Assembly: GCA_963765205.1 (NCBI GenBank)
Contig: CAVXVB010000002.1
Coordinates: 1 to 64,000 of the forward strand
Reading direction: 5' to 3'
Source: an uncultured Verrucomicrobiae bacterium
GTDB lineage: Bacteria > Verrucomicrobiota > Verrucomicrobiia > Opitutales > JABDGR01
DNA length: 64,000 nt
Shown one piece after another: positions 1 to 64,000 of the stretch (position 1 is its first letter; each line of letters starts with the position of its first letter). Position numbers and translations under genes: made by a program. The notes beneath the pieces were generated by a model, which made no database searches, had not been told where the DNA came from, and saw only the letters and a list, made by a program, of their open reading frames with translations.

Positions 1-6
1 ATTGCT

Positions 7-3000
7 CCAAGGTGGGCGAGAGAGAATTTATGCTCGCGCAGGCATGTCCTTGCTCGAGCGCGGCGTTCCGCACCACATGCTGCCCGCCCGTCAGTGCCAG
101 TCGGAGAGCGCGCCGGCTTCGTAGGCGTGAGGAGTGAGCGTCCGTGATTTTTGACGGCTTCTAGTGCCCGCGACCGCCGGAGACCGGCGGCGAGGGCCGC
201 GCCTTCGCGCAGGCGTTGCCCGGTCCGTTCTCCAGAGCGTGCTTTGGGAGAGGGACGGGGTCCTCTGCGGGGAAAAAATGCAACGCCACCACGCCGAACC
301 GGCCGCGCGCAGGAGGCCGCGCGCAGTTTGCGGCCGCGCACTGCAAGAATCCAGAAAGGGCGTGGTGCTCTTTTCCCGCACGACGCAGCGCGCCCGCCGG
401 GCCATTGACCAGCCCGACGAACAATTCATCGCCGGGTTCGCAACACCTCGCGGATGCTGCGCGCGCGGGTCACCGGGCGCCAGGTGCTTCGGCGGTCGTT
501 TCAAAGAGGATGAGAGTCGACGGGAAGGGCGGAATGTAAAACGTAAAATACATGATGGGAAATGAAAGAGTGGAAATGGAAGAAAGAAGCCGAGGGCGCA
601 GGGTGGGTTACGGGTGTCGCGCCGCGTTCCTGCCAAGGGGAGAGTTTCGCGGAAAACACCACCCTTAACCGCGGACGCGAAACAACTCTCAGACCTGCGT
701 GTCAAATCCTTTCCCTATGAAAACCTTCCTAACTCGACCACTCTCGCCGGTCGCCGCAATTTAGGCCTATAACGACCTGAACACGGATCTGACCCCGGAT
801 GTGTCGCAGAAGGGCTATGTACGCCTATGACCAGAACGGAACCCGACGGTCACGGCGGTGTTGGCCAACTGGGAAACGAGACCCGGCCAACCGACCCCAC
901 CGAGCGGCTCGAATTAGGCGGGTGGGTCACAAGCACGGCACGGCAACGTTGCCATCCGGGGCGGTCATGACGGGCGGCGTCGTCACCATATTCCAGCAAG
1001 CGTCGCGTTCGGGGAATCCGACCAGCCGCCACCCACGAGCACCAAGTCGGTAGCCGCTACGGCGTCGCTTTGCTCTGATTTTCGAGGAGACGAGCGAAAA
1101 CTCTACGTTGATGGATCTGGCCCTGGTCTAGGGAAAAGTCGTAGGCCTGCGCTTGTCGTCCTCGACGCGAGGGCCGCGCCCGCGGTTCGGCGAGAACGGA
1201 ACCAACGCGGTTTCTGAGCTTCAAGCCAGGCTTAGACGGTGTTGCGGTAGGCCAAAAGGTCTCCTTGTAAAGCCGCTTTGGCCTGCTCGATGGGGCGGGA
1301 AAGTTTGTGAACTTTGAGGACTGCCAATTGCTCGGCCCCCACGACCAGGAACCGCGAGGCCCATCGGCTCAATTGGCCGATGCTGGCCCGGGAAATCGAG
1401 CGCGCGCCGGAGCGAAAACTGGGATACGGCCATGGCGACGCACACGGCGGTGTGCAATTTTCGGGCGGACGCCCGGCTAAATCCGCCGGCAGCGGCCGAT
1501 TGGGGTTCCCGCCAGTTTTTGGCCCATTTTTAGGCAACGGCTGAGACCGGGTTCAATTTGTTGGAGCGCGCCCGAGAGTTTGCCTGCTGGTGTTTGTACC
1601 CAGTTTGCTGGCCAGGCCGGCCTGCCGAGTCCGTGATTTTGAGCGTGTGCTGCTCGTCATCGACTTTTACGCGCATTTCGCAAGCAGCTGTTGGCAGAAT
1701 CCACGTAACGACCCCACTTCCGCCATGCTCAAGGTGTCCCGGCGGGTTTCAATCGCTGCCTTATATTTCGATGGTCGGTTGGAAGGCCGCGTGCTGCGAA
1801 AAGTATCGAGTTCCCAAGCTGCATCAGTACCAGGCGCTCCCCGACGTATACGAGCCGCGCTCCCCCGGAACCGAGGGGAACAACGCATCATGACCGACCG
1901 TGTGCTGTGCGGAATTTGGGCCTTGGCCGCACGGTCCGTCCGTGCGGCTCTAGTTTCAATGCTGTCGCCGAACTGCGTCCACCAATCCACGGCAGTGACG
2001 GGCGAGGGGGCCGAGGTGGCTGGCGGTGGCCGCGCCGTCTGGTTCGCGTCCACCCAGTTGGCGGAGTCTGAACCGTGGGCGGCTGGAATGACGATGCGAG
2101 CCAAGGCCAGCACGGCCAGAGCCAAAGCGCGCGCGCCGACAGGCGAGAGAAGCGGGTGGGGTTTCATTCGTAGCGCAGGGCTTCGATGGGGTCGAGCGGC
2201 AGGTTTCCACGCCGGGATAGAATCCAAAGATGGATGCCCACGCCGGCAGCAGCGAGGGCGGCCGCGGATGTCGCCCAGTGCAGTGCCCGTGACCACAATG
2301 AAAACGCGGCCAAAAATGAGGCCGATCAGGCCGATAGGCACAGCACGACGGCTTCCACGAGGAACTGTTTCAAAATTACCGCCTACCGCCATGCGCAGGC
2401 CGGTATCTCGCGCGTGCGTTCCGTGACGGGACACCATACCCACCCCTGATTCCGACGCCGCCGACCACGAGGGAAACATGGCCGCAGAGAGAGGCCGCGT
2501 GATCCGGCTGGCGGAGGGTGAGGGTGTTGGTCATCTGGGCTCATGTTGCGGATGGTAAAGTCATCCGGCTCATCCGACTTGATGTGGTGGCGGTCGTGCA
2601 ATGGGGCGGCGATTTGTCGGTGGATCGTCCTTTGTTGAACGGCGCCAGCCGAGGATTTGGTTATATTGGGCAAATGTCATTACTGTAATTGTCTGGGCCA
2701 CCACGCGGCGCTCACTATCGGGAAACTCATCCCGTTGTTTTGGTCACGGACGCAGTGGGAACTGAGTTGCCGGTGGAACGCAGGTGCCGCCACTGCCGGT
2801 CCATGCGGTATTTCACTCGTTGTCCACTGGATGACGAGGATATCGCGACTATTAGGTCCGGCGGTCAGCACGCCGATGACTTTCAGCCAGCTTTGGAGGC
2901 GCACTTCCTGGCCATCGTCGCGGTTTTCGCCGGAAGCTGGGTCTTGACTCGGCGAATCACGCACTTGTTGGCGTTACCAGGTCGCTGAGGGGGCACCTTC

Positions 3001-3177
3001 GGCCATCTTCAGTCGCGCAACACCAGGAAGTCCGCGCGGGACCGTTGTGCACCCGGAGTTCTCGTTGCCATAAATGACCTGCCCGCGCGCGCGCACCACC
3101 GGCGCCACGGTGCTCACCGCCGGGCAGTTCGTGGCCACAGCCGTCGCGTCATCGGGCGTGAGCGACACCCCCGTGCC
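7..3177 (-). repeat. Degenerate inverted copy of 3370-7200 (probable fold-back/chimeric read artefact)
   Basis: 7-47 is the reverse complement of ~7160-7200 and 3064-3177 of ~3370-3490. Scrambled fragments of rsmE, the lipoprotein, the OMF and macB lie between in mirror order. Arm is 3171 bp vs 3831 bp, with many deletions and no intact ORF. Confidence 0.93.
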
Positions 3178-4518
3178 ATCCGGCGCAATGTGCTGCGCTC
3201 GGCATTGACGTGCTTGGGCATCATCATCGCCGTCGCCGCCGTCATCGCCATGGTGGAAATCGGCAACGGTTCCTCGACGGCGATCAGCAAGACCATCGAA
3301 AGCATGGGCGCGAACATCCTGATGGTTTTCCCAGGCGCGGCCAGCAGCGCGGGCATCAGCTTCGGGGCGGGCACGGGGGTGTCGCTCACGCCCGATGACG
3401 CGACGGCTGTGGCCACGAACTGCCCGGCGGTGAGCACCGTGGCGCCGGTGGTGCGCGCGCGCGGGCAGGTCATTTATGGCAACAAGAACTGGGTGCCGCA
3501 AAACATCCAGGGCACCACGCCGGACTTCCTGGTGTTGCGCGACTGGGAGGATATGGCCGAAGGCATCCCGTTCAGCGACCTCGACGTGCGCAACGCCAAC
3601 AAAGTCTGCGTGATTGGCCAAACCATCAAGACCCAGCTTTTCGGCGACGAGGACCCGATCGGCCAGGAAGTGCGCCTCCAAAGCGTCGGGCTGAAAGTCA
3701 TCGGCGTGCTGACCGCCAAGGGAGCCAACCTCATGGGTCAGGATCAGGACGATATCCTCGTCATCCCATGGACGACGGTGAAATACCGCATCAACGGCAG
3801 TGGCGGCACCTCGGGTTCCACCGGCAACTCGGCGACCACCTCCACTGCGTCGTCCAACCAAAACAACGGGATGGCCACTTTTCCCGATGCCAGCCAAGTG
3901 TTTTATGACGCCGCGTCGAACACGGAGACCCAGGACAACCCGCTGATGACCAAGTTTGCCAATATTGACCAAATCCTCGCTGGCGCCGATTCGACGAAGG
4001 ACATCCCACTGGCCCTCGAACAAATCACCGCCGTATTGCACGACCGCCACCACATCAAGTCGGATGAGCCGGATGACTTTACCATCCGCAACATGACCGA
4101 GATGACCAACACCCTCACCTCCGCCAGCCGGATGATGACGCAGTTGTTGCTCGTCGTGGCCATGATTTCCCTCGTGGTCGGCGGCGTCGGAATCATGAAC
4201 ATCATGATGGTGTCCGTCACGGAACGCACGCGCGAGATCGGCCTGCGCATGGCGGTCGGCGCGAAGGCGCGGGATATTTTGAAACAGTTCCTCGTGGAAG
4301 CCGTCGTGCTGTGCCTTATCGGCGGCCTGATCGGCCTCATTTTTGGCCGCGTTTGCTCCATTGTGGTCACGGCCGTCATGCACTGGCCGACCAAGCCTTC
4401 TTATGCCGCCGCCGTGGCCGCCCTCGCCGTATCTGCCGGCGTGGGCATCGTCTTTGGATTCTATCCGGCGTGGAAAGCCTCCCGCCTCGACCCCATCGAA
4501 GCCCTGCGCTACGAATGA
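3178..4518 (+). CDS. MacB-family ABC transporter permease, 5'-truncated at the fold-back junction
   Basis: IRRNVLRSALTCLGIIIAVAAVIAM N-terminus, GGVGIMNIMMVSVTERTREIGLRMAVGA, C-terminal PAWKASRLDPIEALRYE. The frame is open back to the junction and the true start is missing. Confidence 0.9.
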   Translation: MRRNVLRSALTCLGIIIAVAAVIAMVEIGNGSSTAISKTIESMGANILMVFPGAASSAGISFGAGTGVSLTPDDATAVATNCPAVSTVAPVVRARGQVIYGNKNWVPQNIQGTTPDFLVLRDWEDMAEGIPFSDLDVRNANKVCVIGQTIKTQLFGDEDPIGQEVRLQSVGLKVIGVLTAKGANLMGQDQDDILVIPWTTVKYRINGSGGTSGSTGNSATTSTASSNQNNGMATFPDASQVFYDAASNTETQDNPLMTKFANIDQILAGADSTKDIPLALEQITAVLHDRHHIKSDEPDDFTIRNMTEMTNTLTSASRMMTQLLLVVAMISLVVGGVGIMNIMMVSVTERTREIGLRMAVGAKARDILKQFLVEAVVLCLIGGLIGLIFGRVCSIVVTAVMHWPTKPSYAAAVAALAVSAGVGIVFGFYPAWKASRLDPIEALRYE

Positions 4519-6059
4519 AACCCCACCCGCTTATTTCTTCTCTCGCCTGTGGCGCGCGCGCCTTGGCTCTGGCCAGCCTGCTGGCCTTGGCCGGTTGCGC
4601 CGTCGGTCCGGACTTCCAGCCGCCCACGGTCCAGACTCCCGCCAACTGGGTGGACGCGAACCAACCCGCCCGCGCGGCCACCGCCAGCCACCTCGCCCCC
4701 TCGCCCGTCACTGCCGTGGATTGGTGGACGCAGTTCGGCGACGACGAATTGAATAAACTCGTGCGCGAAGCCGCGGCGGAAAACTTGACCGTGCTCCAGG
4801 CCGAGGCCCAAATTCGCGCCGCGCGCGCCACGGTCAGCGTGGTCAATGCCGGTTTGTTCCCCTCGGTTTCCGGTAGCGGCTCGTATACGCGTCGGGGAGC
4901 GCCTAATATTCCCACCACCGGCTCATTTCTGGCCGGCCTTGATGCGGCTTGGGAACTCGATATTTTTGGCGGCACACGGCGTTCGACCGAGGCGGCTGTC
5001 GCCAACCTGGGCAAGACGATTGAAACCCGCCGGGACACCTTGATCACCCTCGTGGCGGAAGTGGGGGTTGATTACATCAATTTGCGCTCCCAACAGCAGC
5101 TCTTGGAAATTGCGCATAAAAGCCTCGATGACGAGCAGCACACGCTCAAAATCACCCAGGACCGCTGGCAGGCCGGCCTGGCCAGCAAACTGGACTACGA
5201 AAACGCCAAGTCCGCCGCCGATGCCACCCTCGCGCAAATCCCCCCGCTCGAAGCCGCCATCCGCACCGATATTTATGCGCTGAGTTTGTTGCTGAGCCGC
5301 GACCCGGGCGCGCTCCTCGACGAATTGAACCCGGTCCAGCCGTTGCCTAAATCGCCCGACCAGATTCCCATCGGCCTGCCGGCGGATTTATTGCGCCGCC
5401 GGGCGGACATCCGCGCCGCCGAAGAACAATTGCACGCCGACACCGCCAATATCGGCGTCGCCATCGCCCAGTATTATCCCCAGTTTTCGCTCAGCGGCGC
5501 GCTCGATTTCCAAGGGGCCAGCATCGGCCAATTGAGCCAATGGGCCTCGCGGTCCTGGTCGTGGGGGCCGAGCTTCAACTGGCAGATCCTCGAAGCCGGC
5601 AAACTTTCCGCCCAAGTCGAGCAGGCCAAAGCGGCTTTACAAGGAGACCTTTTCGCCTACCACAACACCGTGCTGACCGCCTTGAACAACGTCGAAACCG
5701 CGTTGGTTTCGTTCTCCACCGAACAGCAGCACGGCGCGGCCCTGCGCGCAGTCGAGGACGACAACCAGCAGGCCTACGACCTTTCCCTGCAACTCTACAC
5801 CCAGGGCCAGATCGAATTCATCAACGTGCTCAGCGCCGAGCTTTCGCTCGTCTCCTCGAAAAACCAAGTCGAGCAAAGCGACGCCACGGTGGCGACCGAC
5901 TTGGTGGCGCTGTTCAAGGCCCTCGGTGGCGGCTGGTCGGAATTCCCCGAACGCGACGCCGATTTGCTGGAATATGGTGACGGGCCGCCGGACGCGCCGC
6001 CCGTCATGAAATCAACCTACCGCCCCGGACCGAATAACAACGTTGCCGTGCCGCATTAA
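4515..6059 (+). CDS. NodT/OprM-family efflux outer membrane factor lipoprotein
   Basis: Lipobox LAGC, WELDIFGG, LLRRRADIRAAE, LFKALGGGW. ATGA overlap with the macB stop. Confidence 0.92.
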   Translation: MKPHPLISSLACGARALALASLLALAGCAVGPDFQPPTVQTPANWVDANQPARAATASHLAPSPVTAVDWWTQFGDDELNKLVREAAAENLTVLQAEAQIRAARATVSVVNAGLFPSVSGSGSYTRRGAPNIPTTGSFLAGLDAAWELDIFGGTRRSTEAAVANLGKTIETRRDTLITLVAEVGVDYINLRSQQQLLEIAHKSLDDEQHTLKITQDRWQAGLASKLDYENAKSAADATLAQIPPLEAAIRTDIYALSLLLSRDPGALLDELNPVQPLPKSPDQIPIGLPADLLRRRADIRAAEEQLHADTANIGVAIAQYYPQFSLSGALDFQGASIGQLSQWASRSWSWGPSFNWQILEAGKLSAQVEQAKAALQGDLFAYHNTVLTALNNVETALVSFSTEQQHGAALRAVEDDNQQAYDLSLQLYTQGQIEFINVLSAELSLVSSKNQVEQSDATVATDLVALFKALGGGWSEFPERDADLLEYGDGPPDAPPVMKSTYRPGPNNNVAVPH

Positions 6060-6098
6060 CCCAAGCCGCCCATCCCGGTCTTAATAATATTCACCCGC

Positions 6099-6335
6099 CT
6101 AATTCGAGCCGCTCGCAGCATGGGCGGTCGGGTTGGCCGGGTCACTGGTTCCCGTCGCCGGCGCCGGCGTGACCGTCGGGTTGCCGTTCTGGTCATAGGA
6201 GCGTACATAGCCCTTCTGCGACACATCCGGGGTCAGATCCGTGTTCAGGGTCGTTTCATTATAGCCTAAATTGCGGCAACCGGCCAATCCAGCCAGCAAG
6301 AGTATGGTGGAGAAAAGCTTTAGGAAGGTTTTCAT
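6099..6335 (-). CDS. Small hypothetical lipoprotein (78 aa)
   Basis: MKTFLKLFSTILLLAGLAGC signal with lipobox. Confidence 0.7.
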   Translation of the reverse strand: MKTFLKLFSTILLLAGLAGCRNLGYNETTLNTDLTPDVSQKGYVRSYDQNGNPTVTPAPATGTSDPANPTAHAASGSN

Positions 6336-6547
6336 AGGGAAAGGATTTGACACGCAGGTATGAGAGTTGTTTCGCGTCCGCCCGGTTAAGGGTGGTATTT
6401 TGCCGCAAAACCCTCCCCTTGGCAAGATAAGGAACGCAGCCAGCAACACCCCGATTAATTCCGCCCTGCGCCCTCGGCTTCTTTCTTCCATTTTCCATCT
6501 TTCATTTCCCATCATGTATTTTACGTTTTACATTCCGCATTTCCCGC

Positions 6548-7276
6548 ATGAACCTCGTCCTCTTTGAAACGACCGCCGAAGCCGCACGCCTGGCGCCCGG
6601 TGACCCGCGCGCGCGGCATATCCGCGAGGTGCTGCGAATGAAACCCGGCGATGAATTGTTCGTCGGGCTGGTCAATGGCCCGCGCGGCCGGGCGACGCTC
6701 GCCGACGAGGAGGGCGGCGGGCTGCGTCTCGCCATCCAGTGGGAGGAAAAAATCGAGCCGCCGCGCCCCTTCTGGATTCTTGCGGGGCTGCCGCGGCCGC
6801 AAACTGCGCGCGGCCTCCTGCGCGCGGCCGCGACGTTCGGCGTGGTGGCGTTGCATTTTTTCCCCGCAGAAAAGGGCGAGCCGTCCTACTCCCAAAGCAC
6901 GCTCTGGAAAACAGACGAATGGCGGCAACGCCTGCGCGAAGGCGCGGCCCAGGCCTTCGCCACCAGTGTTCCGGCAGTCGCGCGGCACGAATCGTTGCGT
7001 GAAGCCGTGGAAAAAATCACGGAGACCGCGCCGAAAAATTCCGCACTCCTCGCGCTGGACCTTTACGAAGCCGGCGCACCGCTGTCCCAACTGGCGCCCG
7101 CGGGCGGGCCGGTCGTGCTGGCCCTCGGTGCGGAACGCGGCTGGTCCGCCGGCGAGAGGGACATCCTGCGCGAGCATAAATTCTCTCTCGCCCACCTTGG
7201 CCCGCGCGTGCTGCGCACCGAAACCGCCCTCATCGCCGGCTTGAGCGTGCTGCTGGCAAAGCAGGGAGAGTTTTAA
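6548..7276 (+). CDS. rsmE: 16S rRNA m3U1498 methyltransferase RsmE
   Basis: HIREVLRMKPGD, GAERGW, LGPRVLRTETA SPOUT motifs. Confidence 0.9.
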   Translation: MNLVLFETTAEAARLAPGDPRARHIREVLRMKPGDELFVGLVNGPRGRATLADEEGGGLRLAIQWEEKIEPPRPFWILAGLPRPQTARGLLRAAATFGVVALHFFPAEKGEPSYSQSTLWKTDEWRQRLREGAAQAFATSVPAVARHESLREAVEKITETAPKNSALLALDLYEAGAPLSQLAPAGGPVVLALGAERGWSAGERDILREHKFSLAHLGPRVLRTETALIAGLSVLLAKQGEF

Positions 7277-7436
7277 CTCGAATTACCGTCACCGGATTTT
7301 CTTGAACCACTCTCTTATTTGCCGAGTGAATCTGCGTCCCTTTCAATTGACGCGGTCCCGTCGCCACAACCAGTTACGAACACGGCGACAAAAATGAATA
7401 AATACAATTGATTCATTTTATCCCCAGGTATTCAGT

Positions 7437-8660
7437 TTACCTTCGGCGTTTGAAGGCGCCGCCGCCGGGGGGGGCGAAGCCGCGATTGCGGCGCTTGGGG
7501 GCGGCGGGGGCGGCGGAGGTCAGGAGATTTGGCTCGGTGCGGTAGGGGAAGTTCTCCAACTTGCGGCGTTCGATGGGGCGGCCGATGAGTTTTTCGATTT
7601 GGGCCAGATAGGTGGATTCGTCGGAGGAGAAGAGGGTGTAGGCCTCGCCTTCGCGCAGGGCGCGGCCGGTGCGGCCGATGCGGTGGACGTAGTCCTCGGG
7701 GTGGTGGGGGACGTTGTAATTGATGACGTGGCTGATGCCGGCGATGTCGAGGCCGCGGGCGGCGATGTCGGTGGCGACGAGGATGTCGAACTTGCCGCTT
7801 TTGAAACCGGCGAGGGCTTCGGTGCGCTCTTTTTGCGAGCGGTCGGCGTGCATGACGGTGACGGGGTGGTCGTGGGCGTCAAGCCATTCGGCGATGCGGT
7901 CGGCGTCGCGCTTGGTGCGGGTAAAGACGAGGACGCTGTGATATTCCATCTGCTCGAACATGGCGAGGAGCAGGTCGTATTTCTGGATGCCGTCCACGGG
8001 GAAGACGGCGTGGTCCACGGTGTCGGCGGGGCTGACGCGCAGGCCGATGTTCACGTCCACAGGGTCACGCATGTAGCCGGAGATGAGGCGTTTGATGGCG
8101 TCGGCGACGGTGGCGGAAAAGAGGAGGGTCTGCCGGTTGCGCGGGCATTGGTTGAGAATGCGCGAGACATCGTCAATGAAGCCGAGGTCCAACATCCGGT
8201 CCACTTCGTCGAGGACGACGATTTCGAGGTTTTTGAAATTGAGGTTGCGTTGTTCGAGGTGGTCGAGGAGGCGGCCGGGGGTGGCGACGACGATGTCGGC
8301 GCCGGCGTGGAGGCCGTCCAACTGCGGGCCGTAGCCGACGCCGCCGTGGAGGAGGGCGACGCGGCAGTTGCCGTGAACGCCATAGGCGCGGAACTGTTCG
8401 TCCACCTGCGCGGCGAGTTCGCGGGTGGGTTCGAGGACGAGAACGCGGGGGCCAGCGGGTTTGTGCGCGCCGAGGCGGGCGAGGGCGGGGAGGGCGAAGG
8501 CGGCAGTTTTGCCGGTGCCGGTCTGGGCCGAGCCGACCACGTCACGCCCTTGCAAGAGCACGGGGATGGCCTGAACCTGAATGGGGGTGGGGTTGGTGTA
8601 GCCTTTTTCGGTGACCGCCCGGACAAGTTCCGGGGGCAGGCCAAGTTCCGCGAATGTCAT
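7437..8660 (-). CDS. DEAD-box RNA helicase (RhlE-like)
   Basis: Q motif PTPIQ, AQTGTGKT, PTRELA, DEVD, SAT, HRIGRTGR. Confidence 0.93.
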   Translation of the reverse strand: MTFAELGLPPELVRAVTEKGYTNPTPIQVQAIPVLLQGRDVVGSAQTGTGKTAAFALPALARLGAHKPAGPRVLVLEPTRELAAQVDEQFRAYGVHGNCRVALLHGGVGYGPQLDGLHAGADIVVATPGRLLDHLEQRNLNFKNLEIVVLDEVDRMLDLGFIDDVSRILNQCPRNRQTLLFSATVADAIKRLISGYMRDPVDVNIGLRVSPADTVDHAVFPVDGIQKYDLLLAMFEQMEYHSVLVFTRTKRDADRIAEWLDAHDHPVTVMHADRSQKERTEALAGFKSGKFDILVATDIAARGLDIAGISHVINYNVPHHPEDYVHRIGRTGRALREGEAYTLFSSDESTYLAQIEKLIGRPIERRKLENFPYRTEPNLLTSAAPAAPKRRNRGFAPPGGGAFKRRR

Positions 8661-8891
8661 AGATGTAAAGAGTGAAAGTAAGCTTGCGCGGGGCAGGACA
8701 CAAGGACGAAGTGGCGGGACAAGGTGGGCCTGAACGCTCAACGCTTAACTTTTAACGTTCAAGTAGGCGAATTTCTGTGGTGGTTGACGGCACGGAAATT
8801 TTTCTGGTCATCAGAATTGAGCGTTAAAAGTTGAACGTTTTGGCAATTTGAGATTTCCACGGCTGGTTGGGGTGGGTTAGGCTCGGCGGCC

Positions 8892-9545
8892 ATGGGGGAG
8901 CATCATGAATCGAAGGCCGCCGTTTTGGCGGAGGAAAAGGACACGGGCCGGCTGGAGGCGTTCAGCGACGGGGTGTTCGCGTTTGCGATCACGCTGCTGG
9001 CGGTGGATGTGAAGTTGCCGCGCGGGGGCGTGGCGACATCCGCGGATTTGCTGGGGAACTTGCGCGATGCATGGCCGAATTACCTGATCTTCATCACGAG
9101 TTTCTTTTGCGTGCTGATCATGTGGGTGCATCACCACAACCTGTTCCGCCTGGTGCGGCGGGTGGACACGCCGCTGTTGTTTGCGAATGGTTTTCTGTTG
9201 ATGATGGTGACATTGGCGCCGTTTCCGACCGCGGTGGTGGCGGACAATTTGCGCACCCCGGCGGCATCCGCCGCCTGCGCGTTTTATGCGGGGTATTCGG
9301 TGTTGGTCAGCGTGGCTTTTTACCTGCTGTTGATGGCGGCGCTGCGCCGGGCAGTGTGTTCGTCGAGCCTGACGAATGAAGGGCTGCGGCGGTATCGGGC
9401 GGGCTACCGGCTGGGACCGCCGTTGTATTTGGTGGCGATGGCGGTGGCCTACGTGAGTCCGTGGTTGACGATGGGCATTTGCACGGCGCTGTGGATTTTT
9501 TGGGCGTCCATGACGCGGATGGTGAACTCCGCCGGGGAAGTATAA
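8892..9545 (+). CDS. TMEM175 (DUF1211) family potassium channel
   Basis: RLEAFSDGVFAFAITLL signature and about six TM helices. Confidence 0.85.
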   Translation: MGEHHESKAAVLAEEKDTGRLEAFSDGVFAFAITLLAVDVKLPRGGVATSADLLGNLRDAWPNYLIFITSFFCVLIMWVHHHNLFRLVRRVDTPLLFANGFLLMMVTLAPFPTAVVADNLRTPAASAACAFYAGYSVLVSVAFYLLLMAALRRAVCSSSLTNEGLRRYRAGYRLGPPLYLVAMAVAYVSPWLTMGICTALWIFWASMTRMVNSAGEV

Positions 9546-9651
9546 TCGGGGGCGGCAAGCTCTGAAGGCTCGACGGCTAATGGATGGTATGGACTGAATG
9601 AACGATGGGCGACGGCTTTGACGGAAACCCAAAAGCGTCATGGAATGGGCA

Positions 9652-12600
9652 TTAAATATCCGTGGGCGAGAGCCAGCGGACGGCGACGATGCGGAAGCGG
9701 CGGCCGAAGGTGGCATTGACGGGGGAGAGATTGGCATTGGGGCCATTGTAAGTGCCGAGGGCCGCGGGGTTGGGTGCGCCGTAACCGCTGGTGGTTGAGG
9801 GGTCGTTCAGGCTTTGCTGGTCGGTGGCGATGTAATCGGGCACGCGTTGCACGACCATTTCACACCAGGCGCGGGCGAGCACGGCACTGGGGTCTGCGGC
9901 GATGCTGCCAAGAATGTTGTTCTGATTGATGGTGTTGCTGAGGACTTCGCCATAGGTGCGGATGACAAATGTGTCGGACCGCGCGGAGAGGATGGGCGCG
10001 AGGGCCTCGAGAATATCCGCCTGGGTGAGCCAACCCGGCATGCCGACCAAGCGGCTGAAGGGGTCCGCCGAGCCGGCGGGATAGGCCGGGCCGGAAAATT
10101 CGCCGCCGTGGGCGGCGCCATTGCTGTCGGGGTAATAGGTGGCGATGGTGCCCGAGCCCTGGCCAGGCAGCAGCGAGGAATTAATGGTGGAGGTGGAGAA
10201 GCCGCCATTCATCTGGGCCACAGGGAAGGCATTCTGCGAAGGGAGCGTGCCGCCTTCCGCGGCGATATCTATGGCGGTTTGGATCGCGCCGGAAAGGGAA
10301 GTGGGGTCTTTATAAATCGCCACGTTGTTGCCGAGGGTGGCGTTGGGGGTCAGGCGCCGGTTGATAAATTGAGCGAGGGAGAGGAACGGGCCGCGATAAC
10401 GCACCTGTTCGACGATTTTGTCGGCGAGGCAGTCAATATCGAAATCGGTCAATTGGCGGAAGCCGGCGTAATCGGCGGGATTTTTCCCCGCGGTGCCACT
10501 GGCCATGTTAATGGCGGTGCTGACCGGGGCGCCGCTGGCCGTCTCCGCGGCAAGGTCGGGGAGGGGGTGTTGCGCGGGAAATAGGCGACGGGATTGCCGC
10601 TGGAGTCGGTGCCGGTGCCACTGGCGAGGGCGACTTTGCGCAGGGCGGAGAGGATGGCGCGCCAGGCTTCGACGGAGGTGGAGTTGATGTTGAAGGCGCC
10701 GTCAATCATCATGTAGCGCGCGGGGGCGTAGGCGCGGAACATGGTCAACCCGGTGGCGGGGTCCACCACGGCATTACCAGAACCATTCGTGCCGAGCATG
10801 GTGGCGGTGGGCACATAGCCGGCGGCGTATTTAAGGCGGTTGTTGGCGGGGATGACGGAGGGGCCGGTCTGGGAGAGGGTGGAGAAGAAGTAGCGGTCCC
10901 AGAGGGCGACGTTCATCAGGTAACTGATGTCGTAGGCGTTGGCGGGAGAGGCGGGGGTGAGGAGGGGTCCGGTGCCCGTATTCCCGCTGAGGCCGGCGCC
11001 GTTATTATACAAGGGTGTGGTCTGGTTGCTGTTGCTGGTGTTCCCGGCATTCGCGGGCGTCACGAGAACGGAGGAGGCCCAGCCGTTGGGATTCATGGTG
11101 GAATGGGCATCGCTTATTTTATGGGTCTGGACGCTGGCGGCGCGGGTCACGAAGAAGTCGGCATACGAATTGCCGATGGCGTTGCCGGGTTCATACCCGA
11201 CGGACACCCACAGATCGTCCGCGGTGACGTCGGCGTGCTGCAACTGGCCGAGGGAGAGAATGGGCACGTCGGGGATGCTTTGGCCGGTATTCGGATTGGT
11301 GATGACGGTGCCGGTGATATTGGCGGCCCGTTGCGGAATGCCGTAGAGCACGCAAAACTGCTGGCCTTGGGACTCGGTGTTATAGTTGCCGCCCAACGCA
11401 TAGCCCCAGGCGGTGTCGAAGGTGGCGTTGGCGCCGGGGGTGTGCGCGGTGTGGTCAAAAGAGGAATTGCTCCCGAGGCCGTTGGCAAAGGTGTCATAAC
11501 CCAGCGTGGGATTGACGGAGTCGTCATTGCCGGGGCCTTGGCTGAAAGTGCGCCCATAGGGCGGCAGGTTGATGAACCCTGTGGCGGCGGGCAACGTCTG
11601 GTTGGCACTGGTGGTGCCCGTGTTGAGGGGGACGAACGGCGGCAGATTCATATTGGCGGCGCGCAGGTTGTAATCATAATAGGTCCGGTAAGTCCCTTGC
11701 TGTCCGGGGTCGAACGTGCCGTTGATGCCGCCAGAGCCGTTGTCCTGTTGGAAAAGCACACTTTCGGTGGTATTGGGCGAGGCACCGGCCGGCGACGGAT
11801 TGTCAAAATTGCCGGGCAGCGACATGGCAAAGGCATAATCCGACAGGTAGGCGGGCATGAATCCTTGTGGCGAGCCAATGTATTGACGCCGATAGCCCTG
11901 ATACTCACCTTGCGAAGGGTTGTAGCCATTCACCGCTTGCGGATTGATGGAGCCGGCCATCGTAAACACATTGCCTGAGTCCGCGTAATAGCCGTCGCCG
12001 GTCAGGTCCAGATTTGTAATCGACTGCAACACATTCGTGCCGACGGCCGCCACGGCCCAGCTGGATCCGGAGGCACCGGCGCCAAACACCGTGCTATTGT
12101 TCACGGGGCTGGGGTTGAACAGGGCGCCGGCGGAGCTTGCAATGACACCCAAGACATCACTCTGTGTATTCTGGGGCGGCGTGAGGTCGTAGCGCAATTC
12201 GAGGGTCATCGCCACGGAACCAAACATGGTGGAAATGTAGCCATACTGGGGAGAAGGCCAGGGGTTGTTCGTAGCGTAAGTGGTTAATTGTGCGGTACTC
12301 GGATTGTTGCCCAGAACATTTCCCTTGGAAACCACCAAATCATAGTTTCCAGCGACGGGGGCGACGGTGGGAAGGAGCTGGATTTTAGATCCGGTGTTGA
12401 TGCCAGTGTCCCGCAATATATAAAGATTATCGCCAGCATTGATATTGGGGATTTTGGCCTGTAAGTTGATCGGGGCAATCTGGTTGCCCGACATGGTGAA
12501 GGAGAAGGCAGTGCCCGTGGTGCCATTGGCGGTGCCCACGGCTCCAACCACGTGAAAAGTCGAGTCGGATGGCGCCGCGTAGGGGGGGGTGGCAACCTTA

Positions 12601-14996
12601 AAATTGGCATCTTCGTTGAAATTCCCATCCAGGATGAAAACTTTGGCTTCGCCGGGTTGGAAAACCGCCGCGGATTGGGGAATGTGAAAGGCCATTTGGT
12701 CGAGCACCGAATTATACCGTTGGTTGGTGTTATCGCTGGTCGGGAAGATGAAGTTCGTGAAACTGACCGGGTTCTTCAGGAACGGGAAGTAGCCGGATTC
12801 CGGGACGGAAGTGCCCGAGTAGTCATTAAGGGTGCTCTTGGAATTGGCGGATTGCGAATAAAAGATGTCGCCGCCATAGGCGGCGTTTAAGGCGATGGTC
12901 GCATTGGCCCTATTTTGAGTGAGGTCATAGCCAAAGGGCAGGCCGACGCCCGAACCGTGTTGGTTTGACGGGGTGGGGACGGTGTTGCCGCCAGGGTTGC
13001 TGGCATTGATAACCGGGTTGCCATTGTTGCGATCCTGATTGCGCGCGGAGGGCGAAAAGCCCCATTCCCACTTGGTGTCGGTGTTGATGCGGTAGCCCAA
13101 GTCCAGGCCGCCGGGCGGGGCGGTGATGGGGAAGTTATAGGGGTTGGCGAGCACGAAGAGCGGTTGCACGGCAATGTATTGCTCGAAGAATTGGTCCGCG
13201 AAATTGCCGAAGCGCAGGCGTGCCTCGAGAATGACCGGGCTGATGCCCGCCTGGGTGCTGGTGGCGGAGCGCATCATGACGGCGGGCCGGCCACCGGTGG
13301 TGTTATTCCCCGCCAGGGCATAATAGGATTGCAGGACATCCCACTTCAATCCCGGTTGCTGCTGATGGGCCAAGTCGGGGGCTGCCGGGCCATGGAACTG
13401 GGAGTTGGAGCCGTCGGCATTGATCAACTGCTCGGAGGTGGCGGTGGCGCCGACCACATTGGGCTCGGTGGTGTTGCGGAAGAAGGTGGGGGCGCCGGTG
13501 GTGCCGGCGGGGATAATGGTGTGGCCGAACAGGCCGTTGCCGCCTAACCCAGAGTTGGTAGGGTCTTGGAAGACGAGGGTGGACGAGTTACCCGGCTCGA
13601 AGGCGGCGGTCAGGTCATAGCGCAGGCCGCCGCGGAGGGCATCGGCGAGCACTCCATAGGAGTAGGGGGTAAAGTCGTGGTAGTGAATTTGCAAGGTTTG
13701 CTCGGGCAGGCTGGCATTGGTGGCGCCCTGCACGGCCGGGAGGCTGGGGTCTATAAGGAGCATTTGGGACGGTTCCAGGATGTTGTTCAATTCGGTCGCC
13801 ATATTACCGCTATAGACCAAGGGGCTGCTGATGGCCGCCGAGCCGCCGCCGGGGAAATAGGAGGTCATGTTAAACATGCGCTCGATGCCGGTGCGCATGG
13901 GCGCATTGAAGCGGTAACGCGACAATTGGCCGTTGGTGCCGGCCGTCGTGGCGGTGGTTTGTCCGGCGTCGGGGTCCACGATATTGAATTTGGCCTTAAC
14001 GCCCTCGTCCTGCACAAACCAGGCGTAGCGGCCGCTGGTGACGGTGCCCGTGGTGGACTCCGCGGGTTCGAGGATGTTGACCACCGGCACCACGACCATG
14101 TTGTTGAGGGGGGTGAATTTATTGAAGATGGTTTGGGTTCCACCCGGGCCGGTCTCGACCGTAATTTTCTGATCATTGTTGGTGCCCGCGGAATTTGGCC
14201 CGACCAAGACCACGGCGGGCACCGCGGTTTGCACGGAATTGTTGATGGTGATGTCACTGGTCAAGGCATTCCAAGTGCTGGTATCCGGGCTGCCCTGGCT
14301 GACCAAGCCGCTGGTGTCGGAGCCAAAAGTCGGGTAGTTGCCACTCAATGCAGAAAGTGCTTCGACCACGCCGTTGCCGACTTTGCCGCCGACGTAGGTG
14401 TGGGCCATGAGCGGGGTGTTTTCGTCTCCGCTGACCAACCAGTTCATCAAGATCGGTTCCGGGGTGACTTTGCGGGAGCCGTTGAAATCCTGCGATTGCC
14501 CGGTGTAGAGGCCGAGAGGATTGGTGCCCTCGCCCCAGACGGCCGTCCAGTAACGGGTGCCGGCGCGGGTAAAGGCGGCGAGGGCGCCAAACGGCGCGGG
14601 CGTGGGCGAAACAGGCTTGGGCAACGCGCCATTGCCATTGATGCCAAAGCCGGCAAAGAAGCTGCCCGGGGCAAAGCCGTTGTCGGCGCCCGGTTCCTGG
14701 CCCACGGCGAAGCGGCCGAGGTCGGCGGTGGTGGTCACGCGTTGGTCCGGCCCGGCGAATTTTTGCAACTGGCCCAGGCCGATGTAGGCGGCGAGCAGGG
14801 CGTTTTGCTTGGCCTCGGTGTTATACAGGGTGGTCTTGGCCGCGCTGAGGTTCAACTGCACGAGGGTGGTGAGGGCGAGCACGAGCAGGAGCAGCAACGT
14901 CATCAGGCTGAGGGTGACAATGAGGGCGAAGCCGCGGCGGGTGCGGCGGGCGGCCTGGCCTAGCGGTCGGAGGAAAAGGGGGGGGGCAATGTTCAT
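9652..14996 (-). CDS. Giant (~1780 aa) PilX/GspK-like protein with pilin-type N-terminus, split by one frameshift near 10563
   Basis: RRG|FALIVTLSLMTLLLLLVLAL prepilin-like leader and GQLQKFAGPDQRVT. C-terminus RSDTFVIRTYG...ARAWCEMVVQR...FGRRFRIVAVRWL lies in ORF 9652-10506. One added base in the G run near 10563-10567 joins the frames. Confidence 0.75.
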
Positions 14997-15224
14997 GGCG
15001 GAGCGGCGGTTCAGGAAAGTCGTTTCAAATCGGGGAGGCGGAGAATGGGAGGGATGGGAAAGATGGGAAGAATGGGAATGGTGGAGAGTCAGGCGGTGCG
15101 TGGAGGTGGGCAATCTTGCATGTAGCCTTTTTATGGCTTCAGCAAGGATTTTCCACCCCGGAATCGGAGGGCGGCGGCGTGTATTTGGCCGTTATTGACC
15201 CCGGCGGGGAAATCGCGGGGGAGA

Positions 15225-17447
15225 TCAACCCCTTTTCCCGGACAGCAACGCGCTCAAACCGGTCTCATCGAGCACGGGGACGCCGAGGGCGCGGGCTTTG
15301 GCGAGTTTCGAGCCAGCTTCCTCACCGGCAATGACGTAATCAGTTTGCTTGCTGACGCTGCCGGCGACGTGGCCGCCGGCTTGTTCGATGAGGTGGGCGG
15401 CTTCTTCGCGTTTGAGGGTGGGCAGGGTTCCGGTGAGTACCAGGGTCTTGCCCATTAGCGGGCCGGGCGCGGTGGCGGACCGCAAATTGTCGCTGGCGGG
15501 GCGGATGCCCAAGGCCGCAAGCCGTTTCAGGAAGGCGCCCCCTTCGTCGGATGCAAAAAAAGCAATCACGCTGCGGCAGACGACGGGGCCGACTTCCTGG
15601 GAGATGTTTTGGCCGGCGAGTTGCGTTTCGAGGGCTTTCAATTCCATGTCAATTTTTTCGCATTCGTGTTCACGGTGCGCGCGCTCCGCGTCGTTTTTCG
15701 GCGGGTTTTTGCGCGAGCGCGGCGCGAGGGCGGCGCGGTGTTCCTCGAGGTCGCCTTCGCGGGCGATGGCGCGCAAAATTTCCGAATCGCGCACGGCCGC
15801 GAAATCGCGGTGGTGGCGCGCGATTTCCTTCGCTGTCACATCGCCGACGTTCGCAATCCCGAGGGCGTAGAGCCAGCGCGAGAGGGGGAGTTCCTTGGCG
15901 CGCTGGAGGGCTTCGATCACGCGGGTGGCGTTTTTTTCGCCGAAGACGCGCGGGTTTTCCTCGTCGCCGAGATTTAATTTGCCCAGTTCCGGGATGGTGA
16001 GCGTGAAGAGGTCGAGCGGGTCTTTGATGCGGCCGGTTTTGGTGAGGCTGTCGGCGACGATTTCGCCGAGGTCTTCGATATCGAGCGCCTTGCGCGTGCA
16101 GAAGAATTGGAGGCGGCGCGCCACTTGCGGCGGGCAGGCGGGGTTGGGGCAGCGCCAGGCGACTTCGCCGTCGGGCCGCACGGCTTTGGTGCCGCAGGCC
16201 GGGCATTTTTCAGGAAAGTGATAGGCGTGGCTGTGGGCGGGGCGTTTTTCCTTCACCACATGGACGACCGCGGGGATGACTTCGCCGGCTTTTTCGATGA
16301 CGACGGTGTCGCCGACGCGGATGTCCTTGCGGGCGATTTCGTCGGCGTTATGGAGCGTGGCGCGGCTGATGGTCGAGCCGGCGAGGAAGACGGGTTCCAA
16401 ATCCGCAACGGGGGCGAGGATGCCGGTGCGCCCGACTTGGATGATGATGCCGCGCAATTTGGTCTCGGCCTGTTCGGGGGCGAATTTGAAGGCCATGGCC
16501 CAGCGCGGGGCTTTGGACGTGGCTTCGGCGGCGCGCTGGCCGGCGAAGTCATCAAGTTTTACCACCGCGCCATCGGTGGCGTAGTCGAACTTATGGCGGA
16601 GTTGGTCGAGTTTCTGGATGCCGGCCCAGACCTCGTCCGCGCCCTGCGCGCGCCAAACGTTGTCTTTGGGGTGGGCAGGCAGGCCCCAATCACGCAAGTG
16701 TTGGTGCAATTCAAACTGCGTCGCGCAGGGGAGCGGCTCGCAAAAGCCGAGGCCGTAGAGGACAAGGCGCAAATGGCGGCGCGCGGCCTCACGCGGGTCG
16801 AGGAGTTTGGCGGTGCCGGCGGCGAGGTTGCGCGGGTTGGCATACAGGGGCAGGCCGGCCTCCTCGCGCTCGGCATTGATGCGGCGGAACTCGGCGGTGG
16901 TGAGGAAAATCTCGCCACGAATTTCCATGAGCACCGGGTGGCCGCGGCTGCGCAGTTCGAGCGGCAGCCCGCGCACGGTGCGCACGTTGGCGGATATATC
17001 GTCGCCCTCGACGCCGTTGCCGCGCGTCACCGCGCGGGTGAATTTTCCCTTTTCGTAAGTCAGACAGATGGCGAGGCCATCCACTTTCGGCTCAATGACG
17101 TAATCCAGTTCGCGGGTCGCGGGGGCGAAACCCTTGTCCACGAGGACGCGGCGCAGGCGCGTGTCAAAGTCGCGCAGTTCGTCCTGGCTGTAAGTGTTGT
17201 CGAGGCTGAGCATGGGCGCGCGGTGGCGCGCGCTGGCGAAGCCCTCGGTGCGGTCGTCGCCGACGGTTTGCGTGGGGGACGGGCCGGCCAGTTCGGGGTG
17301 GGCGCATTCGAGCGCCTCCAACTCCTTTTTGAGCAAGTCATACTCGAAGTCCGAAATTTCGGGCTGTGCTTTTTGATAATATAACTCATCATGGCGGGCG
17401 ATAGTCGCGCGCAAGAGGGCAATCCGGTCGGCGGGCGGGGCGGGCAT
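15225..17447 (-). CDS. ligA: NAD-dependent DNA ligase
   Basis: EPKVDG adenylation motif, Zn finger CPAC...CPNPAC, C-terminal BRCT. Confidence 0.96.
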   Translation of the reverse strand: MPAPPADRIALLRATIARHDELYYQKAQPEISDFEYDLLKKELEALECAHPELAGPSPTQTVGDDRTEGFASARHRAPMLSLDNTYSQDELRDFDTRLRRVLVDKGFAPATRELDYVIEPKVDGLAICLTYEKGKFTRAVTRGNGVEGDDISANVRTVRGLPLELRSRGHPVLMEIRGEIFLTTAEFRRINAEREEAGLPLYANPRNLAAGTAKLLDPREAARRHLRLVLYGLGFCEPLPCATQFELHQHLRDWGLPAHPKDNVWRAQGADEVWAGIQKLDQLRHKFDYATDGAVVKLDDFAGQRAAEATSKAPRWAMAFKFAPEQAETKLRGIIIQVGRTGILAPVADLEPVFLAGSTISRATLHNADEIARKDIRVGDTVVIEKAGEVIPAVVHVVKEKRPAHSHAYHFPEKCPACGTKAVRPDGEVAWRCPNPACPPQVARRLQFFCTRKALDIEDLGEIVADSLTKTGRIKDPLDLFTLTIPELGKLNLGDEENPRVFGEKNATRVIEALQRAKELPLSRWLYALGIANVGDVTAKEIARHHRDFAAVRDSEILRAIAREGDLEEHRAALAPRSRKNPPKNDAERAHREHECEKIDMELKALETQLAGQNISQEVGPVVCRSVIAFFASDEGGAFLKRLAALGIRPASDNLRSATAPGPLMGKTLVLTGTLPTLKREEAAHLIEQAGGHVAGSVSKQTDYVIAGEEAGSKLAKARALGVPVLDETGLSALLSGKRG

Positions 17448-17474
17448 GGCGGAGGGGCGCCGGGGCGGGGGCGG

Positions 17475-18782
17475 CTAGTGGGCGGACGGAATTATTTCCG
17501 GCGCGATTAGATTGAGGGTTTGTGTGGGGGTGGGTGCGGCGGTGGGCGTGGGGGGCGGGGCGGATTGGCCGTCGGCGCGCAGGAGGCGCAGGGGCATTTC
17601 GGTGTCGCCATCGTCCTTGATTTCATAGCGCCCCACGGCGCCGGTGTAAGTGTGCAGGGAAAGCAAACTGTCGCGGATTTTCAGCGGGTCGTTCGCGGCG
17701 GCCTGCGCGGCGGCGGCGGCGAGGGCGTGGACATTATCGTAGGCATAGGCGGCGGGCAGAGCGGGGTCTTCGCCGTATTTAGCATGGTAAAGATCGGCAA
17801 AAGCGCGTCCGGCCTCGGTGCTGCGGGGGTTGGCGGCGAAGTCGGGCAGCGGGTAGGCCGCGCTGGCGGCGAGGGCGCCCGAGACGGCCAGACCGCCAAG
17901 TCCGTTCACACTGGCATAACCGAAGACCATGCCCTGCCAGCCAACCGCATCGAAGGCCGTCATGATGGCGGGATATTCCGGCCCGACGCCAGCGAGGATG
18001 AGCGCGCCGCTGTTCACGCGCAGCATCGCCTTGGCGAGGAGGGCAAAATCGTGCTCGCCGGGGGCGTAGTCCTCAGTGGTCGTGTAGAGGTCGTGGTTGC
18101 CGCTGAACTGGAATTGCAAATACTGCTTGTGGCTGATGCCGGCCAAATCGTTTTGGTTCAGCACGGCCACGCGCGTCACGCCGGCGGCGTTGAGGTAGCC
18201 CACGATGGCGCGGGCCTCCTGGTCGCCGTTCAGATAAATGCGCACGCCGTTCTTGGGGGTCAATTTCGGGACGGTCACGTAATCGCAGAGGAAGCCGATC
18301 AACTGCGGGTAATTCGCCAGTTGATCCGCCATGGCGATGGCCAGCGGGCCGTCGCCAACGAGCAGCACGGCCTCACCGCGGTCGCGCAACCGCGCCAGCG
18401 CCGCCGCGCCGGCGTCCAGGTCGCCGCGGCTGTCGAGGATGTCGAGCTGGATGGGCTGGCCGTTGAGGCCGCCGGCGGAGTTGACCTCCGCGACGGCCAG
18501 GTCCAGCCCGTTTTGCATGGCGCGGCCCGAGGAGGCGCGCAGGCCGGTCAACGGCAACACCGCGCCAAGGCCGAAGGCGTGCGGGTCTTTCGGCGGAAGT
18601 TTTTCGAACGGCGGGCTGCTGGATTCCGGCGCGGGGCGCGCGCCAAACAAATCCGGCTCAGTGCTCGACTGCGCGTTCAGGTTGCTGGCGTAGTTCTCGA
18701 GGGACTGACAACCCGTCCCAAGCATGGCGAAGGCAGCACAAACGCAGGCGAGCAAGGATCGGTTAAATCGCGGATTCGGCAT
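17475..18782 (-). CDS. LivJ/LivK-type ABC substrate-binding lipoprotein
   Basis: Lipobox GTGC, GAVLPLTG, AVAEVNSAGGLNG, AAYAYD. Confidence 0.8.
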   Translation of the reverse strand: MPNPRFNRSLLACVCAAFAMLGTGCQSLENYASNLNAQSSTEPDLFGARPAPESSSPPFEKLPPKDPHAFGLGAVLPLTGLRASSGRAMQNGLDLAVAEVNSAGGLNGQPIQLDILDSRGDLDAGAAALARLRDRGEAVLLVGDGPLAIAMADQLANYPQLIGFLCDYVTVPKLTPKNGVRIYLNGDQEARAIVGYLNAAGVTRVAVLNQNDLAGISHKQYLQFQFSGNHDLYTTTEDYAPGEHDFALLAKAMLRVNSGALILAGVGPEYPAIMTAFDAVGWQGMVFGYASVNGLGGLAVSGALAASAAYPLPDFAANPRSTEAGRAFADLYHAKYGEDPALPAAYAYDNVHALAAAAAQAAANDPLKIRDSLLSLHTYTGAVGRYEIKDDGDTEMPLRLLRADGQSAPPPTPTAAPTPTQTLNLIAPEIIPSAH

Positions 18783-18831
18783 GAAACCAGTTGGCCCGTT
18801 CCGGGCGGTGCTGTCAAGAATTCGGCGCGGC

Positions 18832-19836
18832 TTAAGTTAACTCACGTTTTTCCCATCCGCGCAGGGTTTGTCCAAACAAGAGGTAGTCTGTATCCGGGCA
18901 AAAGTTTCGCCGGGCTGGAAGCAGAATTTGGTCGCGCAATGTAGACTTAAACAATTCCACCCCACCATCCCATCCTAACGATTTAAGCTCACCCAGGCGA
19001 TTCTCATTCAAAACGACGGTGTAATCTCTGCGAATGCCAACCAGCCCTTGGTCAAAGGCGCGATGATGAATGGCGGTTAAGCAAATGCCATTTTTGGTTT
19101 CATCGGTGCCGCGCGCATGTTCAACGGGAATCAGATGCGCGGCATCCAGCAGATTCAGTTGAATGCCACTCATGGCACAACGAAAATCGTAAGCCTGCAG
19201 GACATTTCTGCGAAAACGTTGATCGCGGACCTTGCGTTGAATTTGCTGCAACACGATGCGGCGAGGACCGGGTGGTATGTCCTGGATTTTTTCTTCGGTT
19301 GGCTCATCGGTAATCGCCGCCAGGACTTTGAGGTCTTTGGCATGGCGGGCAATGCCATGAAGGTTTTCCAGTTCCTGCACATAGGTTGCAAAAAAATCGG
19401 GGCGAAAAGCGATCGCGATTTCGTGATTACCCCGTGATTGGGCGCTGAATCCAGGTTCTGCCGCCGCCATAATTGTCTCTCGCCGGATTTGAAACGAAGG
19501 CGACCGCCCCTGCATCGAAATGAGATGTTTGGTGACGTCGAAGCCCGCAAACATATGCTGGTCTTCCGCCCAGCCCAGCACCAATGTTTTAGCCCCAAGT
19601 GCGATTTGAAAGCGATCAACGCCAGTGACTTGGATGCGCAACTCGTTGGAATCTCTGGGGTAGCCGCCGTGGGTTAAATTCCAAATATAACAAAAAACAG
19701 TTTGCCGGACTTCCCCCTGGAATAACACCAGCCGAAAGGGGTGGGTCTCGGATAATACAAGGCAGCCCCATCCGGACAGGCGGATTCCTTGCAGGATCCG
19801 ATTAAGCAACGCTCTTTTGGAAAGTGGGCTGGGCAT
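18832..19836 (-). CDS. HNH endonuclease (putative restriction enzyme) with uncharacterised N-terminal domain
   Basis: RDQRFRRNVLQAYDFRCAMSG...LDAAHLIP...NGICLTAIHHRAFDQG. Directly downstream of the MTase. Confidence 0.85.
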   Translation of the reverse strand: MPSPLSKRALLNRILQGIRLSGWGCLVLSETHPFRLVLFQGEVRQTVFCYIWNLTHGGYPRDSNELRIQVTGVDRFQIALGAKTLVLGWAEDQHMFAGFDVTKHLISMQGRSPSFQIRRETIMAAAEPGFSAQSRGNHEIAIAFRPDFFATYVQELENLHGIARHAKDLKVLAAITDEPTEEKIQDIPPGPRRIVLQQIQRKVRDQRFRRNVLQAYDFRCAMSGIQLNLLDAAHLIPVEHARGTDETKNGICLTAIHHRAFDQGLVGIRRDYTVVLNENRLGELKSLGWDGGVELFKSTLRDQILLPARRNFCPDTDYLLFGQTLRGWEKRELT

Positions 19837-19846
19837 AGCACAAAAG

Positions 19847-20983
19847 TCATTTTTTATTAGGACGAGTTCCTCGACGCAGCGGTGATTCTTTGGTTTCCAG
19901 GAGCGCCATTTGGCCAATTTCGACGGGCGGCGATCTCGGCACGAAATTTGGTTTCATTTTGGTCATTTCCCGCTTGGCTCCTCCGTCCGGACGCAAAGGC
20001 ACCAGATCCGCCCCATTGCGATGCAACCCGGGCTTAAATGCCTTATAATAATCGTCTTGTTGATTGGCGCTGGCGCGAGCAGATGCATACTCAATGGGCT
20101 GAAAGCGTCCAATTGCTCCTTTCACGTAATCTTCCACAAGTTCACAACAAATCCAGTTCCGCAAATTTCGTTCGGCGGCTTCACCGGTCATGCAGCTGCC
20201 ACCGAACGGATCCACCACTAAGTCGCCTTCATCGGTCAATAGCCGGATAAAAAATTCGGGCAGCTCGACTGGAAATCGTGCGGGATGGGGCTTGAGGTTG
20301 TGCGCCGCACAGTAGCGAATATAGGAGGAATTGCTTTCGGTATGGGCGAGGGCAATTAGATTGGGTGGGATGGAGGCGCCGTTATTGGCGCCGAACTTAT
20401 CCGAGATGTCATGGCCGGATGGCCGCAAACGCGGTTTATAGCCCTTTTCCAGCAACACCTTCATGCTGTCCGAATAGGGCTGGAGGATCCGACGGTTGCT
20501 GGCTTTGGGCCAAGGAGTAGGCGATAGCCACCAGACACAATTAACCGCATCCTTCACGCGAATGCGGCGAACGGTAACCCATTCTGCGGGGGTTGGCAAG
20601 CGAGCCGGGTTCCACCAGAAAAATTCTTGAGCCAAATGAAAGCCAAATTCACGGCAGAGCATGATCAGCAACTCGAAGTGATAAAGACTGCGGGTGGGTT
20701 GGCCCGAGATCCAAGCGCCGCCAATGTCAATGACGAGCGAGCCGTGGGGCTTTAGGGCGCGGCGAAAGGCCTCTGCGAAGGGCTTAAACCATTCAAGGTA
20801 ATCGTGGGCATCCGCATTGCCGTAGTCTTTTTTTCGAACCAGCCCAAACGGGGGGCTGGTCATGATCAGGTCTACCTAGTTATTCGCCACCTCGTCTTGG
20901 AACAGTGTCAAGGAGTCGCCACAGTATATTTTCCCGAGGCGAGTTTTATGACGTAGAATGCAACGTGTGGTCATGCTGTTCAT
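19847..20983 (-). pseudogene. Beta-class N4-cytosine DNA methyltransferase (M.PvuII-like) with in-frame TAG at codon 36
   Basis: TSPPF, HPARFP, DPFGGS. Upstream in frame reads MNSMTTRCILRHKTRLGKIYCGDSLTLFQDEVANN*VDLIMTSPPF, with TAG at 20876-20878. Confidence 0.85.
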
Positions 20984-21020
20984 TTAATCACTAATGAATT
21001 CTGGAGATGAAGCAATACAA

Positions 21021-21968
21021 TCATGTTGCTTGGACGCGCTTCGCCCGCCAGATGAGAAACGCGCCGGCGAGAATCATGAAGAGCGAAAAAAACGTTCCAC
21101 GACTGAGGCCGAGGAGGAGAGGGGCGTCGGGTTCGCGGAAAATTTCGCAGAAGATGCGGACGAGGGCGTAGCCGATAAGGTATTCGCCGGCGAGTTGTCC
21201 GGCCGGCAACGCGCCGGGTTGGCCGGGCGGCTTGCTTTTCCACCAGCGCCATTGGGTGTAGAGGAGCAGGAGCAGGCCTTCGGTCGCGGCTTCGTAAAGT
21301 TGCGAGGGGTGGCGCGGGACGGTGTAGCCGATGATGGTGCTGCCGTCGCGGATGGGGAAAATCATAGCCCAGGGCACGGTGGCGGGCTTGCCCCAGAGTT
21401 CACCGTTGACGAAGTTGGCCAGCCGGCCGAACAGCACGCCGGGCGGCGCGAGCGTCGCCACCACGTCGCCCAAGCGTAAAAAGCCGGGTGGGTTTTTCCG
21501 CGCGAACCACCACAGGCCGAGCAGGCCGCCGATGAATGCGCCGTGGCTGGCCATGCCGCCTTCCCAAATGCGGAAGATCATCGCCGGGTCGGCGAAGAAT
21601 TCCGCGCGCCGGGTGGCGTCGCCGAGGATGACATAGAAGAGGTAATAGCCGAGCCGCCCACCGAGCATGATGCCGAGGATCATGGCGAACAGGAGCGTCG
21701 AGCGCTGGTCGGCGTCGAGCGGCAGGCGGCCTTTGCGCGCGTAGAGCCACATGAGCCAGGACGCGACGAGGAACCCGGCCACGTAAGCCAGCCCATACCA
21801 GCGGATGCCGGGGAGAAACCAGCCGGCGGGGAATCTCACTGCCAGCGGGTCAAATTGGGCGACGTAATAGTGCGCGGCGTCCGGTGGCAGAGGCGCGTCG
21901 CCCGCGGCGGCGCGGACGCCGGGCACAAAGGCGACGGCGAGAAATAAAAGGGTCAGCAAACGCTTCAT
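21021..21968 (-). CDS. lgt: Prolipoprotein diacylglyceryl transferase
   Basis: IRWYGLAY, GGRLGY, WEGGMASHG, GRLANFVNGELWG, RHPSQLYE. Confidence 0.95.
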   Translation of the reverse strand: MKRLLTLLFLAVAFVPGVRAAAGDAPLPPDAAHYYVAQFDPLAVRFPAGWFLPGIRWYGLAYVAGFLVASWLMWLYARKGRLPLDADQRSTLLFAMILGIMLGGRLGYYLFYVILGDATRRAEFFADPAMIFRIWEGGMASHGAFIGGLLGLWWFARKNPPGFLRLGDVVATLAPPGVLFGRLANFVNGELWGKPATVPWAMIFPIRDGSTIIGYTVPRHPSQLYEAATEGLLLLLYTQWRWWKSKPPGQPGALPAGQLAGEYLIGYALVRIFCEIFREPDAPLLLGLSRGTFFSLFMILAGAFLIWRAKRVQAT

Positions 21969-22084
21969 GGATGGGTGGGGGAACGAAACTGCGCATGTAA
22001 CATCCAACATCGAATTTTCAACACCTAACATCCAATTAAAAACCGGTCGTAATGATTCTTCATAGGAAGTTCGATGTTGGATGT

Positions 22085-23374
22085 TCAAAGCGTTTCATTT
22101 TGCACGATTTGCTCGAGGCTTTGACGTTTGCGGATGAGGCGCAGGGTGCCGGTTTCCTCGAGGAGGACCTCGGGGGCTTCGGGGAAGGAATTGTAATTTT
22201 TGGCGCTCATGGCCGCGCAATACGCGCCCGCGCCTTCGATGACGCACAGGTCGCCGATTTCCGCGCGGGCGAGGAGGCGCGGGGCGAGCGTTTCCGGCGC
22301 GCCGGGGGCGGGGGTCAGCAAATCGCCGGATTCGCAGCAATGGCCGACGACGAGGTAATTTTTATTTTCCTGCTTCGCGCGCGCGCGGCCGGTGGCCGGG
22401 ACGACGACGAGGGAGTGCTGCGCGCCGTAGAGGCTGGGGCGCAGGATCTCGGTCATGCCAGCGTCGAGCTTGAGAAAATCATAGCCCTGCGCGCCCGTGG
22501 AGACGATGTCCTGCACGGTGCAAACGAGCGCGCCAGCCTGGGCGACGAGATAGGTGCCCGGCTCGATTTCGAGCCGCAGGCGACGGCCGGATTCGTGCGC
22601 GCGCTCCGCAAAGAGCGCCTTGACCGTCGCGCCGATTTTTTGCAGATCGGTCGTTTTTTCGCCGGCCACGCGCGCGACCTTGAAGCCGCCGCCGAGGTTG
22701 ACGGTCTCGACATCGGGAAATTCGCGGGCGAGGGCGAGCGTCATTTGGGCGACGCGTTCCCAGACCGCCGGGTCGGTGCCCGAGCCGATGTGGGTGTGAA
22801 TCTTGACGACGCGCAGGCGGTGGTTCGAGACGAGTTCATGGACTTGCTCAAGTGTTTCGTGCCAGATGCCGAAACTTGAACCTGGGCCACCGACGTTGGT
22901 CTTGCCGGAGTGGCCCGAGCCGAGACCGGGGTTGAAGCGCAACCCAAGTTTTTTGCCAGGGAATTGCCGGCCAAAACGGTCGAGTTGCTGGAGCGAGCAG
23001 GCGGTGAAGCGGATGCCGCGGTTGTGCAGCGCGGCGAAATTTTCCGGCAGTTCCTGGGTGGCGAGGGAGATTTTTTCGGGCGCGAGGCCGGCGCGCAGGG
23101 CGCGTTCGGCCTCCCAGCCGGAGCTGGCGTCGAAGTGCAGGCCGAGGCTTTCAAAGAAACGCAAAACGGCGGCATTCGGGCAGGCCTTCATGGCGAAGCG
23201 CACGGTCAGACCGAAGGCATGGGGAAAGGCGAGGCAGGCCTGGGCGCTGCGCCGCAGCGTGGCCTGGTCGTAAACATAGGCGGGCGTGCCAAAGCGTGTG
23301 CGCACCGCCGCGACTTGCGCGGCGGTCAGGAAGCGGAGCGGTTCGAGGCCGGGAGAGGCTTTGGGGGAAGGCAT
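22085..23374 (-). CDS. lysA: Diaminopimelate decarboxylase
   Basis: FAMKAC PLP lysine, HTHIGSG, EPGTYL, CESGD, NYNS. Confidence 0.92.
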   Translation of the reverse strand: MPSPKASPGLEPLRFLTAAQVAAVRTRFGTPAYVYDQATLRRSAQACLAFPHAFGLTVRFAMKACPNAAVLRFFESLGLHFDASSGWEAERALRAGLAPEKISLATQELPENFAALHNRGIRFTACSLQQLDRFGRQFPGKKLGLRFNPGLGSGHSGKTNVGGPGSSFGIWHETLEQVHELVSNHRLRVVKIHTHIGSGTDPAVWERVAQMTLALAREFPDVETVNLGGGFKVARVAGEKTTDLQKIGATVKALFAERAHESGRRLRLEIEPGTYLVAQAGALVCTVQDIVSTGAQGYDFLKLDAGMTEILRPSLYGAQHSLVVVPATGRARAKQENKNYLVVGHCCESGDLLTPAPGAPETLAPRLLARAEIGDLCVIEGAGAYCAAMSAKNYNSFPEAPEVLLEETGTLRLIRKRQSLEQIVQNETL

Positions 23375-23518
23375 GGTGCGAGGGGCGAAGGGACAAAGGG
23401 ACAGAGGCACAGAGGGACTAAGTGGCAAGTGAAGATACAAGCCGGGTTGGGGTCTTCAATCACATATATAATAACCTAAATCTTCCCTTTGTCCCTCTGT
23501 CCCTTTGGGCCTTTATTC

Positions 23519-24457
23519 CTAATGCTTCGCCGTCCAGTGGCGGAGGGAGCGGAGGAGGAAGAACTCGAGGGCGGCGTCTTCCTTGAGGTTGACTTCGAGG
23601 AGGCCGGAGATTTTTTCCAAATCGGCAATGGCGCGGGCCAGGCGGGCGGCACGGGCCGCGAGCGTGGTGTTGCTCGCCGAACCGAGCGCAAAATCGCGGG
23701 TGGCCTGCTCTATTTCAACCAGGAGACTGGCGCGCAGGCCTTTGTGCAGGCCGGTTTGCGCGGCGGTGATTTCCTCGTCGTCGAGACCTTCAGGCAGTTC
23801 GGTTTTGGCCTTTTCCCAGGCAGCATCGGTGAGGCGGTGGAGGATAGCCTCAAAACGCGCACCGAGGCCGTAGGCGGTGAGCACGAGTTCGCCGGGCGGG
23901 ATTTTTTCAGTGCCGGTGAGACGCGTGAGCCAGGCGGTGTAATTAGCGCGCCAGGCGTGCCATTCTTCGTCGGCCAAGGGCGCGGAGGCGGCGGGCAGGC
24001 GGAGGTGGAAACAGCGGCTGCGGATGGTCGGGAGCAAATCGTTCGGGCGGGTGGTCAGCAAAAAAAGCGTGGTGCCGTCGGGCGGTTCCTCGAGGGTTTT
24101 GAGCAGGGCGTTTGAGGTGGGCGCCTGCATCCGGTCGGCCTCGTAAACGACGCCGACTTTGCGCGGGCCGGCAGAGGCGGTGAGCTGGATTTTGCGCAGG
24201 AACTCGCGCAGGTCGTCCACCTTGATGAAGCGGGCTTTGCCGGAGGGACGCAGGGCGAAAAAGTCCGGGTGCTTGGTGGCGTCGCCGGCGTTGAGCAGGC
24301 GGGCGGCGAGTTCCTCGCAGGCGGCGGCGAGGGCGGGGGGATGGTCGCCGTGGACGAGGATGGCGTGGGTCAGCCGCCCGCGCGCGAGGGCGGCGGTGAA
24401 CGCGCGCAGGGAGCGCGGCGCGGAGTCCGGCTCAACCGTGGCGGCGTTGGAATTCAT
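23519..24457 (-). CDS. holB: DNA polymerase III delta' subunit
   Basis: HPDF, NALLKTLEEPP, LPTIRSRC. Follows tmk. Confidence 0.88.
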   Translation of the reverse strand: MNSNAATVEPDSAPRSLRAFTAALARGRLTHAILVHGDHPPALAAACEELAARLLNAGDATKHPDFFALRPSGKARFIKVDDLREFLRKIQLTASAGPRKVGVVYEADRMQAPTSNALLKTLEEPPDGTTLFLLTTRPNDLLPTIRSRCFHLRLPAASAPLADEEWHAWRANYTAWLTRLTGTEKIPPGELVLTAYGLGARFEAILHRLTDAAWEKAKTELPEGLDDEEITAAQTGLHKGLRASLLVEIEQATRDFALGSASNTTLAARAARLARAIADLEKISGLLEVNLKEDAALEFFLLRSLRHWTAKH

Positions 24458-25079
24458 GCCAGATGGTATCGGTGATTTGTTCGGTGGGCAGGGTGCCGTC
24501 CACGACGAGGAAGCGGGCAGGCTGGGAGCGGGCGAGCAGAAGGTAGCCTTCGCGCACGCGCTGGTAGAAATCAATGTTCTCCTGCTCGAGGCGGTCGGGC
24601 AGGTCGCTGGCGCGGCGGCGGGCGCGCGCGAGGCCGACTTCGGCGGGCACGTCCAGCACGACGGTCAGGTCGGGGAGCAGCCCGCCGATGGCAAAGTGGT
24701 TGATGACCGCGACGGGATCGGCAGAGAGCTGGCGGGCCACGCCTTGATAAACGGTGGTGGAATCAAGGAAACGGTCGCACAGAATAATCTTGCCCGCGCG
24801 CACGGCGGGGAGAATGACTTCGCGGACGAGCTGCGCGCGGCAGGCGGCGAAGAGGAGCAACTCCGTCTCGGGGAACATGGCGTGGCCGCTTTGGGCGTGT
24901 TTGAGCAGGTGGCGGATGGTTTCGCCGATTTCCGTGCCGCCCGGCTCGCGGGTGACGACGACAGCGTGGCCGGCGGCTTGGAGGCGCGCGGCGAGGAGGT
25001 CAATCTGGGTGGACTTGCCGCTGCCTTCGGAGCCTTCGAAGGAGAGGAAGAACGGGCGGGTGGAATGCGGCGCGGTCAT
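24432..25079 (-). CDS. tmk: Thymidylate kinase
   Basis: FEGSEGSGKSTQ, TREPGGT, CDRFLDSTTVYQG. Confidence 0.95.
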   Translation of the reverse strand: MTAPHSTRPFFLSFEGSEGSGKSTQIDLLAARLQAAGHAVVVTREPGGTEIGETIRHLLKHAQSGHAMFPETELLLFAACRAQLVREVILPAVRAGKIILCDRFLDSTTVYQGVARQLSADPVAVINHFAIGGLLPDLTVVLDVPAEVGLARARRRASDLPDRLEQENIDFYQRVREGYLLLARSQPARFLVVDGTLPTEQITDTIWHEFQRRHG

Positions 25080-25129
25080 GGGCGAACCCGATTGAATCGA
25101 AATGCAGCGGCGCGACAACGCAAATTCAC

Positions 25130-26242
25130 CTACCAGGCGCGCAGGAAGGCCTTGATTTCGTCGAGGCTGGGGCTGTGGGCATTGCGCACGTAGAAGCCGG
25201 AGACGGATACGGCGACCATTAGGCAGCAGGGCGGGGGCAGGCCGAGCAGTTGGGCGGTCATGAAGCCGGCATTAAAATTGTCGCCGCCGCCGGTGGTGAT
25301 GACGGGCTGGCCGCAATGGGGGCCGTCCACCCACCAGGCGCCGTCGCGTGTGGCGGCGGCCGCGCCGTTGATCGGGTGGATGACGACTTGGGCGATGTTC
25401 AATTTTTCGCGGATGCCTTGCGCGGCGGATTGGAGATTTTCGGATGTGAACGCAGCGAGCGGCACGCCGAGCACGGCGGCGACTTGCTGGCCTTCGGAAA
25501 GATTGAGGCCGAGCGTGGCGTCGCCGAATTTTTGAAAACGCGCGAGGGCGGCGAGACCCTGGCGCAATTCCTCGCGCAGGCGCTTGGCGGGGTCGGCGAG
25601 GTCGAAAAAGAATTGGCGCGGGCGGGGCGCGAGCGCGGGCAGCGTCTGCGCCAGCAAGCCTTCGAAAATTTCGGTCATGTAGGGTGTTTGGGTCCAGTTG
25701 ACGAGGGCGATGAGGTCGGCGCGGGCGAGCAAATCGAGCAGGGCGGGTGCGCCGACGGCTTCGACGAGGCGGGCGTAGGTCAACTCTTCGAGCGCGGCGG
25801 GTTCGCCGAGCATCAATTTGCCGTCGGGGAATTCGAGGGCATGGGTGATGCCGGGGTTGGCGAGGGAAATGGCTGACGTTTTTTGCGCGAAGTCCTGGAA
25901 AATCGGGTGAGGGGCGGGGCGGCCGAGCGCGCCGAGGTAGCGCACGCCGAAGTCCGCCGCGAGGAGCGCGCGCGCCATGAGCGGGCCGTTGCCGCCGAGT
26001 TGTTCGCGCTGCACGAACAACTCGATGTTGGTGCTTTTGCCGGCGGCGGCGGCGATGCGCTCGCCAAACGCGGCGAGGCCGGAAAAGGGGACAAAGTTCT
26101 CGCCCAGCCCCGTGCGTTGCGCGACGGCGTGGATGATGCGGTCAATGAAGCCGTCGAAGCCGACGACGGCGAGGCGGGCGGGGGCAAGGTGGCTGTTGCG
26201 CGAGAGTTCGTCGAAGGTGAATTGGCGGAAGGCGGAGGGCAT
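25130..26242 (-). CDS. PfkB-family carbohydrate kinase
   Basis: GGNG N-terminal motif and TTGGGDNFNAGF. Confidence 0.8.
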   Translation of the reverse strand: MPSAFRQFTFDELSRNSHLAPARLAVVGFDGFIDRIIHAVAQRTGLGENFVPFSGLAAFGERIAAAAGKSTNIELFVQREQLGGNGPLMARALLAADFGVRYLGALGRPAPHPIFQDFAQKTSAISLANPGITHALEFPDGKLMLGEPAALEELTYARLVEAVGAPALLDLLARADLIALVNWTQTPYMTEIFEGLLAQTLPALAPRPRQFFFDLADPAKRLREELRQGLAALARFQKFGDATLGLNLSEGQQVAAVLGVPLAAFTSENLQSAAQGIREKLNIAQVVIHPINGAAAATRDGAWWVDGPHCGQPVITTGGGDNFNAGFMTAQLLGLPPPCCLMVAVSVSGFYVRNAHSPSLDEIKAFLRAW

Positions 26243-26430
26243 GAGGCGGGGAAAGTAAGGATGAAGGATGAGGGATGAAGGATGAAGAGAGAATGGAAGA
26301 TGGAAAATGGAAGATGGAAGATGGAAAAAGAAGAAACGAAAACTCTGGTGAGGGCGGGGTGGGGCGGCAAATGGAAAACTCCAGGCTGTGAAATTCGGCA
26401 ATTTTGGATTGCACCTTGCGTTGGGCAGGC

Positions 26431-26467
26431 AAAAAAATCTCCTTCGGGCTTGAAAGCCCGAAGGAGA
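26431..26467 (-). terminator. Rho-independent terminator of the collagen-OmpA gene
   Basis: 13-bp perfect stem tctccttcgggct/agcccgaaggaga with 4-nt loop and T7 on the minus strand, 53 bp after the stop. Confidence 0.85.
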
Positions 26468-26519
26468 CGTTGGGAAGGCGTGAGGGTCACGCCGTCTGGT
26501 ATATGAGTCTGTCGCCGGT

Positions 26520-27494
26520 TTAGTTGGCGGTGGCGAAGAGGACTTCGATGCGGCGGTCTTGATGCGTGGAGGCATCGCCGAACGCGCCGATTTTAATCCG
26601 GTTGGCCGGCACGCCCGCATTGATCAGGGAGAGGCGCACCGCTTCAATGCGGCGGTCGTCCAGCTTCTGATCCTTGGGGTCGGTGCCGTTGGGGGCCATG
26701 GTTCCATCAATGCCGATCTCGAGCGAGGGGTTGGCAATCAGGTAAGCGGCGATATCGGCGCTTTTGACCGCATCCGTGCTCTGGACCTGGGCATCATCGT
26801 AGGCAAACGTGTAGTTGCGATAGGACATCCAATGGCCGACGATGCCCGCGACGCCGGTGTTGCCTTGCATCCCGGTGGCGCCTTGCGCGCCGTTGGCACC
26901 CGCGAAGCCGCTTGCTCCGGCGACGCCTGCCGTCGTGCTGCCTTGCACGCCTTCGGTTCCACTGACGCCTTGAGCGCCGGTTTCGCCGGTGAAGCCCTCG
27001 GGGCCGGTCGGCCCGTAAAGGGTGGAACCCTGGGCACCGGTGGCACCCGTGGCACCCTGCTCACCCACCGCGCCAGTTGCGCCGGTGGCGCCAGCGTAGC
27101 CAGCCAGGCTTGCGCCCTGCTCGCCGGTGGCACCAGTGAGGCCTTGCGCGCCCGTGGCACCCGTTAGTCCGGTGCGGCCAGGAGCGCCGCGCAGGGTTTC
27201 GCCGGCTGCGCCGGTGGCGCCGGTGGCACCTTGGGGGCCGGTGGGACCGGTCGCGCCGTCCGCGCCGCGGATACCCATCATGGCGACACCAGGAGCGCCT
27301 TGCGCGCCAACGGCACCTTGAGCACCCGTCGCGCCCGTGGCGCCATCCGGGCCGCGGGGGCCGACGAGGCTATTCGAGTTATCCATGGGCGGGTTGTAGA
27401 TGGGAGCTTGAGCAGCAGGCTGGGAAGCAGGTTGCGTGGAGCAACCGGCGACTAAGATCGCGGAAACCGCGATGAGGATGAGTTTGTTTTTCAT
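26520..27494 (-). CDS. Lipoprotein with collagen-like Gly-X-Y region and C-terminal OmpA/Pal-like domain
   Basis: Lipobox VAGC, ~178-aa GXY region, then LEIGIDG...[23 protein letters not shown]...DRRIEV. Confidence 0.85.
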
Positions 27495-27774
27495 AAGATT
27501 TAATTTTTGCAAGATGGAGAATGAGCCTCGGCTTCGATCGGCGTTGGTTTCCGCGGGTGGCGAGAAGGCAGTGCCGGTGACGGTTGAGTCCCTTGACCGC
27601 ACTAGCATAGTGCAAGGGGCCGTCCGTCTCTATGGGGTGTAACCCGACGAGCGCCGAAGGGCGCGCGGGTTAGGCGGGAGCGAACCGGCGGGCACCCTCT
27701 CCGACGAAATTTTTGCGGCTGATTGAACGAGGATTGCCAATGGCAAATCAAAGAGGTAAAAGTTTCCACAGAAT

Positions 27775-28672
27775 ATGCTGACTATACTTTCGAGCCTGTC
27801 TTGGTCCGCCGGGGGCGCCGCGGCTGCTGCTGGCGGCCGCGGGCGGGAATTTCAATCTTTGGGCGACGTTCCAGAACGCCGAGATATTCGGGCAGATCAT
27901 CGTCGTGTTACTGATGTTTTTCAGCCTGCTGGCGTGGACGGTGATGATCAGCAAGCATCTGGAGCTGACAAATTGGCGGGGGGAGAACCGGGGTTTCCAG
28001 GCGCGGTTGCGCGAGACGGAGCGGTTAATGCAGCAGACGGTATCCCCGGCCCTGCGCCAACGCGTGCCCTATGCGCGGCTGTTTTATGATGCCATTGAGG
28101 CGGCGCGCCAGCACGCGGCGGACCGCGACCCGGCGGTGCGCATGGGGCTGATCGAGAACGCGCTGCAACGCGGGGTGGGCGATGAATGCGTGCGCTATGA
28201 GCGCAAGATGGTGCTGTTGGGGTCGCTGGTGTCGGGCGCGCCGTTCATGGGGCTGCTGGGGACGGTGGTGGGGGTGATGGTGGCGTTCAACGGGATGGGC
28301 CAGGCGGGGGGTTCGACGCTGCAAAACATCGCGCCGGGGGTGGCGTCGGCGCTGCTGGCCACGGTGTGCGGGCTGCTGGTGGCGATTCCGTCGGTGTTTG
28401 GCTATAACTTTCTTTTGTCGCAGACGAAGATCATGATCACGGAGCTGGAAAATTTCGCGAGTTGGCTGGCGGATCGGATGGAACTGGAGATGGAAGCACA
28501 GAAGATCGTGCCGTTCCAGCAGCAGCCCGCCGCCCACCCGGTGGCACCGGCGGCGCCGGTGGGTTATCCTCCGGCTGCGTCCACGCCCGCATCCGCAGCC
28601 CGCCCGGCCGCCCCGCCACCACCGCCCGTCGCCGAACGCTACCTGCGTTTCGATGTTTCCGAGGATGAGTAA
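27775..28672 (+). CDS. MotA/TolQ/ExbB proton channel (frameshift in G5 at 27811-27815)
   Basis: APFMGLLGTVVGVM, APGVASALLATVCGLLVAIPS. Removing one G joins the ATG at 27775 to the main frame. Confidence 0.88.
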
Positions 28673-28696
28673 AGCCACTCTAACCGAGCATCCGCC

Positions 28697-29116
28697 ATGG
28701 CCCGAGTATTCAAACGCCGCGACCGCCTGAACGCGATGTCGGAGATCAACATCACGTCGTTGCTCGACCTGGTCTTTTGCCTGCTGATCATCTTCATGAT
28801 CACGGCGACGGTGATCGAACAGACGGTGCCGATCAACCTGCCGACGCAGCCGCGCGACCCGTCCGCGGGCCGCGACCAACAACAGAAATACGTCGCGGTC
28901 ACGATGGACCAGCAGGGTAATTACTTTTTTGAGAAAAACCCGGTGACCGCCGAGGAGTTGCGCGCACAGCTTAAAGTGCTGGCCGCGCAGCCCGACCCGC
29001 CCACCATCGCCATCCGAATGGATCCCACGCTGCACGTCCAGCAGTTCATTGATTTGAAGACGATCATCTCCCAAGCGGGGCTGAGCAAGGCAACCGTGGA
29101 CACTCAGTCGAAATAA
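28697..29116 (+). CDS. ExbD/TolR family protein
   Basis: SEINITSLLDLVFCLLIIFMIT. Confidence 0.9.
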   Translation: MARVFKRRDRLNAMSEINITSLLDLVFCLLIIFMITATVIEQTVPINLPTQPRDPSAGRDQQQKYVAVTMDQQGNYFFEKNPVTAEELRAQLKVLAAQPDPPTIAIRMDPTLHVQQFIDLKTIISQAGLSKATVDTQSK

Positions 29117-29971
29117 ATGTCTCTTTCCGTGCCCTATCGAGAGGAATCGCGCACACCGCTGGCCTTCGGCCTGTCGGTGCTGCTGCATGGGCTGGCGGTG
29201 GTGGCGGTCGTGGCTTTTCTCTGGAGGCACCCGGTGCCTGCGCCCCCGCCGCCGCTGGTTTTTGAACTGGAAGCCGGGCCGACTTCCGATACGCCGACCC
29301 CGGATGAATCGGCAGCACCGGACCAGTTGTCCCTGCCCGACATGGCGACGCCGACGTTTGCGAAACTTCCGCCGACGCCGGACGTAACTCCGCCAGCGCA
29401 ACCCCAAATGCAGCCGGCGCCGATAGTGAAACCGGCGCCCGTCCCGGTCAAAACCGTGACGCCGATACCTGATCACAATGTCAAGCCTGCGTCCAAACCC
29501 GCACCGAAGCCCTTGGCCAATACGACGACTACGACCGACCTGGCCACATGGGAGAAGAATCATCCCGCGGCCAATCCCGCGTCTGCGGCCACGACTATGG
29601 CGCGAAGAGGTATCGCACCGAAGGTCGGCATTGACGTCGGCAACATTGTGAACCCGCTAAGCAATCGAGGCGCACGCGGCGACACCCATGCCCCGGCTGC
29701 GCCCGGCACAAGTGATGATTATATCATGAAAATTGTAGCGCGGCTGAAGGCGGCTTTTGCACTGCCTGGCGGGGTTTCCGGCCTGAGCGAGAATGTAAGG
29801 TTGACGATTGCGGCGGACGGCAAGGTGGTGGAGGCCGTCCCGGTGGGTTCTTCGGGCAACGAACAATTTGATGCGGCGGTGCGGGCGGCGCTGGAGAGCG
29901 TTACTCAAGTCGAGCCACCGCCGGGCGGGCAGGAAGTCACCTACACATTCATCTACACACCGGAGCCTTAA
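29117..29971 (+). CDS. TolA/TonB-like energy transducer
   Basis: N-terminal TM with SxxxH (SVLLH), Pro-rich linker, C-terminal SSGNEQFDAAVRAA. Confidence 0.82.
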   Translation: MSLSVPYREESRTPLAFGLSVLLHGLAVVAVVAFLWRHPVPAPPPPLVFELEAGPTSDTPTPDESAAPDQLSLPDMATPTFAKLPPTPDVTPPAQPQMQPAPIVKPAPVPVKTVTPIPDHNVKPASKPAPKPLANTTTTTDLATWEKNHPAANPASAATTMARRGIAPKVGIDVGNIVNPLSNRGARGDTHAPAAPGTSDDYIMKIVARLKAAFALPGGVSGLSENVRLTIAADGKVVEAVPVGSSGNEQFDAAVRAALESVTQVEPPPGGQEVTYTFIYTPEP

Positions 29972-30200
29972 GAGGGTGTGAAGCCAGCGAGTAGTTCAGG
30001 ATGGAAGGGCCATACCAAGGGCCACAATTTCCGTAACAAATATGTTAAAAAGACGCTTAAATATAAGATTTACAGGCAAAGAAATGGGGATTATTTCTTA
30101 GGGTGTTTACCGAGGTTAAAATGGGCCGATAAAACCTTGACGGATTGCCGCCACCAGCCAAGCTCAGTTCACCCCCCCAAATAGCCGTCGGCAACCCCTC

Positions 30201-32564
30201 ATGAGTGCTCCCGCCCAACACGGTCCGCCGCGCCGCAGCGATTTCTGGCTGCGCGTGGGCTACGGTATGGCGCTCGCCGTGCTGCTGGCGTCAGGCGTTG
30301 TGTCGTGGTTTTGGGTCACCAGTCTCTTCAAGGCCCGGCAGGACCAACTGGGCGTGAACGGGATGATTGACCGGGTGTCCTCGCTGCAGAGCGACTTGGC
30401 GCTCAGCGAGGCAATTTTATACAATTACTTGTCCAGCGGTGATGATAAATATCTTGCGGCCTACCAGCAGGACGCGCAGGCGGCCCGCCAAAACATCAAG
30501 ACCTTGGACGAAGTGTCATCCCGGGACATGATGCAAGCGGAAAATTTCTCTTTCTTCGAGGCTCTGGCGGAGCAGCGACTCGACCTGTTCGGGCAGGCGG
30601 TGGACAAGCGCAAACAAGCGGGCCGCGACGTGGCACTGACGTTCATGCAATCGGTTGAGGTCGGGCAAAACCAGCAGAGTCTGCGCCACCAGTTTTATCT
30701 TCTGAAATTCCTTGAAAACAACCGCCTCCGCACTGACGAGGATACCAGCCAGGCCAACGCCAGTCTGGCGGTCTCCGCCACGGCGGTGGCCACGGGGCTG
30801 GGCGTGGCGTTTCTCGCGCTAGCCACGGTGCGGCTGCTGTGGGAATTGCGCGTGCGCACGACGGCGGAGGAAAAACTGCGCGAAGCGCACGACCAGCTCG
30901 AGGAGCGCGTGCGTCTGCGCACGGCGGAGTTGCAAACCGCCAAGGAGGCGGCGGAGGCGGCCGGCCAGGCCAAGAGCAATTTCCTCGCGGTGATGAGCCA
31001 TGAAATCCGCACGCCGATGAATTCGGTCATCGGTTTTTCAGATTTGCTGACGGACACAGCGCTGACGCCCGAGCAGCACGAATACGCGCGCGCGATATCG
31101 ACCAACAGCGACCAGCTGCTCAGCCTCATCAACGACATCCTGGACTTTTCGAAAATTGAATCCGGCCATGTGGAGACGGAGTCGGCGCCGATGGACTTGC
31201 GCAGCAGCGTTGAGGAAGTCATCGAGTCCATCCTGCCGCGGTCCGGGCCGCGGCCGATTGAGATGCTGTGCGACATTGCGCCCGGCACGCCGGCGGCGGT
31301 GTTGGCGGACAGCGGCCTGTTGCGCCAGGTGCTGACGAATCTGGTGGGCAATGCGGTCAAATTCACCGAGCGCGGCGAAATCATTGTCGGCGTGCGCCTG
31401 GCCGCGCCGCCGGCCCTCCATTCGCGGCGGGTGCTGCTGGAATTCCGGGTGTCCGACACTGGGATTGGCATTCCCGCCGACAAATTGGACCGCTTGTTCA
31501 AGCCGTTTTCGCAGGTGGATTCTTCCACGACGCGCAAATACGGCGGGACCGGTCTGGGCCTGGCAATTTGCAAGCGGCTGATTGAGGCGATGGGCGGGCA
31601 ACTGGGCGTCGCGAGCAGCCTTGGTGAAGGCTCGACCTTCCATTTCACCCTGCCGGTTGAATTGGACGAGGAGGCCGGGGTGCCCGCCTCGTGGCGGCTA
31701 CCGGAATACCTGGTGGCCGGGTGCCGTCTGCTGCTGGTGGACGAGAATCCCAAGCGGCGCCGTATTTTGCAGGATTTTGCCAAGCAATTCGGCCTGGCGT
31801 GCGAGGTGGAGACCTCCTATGCGCGGGCCGGCGAACGCTGCGAAGCGGGCGAAGCCTTTGACCTCGTGCTGGTGGATGGCAGCATGCCCGCCAAGGAAAT
31901 GTTGCGGATGCGCGCGGCGGCGAAGGCCCGGGCCAACGCCCCCGCCTTTTTGTTGTGCGACCGGGAAAGCGCCTGCCAGACGGTCGAACGCGCGTGGCTG
32001 GCCGGCCTGGTGCGCAAGCCGATCCGCATGTCCCAATTTTATGAGGAGCTGCTGGAAGTGCTCAAGGATCGCGCGCAGACCCAGCCGGTGCTGCCGCCCG
32101 CGCCGTTCCCGGTGGCGGCGTTCCATCCCCTGCGCATCCTGCTGGTCGAGGACAATTTCGGCAACCGCCAGATCACGCAACTGCTGTTGCGCAAACTGGG
32201 CTACCAGCCCGCCGCCGTCGAACAGGGGACGCTGGCCTTGGACCTGCTCACGCGGCAGGACTTCGACCTCATTCTGCTCGACGTGCAGATGCCCGGCATT
32301 GACGGCCATGAGACGGCGCGGCGCATCCGCATGTGGGAGCGCGAGCATGGCCGCGACAACCATCAACGCGGCGCGGCTTATATATGCGCGCTCACGGCCA
32401 ATGCGATCAAGGGCGACCGTGAACTTTGCCTGGAGGCCGGCATGGACGATTACCTGGCCAAGCCCATGCATGGTTCCGAATTGCGCGCGCTCATCGAACG
32501 GGCTTGGGCCCAAAAAGCCTCGCCGCAGGGCGCGCAGCCGGATGTCTCGGCGCAGGCGGGATGA
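30201..32564 (+). CDS. Hybrid sensor histidine kinase/response regulator (CHASE3-like sensor)
   Basis: [33 protein letters not shown] and C-terminal receiver (DVQMP...YLAKP). Confidence 0.92.
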
Positions 32565-32664
32565 GGGCGGGAGGGAGACAGGAGGCAGGAGGCGGAAGAA
32601 AGAGCATCTTTGGTTTGCGCGGATTTAGAAAACGCTCAACGTTTAAAGTTGAGCGTTCAGGCGG

Positions 32665-33582
32665 TTAGCCTCCCGCGAGGCAGCGGGCCAGGATCACGCC
32701 TTTGCGCCAGGTGGGCACGTAGCGGCGGGCGGAGAACACGTCGTAACCGTGTTGTTCGATTTCATCCAGAATGCCCGCGTAGAGGCGGCCCATGACCCGC
32801 GCGGTCATCCGCGAACCGTCATTTTCGAGCAGGGGCAGGCCTTGTTCCGCGCCGGCATACCAGCTGCGCGCGCGCGCGATTTCGAAACGCAGCAGCGCGC
32901 GCCACGCGTCGTCCACGCGGCCGGCGCGCAGTTGGTCGTCGGTGACGCCGAAGCGGGCCAAGTCTTCGGCGGGAAGATAAATACGCCCGCGTTCACGGTC
33001 TTCGCGCACGTCGCGCAGGATGTTGGTCAATTGCATGGCGAGGCCCATTTCGACGGCGTGGGGCAGGCCGGCGGCGTCGCGCAGGCCGAAAATCCGGCTC
33101 ATCATGATGCCGACGACGGACGCAACGTAATAGCAATAGACTTCGAGTTCCGCCAAATCGCGCAAACGCAGGGGCAGGCGGTCGCGCGCGCAGCCCTCGA
33201 TCAAGTCGCGGCACCAGTCGCGTTCAATCCCATATTCGCGGCCCATGGCGGCGAACGCCGGCGCGAAGGGCAGGCTGCTGCTCCCGGCGAGGATTTCGTC
33301 GAGAGTGGAGGTTAGGGCGGCGGCGTCGGGCGGCTGGCGGGAGTGCTCGATTTCGTCGAAGGCGTCGTCCACCCAGCGGCAGAAGGCGTAGAGGGCGTAG
33401 GCAGCGGATTTTTTGGGCGCGGGCAGCAGGCGGGAGGCGAAGAAGAAACTGGTGGCGTGCGCGCGCGTGGCCCGGCGGCAGGCGGCGAGTGCGGGCGCGA
33501 GCGCCGGGTCGCGGGACCAGGCGGACGCGGGCGCGACCGGCGGCCAGGCGCGCGGGAGTTTGTCCAGCAGGGCGGGCGTCAC
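32665..33582 (-). CDS. Phytoene/squalene synthase family protein
   Basis: YAFCRWVDD, YCYYVASVVG, MQLTNILRDVREDRERGRIYLP. Confidence 0.9.
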   Translation of the reverse strand: MTPALLDKLPRAWPPVAPASAWSRDPALAPALAACRRATRAHATSFFFASRLLPAPKKSAAYALYAFCRWVDDAFDEIEHSRQPPDAAALTSTLDEILAGSSSLPFAPAFAAMGREYGIERDWCRDLIEGCARDRLPLRLRDLAELEVYCYYVASVVGIMMSRIFGLRDAAGLPHAVEMGLAMQLTNILRDVREDRERGRIYLPAEDLARFGVTDDQLRAGRVDDAWRALLRFEIARARSWYAGAEQGLPLLENDGSRMTARVMGRLYAGILDEIEQHGYDVFSARRYVPTWRKGVILARCLAGG

Positions 33583-33729
33583 GCCGGTGAATTAAGAGGG
33601 AAGCAGCAGGGATTACGAAGGAAAAAACGCGGCGCTGCGGAAAATGCCGTTAGGTTCGGCATAATCAGGGCAGATGTAGATAGTGCTTCGTTTGCAATCG
33701 GGATGAAATGGATGACAAACACAACGCGA

Positions 33730-34217
33730 TTAGTTGCCATCGCCACTTTGTTTAATATACCACTTTCCGTCAATTTTGACAAAGATCAATTTACCCCGTG
33801 TGGCCATGTAGGTCGCTTCTTTGCCAGTGATGTTAAAAGTTGGATTCTGATATTCAAGGGTTTCGTAAGACTGCGCCAATGGTTCATACACCGATTTTTG
33901 CAATTTCTGTTGCAGTTCAGGGTTCTGGGCAACCTGCTGCTGTGTTTCTTGTATCTCTTTCAGCGCATGGGGGTCAAATTTGTCCGGCGGGGTGTAACGT
34001 AGCCAGAGCTTCACTATGTCACCATCCCGTTGTAAGCGCGCGATGTCCAGGATGGCGGTTTGCAAATCGGCTTGGGGGTCGGCTTGGGGGCCGGGGCGGC
34101 GATGGATTGGGTGGCGGCTTTTATCAGGGCAACCGCCGTTGGTCGCGTGAACCACCAAATACCGACGCCCGCGATGGCAATGACAAAGCCAACCATGATA
34201 AAGTTTTTAGGCTTCAC
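33730..34217 (-). CDS. Membrane-anchored hypothetical protein (frameshift near 34080), paralogous to the C-terminal domain of 39001-40418
   Basis: TM segment IMVGFVIAIAGVGIWWF is in one frame and DPQADLQTAILDIARL...IFVKIDGKWY in another. The shift lies in a duplicated ggcttggggg run. Confidence 0.65.
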
Positions 34218-34339
34218 ACCGCTTCTTCTACCTGTTTTAGCCCGCAGAGCGCAATCACTTCTTCCAACTTCGCAACCCGGCGGCTCTAGCAACCCATTAT
34301 CAAATCCCAGTCGGCCCGAATTAACCAATCGAATGCCGC

Positions 34340-35623
34340 TTATCTTAACAGCGCGGTGGCGGTCCAGAGGACGGGGGCGTTGCCGTGCAGTTCGTTGAAA
34401 GTGTTGAGGGCGGCGCCGGCGAGGGGTTTTTGGCCGAGATAATACTGCACGCCGGCAGTGGTGTCGGTGCCGGTGTATTTGTTGGTGCCGGGGCAGACGT
34501 TGGCGATGTTGCCGTCCTGGTCAATCAGCTTGACCAGGCCGAGCCAGGCTTTGCGGGCGGCGGGGCCGTAGGTCTTGGCGTCGAGCCAGCCGTTTTTGAC
34601 GCCGGTGACGAAGGCAAAGGCGAACATGGCGGAGCCGGAGGATTCGCTCCACGCCTCGGGGTGGTCGAGCAGTTCCTTCCAGAGGCCGTCGTCGCCTTGG
34701 TCTTTCAGGAGCGCGGCCATCATTTTATGATAACCTTCGTAGATTTTGGGAAAGAGGGGATGGTCGGCGGGCAGCTCGCGGAGCAGCTCGGTCAGCCCGG
34801 CGGCGACCCAGCCATCGCCGCGCGACCAATAATAGGGCGCGCCGATGCCGTGGTAAAAGAGTCCGTCGGGTTGCTGAAGGCGGTCGAAATAGAGGGAGAA
34901 CATCTGCGCGGTGCGGTCGAGGTAGATTTTGTCGTGGGTGGCGCGGTAGGCCTGCATTTGCATGCTGGGCATCATATAGAGGTCGTCCACCCAGAGGCGC
35001 GCTTCGGCGCCGTTGCCTTCGACAATGGTTACGTCGGTGGAATTGGGGACGGGCTTGAAGACGCTGGCCAACTGCCGGTCGGCAAAGGCCTTGCCGTAAT
35101 CGAGGTAGCCCTGGGATTTGGTGAGCAGGTAAATCTCCAGCGGAACCGCGCCGAAGACGTGGAAGTCCACCGTGTTGTTCTGCGAGATATGGGCGGCGCC
35201 TTCAGCGGTGGAGAAGAGGGAGAATTTCTGAATGAGTTTCTGCTGCAAGTCGGCGTTTTTAGTCACCTCGGTAAAAGTGAGCGCGCCATACCAGGCAATG
35301 ACTTCGGGATAGACGACGGGGGCTGCGGGATTATTGGAGTATTGGGGGGTCTGATAGCGGAACTGGCGGGCCTCAAAATTCTCGGCGACGCGCAGGCCAA
35401 TGTCTTTGGGGTCGGCGCCGGCGGGCCATTGGCCGAAATACTCGGCGAGGGCTTCCTTGGTCGGCGGGGTGATGACGATTTTGGCCGGGGTGGCCGGGCT
35501 GGCGGCGGATGTTGTGGGTGCGGCGGCAGGCACGGGGGCGGATTGCGCCAGGCTGCGGGTGGTAAAGACACTGGACGCGACAAAGAGGCCAAGGGCGCCG
35601 GCGAGGAAGCGGGAGGGTTTCAT
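34340..35623 (-). CDS. Secreted glycoside hydrolase family 105/88 (YteR/YesR-like)
   Basis: Signal peptide, RLWVDDLYM, GLFYHG, WSRGDGW, ESSGSAMF, LHGNAPVLW. Confidence 0.85.
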   Translation of the reverse strand: MKPSRFLAGALGLFVASSVFTTRSLAQSAPVPAAAPTTSAASPATPAKIVITPPTKEALAEYFGQWPAGADPKDIGLRVAENFEARQFRYQTPQYSNNPAAPVVYPEVIAWYGALTFTEVTKNADLQQKLIQKFSLFSTAEGAAHISQNNTVDFHVFGAVPLEIYLLTKSQGYLDYGKAFADRQLASVFKPVPNSTDVTIVEGNGAEARLWVDDLYMMPSMQMQAYRATHDKIYLDRTAQMFSLYFDRLQQPDGLFYHGIGAPYYWSRGDGWVAAGLTELLRELPADHPLFPKIYEGYHKMMAALLKDQGDDGLWKELLDHPEAWSESSGSAMFAFAFVTGVKNGWLDAKTYGPAARKAWLGLVKLIDQDGNIANVCPGTNKYTGTDTTAGVQYYLGQKPLAGAALNTFNELHGNAPVLWTATALLR

Positions 35624-35780
35624 CTTGGGGGTGGGGCTGGCGAATTTCCAACTTTAGGGGCCGGGGGTCAAGGGGAAACCAGGCGGGCGGGAGTTGGTTG
35701 CAATTCGGCGGCGCGGACTTGCCTCGCGTGGGATTGTCCGTCATAGTCATCTTTTTACCCCCTTCCGGGTCGCCCTTGCC

Positions 35781-37136
35781 ATGAAGTTATCTTATGTAAT
35801 CCGCCAGCGCCGTTCGACAATCTCCGCGGTGTTTTTTCTCAGCGCGGCCGCGTATTTTCTTTATGCGTTTTTTAGCCAGCGCGAATACACGGCTTATGCG
35901 CTGGTGCAGGGCTATGCGGCGGGCGGGGCGGGCACCGCCGGGAGCCAGCCGGCGGCGGCCAATGACGACTTTAACACCAATGTGCGCATCCTTGAATCCG
36001 ACGAGATGGCGCAGGCGGTGGCGGCGAAACTGAACGACGCCGACCGGGGCCGGATACTGGCGCCCTATACGCATATTTTTCAGATTGGGCCGACGCCGAG
36101 CGTGGCGCAAATTTTACTGGCGGGCCGCATCATCGCACCCGGGCCGTCGGCGCTCAATCTTGACATCGGCTTCCGGCATCCAAACGCGGCGGTGGCGGCG
36201 ACGCTGGCCAACGCCCTGGCCGAAGAATTCCTCCGCCAGCACGATGCGCTGAATGCCGACAAGCTCAAAAACATGGTCGCCGCGTTGCAGGCGCAGGCGG
36301 ATGCGCAGCACAAACGGGCGGACGACATCCAGGCGCAGATGGACGAGCTGACCCAAAAATATGGAGTGACGAACATTGACGCCACATCCGACACGATTCT
36401 GGTCAGCGCCATTGAGGAGTTGAATAAAAAGGTCATTGAGAACAAGGCGGCGCTGGATGAACTGACCTTGCGCGGCCAGCAAATCCAGCAGCAGGCGGAC
36501 GCCAAGAAGCCGCTGTGGGATTTGAACTTCATCGGCAGCCAGCCGCACATCCTGGCGCTGGAGCAGGCGGTGCAGGCGCAGGCCGACCAATTGAAGCAGA
36601 TGCAGGCCCTGGGTTATGCGGACAATGCACCGATCATCACCGACGCCAAGGCCCGGGTGGATGCCGCCATGCAGGAATTGAACGAGGGGGCCGCGGCGGC
36701 GGTGAAGCAGGTGGCCTCCGACCTGGAGGCGGCCCAGAACAACTACAATCAATCGGTGGAGCGGCTCACCAACATGCAGAAGCAGACGGGGGACTTGGCG
36801 CAGCAGCGCGCGAAATATGACGCTTTGCGCAACGATTTGAGCACGGTGCAGCAGATGTATTCCGCGCAAGAAGTGGCGATGGCCAACACGCAAACGAAGG
36901 CGAAGCTGGACGCCGTGACGTATTCGATCGTCGCGCGGGCGGAGGCGCCACCCGAGGCCGACCCGCAGCCGTGGGTCAAGCTGGGGCTGGCCAGCCTGGG
37001 CTGGGGTATGGGTGGTGGAGTGCTGGCCTTGGCCGGTTTCGCCATCTTTATGCCGCCGCCGGTCGAGCAACATGCGGAATACGAGCGCCGCCGCCGCCGC
37101 CACCGGCACTTTCATTCTTCCTCCCGCCGCCGATAA
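35781..37136 (+). CDS. GumC/Wzc-like polysaccharide co-polymerase without kinase domain
   Basis: Two terminal TMs around a long coiled coil, [21 protein letters not shown]. Confidence 0.65.
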
Positions 37137-37147
37137 GAAAGAACCAC

Positions 37148-38949
37148 ATGAACTCCCTGCCGCCAAAAACTTCCCATCCAGCCCTTTTGAAATGGGTTGG
37201 AAAAATGACCCAGATGTGCCAGCCAGCCACCGTGCATTGGTGCGACGGCTCGGCGGCCGAGGTGGACGCGCTGTTCGCGGAGATGGTGGAGCGCGGCACC
37301 GCCATCCGGCTCAACCCGGCGAAGCGTCCCAACAGTTTTTTGTTCCGGTCCGATCCGCGTGACGTGGCGCGGGTCGAGAAGCGCACGTTTATCTGCCCGG
37401 CGAACAAGGACGACGCGGGGCCGACGAATAATTGGGAGGAACCGCGCGCGATGCGGCACAAACTGGTGGACTTGTGCACGGGCTGCATGGCTGGGCGCAC
37501 GATGTATGTAATTCCTTTTTCGATGGGGCCGGTTGGGTCACCGCTCGCGCACATTGGCGTGCAGGTGACGGATTCGCCCTATGTCGTGGTGAATATGCGC
37601 ATCATGGCGCGCGTGGGCCAGGCGGTGCTGGATGTGCTGGGGGAGAAGGGATTTTTCGTGCCCTGCATCCATTCCGTTGGCTACCCGCTGCAGCCGGGGC
37701 AAAAGGACGTGGCGTGGCCCTGCAATCCCGACAACACCTACATCGTGCATTTTCCCGAGGAGCGCAGCATTGTGTCCTACGGCTCGGGCTACGGCGGCAA
37801 CGCGCTGCTGGGCAAGAAGTGCCTGGCGCTGCGCATCGCCTCGTGCATGGCGCGCGACCAGGGCTGGCTGGCCGAGCACATGCTCATCCTCGGCGTCGAA
37901 AACCCCGAGGGGGAAAAAACCTACGTCGCCGCCGCGTTCCCGAGCGCCTGCGGCAAGACGAATTTCGCGATGATCATCCCGCCCAGGGAAATGAAGGGCT
38001 GGAAGGTCACGACGGTGGGCGACGATATTGCGTGGATCAAGCCGGGCGCGGGCGGGCGGCTTTATGGCATCAATCCGGAGGCGGGGTTCTTCGGCGTCGC
38101 GCCGGGCACGTCGCTCGAGACGAACCCGAACGCCATCGCCTCCTGCGCGCGCGACACGATTTTCACCAACGTCGCGCTGACCGACGACGGCGACGTGTGG
38201 TGGGAGGGGTTGACGGAAAAACCGCCCGCGCATTTGATTGACTGGACCGGCCAGGACTGGACGCCGGGCTGCGGGCGGTTGTCGTCGCACCCGAAATTCG
38301 CGCTTCACCGCGCCGCTGGCGAACTGCCCGTGCCTCGACCCGGCGTTCGACGATTTGCAGGGCGTGCCGATCAAGGCGTTTGTGTTTGGCGGGCGGCGCA
38401 TGAGCGATGTGCCGCTCGTTTACCAGGCTTTCACTTGGAGTCACGGCGTTTATCTCGGCGCGACGATGGGGTCGGAGAAGACGGCGGCGGCCGAGGGCAA
38501 AATCGGCGTGCTGCGCCGCGACCCGATGGCGATGCTGCCCTTTTGCGGCTACCACATGGCGGATTATTTCCGGCACTGGCTCAAGGTCGGCAAGCACCTC
38601 GAGGAAACGCCGCGCATTTTCCACGTCAACTGGTTCCGCAAGGACGCGGCGGTGAAATTCCTCTGGCCGGGCTACGGGCAGAACATGCGCGTGCTGCGCT
38701 GGATCGTCGAGCGCGCCAACGGCCGGCGCGTTCGCGAAGGAAAGCCCGCTCGGCTGGCTGCCGCGTTATGAGGACATTGACTGGCGCGGCCTCGATTACC
38801 CGAAGGAAAAATGGGACGAACTGATGGTCTTTGACCGCCCGCGGACGGCGCTGCAAACCCTCACCCACGAGGAGCTGTTCATCTCGCTCTTCGAGCACCT
38901 GCCCAAGGAAATGATCTTCGAGCGCGAATTGTTGTTGTCGCGGCTGTGA
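37148..38949 (+). CDS. pckG: GTP-dependent phosphoenolpyruvate carboxykinase (two +1 frameshifts, ~38295 and ~38725)
   Basis: [42 protein letters not shown] (after removing one A), [18 protein letters not shown]. Stop at 38947-38949. Confidence 0.93.
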
Positions 38950-39000
38950 TTTTTTAGAAGAATTTTTTATGAATATCTCATTTTAGGCCGACTCAATTCC

Positions 39001-40418
39001 ATGAAGAGCATTGCTTTTTTATTTGCTGCGCTGCTGAGTGTTTCAACGCTGCAAGGGGCGGTGACTTCCGATGATCCGCGCACGCAGGCGGAAGCGGGCA
39101 ACAGCACCGCGCAAATTTCCCTTGGCGCAAAGTATGAGCAAGGCGATGGCGTGCCAAAGGATTTCACCACGGCCATGAGTGGTACCGCAAAGCGGCTGAT
39201 CAAGGGGATGCCAAGGCCCAATACGCCATTGCCTTGATGTATAATAACGCCGAAGTGACGCCGCAGGATTACACCGAGGAAATGAAGTGGGCCCGCAAGG
39301 CGGCCGACCAAGGATTGGCCAAAGCCGAACTCCTGCTGGCCACAGCGTATCTACGTGGCCTAGGGGTGGATAAAGACCCGGTGGCAGGCATGACATGGCT
39401 GCGCAAAGCGGCCGACCAAGGTGACTCCTTGGCAATGGGATTGGTCAAAAATGCCATCGCATCTTTTAGCCAGCCTGCGGAGCAAAGTGACGCCACAGCC
39501 AAGGAAATCCTCGGTATCTTGACCGAACCGAAACCGGCGTTCCCCGACGGTTCTACAACCACTCTTGAGGATCTGCACGCGAAGGCGGAAGCGGGCAATA
39601 GCACCGCCCAAGTTTTGCTGGCGGTGCGGTATGGCATTGGTTCGGGAGTGCCGCAAAACTTTGGCGAATCACTTAAATGGATCGTCAAAGCGGCGGAGCA
39701 AGGGGAGTCGGACGCCTCGGATGTAGTGGCCGACATGTATGTCTTAGACCTGCCGGGGATTCCGGAAGACGCCATTGAGGGCTGGAAATGGCGCCGCAAA
39801 GCGGCCGATCAGGGTAGTGCCAGATCCATCGGCGCTATCTACGATGTCATCCCGATGTATCGCCACCAAGCGGAACAAGGCGGCGCTGAGGCCAAGGCCA
39901 TTTTGGATATCCTAACCAAGTCACCGCTGCCGCCAGCGCCCGCCGTCGCGCCAATCACTCCTTCCACTCCTGCAACCGGCGCAACCAAAGGCAACCCCCA
40001 GGCCGAGTTGAAGACGGCCATCACGGACATCGCGCGCCTGATGAAAGCGGGCGAGGGAGCGAAAATGACCAAGACCTATATGCCACCGCCGATGCTCAAG
40101 CAAATGCCGCCATCGGCGTTGTCCGACCTAAGGCTAAGCATGCTACAAACGGACCAAAAGATGGGGTTCCAGGTGCGCGACACGCTAAAAGAGCTGCTGG
40201 AATTGTTTAATGCGCGGGCCTTCGCGGCCATGGCCGACCAGACTCCGACTTACAACGCGGCCGGAGACGAGGCCACTTACACGCTCATTTGGCCCATGGA
40301 GGGAGGCGAGAAAACCCAGCCGGTGATTTTCGTCAAAATCAACGGTCTGTGGTATTTTAAGACCGTCAAAAACACCAATCCTGACACGGAAAAGGAAACA
40401 CCGTATTTTAATTTCTGA
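39001..40418 (+). CDS. Secreted SEL1-repeat protein with uncharacterised C-terminal domain (frameshift ~39178)
   Basis: Signal peptide and AQISLGAKYEQGDGVPKD, W.RKAADQG repeats. atgagtgg to atgaagtgg restores AMKWYRKAADQG. Confidence 0.8.
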
Positions 40419-40449
40419 AATCAAATCGGGAAACAATCCTTAACGCAAA

Positions 40450-41433
40450 ATGAAATACCGCGAAATGGGCCGGACTGGGTGGAAGATCTCGACCGTCAGC
40501 TTTGGCGCGTGGGCCATTGGCGGGTCGTGGGGCGGCGTACGCGACGAGGAGTCGCTCGCCGCACTGCACCGGGCGCTCGACTTGGGCGTCAATTTCTTTG
40601 ACACCGCCGACGTGTATGGCGACGGCCATAGCGAGCGCCTCATCGCCCGGCTACGGCGCGAGCGCAAGGAGCCGTTCCATGTCGCCACCAAGGCCGGCCG
40701 CCGCTTGGAGCCGCATGTGGCCGATGGCTACAACCGCGCGAACCTCACGGCCTTTGTCGAGCGCAGCCTGAAGAACCTGGAAGTCGAGGCGATTGACTTG
40801 CTGCAACTGCATTGCCCGCCGACGGATGTTTATTACCGGCCCGAGGTGTTTGCGGCGCTCGACGGTCTGGTGCAGGCTGGCAAGGTGCGCCATTACGGCG
40901 TGAGCGTCGAGCGCGTCGAGGAGGCGCTCAAGGCGATTGAATACCCCGGCGTGCAGTCGGTGCAGATCATCTACAATATTTTCCGGCAACGACCGGCGGA
41001 ATTGTTTTTCAAAGAAGCTAAAAAGCGCAAGGTCGGCATTCTCGCGCGGCTGCCGCTGTCGTCGGGCCTGCTGTCGGGCAAGATGACCAAGCAGAGCCAG
41101 TTTGCGAAGGAGGACCATCGCAACTTCAACCGCCATGGCGAACAGTTCGACCGGGGCGAGACCTTCTCCGGCGTGGACTTTGACACGGGTCTCGCCATCG
41201 TCGAGCAACTGCGCCCGTTCGTGCCAAAGGGGATGAGCCTGGCGCAATTCGCGTTGCGCTGGATCCAAATGCACCCGGCGGTGACGTGCTCGATTCCCGG
41301 CGCGAAACGGCCGAGCCAGGTCGAGGAGAACGCGCGCGCGGCGGATTTACCGCCCCTCTCGAAGGCCAAAATGGCCGCGATACAAAAAATCTACGACACG
41401 CGGCTGCGCCCGTTGGTGCAGCATTATTGGTGA
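40450..41433 (+). CDS. Aldo/keto reductase
   Basis: FDTADVYGDGHSE, IDLLQLH, IPGAKRPSQVEEN. Confidence 0.92.
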   Translation: MKYREMGRTGWKISTVSFGAWAIGGSWGGVRDEESLAALHRALDLGVNFFDTADVYGDGHSERLIARLRRERKEPFHVATKAGRRLEPHVADGYNRANLTAFVERSLKNLEVEAIDLLQLHCPPTDVYYRPEVFAALDGLVQAGKVRHYGVSVERVEEALKAIEYPGVQSVQIIYNIFRQRPAELFFKEAKKRKVGILARLPLSSGLLSGKMTKQSQFAKEDHRNFNRHGEQFDRGETFSGVDFDTGLAIVEQLRPFVPKGMSLAQFALRWIQMHPAVTCSIPGAKRPSQVEENARAADLPPLSKAKMAAIQKIYDTRLRPLVQHYW

Positions 41434-41447
41434 GATAGCCTCAAGCA

Positions 41448-41572
41448 ATTCACCGCAAAGGCGCAAAGAGCGCAAAGGTTTTTTTTTACGGAATTAACAA
41501 AATCACGCCCGGCTCTTCGTACCTTGGTGAACAGAACTTCTTCTTGGCGCTCTTCGCGCCTTTGCGGTGAAT
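41448..41572. repeat. Inverted repeat element (TTCACCGCAAAG family) between convergent genes
   Basis: 30-bp arms at 41448-41477 and 41543-41572 with 2 mismatches. Second copy at 47558-47648. Confidence 0.8.
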
Positions 41573-41591
41573 AAGAATTATAAGACAGAAC

Positions 41592-42613
41592 TCAATCCAG
41601 CAGCCGCGCGACCTGGGCGCGGACGTAGGTGGCGAGGCTAAGGAGGCGGGCGCTGGCGGGCAGGCCGTCCCATTGGGCGAGGGCTTCCGTGCCGGCGCGC
41701 AGCTCGGTTTCGAAGCGGTCGCGCACGGCTTGGAGGACGCCGTGCTGGTGCATACGTTCGGCGAGGTCTTTGACATTGGCTCCGCCCGCCAGTACCTCGC
41801 GGCGCAAGGCGGTGGCTTCGCTTTCGGGCAGGCGCTCGAGGAGCAATAAAAGGGGAGCGTAAATTTGCCGCTGGCGAGGTCGGTGCCGAGGGTTTTGCCG
41901 ATTTTGCCCTCGTCGCCACAAAAATCGGCGAGATCGTCAAAGAGCTGGTAGGCGATGCCCAGTTGGAGGCCGAAGCGGGTGGCGGCGTCCACAAATTCCT
42001 CGGGGTGGCCGGCCACGCGCGCGCCCAGCAGGCACGACACGCCGAATAGCTCGCCGGTTTTCATCGCAATGACCTCGAAATACTCGTTGACGGAAAAGCG
42101 CGGGTTGCCGCGTTCGAGGGTCTGGTGGATTTCGCCGGCGCAAACCCGGCGGGTGGCCGCGGCCATGGCGCGGCAGACTTCGATGGACAGGGAGTCGGAC
42201 GCGATCTTGAGGGCCTGGGTCAGCAGGGCGTCGCCCAACAGGACGGCGACAGACGCGCCGAATTTGTCGCTGACGGTGGGCAACTGGTGGCGCAGCGCCG
42301 CGCCGTCGAGCACGTCGTCATGCACCAGGGTGGCGAGGTGGATCAGCTCGACCACAGCGGCGGCATAAACTTGGTCGGGCACGATGCGGCCATTGTCCGT
42401 CCACCCGCTGCAAAACACGAGGCTGGGGCGGATGCGCTTGCCCTGGTTGGCGAAAACGTAGCGGACGAGTTCGCGCAGGTGCGGCTCGAAGGTCTCGACC
42501 TGGCCGGAGAAAAAGCGCTCGAATTCGGCGAGGTGCGGCTGCACTTCGCGCGGCAGGGCGGGCGAGGGGGCCGTGGTGGGCGGGGCTGAACGCGCGGTGG
42601 TCGGGGCCAGCAT
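41592..42613 (-). CDS. Polyprenyl diphosphate synthase (frameshift ~41850)
   Basis: GKRIRP, LVHDDVLD, QLFDDLAD, GKTLGTDL. One added C gives TLPLLLLLERL... in the 41592 frame. Confidence 0.9.
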
Positions 42614-42731
42614 AGGAGTAAAAAGTGAAATTGGTTGGACAAGACCCCGCCGGGCGGACAAACCGCCAAGAGGGCTGGCGATGCCTGCCCATCCTCCCGG
42701 CGGTTGCCGGACACCACAACTAAGCGCATAA

Positions 42732-43382
42732 ATGCCTGTGAGTCAAGACTACCCCTTGCTGATCCTCGCCATTGCCGGCCTTACTGCCTACGTTTTTTAC
42801 GTGTGGCTGGGGGATTTTCGGCACGGGCGCGCGGGGACGCCGGACGCGCGGGCCTTCCCGGGCGCGACGCCGTGTTCGCGGGCGGCGGTCGTGGTCGCGG
42901 TAGCGGGGGCGTTGGTGTTGCTGGGCATGGAAACTGGGGGTGAATACTGCCTGGGCGTGTCGGAGCAGCAAAGCAATATCACCGCGCTTTATTTGGTGGC
43001 GATGGTCTGTGCGGCATTTGGAGAGGAGTTGGTTTTCCGGGGCTTTTTGGTGGTGACGACGCGCGGGCGCGCGGCGTTGGTCGGGAGCATCATTGGCTTT
43101 TCACTGCTCTTTGCGCTGGGGCACCCGTTCTTGTGGGATTGGAAAAGCCTGGCGGACGGCCAGCCCAAACAGTTGGTTTTTGATTTTTCCCTGAAAGCCG
43201 GCTGGAGCGCTGCAATGGTTTTTCTGTTTTCCCTCTGGCAGTATGCGATGCGGTTTCCACTGCGCTATCCCAAGCTCAATCCCCGGGGCTCGCTCATTCC
43301 CTGCATCGCGGCGCATTTGGCGAAGAACCTGGGTGTGTTCGCCATCAAACTCGCGCAGGGGCACGTGAGCGGGTGGTGGTAG
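42732..43382 (+). CDS. CPBP/CAAX intramembrane metalloprotease
   Basis: EELVFRG, FALGH, AAHLAKN. Confidence 0.8.
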   Translation: MPVSQDYPLLILAIAGLTAYVFYVWLGDFRHGRAGTPDARAFPGATPCSRAAVVVAVAGALVLLGMETGGEYCLGVSEQQSNITALYLVAMVCAAFGEELVFRGFLVVTTRGRAALVGSIIGFSLLFALGHPFLWDWKSLADGQPKQLVFDFSLKAGWSAAMVFLFSLWQYAMRFPLRYPKLNPRGSLIPCIAAHLAKNLGVFAIKLAQGHVSGWW

Positions 43383-43446
43383 GAGGCGCGGGCGGATGGT
43401 CTATTGCGGGGTTGCCTCGCCAGTGGATTTTTGTCAAAGGTCGGTA

Positions 43447-44343
43447 GTGAGAATTGCCCCATTCGCAAATCGTATCGTTCGTCAACTGGCGGCGCTGGGT
43501 GCCTGCCTTCTGGCTGGTGTCATGGTTCGCGCTGCGGAGAGTTCTCCTGCGCCAGCGGCGATCCCGACCCCGGCAGCCTCGACGGCAGCCGTCGCGCTGG
43601 CAAATTCGACTTCTACTGCGCCCGGGGCCAGTAAACCAAACACGGCCATCATCGCGGTGCCGCAGCGGACGGAGGATGGGTTGCCGCAGAGCGCCGTCAC
43701 AGCCTACGAGCGGGAGCACGCCGCTTATGCCGCGTTGGCCAAAGCGGGCGGCATTGATGTGTTGTTCCTGGGCGATTCCATCACGGATGGCTGGCATAGC
43801 GTTGGTCAGGCGGTGTGGAAGCAGTATTATGGTTCGCAGAAGGCGGCGAATTTCGGCATCGGCTACGACCGCACGCAGCATGTGTTGTGGCGGCTGCAAA
43901 ACGGCGAGGGCCAAGGTTTTGCGCCCAAGGTGGTGGTGCTATTGATCGGGACGAACAACGCGGGCGTGAACACCAATGAGGAGGCCGCGGCGGGGGTTGG
44001 CGCCGTGGTGGCCGAACTGCGGAAGGATTTTCCCTACGCCAAAATTTTACTGATGGGCATTTTCCCGCGCGGCAATCCCGGCGACGCGGCCCGCCGGCAA
44101 GTCGCCGCCATCAACCAAGTCATTGCCAAGCTTAATGACGGCCGTCATGTATTCTACCTCGATATTTCCGCAAAATTTTTGGACGCGGATGGCAACATGC
44201 TCCCCGGCGTGATGCGCGACGCCCCAAAACTCCACCCCTCCGCCGCGGGCTACACGATTTGGGCCGAGGCGATCAAGGAGCCTCTGGCGAATTTGCTGGC
44301 GGGGCGGCCGGCGTTTGGGGAGTCGGGCATTGCGGCAAAATGA
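43447..44343 (+). CDS. Secreted SGNH/GDSL acetylesterase (start uncertain)
   Basis: FLGDSITDGW, NFGIGYDRT, LIGTNN, LHP. Confidence 0.85.
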   Translation: MRIAPFANRIVRQLAALGACLLAGVMVRAAESSPAPAAIPTPAASTAAVALANSTSTAPGASKPNTAIIAVPQRTEDGLPQSAVTAYEREHAAYAALAKAGGIDVLFLGDSITDGWHSVGQAVWKQYYGSQKAANFGIGYDRTQHVLWRLQNGEGQGFAPKVVVLLIGTNNAGVNTNEEAAAGVGAVVAELRKDFPYAKILLMGIFPRGNPGDAARRQVAAINQVIAKLNDGRHVFYLDISAKFLDADGNMLPGVMRDAPKLHPSAAGYTIWAEAIKEPLANLLAGRPAFGESGIAAK

Positions 44344-44347
44344 AGGG

Positions 44348-44707
44348 CTACCCCACGTCAATGTCACAGAGGGAATATAAAAAGAAAATAGAGTACATGT
44401 ATCCGGCAAAAAACACAAAAAACAAAGTGAGTTTCTTTGCTGAATTTGCGTGCCCATCCGTTGCCAATCGAAATGTCTGAAAAAGCAATGCTGATGACAG
44501 TAGCGAAACAGAAAGCCAGCAGAGAAAATCTATTATTCCTGAATCGCCATGATAATGAACCGGTGCCCTTCGCGATATTTCTATGGAATAAAGTTCCAGC
44601 GCGCGATTCCCAAAGATAGAGGCGAAATAGGCGAAGTTCAGCAAGGGCAGGAGCAGACCAAGCCACTGCCTTAAGGTCGGCAATTTATAGAAGGCGGAAG
44701 CACTCAT
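44348..44707 (-). CDS. Low-GC hypothetical membrane protein (about 3 TM)
   Basis: Open AT-rich frame with three hydrophobic segments and no recognisable family. Confidence 0.5.
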   Translation of the reverse strand: MSASAFYKLPTLRQWLGLLLPLLNFAYFASIFGNRALELYSIEISRRAPVHYHGDSGIIDFLCWLSVSLLSSALLFQTFRLATDGHANSAKKLTLFFVFFAGYMYSIFFLYSLCDIDVG

Positions 44708-44816
44708 GGCCTGGACAACTACGTCATATCCCCACATGGATGGATTGTTCAACAAAAAATAAGAATTGCCGCGTCCAGCGGAAAAATCCCAGCTTCTAGC
44801 CTCGGTGGATTGGGCC

Positions 44817-45017
44817 TCGCGGAGCTAGGCAGCGAGATTAGCCGGGGGTTTTAACCCCCGGAATGGGTAAGAGGGGAACTGCGTCGCGTCGCGACGCTTG
44901 AAAGAGGCGCATCGTGCATTTGACTGAATTTCAAGCGTCACTACGCGACGCACTGCGGATGGTATTCCGTTTCCGTGGACTGAAGTCTACGGCTATGTTC
45001 GAGTCGTTGCTCCGCGA
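44817..45017. repeat. REP/REPIN-like nested palindromic element
   Basis: Three paired arm segments: 44817-44825/45009-45017, 44839-44863/44971-44995, 44880-44903/44929-44952. Confidence 0.75.
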
Positions 45018-45061
45018 CTTCATGAAAGGCGAGATGCGCATGTATTCATTCTCATTAAAAA

Positions 45062-47549
45062 TCACCCCAGCGTCCCTCGTGTCACACCCAATTGGTTGGT
45101 GGCCTTGAGTTCGCGCCAGAGGTCGGGGCCGTTGATTTCGCCATGGAGGAGTTGGCGGTAGCTATCGAGGGTGCGCGTCACGTCGTCGGCGGATTCGTGC
45201 AGGAATTCGATGCGGAAGGCGGGTGCGCCGAGCGCGGCGAGATGGCGGGCGAATTCCGCGCCGGTTTGCGCGCGGGCGTTGTAGAGCGTGTTGCGGCAGC
45301 CGGCGTCGGCCTTGAGCGTGTGCAGCGCGCCGACGCGGTCGCGCAGGCGCACTTCGCGTGTGTCGCAGGGGCGGCCGCAGTCGCGGTAATCCTTGCCCTT
45401 GGTGAGGAAGGCGCAAAATACGCAATGCTCCATGTGGAAGAGGGGCATGTGCTGGTGAATGGTGATCTCGAACCACGTCGGCGGCGCGGCGCGCAGCAGC
45501 GCATCGAGCTGGCGGATGTTCAAGTCGTAGGAGGCGGTCAGCCGCTCCAGCCCGTATTCGGCAATGAAATACTCCGCGGTGAGCGGGTTGACGACATTGA
45601 GGGAAAAATCCCCGCGCCTGCGGTCGTGCTTGAAAAATTCGAGATGGTCGTAATTGCGCACGAGGTAGCCGTCGGCCTCACATGAACGGACTTGTTTCAA
45701 AATCCATTCCTCGCCGGTTTTGAAAATTCTCGGCGGCATGACCCAGATTTCGACGGGTTGGCCGTCGAGTGGCGGGAGCGCGCGGATGAATTTCACGGCG
45801 TCGCGGTAGCGTTTGGGGTCTTCAAATTCGGCGTAGATCGTGCGTGGCGACCGCGGCGGCGGCTTCCAGTTGCGCCATCGTGCGTATGACGAGGATGAGT
45901 TCGGGTTCGGCGGTTGGTGATGCGGTGCGCGGTAGGGACGCCTCTCCGAGGCGTCCGGGTTCGCCTTCGACCGTCTCATTGATGGTCCACCGTTGCGGGG
46001 CGGCGCGCAATTCATCAAGGCGGGTGGCCAATTCGCGGCGCAGGCGGTTGGTCTCGCTCACGGGCAAAATGACGGCGCCTTCGACGCGAAAATCCAAATC
46101 CGCCAGCGCGAGCGGCGTGCCGCCGAGGCGGTCCAGTTGCGCGCGCAAACTTTCCTTGGTCAGGGGCTGGTTGGTGGCCGGTTGCAACGGCACAGTGGAA
46201 TCCATCCGTGCCTCGCGCCCATGGGCATCGCGGATTTCCAGCGTCAGCGGCGCGCCGGCGTGGCCGTGCGCGGCGAACCAGACCGGCTCGCGGCGGCGCG
46301 ATTGTTCGCCGGTGAAGGTTGCGCGAATTTTTTTTTCGAGGGCGGGGTCGCTGGTTTTCCAGACGCGCTGGCCAGGGCGCACGCGGTCGAAATTCACCCG
46401 CGCCGGGTCAAAGCTTAACGCGGTTTCACCGTTTTTGGTTTTGAGGGTGAAGATGCGACCGCCCTCCTCGCCCTCGTCGGGCCGGCCGGCGTCGAAGACG
46501 ACGCCGTCGCCCGCCTTGACCGGCGCGGCGGGGCGCAGCCAGACGACGGGCGCGGTGACGCGGGCGACCTCGCCCAGATACACGCCGCGCTTTGTGCCGA
46601 AGCGCGCGTGGACGAGTTTTTGGTTGTCAATGCCGCCAAGCCAGCCGGTGAAGAGGCCGCGTGAAAAACTCATTTCCAAATCATAGCGCGTGTCGCGCGT
46701 GATTTGCCCGGCGACCGCACCCGCCTGCGCGGGCGGGCTGGCGGCCAGCTTATCAATCGCCTGGCGATAGACGCGGGTGACGTTGGCGACGTATTCCGGC
46801 GTTTTCAGCCGGCCTTCGATTTTGAGCGACGCGACGCCGGCGCGCGCCAACTCGGGCAAAACTTCCAAGCCCGACAAATCCTGCGGGCTGAGCAGGTAGC
46901 GCCGGTCGCCCAGCTCGACTTTTTCACCGTCGGCGATGAGGTCGTAAGTCATGCGGCAGGCCTGCGCGCACTCGCCGCGGTTGGCGGAGCGCCCGCCGAG
47001 AGCCTCGCTGGTCAGACACTGCCCCGAATACGCGACACAGAGCGCGCCATGGACAAAGACCTCGAGCGGCACGGCCACCGGCGAACTGGCGTGAATTTTT
47101 TCGATCTCCGCAATCGAGCACTCACGCGCGAGCACGACCAGCGACGCCCCGAGCTTATGCGCGAAGGCCACGCCCGCCGCGCTCGTCACGGTCATCTGCG
47201 TCGAGGCATGGATGGGAAAATCCGGCGACAGGCGGCGAATCAGCCGCGCGATGCCGATGTCCTGCACGATGAGAGCGTCCGCGCCGGCGCTGATGATGGC
47301 ACGCAACGAGCGCTCGGCGTCGGCCAGTTCATCGGTGAAAATGAGCGTATTGAAGGTCACATAGCCGCGCACGCCGTGGCGGTGAAGGTAGGCCATCAAC
47401 TCCGGCAAATCCGCCTCGGTGAAATTAGCCGCGCGCAGGCGGGCATTGAAGCGCCCCAGGCCGAAATAAATCGCGTTCGCGCCGTTTTCGACGGCGGCGC
47501 GCGCGCAATCCCAATTGCCGGCAGGCGATAGCAGGTCAAGGCCAGACAT
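45062..47549 (-). CDS. U32-family protein with DUF3656-like region (RlhA-like; frameshift ~45850)
   Basis: LLSPAG, HASTQM, HGALCVAYSGQC, SANRGECAQACR, LKIEGR and C-terminal FHMEHCVFC...CGRPC. Confidence 0.87.
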
Positions 47550-47557
47550 GTTTCTAT

Positions 47558-47648
47558 TTCACCGCAAAGCCGCCAAGAACGCAAAGGGGAAAGATTCGTT
47601 CATCAAAAACACTTCTTTGCTTTGCGACCTTGGCAGCTTTGCGGTGAA
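47558..47648. repeat. Second copy of the TTCACCGCAAAG inverted repeat
   Basis: Arms at 47558-47586 and 47620-47648. Confidence 0.8.
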
Positions 47649-47681
47649 GATTCCTGACTCTGTCACGTATGGTTGAACAAT

Positions 47682-49286
47682 TTATTCCGCAATCAAACTC
47701 TGGCCGGTCATGGCGGCGGGCTGGGGGAGGCCCATCAGGCGCAGGAGGGTCGGCGCGAGGTCGGCCAGGCGGCCGGGTGGCTGCTGGCGCAGTTGCAAGC
47801 CTTGCAGGCCGTGGCCGTAAACCACAACTTCCACCGGGTTGAGCGTGTGTCGTGTATGCGGGCCGTTGGATTCGAAGTCCCACATCTGGTCCGCGTTGCC
47901 GTGGTCGGCGGTGATGACGGCCGCACCGCCCACCTCGTCGAGCGCGGCAAGCAAGTCGCCCAGGCAGGCGTCCACCGTCTCGCAGGCCTTGATGACGGCG
48001 GGCAGCGAGCCGGTGTGGCCGACCATGTCGGGGTTGGCAAAATTAACGACGATCAGGCCGTATTTTTTGCTCAGGATGGCGGCGCGGGCGGCGTCGCGCA
48101 CGCCGAAGGCGCTCATCTCGGGCTGCTGGTCGTAGGTGACAAGCGGTTCGCCGTTGGGCAGCAACTTGGGCGAGGGGATGATGGCGCGCTCCTCGCCGGG
48201 GAACGGCTCTTCGCGGTAGTCGTTGAAGAAAAAGGTGACGTGCGGAAACTTCTCCGTCTCCGCGCAGCGGAACTGCGGGATGCCCTGGGCGGCGACATAG
48301 GCGCCGAGGATGTCGGGCATTTTCGGCGGCTTCTCGAAGAGCACGTTTGGGCAGAGGCCTTCCTCGTAATTGGTCATCGTCGCGTAGTAAAGGCCGAGCT
48401 TGGGGCCGCGGTCGAAGCCTTTGAAATTGTCGTCGGTGAAGGCGCGGGTGATTTCGCGCGGGCGGTCGCCGCGAAAGTTGAAGAAGATGACGCCGTCGCC
48501 GTTTTTCACGACCGCCACGGGTTTGCCGTCCGCGCCGACGATTTGAGTGGGGAGGACAAATTCGTCGCCCTTCATGGTTTCCTGCGCGGGGTGGTCGTAG
48601 TAGGCCTGCACGGCGGAGGCGGCGCGGGGGGCAGAGCGTTCGACCTTGCGGCCGGTGAGAGCGTCATAGGCTTTTTGCACGCGGTCCCAGCGTTTGTCGC
48701 GGTCCATTGCCCAATAGCGGCCGGTGACGCTGGCGATTTTGCCGACGCCGATTTCGGCGCATTTTTTCTCGAGCTGCTGGATATAGCCGAGGCCGGCGGT
48801 TGGCGGGCTGTCGCGCCCGTCCATGAAGGCGTGGATGAAGACGCGCTTGAGGCCGGCTTTTTTGGCGAGTTCGAGCAGGGCGTAAAGATGTTCGAGCATC
48901 GAGTGGACGCCGGCGTCGGAGACCAAGCCCATCAAGTGCAGCGCGCCGCCTTTTTTCTCGCGGTCGAACGCAGCCTTCATGACCGGCGAGGACGCGATGG
49001 AGCCGGTGGCAAAGCCCTTGTCAATGCGCACGAGTTCCTGGTCCACGATGCGCCCGGCGCCGATGTTCTGGTGGCCGACTTCGCTGTTGCCCATGACGCC
49101 TGGCGGCAGGCCGACATCCAGCCCGCAGGCGAGGATTTCCGTGCGCGGCCACTCGGCGGTCAGGCGGCGCGAGACGGGCGCGTTCGCGAGCTTGACGGCG
49201 TTGCAGGCATCGTGCGCTGGGTTGTGATTGGACCCCCAGCCGTCACGGATGACGAGGAGGACGGGCTTGTAGGCGGGAAGGGTCAT
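47682..49286 (-). CDS. gpmI: 2,3-bisphosphoglycerate-independent phosphoglycerate mutase
   Basis: [40 protein letters not shown]. Confidence 0.96.
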
Positions 49287-49363
49287 AAGGAAAGGCAGAA
49301 TGTAGAAGGTAGAATGAAGAATGCAGAATGAAAACCAAAATCGGGGCGTCGGAAAGGGTGGAT

Positions 49364-49729
49364 TCAAGTGGTCGGGAGGTCGTTTCCGGGCAACGGCGGA
49401 GGCAGATGGGGGGTGACGCGGCGGCGCAGGAGGTCAATGAGTTCGGGTTGCATGAAGCCGTATTCGTCGGGGATATCCAGGCAGATGATGCGCTGGTCTT
49501 TCAGATAAGGCCGGAATTTTTGCGCGAGGCGGCGGCGGTGCGTTTTTTCCATGACGAAGATGAGGTTTGCCCAGGTGAGCAGTTCGGGCGTGACCTCGAC
49601 CTCGGCTCGGTGGTCGGTGCCCGCCGAAGCAACTTCAATGCCCGGCCAATCCGTAAACACGTTTTCCGCCGTCGGGCTGCGCTGGCGGTTGGCACTGCAG
49701 ATGAAGAGAACGTGCTTTGGCTCGAGCAT
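49364..49729 (-). CDS. Low-molecular-weight phosphotyrosine phosphatase family protein
   Basis: [17 protein letters not shown]-loop and LDIPD. Confidence 0.85.
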
Positions 49730-49836
49730 GGCAGAGAGAAAATAACCCAAAACCGAACTTTGTAAACACCGGCTGACACCTGCCTTTGGGCTTGCCTGAC
49801 GAGCCGGGAAGGATTTAACTCACCCTTCCGACCTAT

Positions 49837-49913
49837 GGGGGCATAGCTCAGTTGGCTAGAGCGCATCCTTGACATGGATGAGGTCACAGGTTCGAGCCCT
49901 GTTGCTCCCACCA
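49837..49913 (+). tRNA. tRNA-Val(GAC)
   Basis: Acceptor GGGGGCA/TGCTCCC, anticodon arm CATCC-TTGACAT-GGATG, GGTTCGAGCC T arm, encoded CCA. Confidence 0.96.
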
Positions 49914-50125
49914 GTTTCCGCAAGTAAGAATTAGGAATTAAGAATTAAGAAAGCAAGGCCGGCAGAGGACTAAAACCTTTCCGGTGGAATTTTCCGGCTA
50001 TTTGTTTCGTCATTCATCATTCGTGATTTGATAATTTCGCCCGCGCATCCCCATCCGCGGCTTGCTTCGCGCCACTGGATTCTCTACGTTCATCGTTCCG
50101 CGCCTGTCTTGGCGCGCTTCTCCTT

Positions 50126-51364
50126 ATGGCCCACCTCAACGATCATTTTTTCAAACTCAAGGCCGGTTACCTTTTTCCGGAAATCGGCCGGCGGGTGAAG
50201 GCTTTTTGCGAGGCCCACCCGGCCGCCGCCCCGCGCGTCATCCGCTGCGGCATTGGTGACGTTACCGAGCCGCTGCCACCCGCCGTCATCGCGGCCCTGC
50301 ATCAAGCCGTGGACGAGATGGCCGTGCGTGAGACCTTCAAGGGTTACGGCCCGGAGCAGGGCTACGAGTGGCTGCGCCAGGCCATCGCGCAACATGATTT
50401 CCGCAGCCGCGGGCTGGACATCGCCGACGACGAGATTTTTGTCAGCGACGGCTCGAAGTGCGATTGCGGCAACATCCTCGACATCCTCGGCGCGAAAAAC
50501 AAACTCGGCATCAGCGACCCGGTGTATCCCGTGTATGTGGACACGAACGTCATGGCCGGCCACACCGGCGAGGCGAACGCGGCGGGCCGCTACGGCAAAA
50601 TCACCTACCTGCCCTGCACGGCGGCCAACGGCTTCATGCCCGCGCCGCCCGCGAAGCCGCTCGACGTCGTTTACCTCTGCTCGCCGAACAACCCGACCGG
50701 GGCCGCCGCCACGCGCGCGCAGCTCGAGGCCTGGGTGCAATACGCCCTCGCGCACAAAACGCTGCTGCTGTTCGACGCCGCCTACGAGGCCTACATCACC
50801 GACCCGGCGTTGCCGCATTCGATTTACGAAATCCCCGGCGCGCTCGAATGCGCAATTGAGTTCCGCAGCTTTTCCAAAAACGGCGGTTTCACCGGTCTGC
50901 GCTGCGCGTTCACCGTGGTGCCCCATACGCTTCTCGCGCAGACCAAGGCCGGCGAGTTCAAGCCGCTGCATCCGCTCTGGCTCCGGCGCACGACGACGAA
51001 GTTCAACGGCGTGAGCTATATCGTGCAGCGCGCCGCCGCGGCGCTTTATTCGCCCGAGGGCCAGGCGCAGGTGCGCGCGCTCGTCACGCATTATCTGGGC
51101 AACGCGCAGGTCTTGCGCGAGGGGGCGCGGCGCGCGGGACTGAAAGTGTTCGGCGGCGTGAACGCGCCGTATATCTGGGTGCGCACGCCCAAGGGTGTCA
51201 CCAGTTGGGCGGCGTTCGACAAAATTTTGCAGGAAGCCAACGTGGTCATCACGCCGGGCAGCGGATTTGGCGCGAAGGGCGAGGGCTATTTCCGCATCAG
51301 CGCCTTCAACAGCCGCGCGAACGCCGAGGAAGTCGCCCGCCGCCTGCCGGAATTGAAGTGGTAA
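50126..51364 (+). CDS. dapL: LL-diaminopimelate aminotransferase
   Basis: [45 protein letters not shown]. Confidence 0.94.
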
Positions 51365-51379
51365 CGCAGAATTCCGCGT

Positions 51380-52606
51380 TCAGCCCTTGCCTTCGAGGAA
51401 CATTTGCAGCGCACCTTGCAGCAGGCCGTGGCAGAGGGGCTGCGCGCGGCGGTCGAGGATTTCGGTTTGGCGGAGGAATTTCGCGTAGGCGGGCGGGGCG
51501 TCGCCGGGAAAGCCGTGGAACCAGGCGGCGAATAGTTCGCGGTTGGCCTGCGCGGCGGTGAGCGGCAGCAGCACGTCGCCGATCAGCGTGTCCAGCCGCG
51601 CGCCCTGCCAGACGTTGGCGAAAACCTCCTGCGCGACATATTTCCGCAGCGCCGTCAATTTGTGCCGCCGGCGAAATGGCCCGGAGTCTTCGACCGCCGT
51701 CGCGCCTTCCGGCCAATCTTTCGCCAGTCGGAGCAACGCCTGCGGCCAATCGGGTTGCGCCGCGACGACTTTCGCATATTGTTCGAGCCGCAGGCGCGGA
51801 TGGTTCGCGGGGCGCAGGCCGGCAAGTTTCCAGCGGCCTTTTTCCTCTTCGAAGAGCAGGCCGGGCAGGGGCGCGTGTCTAGCCCAGGCGGCCAGCGGAT
51901 ATTTCAGCGCCAGGGCCGACATCGGCGGGCGGTTGCGGCGGTAGCCGAGCGCCTCGAGCGTCAACTGGTGGCACGCCTCGGCGAAACCGGCCTGGGCAAT
52001 GCGGTGCGCGGCGAAGGCGCGTTTTTGCCGCCAGCGGTGCAGCGCGCGGTCGAGCAGCCGCGCGAGGCGGTCGGCCGGGGGGCGGCGCAAAAACTCCTCG
52101 AGCGGGCCGAGCGGGTCGCGCCCCTCGGCGGCGAGGAGAGCCTCGTCTGCGGCGTATTCCTCCAAATCACGCTCGAGATGGTCGAGGAGGACGACCTGTT
52201 CGAGCGTCTGGCCCGCGCTGGTGCGCGGCGCCGGCTCGTCCGCCGCGGGCGGAAACAGCAGCACATGCAGGGCGACGCCCGCGTAGTTCGGGTCCCGGCC
52301 GTGGCCGTGGGCGGCCCAATCGCGCGCCTGGAAATGCACCTCGACATCGCCGCGCACGCGCCGGCCGTCGAGTTCCCATTCGCCGCCGTGAAAGTCCGGC
52401 CCCTCCTGCAAATTCCAGCGCCCCGGATGCCGCACGCGCAGCGCGTGGCCCGAGAGGGTGCGCAGGTTCGCGGCGCGATAATCCCTGCGCAGCCAGATCT
52501 TCTGCACCACGCGCTCGGAAACGGTATACGGCCCATACCAGCCCTGCATTTCGGCCACGATCGGCTCGGCGGGGAATGGCTCGGCCACGGCAAACGGCGT
52601 GCTCAT
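51380..52606 (-). CDS. DUF2851 family protein
   Basis: PGRWNLQEGPDF, GDVEVH, WAAHGHGRDPNY, RPANHP. Confidence 0.8.
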   Translation of the reverse strand: MSTPFAVAEPFPAEPIVAEMQGWYGPYTVSERVVQKIWLRRDYRAANLRTLSGHALRVRHPGRWNLQEGPDFHGGEWELDGRRVRGDVEVHFQARDWAAHGHGRDPNYAGVALHVLLFPPAADEPAPRTSAGQTLEQVVLLDHLERDLEEYAADEALLAAEGRDPLGPLEEFLRRPPADRLARLLDRALHRWRQKRAFAAHRIAQAGFAEACHQLTLEALGYRRNRPPMSALALKYPLAAWARHAPLPGLLFEEEKGRWKLAGLRPANHPRLRLEQYAKVVAAQPDWPQALLRLAKDWPEGATAVEDSGPFRRRHKLTALRKYVAQEVFANVWQGARLDTLIGDVLLPLTAAQANRELFAAWFHGFPGDAPPAYAKFLRQTEILDRRAQPLCHGLLQGALQMFLEGKG

Positions 52607-52651
52607 GCCGCCAGTATTCCGTATGCATCCGTCCGTTTCCAGCCTAAAGAG

Positions 52652-52699
52652 GCGCGTTTTTTGGAGACGGAAAAGAGGAACTCGCGCAGAGGCGCAGAG
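52652..52699 (+). repeat. Direct repeat copy 1 flanking the nucleotidyltransferase module
   Basis: 43/48 identical to 53442-53488. Confidence 0.75.
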
Positions 52700-52718
52700 C
52701 CGCAAAGAAAACCGAAAG

Positions 52719-53216
52719 CTACGGTTTGGCTTGCTGCCGCTTGATTCGTTCCAGAATTTCCCGGTCTTCCACATCGCGGGCGCGATACGAACGTTTCAGC
52801 TTGAGCATCAAGTCCAAGTTAGCGAAGGGAATTTTCACTCCCTCGACTTCATGCCAAAGAATGTCCTTCGCCGCCTCTTCGTAGGACACACCACACGCTT
52901 TGGTCATCAGGTCCACAGTCACCTCATCGAACACTCGCACCACAACCACCGCGGCCATGTCTTCGTCCGGGCCTAGTTCCTTGATGGCTTGATCCGGCAG
53001 GATTTCCAACGCCTGGCGCACGCGGCTTTGGTTGGGCCGGTCGCTGGCGATGAGAAAATCAATATCCTGGGTGGCGCGATTGACCCCGTGGTGGTTGACG
53101 GCAAAGCCGCCCACCACGATATATTTTGCCCCCAGCCGGTTCAATTCCCGGGCGAGGGCGACGAGGTCGTCGTTGGTGGGCGAGCGGCTCGGAAGGTTCG
53201 GTGTTTCCATGTCCAT
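52719..53216 (-). CDS. Pol-beta-superfamily nucleotidyltransferase (DUF6036/MenT/AbiEii-like)
   Basis: VVGGFAVNHHG..RATQDIDF, LKLK, R..D.ED. Confidence 0.75.
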   Translation of the reverse strand: MDMETPNLPSRSPTNDDLVALARELNRLGAKYIVVGGFAVNHHGVNRATQDIDFLIASDRPNQSRVRQALEILPDQAIKELGPDEDMAAVVVVRVFDEVTVDLMTKACGVSYEEAAKDILWHEVEGVKIPFANLDLMLKLKRSYRARDVEDREILERIKRQQAKP

Positions 53217-53374
53217 TCTTCACATTCCTCGAAAGATTTAAACCCCTTGGCCGTGCGCGGCTGGGAGAAACTGCCGGCGCCGAGTTCGCTGGTCATGCGC
53301 TGCAGTTTCACAAAGCGATCCCACGACGTGCCTTTCAGCCGTCCGACGACCCTCATGCCCTCCGTGGTTTCCAT
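53141..53374 (-). CDS. Small protein overlapping the nucleotidyltransferase (putative antitoxin)
   Basis: 77 aa with KGFKSFEECEEW, directly behind a promoter. Confidence 0.6.
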   Translation of the reverse strand: METTEGMRVVGRLKGTSWDRFVKLQRMTSELGAGSFSQPRTAKGFKSFEECEEWTWKHRTFRAARPPTTTSSPSPGN

Positions 53375-53380
53375 GCTCCA

Positions 53381-53409
53381 ACCCTAGCCCGCGTCGGCGG
53401 CCGCGTCAA
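53381..53409 (-). promoter_or_regulatory. Sigma70-type promoter, probably leaderless transcript
   Basis: TTGACG-17 bp-TAGGGT-6 bp-ATG(53374). Confidence 0.55.
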
Positions 53410-53441
53410 GCCCGGGCCGGGTGCTTTCGCGGTGCTTCCGC

Positions 53442-53488
53442 GCGTGTTTTTGGAGGCGGAGAAGAGGAACTCGCGCAGAGCCGCAGAG
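53442..53488 (+). repeat. Direct repeat copy 2 flanking the nucleotidyltransferase module
   Basis: 43/48 identical to 52652-52699. Confidence 0.75.
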
Positions 53489-53555
53489 AAAGCGGAAAGA
53501 AGAAAGCGCTTTTTTGAGGGTTGCCGGAGTATGGGGGTGCATTAAGGCAAGCGCT

Positions 53556-54473
53556 CTATTTTTTCCTGAGAGCATAAATTGTAGCGATCACAAAAAGGAT
53601 TGCCATAAGGCCAATCCAGGGGGTAAGCTGCGAAATTGGTGTTGGCTCTGATATGAAGTTTGGCCCGGCTTTCGAGGAGACAGAAGTTGGAGGCGTGCTT
53701 GCATCAGTCGTCACTTGATTTGAGGAAACCATAGGTGTTGGCTGGGTATTACTGCTGTCTCTGGTGACGTTCAGTTCTTTCATCGCCGCCTCCGACCGTG
53801 CTAGTGCAACCGGATTAACAGGAGGATTTTGGCTTGGTTCATCCGAAGGCGGATCCATCGAGAAATTTTCGTAACCGGGCGGGGGCTTGATCGGTTCAGT
53901 CAAGAATTCCATTTTACCATCGGCAACCGGCCATGTTAATTCAACTGTCACACGCGTAGGTGCATCTTTGACCGGTAAGGAAAAATCACCAAAAATTGAT
54001 ACGTTTATTCCTCCCTTTTTAGCATCCAAATTAAATGCTGGCTTAACGTAAACACTGCTATCGAGCTTTGAAATGAAATCGTCGAATTCTGCTACGGGGA
54101 TGTCCACTGACTGGCAAATATTGTGAACTTGCTGATCACTGTGAACTACAGAAGGAAAATCTTAAAGTTGTATTGCCAGGGGATACTATTTTTACAATGC
54201 ATATTGAAAGTGCTGATATAGAAGTATTGGCTCAAAATCGGCTTTACCGGATCGATTTTATCAGTCCGATCATGACTCAAGATGCCGCAGCCCAGCAAGT
54301 CCCAAATAACGCCTTGGTCTCAAACCCGCGTCAAAAATTGCCTTGAGGTTGTCACTATTGCTGAAATCAACGGTGTATTGCGTGGGTGCATTTTCGCCCT
54401 CCACGACTGAACGCATAAGTGTTGCAGCTACGATGGCCGCAAATTTTAGCAGAGAATGTTTTGCCACATGCAT
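53556..54473 (-). pseudogene. Exported C-terminally anchored protein (305 aa) interrupted by an internal inversion
   Basis: ORFs 54270-54473 and 53556-54107 fuse into one stop-free frame when 54135-54292 is reverse-complemented. Confidence 0.85.
54127..54300. other. Inverted segment bounded by ACTTGCTG/CAGCAAGT inverted repeats
   Basis: IRs at 54127-54134 and 54293-54300. The inner 158 bp encodes the missing protein segment on the opposite strand. Confidence 0.85.
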
Positions 54474-54596
54474 ATTATTCGATTCAAATTAAATCTTTGT
54501 TTGCTCATAGGCAATAGCGACTAAACGGAAGAGGAATGGCTTTTTTAGGTTGCCGGGGGATGTGGGGAAGGGCTTACATCGAAAAGAATCTTGCCC

Positions 54597-55535
54597 GTGA
54601 AAACCACCGCCCGCCACGCTTCGCTTGGGATTTGCCGGCGCATCGGCGTGGCGCTGGTGGGCGTGCTCTTTCTCGCAGCCGGTTCGGGATGCGAGGTCGC
54701 CGAGCCTGCGGGCGCTTCTGGCTCCGCTCCGGCCTTTGTTCCGCCGCCGCCACCGCCGCCGGTGGCCGCATTGGCGGTTGCCCGCATCCCGTCGGTGCCG
54801 GCGGAATTGGGCGGGTTGCTTGCGCATCTGGCAGCCGATCCCGGCATCAAGCTCGTTCCGATTCCCGCCGGGACTTTTCTGATGGGCAGCGCTCCCGACG
54901 AGCCGGATCGTGGCGACGACGAGGGGCCGCAGACGCAGGTGACTTTGACCAAGGATTTCTTCCTCGGCGCGACCGATGTGACGCAGGGTCAGTATGCGGC
55001 GTTGATGGGCGTGAATCCGAGCGATTTCAAGGACGTAGGCCTGAACGCGCCGGTCGAGAGCGTTTCGTGGGGCGACGCGATGGCGTTCTGCCAAAAGCTG
55101 ACCGAGTGGGAGCGCGCGGCGGGGCGTTTGCCGGCGGGCTACGTTTTTACACTGCCGACGGAGGCGCAGTGGGAGTATGCGTGCCGCGCGGGGACGACGG
55201 GGGAATATGTGGGCGACCCGGCTGAGATGTCGTGGTATGGCGACAACAGCGGCGGCAAGACGCATCCGGTGGGCATGAAGCAGCCGAATGCCTGGGGCCT
55301 CTACGACATGAGCGGCAACGTCTATCAGTGGTGCCTCGACTGGTATGGGAAATATCCCGGCGGCGACGTGACGGATTGGGCCGGCCCGCCCACGGGCAAG
55401 TGGCGCGTTCTGCGCGGCGGCAGTTGGTATTACACGGTGTTGTATTGCCGCTCCGCCTACCGCGATTTCGATCCCGGGTTTGTCGGCAACTATTTTGGTT
55501 TCCGTGTGGCGTTGGTGGCGGTGCCGAGGAAGTGA
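54597..55535 (+). CDS. Formylglycine-generating enzyme (SUMF1) domain protein, probably exported
   Basis: IPAGTFLMGS, LPTEAQWEYACRAG, PNAWGLYDMSGNV, RGGSW, GFRV. Confidence 0.88.
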   Translation: MKTTARHASLGICRRIGVALVGVLFLAAGSGCEVAEPAGASGSAPAFVPPPPPPPVAALAVARIPSVPAELGGLLAHLAADPGIKLVPIPAGTFLMGSAPDEPDRGDDEGPQTQVTLTKDFFLGATDVTQGQYAALMGVNPSDFKDVGLNAPVESVSWGDAMAFCQKLTEWERAAGRLPAGYVFTLPTEAQWEYACRAGTTGEYVGDPAEMSWYGDNSGGKTHPVGMKQPNAWGLYDMSGNVYQWCLDWYGKYPGGDVTDWAGPPTGKWRVLRGGSWYYTVLYCRSAYRDFDPGFVGNYFGFRVALVAVPRK

Positions 55536-55554
55536 GCTCGCGGTTGTTTGGCGG

Positions 55555-56316
55555 TTACGGCCGCATGAGCACGGCGCCGTTCATGTCTATGACGCAGCCG
55601 GTCAGGGTGGCCGGGGCGTCGAGCGCGAGCCAGGTCGCGGTGGTGGCCACTTCCTCCGCGGTGTTGACGCGGCCGAGGGGGATTTTTTCGCAGACCTCTT
55701 CGTGGCGCGGGCCGTGGATATGTGGCGCGGCCATGTCGGTGTCCACCCAACTGGGCGCAATGGTAAAGACAAGCACCTGGGCGCGGCCATAGGCCGCCGC
55801 GAAGGAATGGCCCAGCGAGTTGAGCGCGGCCTTGGACGCGCTGTAGGCGGGCGTCGTCACCTGGCCGCCGAACGCGCCGCGCGAGGAAATGTTGATGATG
55901 CGCCCGCCGCCGCGTTCGCGCAAATGCCGGCCGACGAGAAACGACAGATGCGCGGGCGCGACCAGATTCAGCGCGAGCGTGCGCTTCCACATGTCCTGCC
56001 AGGCGGCGAAATCCACCTCGCCAATCGGGTGTAGCTCGAAGATGCCGGCGTTGTTCACCAGCACGTCAATCTGGCCGAACGCGGCGAGCACGGCTTCGTA
56101 TAACTGCGCCGAAGCATCGGCCAAGCCAAGGTCGGCTGCGAACAAGGTGTGCCCTTCGCCAGCCAGCGAGCGCAAAGTTTCCTCCGCCGCCGCGCGATTG
56201 CTATGGTAATGGATGGCGATGCGCAGTCCGCGCGCGGCGAGTTGTTGGGCGATGGCCCGCCCGATGCCGCGCGACGCGCCGGTGACTAGGGCAACCGAAG
56301 TGGAGGAGGGGGGCAC
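55555..56316 (-). CDS. SDR family oxidoreductase (start uncertain)
   Basis: VTGASRGIG, NNAG, YSASK. Confidence 0.9.
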   Translation of the reverse strand: MPPSSTSVALVTGASRGIGRAIAQQLAARGLRIAIHYHSNRAAAEETLRSLAGEGHTLFAADLGLADASAQLYEAVLAAFGQIDVLVNNAGIFELHPIGEVDFAAWQDMWKRTLALNLVAPAHLSFLVGRHLRERGGGRIINISSRGAFGGQVTTPAYSASKAALNSLGHSFAAAYGRAQVLVFTIAPSWVDTDMAAPHIHGPRHEEVCEKIPLGRVNTAEEVATTATWLALDAPATLTGCVIDMNGAVLMRP

Positions 56317-56400
56317 GGCGCAAACCGTTGCCGCCGGGGCGGGTGATGGCAAGTGGATTTTAGCCACTGGCCGGAGATCTAATCGGCTGAAAACGCCAAC

Positions 56401-57353
56401 CTAAAACATCACCCCGAGTTCCACGCCAAGGCCGAGCGCGGGCTTGACGTTGAAGCTGTTCGCAGAGTTGCCATTGACGTGGAATTGGTATTCGCGGTCG
56501 AAGATGCCAGAGACATAACCGCGGACGAAGCAGTAGGGGCACAAAGCCTGGCGCACGCCGAATTTAACGGTCACGTCGGTCTCGTCCACGGCTTGGGGCG
56601 CGGCGGTCGCGTTGTCGCGCAGGCGGAACCAACTGGAATCATATTCGACGGACGCGTCAAGCACGGTGGCGCGGTTGTTGAAAACGTCATAGGAAACGGT
56701 TACGCCGTTGGACACACCTAAGTAGGCGTGCAAGTCCCACTGGGGCAAAAATGCCCATTTGACATCAGCCATGGGTATGACGGTGTTGGCATCTTCCATG
56801 CGGGTGTAATACATCGGGCCGAGGGCGAGGCTGAGGTCTTTGTTCACCTGGTAGGTCGGCCCGAGGGCGACGGCAATCTGCCCGCCGCGCGTGAGGGTCA
56901 TCGCCGTGTCGGCGGAGAAGCCGGCACTGATATAGCCGAACGCGCCCCAGTCGGGGGAAAAATCATGCGCGAAATATCCGTTGAGGCCGAATTGCTGCAT
57001 ATTGCCAAACGGCGCGGTCGTCCCGCTAAAATCATTATTGGTGTAGATGTAAGCCCAACTGACGACCCGGTGGTTGTCACCCGAGTCATGCGTGTATTGG
57101 CCGCCGACGCCATAGATGTTTTCGTTGAGCTTGCCGCTGGCGCTGTCTTTGAGGTTGGCGGAAAAATCGTGCTCGAAGAACGCGACCATGACATCCGTTA
57201 GCGGGGTGGGCGTGGGAGCCGCGCTGGGGGGGGGGCGCCGGGGGCCGGCGTGGTTTGCGCGCCCAAGGGCGCGGTAGCCAGGGCCAAGACGGCGAGCGGC
57301 AGTGCGCGCCGGAGGGTGGAAGATAGATTCAGGAGGGAGGCGAGATTGGACAT
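56401..57353 (-). CDS. Probable outer-membrane beta-barrel protein, out of frame at a G10 tract (57226-57235)
   Basis: Alternating aromatic/hydrophobic strands and C-terminal LGVELGVMF. The signal peptide from ATG 57353 is in frame only with G11 or G8. Confidence 0.7.
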
Positions 57354-57443
57354 GAGGGTGGTGTTAACGGCTCAAGCAGCAAATAGCAAACCTTTGCCGG
57401 AACCTTCTGTGGGTGTCTTTTCACCACTCTGCGGCAATCAGTG

Positions 57444-58094
57444 TCACCGGTATTCCGGCACGCCGGTTTGCGCCTCCAGAATCTCGACATAGATGCCCAG
57501 GCGCGCGTCCGTCGCCGCCTTCTCGTCGAGGGTGATTTGCAGCAATTCGGCGACCGGGCCGAGGCCGAGCAACTGCGCGAAGTCGCGCGCGCTGCCATAA
57601 CCGGCGATCTCGAATTGTTTGACTTTGCGGACCGCCGCCACCAGCGCCCAATCGCGCGCGGGGCCGTCGGGGTTTTCGGTGATGGTTTCCTCGACGCCCT
57701 GCAGGAGGCTCTCCATTTGCGCGCAGACGCGGCCATCGAATTGCCGGCCGAGCATTTCCTGCACGCGTTCGAGGCGTTGCCGATGCCCGGCGGAATGCGC
57801 AAACTCCGCCTGGCAAATTGCCCACATAACCGGGTCGGCGGCCGCCCGCCCAATGCGGGGCCACATGGCGGCCGCTTGTTGTTCCGCGCTAAAGAGTTCC
57901 TGGATTTCCTCGGTCAGCACATGGGCCAGCGTGTGCAGCCAATGCTTTTCAAGCTCACCCTCGGCGGCTGGCTCTGCGGCATCCGACACAAAGCACGACA
58001 GGGTGGTGATGGGCGCGCGCAAATCCACCGCGAACGGGCTGGCGGCGTCGTCACCAAAAAAGTCTTGTGAGGGGTTGGGATGAAAGTTGGGCAT
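57444..58094 (-). CDS. DUF892/YciF ferritin-like protein
   Basis: EIQELFSAEQQ, HRQRLERV, RKVKQFEIAGYGS, TLDEKAATD. Confidence 0.78.
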   Translation of the reverse strand: MPNFHPNPSQDFFGDDAASPFAVDLRAPITTLSCFVSDAAEPAAEGELEKHWLHTLAHVLTEEIQELFSAEQQAAAMWPRIGRAAADPVMWAICQAEFAHSAGHRQRLERVQEMLGRQFDGRVCAQMESLLQGVEETITENPDGPARDWALVAAVRKVKQFEIAGYGSARDFAQLLGLGPVAELLQITLDEKAATDARLGIYVEILEAQTGVPEYR

Positions 58095-58128
58095 GGACAA
58101 GAGCGGGTTGTGGCCGCGAGGGGCGGCC

Positions 58129-58425
58129 TCAAGAGAAGTGACCGCTTTGGGTAAGGATAAGTTCCTCGAACTCTTGGCGGGGCCGGCAGGTTCGCCGTTC
58201 CAAGTGTTCGAGTAATTCGTCCTCCCGGCCTTCGCAATAAGCCAAGTCATCGTCAGTGAGGACGAGGTAGCGCTCCTTCAACTCGGTTTTGAGAAACGGC
58301 CAATGTTGCTGGAGGACCGCAACCAACATTTGGCGGTCTTGGGTCGACGCATCCGGCTCTGATACGAAGACCGGTGATGAGGAATGACGGATGGGTGGGG
58401 TTGGCAGGGGCAGTTCTGTTTTCAT
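58129..58425 (-). CDS. CsbD/YjbJ-like stress protein
   Basis: W..LK..LKERY..LTDDDL...EG.EDELL..L. Confidence 0.7.
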   Translation of the reverse strand: MKTELPLPTPPIRHSSSPVFVSEPDASTQDRQMLVAVLQQHWPFLKTELKERYLVLTDDDLAYCEGREDELLEHLERRTCRPRQEFEELILTQSGHFS

Positions 58426-58716
58426 AATAGACCGGTGTGGAAACCTGGTCGGCGGCGGCCTCCATATGCGCCGCAAAACGGTCAAGTCCCCACGATCCGC
58501 TCCGTGAGGGGGGTGAAACTTAGTTTTCTAACGTTATTATACACCCATCTTCGCGGAAAATAAAGGCCTGAGCGCGTGTTTAGCACGCGGCTTATGAAAC
58601 TCATTCCCTTTTTACATCATCTGGTCGGAACACCCTAACGGGAATAGGGTCTTGGCTTAGCGCGATGCGCCCAATTTCACCCGGAATCCGTCACCGACCC
58701 TTGATGGAGGTGCACG

Positions 58717-59202
58717 TTATTGCCCGCTGCGAAGATATTCTGGCAGGACTTTGGCGGGATCCCCATCACAATCAATGGACGTAACCAGCCATTTCTCCTG
58801 AGACTTGTAACAAGCAAAGCACATATACAAGCCGCCTCGTTGATACTTTCCGAAAATATAAACGAGCATGGAGGACGGCGACAAGTTCACGGTCTTGATG
58901 ATTTCCGGGGCGATAAAAGTACCGGCGACGCTTTCCTCGGCGGAAAGGCTTTTGGTGACGGCCAGTTGGGCGTTGGCGTCAATTTCCAGGCTGGAGCCAC
59001 GCGACCAGGCCTCCACAGCTGTGGCATAGCCAGACTTCATGTAAATCAGAAAGCCGTTGGCGAGCGTGTCCGGCACGCCGGATATGGTGGTTGGAGTCGA
59101 GGTGGCCGCAGGCCCCGCGGGAACCGGAGTCGGGGCTTGGGCGCCGAAGGTCCAAGTGGCACCCGTCATTGCCAGGGCGAGAAGGAGGAACAGTTTTGTC
59201 AT
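58717..59202 (-). CDS. Hypothetical exported protein
   Basis: Signal peptide MTKLFLLLALAMTGATWTFGA and compact globular domain. Confidence 0.6.
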   Translation of the reverse strand: MTKLFLLLALAMTGATWTFGAQAPTPVPAGPAATSTPTTISGVPDTLANGFLIYMKSGYATAVEAWSRGSSLEIDANAQLAVTKSLSAEESVAGTFIAPEIIKTVNLSPSSMLVYIFGKYQRGGLYMCFACYKSQEKWLVTSIDCDGDPAKVLPEYLRSGQ

Positions 59203-59399
59203 GGGGGTTGCGTGTTGCATAAGTTAGCCAGCATATTGAGAAACAGAAATTTGTAAATTGGAGAATCGGCGGCAATTCGTTAGGGAAAATCCTTAGGATT
59301 CCCGCGTGGCCCGCTTGGGGGGACTTGCGGCCGGGCAAGTTCGAGGTTTGGCTTCCTCCTTGACTCGCCGGCGAAGGAGTGACGAAATAAAAGACCCCT

Positions 59400-60032
59400 A
59401 TGAATAAATTCCGATGCTTACTGCTGTTCTTTTCAGCGTCTGTGGCCGGCGCGTTGCCTTTGACGGCCCAAACTGCTCCGGCGGCTGCGCCGGCCGACAC
59501 CGTGGCGGTTCCGCCGCCACCCCCTGCCCGGACCAGCCCGCATGAGACGATTAGTTTGCACATCGGCAGTGGTGGCAATGCTGCGCCGCTGGTGACCATC
59601 ACTTACGGGCGCCCTTATTCCAAAGACCCCAAGGCCCCCACCACGATTCGCAAAATTTGGGGCACGCTGGTGCCGTGGGACAAGGTTTGGCGCATGGGTT
59701 CCGACGAGGCCACGACCTTGGTCACCCAGCAGCCGCTGGACATTGGCGGCACGACGGTGCCCGCCGGCGCGTATACCCTTTGCATGTTTCCCACCGAGCA
59801 AGGCCCGACCAAGCTGATCGTCAACAAGCAAATCGGGCAATGGGGCATTCCCTACACGGCCGCCATCCAGGCCAACGAACTGGCGCGCATTGACATGAAG
59901 AAGGCCACCCTGGACAAACAAGTGGACGAGTTCACCATTGCGCTGGTGGCGGATCCGGCAACCGGCGGCGGCATTCTCAAGGCCTTTTGGGAAACCACGC
60001 AGTATTCGGTGCCGTTCAAGTTGATCAAGTAA
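59400..60032 (+). CDS. DUF2911 domain protein
   Basis: SPH, YGRPY, LVPWDKVWRMGSDEAT, PAGAYTL, GQWG. Confidence 0.85.
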   Translation: MNKFRCLLLFFSASVAGALPLTAQTAPAAAPADTVAVPPPPPARTSPHETISLHIGSGGNAAPLVTITYGRPYSKDPKAPTTIRKIWGTLVPWDKVWRMGSDEATTLVTQQPLDIGGTTVPAGAYTLCMFPTEQGPTKLIVNKQIGQWGIPYTAAIQANELARIDMKKATLDKQVDEFTIALVADPATGGGILKAFWETTQYSVPFKLIK

Positions 60033-60055
60033 GACGCCCCCCCGCCATCATCGCC

Positions 60056-62572
60056 ATGCGACGAGGCCCCGCCATTGTCCGCTTTGCCGCCTTGGGCTTT
60101 GCCGTGCTGGCGGCGCTGATGTCCGGTGTTCGCGCCCAGGCGACCGCGGCCGGCGCGCCCCCGCCCGCGGGGATGGCGTTGTTGCAGGACTTGCGCAGTT
60201 TTGACGAGCTGGGCAGTGTGCTCTACATCGCCGCGCATCCCGACGATGAGAACAACCAGTTGCTGGCGTATCTCGCGCGCGGGCGCTATTACCGCACGGC
60301 CTACCTGTCGCTCAACCGCGGCGAAGGCGGGCAAAATGAACTCGGCCCCGAATTGGGCGCGGAACTCGGCGTGATCCGCACGCAGGAATTGCTCGCGGCC
60401 CGACAGGTGGACGGCGCGCGGCAGTTTTTTTCCCGCGCGTTTGATTTTGGCTACTCCAAAAGTCCCGAGGAGACCTTGCGCATCTGGGACCACCAGGCGG
60501 TTTTGTCCGACATGGTGCGCATCATCCGCGAGTTCCGGCCCGACGTGCTGATCACGCGCTTTTCGCCGCCGCCCAGCAACACGCACGGGCATCACACCGC
60601 CTCGACGATCATCGCGCAGGAGGCCTTCAAAATCGCGGGCGATCCCAAGGCGTTCCCCGAGCAACTAGCGGAGGGGCTGACGCCGTGGCAACCCAAACGC
60701 ATTCTCTATAATGGTGTCATCGCTGGCAGCAATGCCGGTGTCGTGCGCCTCAGCACTGCGGGCAACGACCCGGTGAATGGCGAGTCCTTCGCTTCGATTG
60801 CGGCGCGCGCCCGCTCGATGCACAAAACCCAGGGCTTTGGCGATACCGTGGCTGGCGGCGGCCCGGCGACTGAAGCATTCCAGCTTCTCGACGGCGAACC
60901 GGCGACGAACGACATTCTCGATGGCGTGGACCCCACCTGGGGTCGTTATCCAGGTGGCGCGGAAATCGGCCAGCTGACTGATGCCGCCATCGCCCAATTT
61001 AAACCAGACGATCTGGCGGCCAGCGTGCCCGCGTTGCTGGAGATTCGCGCGAAGCTGGCCACGCTGCCGAAGGACCCCGTGGTGGATGAAAAACGCGTGC
61101 AACTCGACCAAATCCTGCAAGGCTGCCTCGGCCTCACCGTCGAGACCACCATTCCCAACGCGGAAGTGGTGCCGGGCGAGGAATTGAAAATGCATTCAAC
61201 GGCGCTGGTGCGTTCCGCCATTCCCGTCCAATGGGTCGGCACGCGTTATACGGGCGTCAATGACCAAATCACTTCCGTGGGCGCGGTAAATTTGATCGCC
61301 GATCAGCCGGCCAGCCGGGACTCGACCCAAACTTTGTCGCCTACCACTCTCCTAACCACGCCCTATTGGCTGCGCGCACAAGGCACGGCAGGCATGCTTC
61401 GCGTGGACGATCCCGCGCTGATTGGGCGGCCGGATAACCCGCCGGTGTATCCCCTCGAGCAGGTCTTCGAAGTCGGCGGCCAAACTTTGGAAATTCCCGA
61501 TGAGCCGGTGCAGATCACGAACGACCCGGCAACCGGCGAGACGCATCGCCGGCTCGATGTGATTGCCCCGGTGGCGCTCAGTTTTGCGAACGAAGTGCAG
61601 CTTTTTGCGCCCGGCGCAACCAAGTCGGTCGAGGTTGAAATCACGGCATTTCGCGCGGTCAACCGCGGCACGGTGCAACTGGACGCGCCCGCCGGGTGGA
61701 AAGTCACTCCGGCGTTGCAGCCCTTCCAACTCGCCGCCGTGGGCGATAAAATGAAGTTCGCTTTCAACATCACGGCCCCGGCGCAACTGACTTCCGCCAA
61801 CATCTCGGCGCAGGTGGACATCAACGGCGCGCACTTTGCCAATGAACGCATTGTCCTCCACTACCCGCATATTCCTGTGCAGATGCTCCAGCCGCCCGCG
61901 CAATTCAAGGCGGTGGCGCTCGACCTCGCCATCCGGGGCCAGAAAGTCGGCTACCTGCCGGGCGCGGGCGACAGCGTGGCGGCGGCGCTCGAGGAAATGG
62001 GTTACGCGGTCACCGAACTCACCGGCGCGGATTTGACGCCGGAAAAATTGCGCGGGCTGGATGCCGTCGTGCTTGGCGTGCGCGCATTTAACGAGCGCAC
62101 GGATCTCGCTCCGAATCTGCCGGGCCTCTTTGCCTACGTCGAGCAGGGCGGCACCGTCATCGCGCAATACAACCGGCCGAGCGGATTGCAGACCACGACC
62201 CTCGGGCCGTATGCCCTTTCCATTGCGGGCCAGGCGCCGCCGTTGCGGGTGACCGATGCGAACTCGCCGGTGCAAATCCTCGTGCCCGACCATCCCGCCT
62301 TCACGACGCCGAACAAAATCACCGCGGCGGATTTCGACGGCTGGGTGCAGGAGCGCGGCGCGTATTTTCCGAGTTCGTGGGACAAGGCGCACTACGCGGC
62401 GTTGCTGGCCATGAGCGATCCCGGCGAGACGCAGCCCAGCAGCAGCCTGCTCGTAGCCAAATACGGCCGGGGATATTATGTTTACACCGCGCTCGGCTGG
62501 TTCCGGCAGCTCCCGGCGGGCGTCCCCGGCGCTTACCGGCTGTTTGCCAACCTCGTTTCGCTCGGCAAATGA
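60056..62572 (+). CDS. PIG-L/LmbE-family deacetylase with C-terminal extension
   Basis: AAHPDDEN, RGEGGQN, RTQELLAAR, DFGYSK, HGHH, FRQLPAGVPGAYRLFANL. Confidence 0.9.
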   Translation: MRRGPAIVRFAALGFAVLAALMSGVRAQATAAGAPPPAGMALLQDLRSFDELGSVLYIAAHPDDENNQLLAYLARGRYYRTAYLSLNRGEGGQNELGPELGAELGVIRTQELLAARQVDGARQFFSRAFDFGYSKSPEETLRIWDHQAVLSDMVRIIREFRPDVLITRFSPPPSNTHGHHTASTIIAQEAFKIAGDPKAFPEQLAEGLTPWQPKRILYNGVIAGSNAGVVRLSTAGNDPVNGESFASIAARARSMHKTQGFGDTVAGGGPATEAFQLLDGEPATNDILDGVDPTWGRYPGGAEIGQLTDAAIAQFKPDDLAASVPALLEIRAKLATLPKDPVVDEKRVQLDQILQGCLGLTVETTIPNAEVVPGEELKMHSTALVRSAIPVQWVGTRYTGVNDQITSVGAVNLIADQPASRDSTQTLSPTTLLTTPYWLRAQGTAGMLRVDDPALIGRPDNPPVYPLEQVFEVGGQTLEIPDEPVQITNDPATGETHRRLDVIAPVALSFANEVQLFAPGATKSVEVEITAFRAVNRGTVQLDAPAGWKVTPALQPFQLAAVGDKMKFAFNITAPAQLTSANISAQVDINGAHFANERIVLHYPHIPVQMLQPPAQFKAVALDLAIRGQKVGYLPGAGDSVAAALEEMGYAVTELTGADLTPEKLRGLDAVVLGVRAFNERTDLAPNLPGLFAYVEQGGTVIAQYNRPSGLQTTTLGPYALSIAGQAPPLRVTDANSPVQILVPDHPAFTTPNKITAADFDGWVQERGAYFPSSWDKAHYAALLAMSDPGETQPSSSLLVAKYGRGYYVYTALGWFRQLPAGVPGAYRLFANLVSLGK

Positions 62573-62739
62573 AGCCGCCCGCGCCCCAGCATGAAGCCGG
62601 TGTATCGCCGGGCACTTCGGAAAATGAAGCGACCGGCTTGCCGGGCTTCCGTACCTGGCGCGCGGTTTATTGGTTCGTGGCCGGCGTGTTTGCGGCGGTC
62701 GTCGGACTGCTCACCGTGCTTTCCCGGATGTTTTCGTGA
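62569..62739 (+). CDS. Small membrane protein coupled to the symporter
   Basis: LPGFRTWRAVYWFV plus TM. ATGA and GTGA overlaps with both neighbours. Confidence 0.7.
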   Translation: MKPPAPQHEAGVSPGTSENEATGLPGFRTWRAVYWFVAGVFAAVVGLLTVLSRMFS

Positions 62740-64000
62740 ACACCCTCGACTACGTTGTGCTGTTTGGCACCCTGCTCGGCATCGCCCTTTACGGCGTGTG
62801 GCGCACGCGCGGCCGGCGCGACTTGCGCGGCTACCTGAAGGGTGACGGCCAGGCGCGCTGGTTCATCATCGGCCTTTCCGTCATTGCCACCCAGGCCAGC
62901 GCGACGACGTTTTTGTCCATTCCCGGCCAGGGCTACCAGGACGGCCTGGGCTTTGTGCAAAATTATTTTGGCGGGCCGTTCGCGATGATCCTGATCGCCG
63001 CGGTTTTCTTGCCGATTTTCCGGCGCCTGCAGGTGTTCACCGCCTATGAATTTCTGGGCCGGCGCTTCGACAGCAAGACGCGGCTGCTCGGTGCGGCGCT
63101 GTTCCTCACCCAGCGGGGCATTGGCGCGGCGCTGACCATTTACGCGCCGGCCATCGTGCTGTCGGCCGTCTTCGGCTGGCCGCTCAATTGGACCATTATT
63201 TGCAGCGGGCTGGTCTGCGTCGTCTATACGGTCACGGGCGGCAGCGACGCCGTGCGGCTCACACAAAAATACCAGTTGGGCATCATCTGCGCGGCGATGG
63301 TGGCGGCTTTTTTTCTTTTGCTGGCGAAGATGCCCACGGGTTTTCGCGACACGCTGGCGCTGGCCGGGGGCTTCCACAAATTGGCGGCGGTGGATTTTTC
63401 GCCCAACCTGCACACGCGCTACACGTTCTGGTCAGGCACCATCGGCGGCTTTTTCCTCGCGCTGGCGTATTTCGGCGCCGACCAGTCGCAGGTGCAGCGC
63501 TATATTGGCGGCGCTTCGCTGCGCGACGGCCGCCTCGGGTTGATGTTTCACGCGGTGTGCAAAATCCCGATGCAGTTTTTTATTCTGCTGCTCGGCGTGC
63601 TGCTGTTTGTGTTCTACCAGTTTGCGCCGTCGCCGCTGCTGTATGCGCGCCAGTCGCGCGAATTCCTCGCGCAAAACGCCCCCGCGGAAAAACTGCAACC
63701 CATCGAGGCGGAATTTGCGGACGCGCGCAATGCGGAGGGGCAGCAATTGCAGGCGTGGCTGGCCGCACGCCGGACCGGGGATGCCGCGTCCGCACTGGCC
63801 GCGTTGACGGCCGCGCAGACTGCAAATGCGCAGAGTGCGGACGCCCGCCAGCGCGCCGGCGATTTACTGGAGGGCCTGCATCCGCCGACCAAGGCCAACG
63901 AGGCCGACTATGTTTTTATCACTTTCATCCTGAATTATCTGCCGCACGGGTTGATCGGCCTGCTCGTGGCCGCATTTTTTGCCGCGGCGCTTAGTTCGAA
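62736..64000 (+). CDS. Sodium:solute symporter, runs off the window end
   Basis: GTG start NTLDYVVLF, GLSVIATQASATTFLSIPGQGY, TAYEFLGRRFD, YFGADQSQVQRY. Confidence 0.9.
   Translation, partial: MNTLDYVVLFGTLLGIALYGVWRTRGRRDLRGYLKGDGQARWFIIGLSVIATQASATTFLSIPGQGYQDGLGFVQNYFGGPFAMILIAAVFLPIFRRLQVFTAYEFLGRRFDSKTRLLGAALFLTQRGIGAALTIYAPAIVLSAVFGWPLNWTIICSGLVCVVYTVTGGSDAVRLTQKYQLGIICAAMVAAFFLLLAKMPTGFRDTLALAGGFHKLAAVDFSPNLHTRYTFWSGTIGGFFLALAYFGADQSQVQRYIGGASLRDGRLGLMFHAVCKIPMQFFILLLGVLLFVFYQFAPSPLLYARQSREFLAQNAPAEKLQPIEAEFADARNAEGQQLQAWLAARRTGDAASALAALTAAQTANAQSADARQRAGDLLEGLHPPTKANEADYVFITFILNYLPHGLIGLLVAAFFAAALSS

Follow-up and report, generated by a model that had tools for sequence, protein, structure and literature searches.

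The sequence analysed here is a 64-kb window, the whole stretch of 64,000 nucleotides, of contig CAVXVB010000002.1 in assembly GCA_963765205.1, which comes from an uncultured member of the Verrucomicrobiae (Opitutales; JABDGR01). Towards the right of this window a minus-strand gene is broken into two open reading frames (ORFs), and the stretch between them gives a protein-like translation on the plus strand. The stretch is bounded by ACTTGCTG (54127-54134) and CAGCAAGT (54293-54300), which are perfect reverse complements over 8 bp and can be extended outwards to 13 of 16 matching positions and not at all inwards; segment and repeats together span 174 bp. The positions given for the two ORFs, the repeats and their 13/16 extension in the original prediction were re-derived and all proved exact (Table 1). 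Reverse-complementing 54135-54292 by script yielded, as predicted, a single stop-free frame of 918 nt (305 codons) running from 54473 to 53556. The inversion is thus seen directly in the DNA: both of its junctions are precise, with zero bases gained or lost, and across the 305 codons the broken copy carries no further stop or frameshift. Judged from the restored frame (54473-53556) and from profile matches to both the flanks and the interior, the invertible segment does not extend beyond a single coding sequence. Inversion alters the product by introducing a premature stop, leaving ORFs of 67 and 183 aa, and in annotation the locus is best entered as a single, inverted gene instead of a pair of short ORFs. 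The GC content of the gene is 45% compared with 62% for the window, the drop being restricted to about 53450-54500.

Table 1. Positions of the parts of the broken gene in the 64-kb window.
Feature	Position	Strand	Description and basis
N-terminal coding part	54294..54473	-	Start codon, signal-like hydrophobic stretch, first 60 codons, conserved NLKA.FDAGLRP motif; 54297-54443 (-) matches profile positions 5-53 and aligns with the paralogue N-termini
Right inverted-repeat arm CAGCAAGT	54293..54300		Contigs of run X1 begin and terminate here, matching the mixture simulation
Invertible segment, 158 bp	54135..54292	+	Gene-breaking orientation in the assembly; profile positions 56-111
Left inverted-repeat arm ACTTGCTG	54127..54134		One X1 contig stops at 54134; the 174-nt X1 contig covers 54127-54300
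C-terminal coding part	53556..54128	-	Remaining ectodomain, PPPGYEN motif, Pro/Ser/Thr-rich linker, membrane helix, RKK tail, stop codon; 53559-54140 (-) matches profile positions 107-284, with 37% identity to the C8 paralogue
Truncated 67-aa ORF	54270..54473	-	Signal-like hydrophobic start; stop 7 codons past the right repeat
Leftover 183-aa ORF, GTG start	53556..54107	-	Without signal sequence; ends in membrane helix and RKK

The assembly of this genome (12 contigs, 4.02 Mb, 92% complete) encodes two paralogues of the broken gene, in open frames of 321 aa on contig C8 and 253 aa on contig C9, whose proteins are about 37-45% identical to the window copy. In both, the match to the middle piece lies directly upstream of the match to the C-terminal piece, on the same strand and within one open frame, and an alignment of the restored product with the paralogues shows unbroken similarity across both junctions. 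A first profile, built from the two paralogues and one database relative, was searched against 1.84 billion representatives and retrieved 177 clusters at E<=0.001 (91 at 1e-10 and 28 at 1e-30). The clusters are mostly 230-320 aa in length, and profile positions ~30-210 are matched in one stretch. A 50-sequence profile run against the window returned three consecutive pieces: the minus strand matches positions 5-53 and 107-284, and the plus strand matches positions 56-111 in between. Because only the middle piece changes strand and the relatives are colinear, the ancestral gene was colinear and the inversion in the window is derived. Homologues that lacked the internal segment had been named in the original prediction as the case that would count against the reconstruction; the homologues contain it, and the two paralogues and the family of 177 clusters provide full-length relatives colinear with the reconstructed protein. 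As judged by these sequence comparisons, the reconstruction by inversion is correct.

As predicted, the restored product begins with a hydrophobic helix, contains a Pro/Ser/Thr-rich linker and ends in a membrane helix followed by a basic tail; a folded ectodomain precedes the linker, as seen both in the family alignment and in a model of one paralogue. In the 50-sequence alignment the order of elements is a hydrophobic N-terminus, the motif NLKA.FDAGLRPW, an ectodomain of about 150 residues (about 180 aa when both motifs are counted in), the motif P.PPPGYE..S, the Pro/Ser/Thr-rich linker, the membrane helix and the basic tail, and the window pieces align along the full length of the paralogues and carry both motifs. 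Pfam contained no family matching the window pieces at E<=1; five of the six proteins scanned gave nothing, and the C8 paralogue (P0007) gave two weak matches below the cut-off (E 0.09 and 0.19). The C8 paralogue was modelled by AlphaFold2 from 50 sequences with a mean pLDDT of 85.8 and values mostly of 90-98 in the ectodomain blocks, an earlier model from 3 sequences having been poor (pLDDT 57.5). In the model a helix at the N-terminus (residues 2-21) precedes an alpha/beta ectodomain (~30-180), from which a disordered linker leads to the C-terminal helix (288-307). The stretch that is inverted maps onto the central beta-strands of this ectodomain and the beginning of its first long helix, and the model predicts that the broken form cannot fold. 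The best Foldseek match in the PDB had an E-value of 0.026, short of the threshold of E<=0.001, and the best score in a wide structural search (Z 5.7) fell inside the noise range stated for the tool. From the topology we infer that the product is an exposed, membrane-anchored protein.

The family is patchily distributed. A profile search recovered it in 3 of 401 genomes of the phylum, the present one included, and the C-terminal piece used as a single query against 40 relatives had no match beyond its own genome. A three-row alignment searched against genome contigs found one further relative, a Verrucomicrobia MAG, and against viral contigs none. In a collection of 5.8 billion proteins the C-terminal piece retrieved only the 183-aa ORF of the window, the C8 paralogue and a protein of 296 aa related to the latter. 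The intact-form protein was not found in that collection, which is weak evidence since the 55-aa middle piece is a short query.

All three copies of the gene in this genome occupy low-GC islets of ~0.9 kb (53556-54473 in the window, 45%; C8:349846-350769, 47%; C9:1036835-1037584, 44%) in a genome of 60-62% GC. They have no flanks in common, and likeness between them at the DNA level is confined to the stretch coding for PPPGYEN. Homologues from one MAG and two further genomes of the phylum likewise have a lower GC content than one or both of their flanks, and the family may be horizontally mobile or under an unusual compositional constraint. On both sides of the low-GC gene in the window lies a 26-nt direct repeat of 77% identity (TTTT.AGG.TTGCCGG..., 53512-53537 and 54541-54566), and no other copy of its downstream member was found in the genome; it could be the trace of a gene insertion, or chance. 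A purine-rich element of ~50 nt, 89-93% alike between copies, is found at 52658-52718 and 53447-53499, just downstream of two neighbouring minus-strand genes, with one partial further copy on C9; a contig of the public run X1, described below, joins across both window copies ('goes back 689').

The inverted repeats themselves were compared with chance expectation. Perfect 8-bp inverted pairs 20-400 nt apart occur on average 4.3 times per shuffled gene, with at least one such pair in 96% of 2000 shuffles. The 8-bp repeat alone is within chance expectation and, since a boundary of this length is to be expected in such a gene, the feature weighs little; what lies beyond chance is an inversion that restores a frame colinear with a protein family. 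The left arm is private to the window copy, where it reads Ala-Asp, one residue shorter, versus Glu in both paralogues and in the family consensus, and in the alignment no inverted repeat was found at the equivalent codons of the two paralogues. The octamer TGTGAACT is present twice, 19 nt apart, across the left junction (54122-54148). In the restored form TGTGAACT and its complement make a second 8-bp pair that overlaps the main one, so that 13 bases of the right site pair with two adjacent stretches of the left site. Overlapping pairs of this kind arose in 27 of 2000 mononucleotide shuffles, the feature having been spotted post hoc. Inspection of each site by eye for internal dyad symmetry revealed nothing convincing. 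A genome-wide search for other inverted pairs, which the original prediction had proposed, found that the 8-mer forms 9 such pairs within 3 kb of each other, about the number expected by chance, and no second site within 1 mismatch of either 16-mer arm was found anywhere in the genome.

These properties of the repeats suit an explanation in which the inversion happened once, between inverted repeats of 8 bp that were present by chance, through template switching at a replication fork or through break repair, the two alleles now coexisting in closely related strains with no programmed switching. Repeats at chance level, their absence from the paralogues and the lack of partner sites in the genome all favour such an event, and the two overlapping 8-bp matches of the left site to the right site (27/2000 shuffles) could trace templated homogenisation of the arms. 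We regard a single historic inversion as a serious contender, if somewhat short of an even chance.

Orientation was examined in public sequence runs (X1-X4), which were available as Logan contigs, not reads, at a depth of 2-8 and hence show the presence of an orientation, not proportions; X2-X4 cover the region in part, and the uncovered stretches are silent on orientation. A 302-nt contig of X3 (54150-54451, 0 differences) crosses the right junction in the broken orientation of the window. The left junction is crossed in the same orientation by a 151-nt contig of X2 (54112-54262), which is weak evidence, the flank side having only 23 letters against a 31-letter rule. The 183-aa protein was moreover called in identical form (P0004) on a separate 1977-nt Logan contig, a further sighting of the broken form. 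The intact orientation is found in X4, a soil metagenome from another study, in a 210-nt contig with 0 differences in which the segment follows 16 letters that are the reverse complement of 54301-54316 (16/16) and is thereby joined to the N-terminal part of the gene. The depth of X4 in the bin 54060-54143 is 1.59, equal to 37 covered letters at the contig depth of 3.6, and this fits a placement of the last 28 letters of the contig, which are unlisted, on 54107-54134, the second intact junction.

The locus is best covered in X1, also a soil metagenome, where the region is represented by three separate whole contigs covering 54003-54134, 54127-54300 (174 nt) and 54293-54495. In a k=31 de Bruijn simulation either orientation alone gave one unbroken unitig, and a mixture of the two gave unitigs ending at 54134, spanning 54127-54300 (174 nt) and starting at 54293, together with four 52-nt junction unitigs. 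The breaks in X1 are exactly those of the simulated mixture, and X1 therefore contains both orientations; none of the X1 rows listed is a 52-nt junction contig, and the mixture is read from the break pattern. A single base difference was found over the four runs (53363 in X4, depth 2.1), so that the populations are near-identical. Both forms are seen in otherwise identical environmental DNA, across three studies dating from 2018 to 2025. More generally, break points in public de Bruijn graph contigs can expose both states of an inverton without recourse to raw reads. JGI metagenome contigs contained no exact match to a 40-nt piece of the segment. Runs X3 and X5 are labelled with an organism name and not as metagenomes; the depth at the locus is only 2-3 there, and in both the bacterium makes up a minor share beside some other source of DNA.

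The original prediction had envisaged an assembly artefact should the intact orientation alone be found, and a fixed knockout should the inverted one alone be found. The inverted form is seen outside the assembly, in X3, weakly in X2 and on the 1977-nt contig, and the intact form is seen in X4, with the signature of a mixture in X1. With both orientations present in public runs, an assembly artefact and a fixed knockout can each be dismissed. An artefact in the broader sense, in which the genome is truly intact and the inverted form was made during library preparation, amplification or assembly, or as a chimera, had been raised with the original prediction, and amplification is known to produce chimeras with short inverted junctions. 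This explanation is already largely refuted by the independent occurrence of the inverted form in X3 (contig 54150-54451) and, on weak evidence, in X2, by the identical 183-aa gene call on the 1977-nt contig and by junctions that are precise to the base, and we consider it very improbable.

The intact-orientation contigs might instead derive from an additional, unbroken copy of the gene in a part of the genome that was not assembled, and an assembly that is 92% complete in 12 contigs could miss something. However, a search of the 4.02-Mb assembly did not recover the intact junction, the X4 contig has the segment attached at either end to the same flanks, branching of the flank contigs of X1 is confined to the edges of the inverted repeats, as expected for one locus in two states, and the two known paralogues are just ~37-45% identical in protein. 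A second copy is accordingly given very little credence, on a par with an artefact.

With one locus in two states, the question becomes whether the segment flipped once or does so recurrently. That all orientation data are metagenomic, where strain mixtures are usual, is in keeping with a single historic inversion, as is the absence of an invertase nearby. Set against this, the two forms are otherwise identical wherever they are covered (210-nt X4 contig, 0 differences), they appear in three studies from 2018 to 2025 and co-occur in one sample, and the broken copy has undergone no further decay. Template switching between short inverted repeats is documented as a cause of spacer inversion in coding DNA (PMC8604942), and the cases described in the available text of that survey resemble the present one in that the spacer between short inverted arms is inverted within a coding sequence; they are independent of any enzyme and can recur and revert. 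The yeast coding-gene examples given there have arms of >9 bp and spacers of 2-5 bp and change one or two residues, unlike the 8-bp arms, 158-bp spacer and knocked-out gene found here, although that geometry is typical of one survey and not a strict mechanistic limit (PMC8604942). We lean towards recurrent flipping, on the grounds that the forms are otherwise identical, span three studies, occur together in one sample and show no second lesion, with a geometry unlike that of the template-switch cases.

The original prediction had found no recombinase in the window, and this was borne out: matches to the Phage_integrase family on the same contig (C2) lie only at 78268, 119251 and 152242, all outside the 64-kb window, the nearest (C2:78268) about 24 kb off, and there is no Resolvase match on C2. 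The genome-wide search for invertases that had been suggested returned 16 Phage_integrase matches over the family cut-off and 2 Resolvase matches; one candidate, encoded on C8, is a serine recombinase of about 326 aa. With integrase and Resolvase matches present in the genome, an enzyme acting in trans is therefore possible.

We propose that the locus is an intragenic inverton of the premature-stop kind that flips recurrently, a reading to which we give somewhat better than an even chance. In one orientation a continuous 305-codon frame would encode a signal-anchored, single-pass membrane protein of a Verrucomicrobiota family for which there is no Pfam model. In the orientation of the assembly, translation would halt after 67 residues, and the central beta-sheet part would lie on the wrong strand; with this part of the ectodomain on the wrong strand and a stop so early, no anchored protein would be made. 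The flip would recur as phase variation, probably by recombination across the identical 8-bp core, and the agent would most likely be a recombinase encoded elsewhere in the genome, enzyme-free template switching being less likely. The biological sense of such an arrangement may be on/off control of an exposed protein. Of the ON/OFF switch originally predicted, what stands is a gene broken by an internal inversion between short inverted repeats, with a restored product that has full-length colinear homologues; the switching itself is held at the strength just given. Counting against a switch, the contigs are of low depth (2-8) and come from metagenomes in which a mixture of two strains would look alike. 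Also on that side, an 8-bp repeat is to be expected by chance and falls below the usual length of recombinase sites, it is missing from the paralogues, the genome has no look-alike sites and the window no recombinase; that the 5.8-billion-protein collection yielded no intact-form protein adds a weak argument.

A more far-reaching version of the proposal is that the 8-bp core truly suffices as a recombination site for a trans-acting recombinase that needs very little sequence, and that the low-GC family comprises individually switchable surface proteins of soil Verrucomicrobiota, the C8 paralogue having an 11-bp inverted repeat of its own. We think this improbable, and if it were true, programmed intragenic inversion would extend to free-living soil bacteria at sites too short for current finders. 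Inverton finders based on repeats may pass over repeats as short as 8 bases.

Two further sequence features were noted in the gene family. In the C8 paralogue (minus strand), GAATTATTTTA at gene positions 3-13 and its complement at 207-217 form a perfect inverted repeat of 11 bp around the start codon and signal sequence, and this pair is possibly the boundary of a second invertible segment, judging from the repeat itself; a repeat as long as 11 bp arose in 99 of 2000 shuffles. A Phage_integrase match (C8:346107-346544) lies 3.3 kb from this paralogue. In the window, a promoter-like pair of hexamers (TTCACA-17 nt-AATATT, 9/12, 54145-54117 on the minus strand) straddles the left junction just upstream of the GTG of the 183-aa ORF, and is best taken as a consensus match in AT-rich DNA, which is no evidence of expression.

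Among known invertible elements, the fimS switch of E. coli (FimB/FimE) and the hin/hix system of Salmonella flip promoters between genes, and the recombinase gene lies adjacent to or inside the element. The present locus is similar in that a short DNA segment between inverted repeats inverts and, as proposed here, switches a surface structure on or off. In contrast to those systems, it is a piece of coding sequence that inverts, there is no recombinase gene inside the 64-kb window, and no recognisable site motif is common to other sites in the genome. Because there is neither an adjacent recombinase nor a promoter flip, the locus does not fit the fim/hin type.

A closer match is provided by the intragenic invertons with premature stops reported for Bacteroides thetaiotaomicron BT3786, thiC and others in the PhaVa survey of long-read isolates from 2023 (bioRxiv 10.1101/2023.03.11.532203). 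In the available text of the same survey the number of intergenic invertons per genome is highest in Verrucomicrobia, a phylum represented there by Akkermansia alone (bioRxiv 10.1101/2023.03.11.532203). Like the intragenic invertons outlined in that text, the segment described here is confined to a single coding sequence and has inverted repeats at its borders; a full protein is encoded in one orientation, and in the other a premature stop leaves two ORFs. Sequence data contain both orientations, and there is no adjacent invertase. Unlike them, it is known from metagenome contigs and not from clonal long reads or PCR, its inverted repeats comprise only 8 perfect bases, its target family has no Pfam model, and its host is a soil Verrucomicrobiota of the Opitutales type and not a gut Bacteroides or a sequenced isolate. 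Intragenic invertons have so far come mostly from gut bacteria and sequenced isolates, and the locus stands apart from those known in its very short repeat, its soil host and its uncharacterised target family. If it is truly switching, the same trick is at work in a soil lineage of the Verrucomicrobiota, its target is a patchily distributed family of membrane proteins, and repeats of just 8 bases are sufficient for it.
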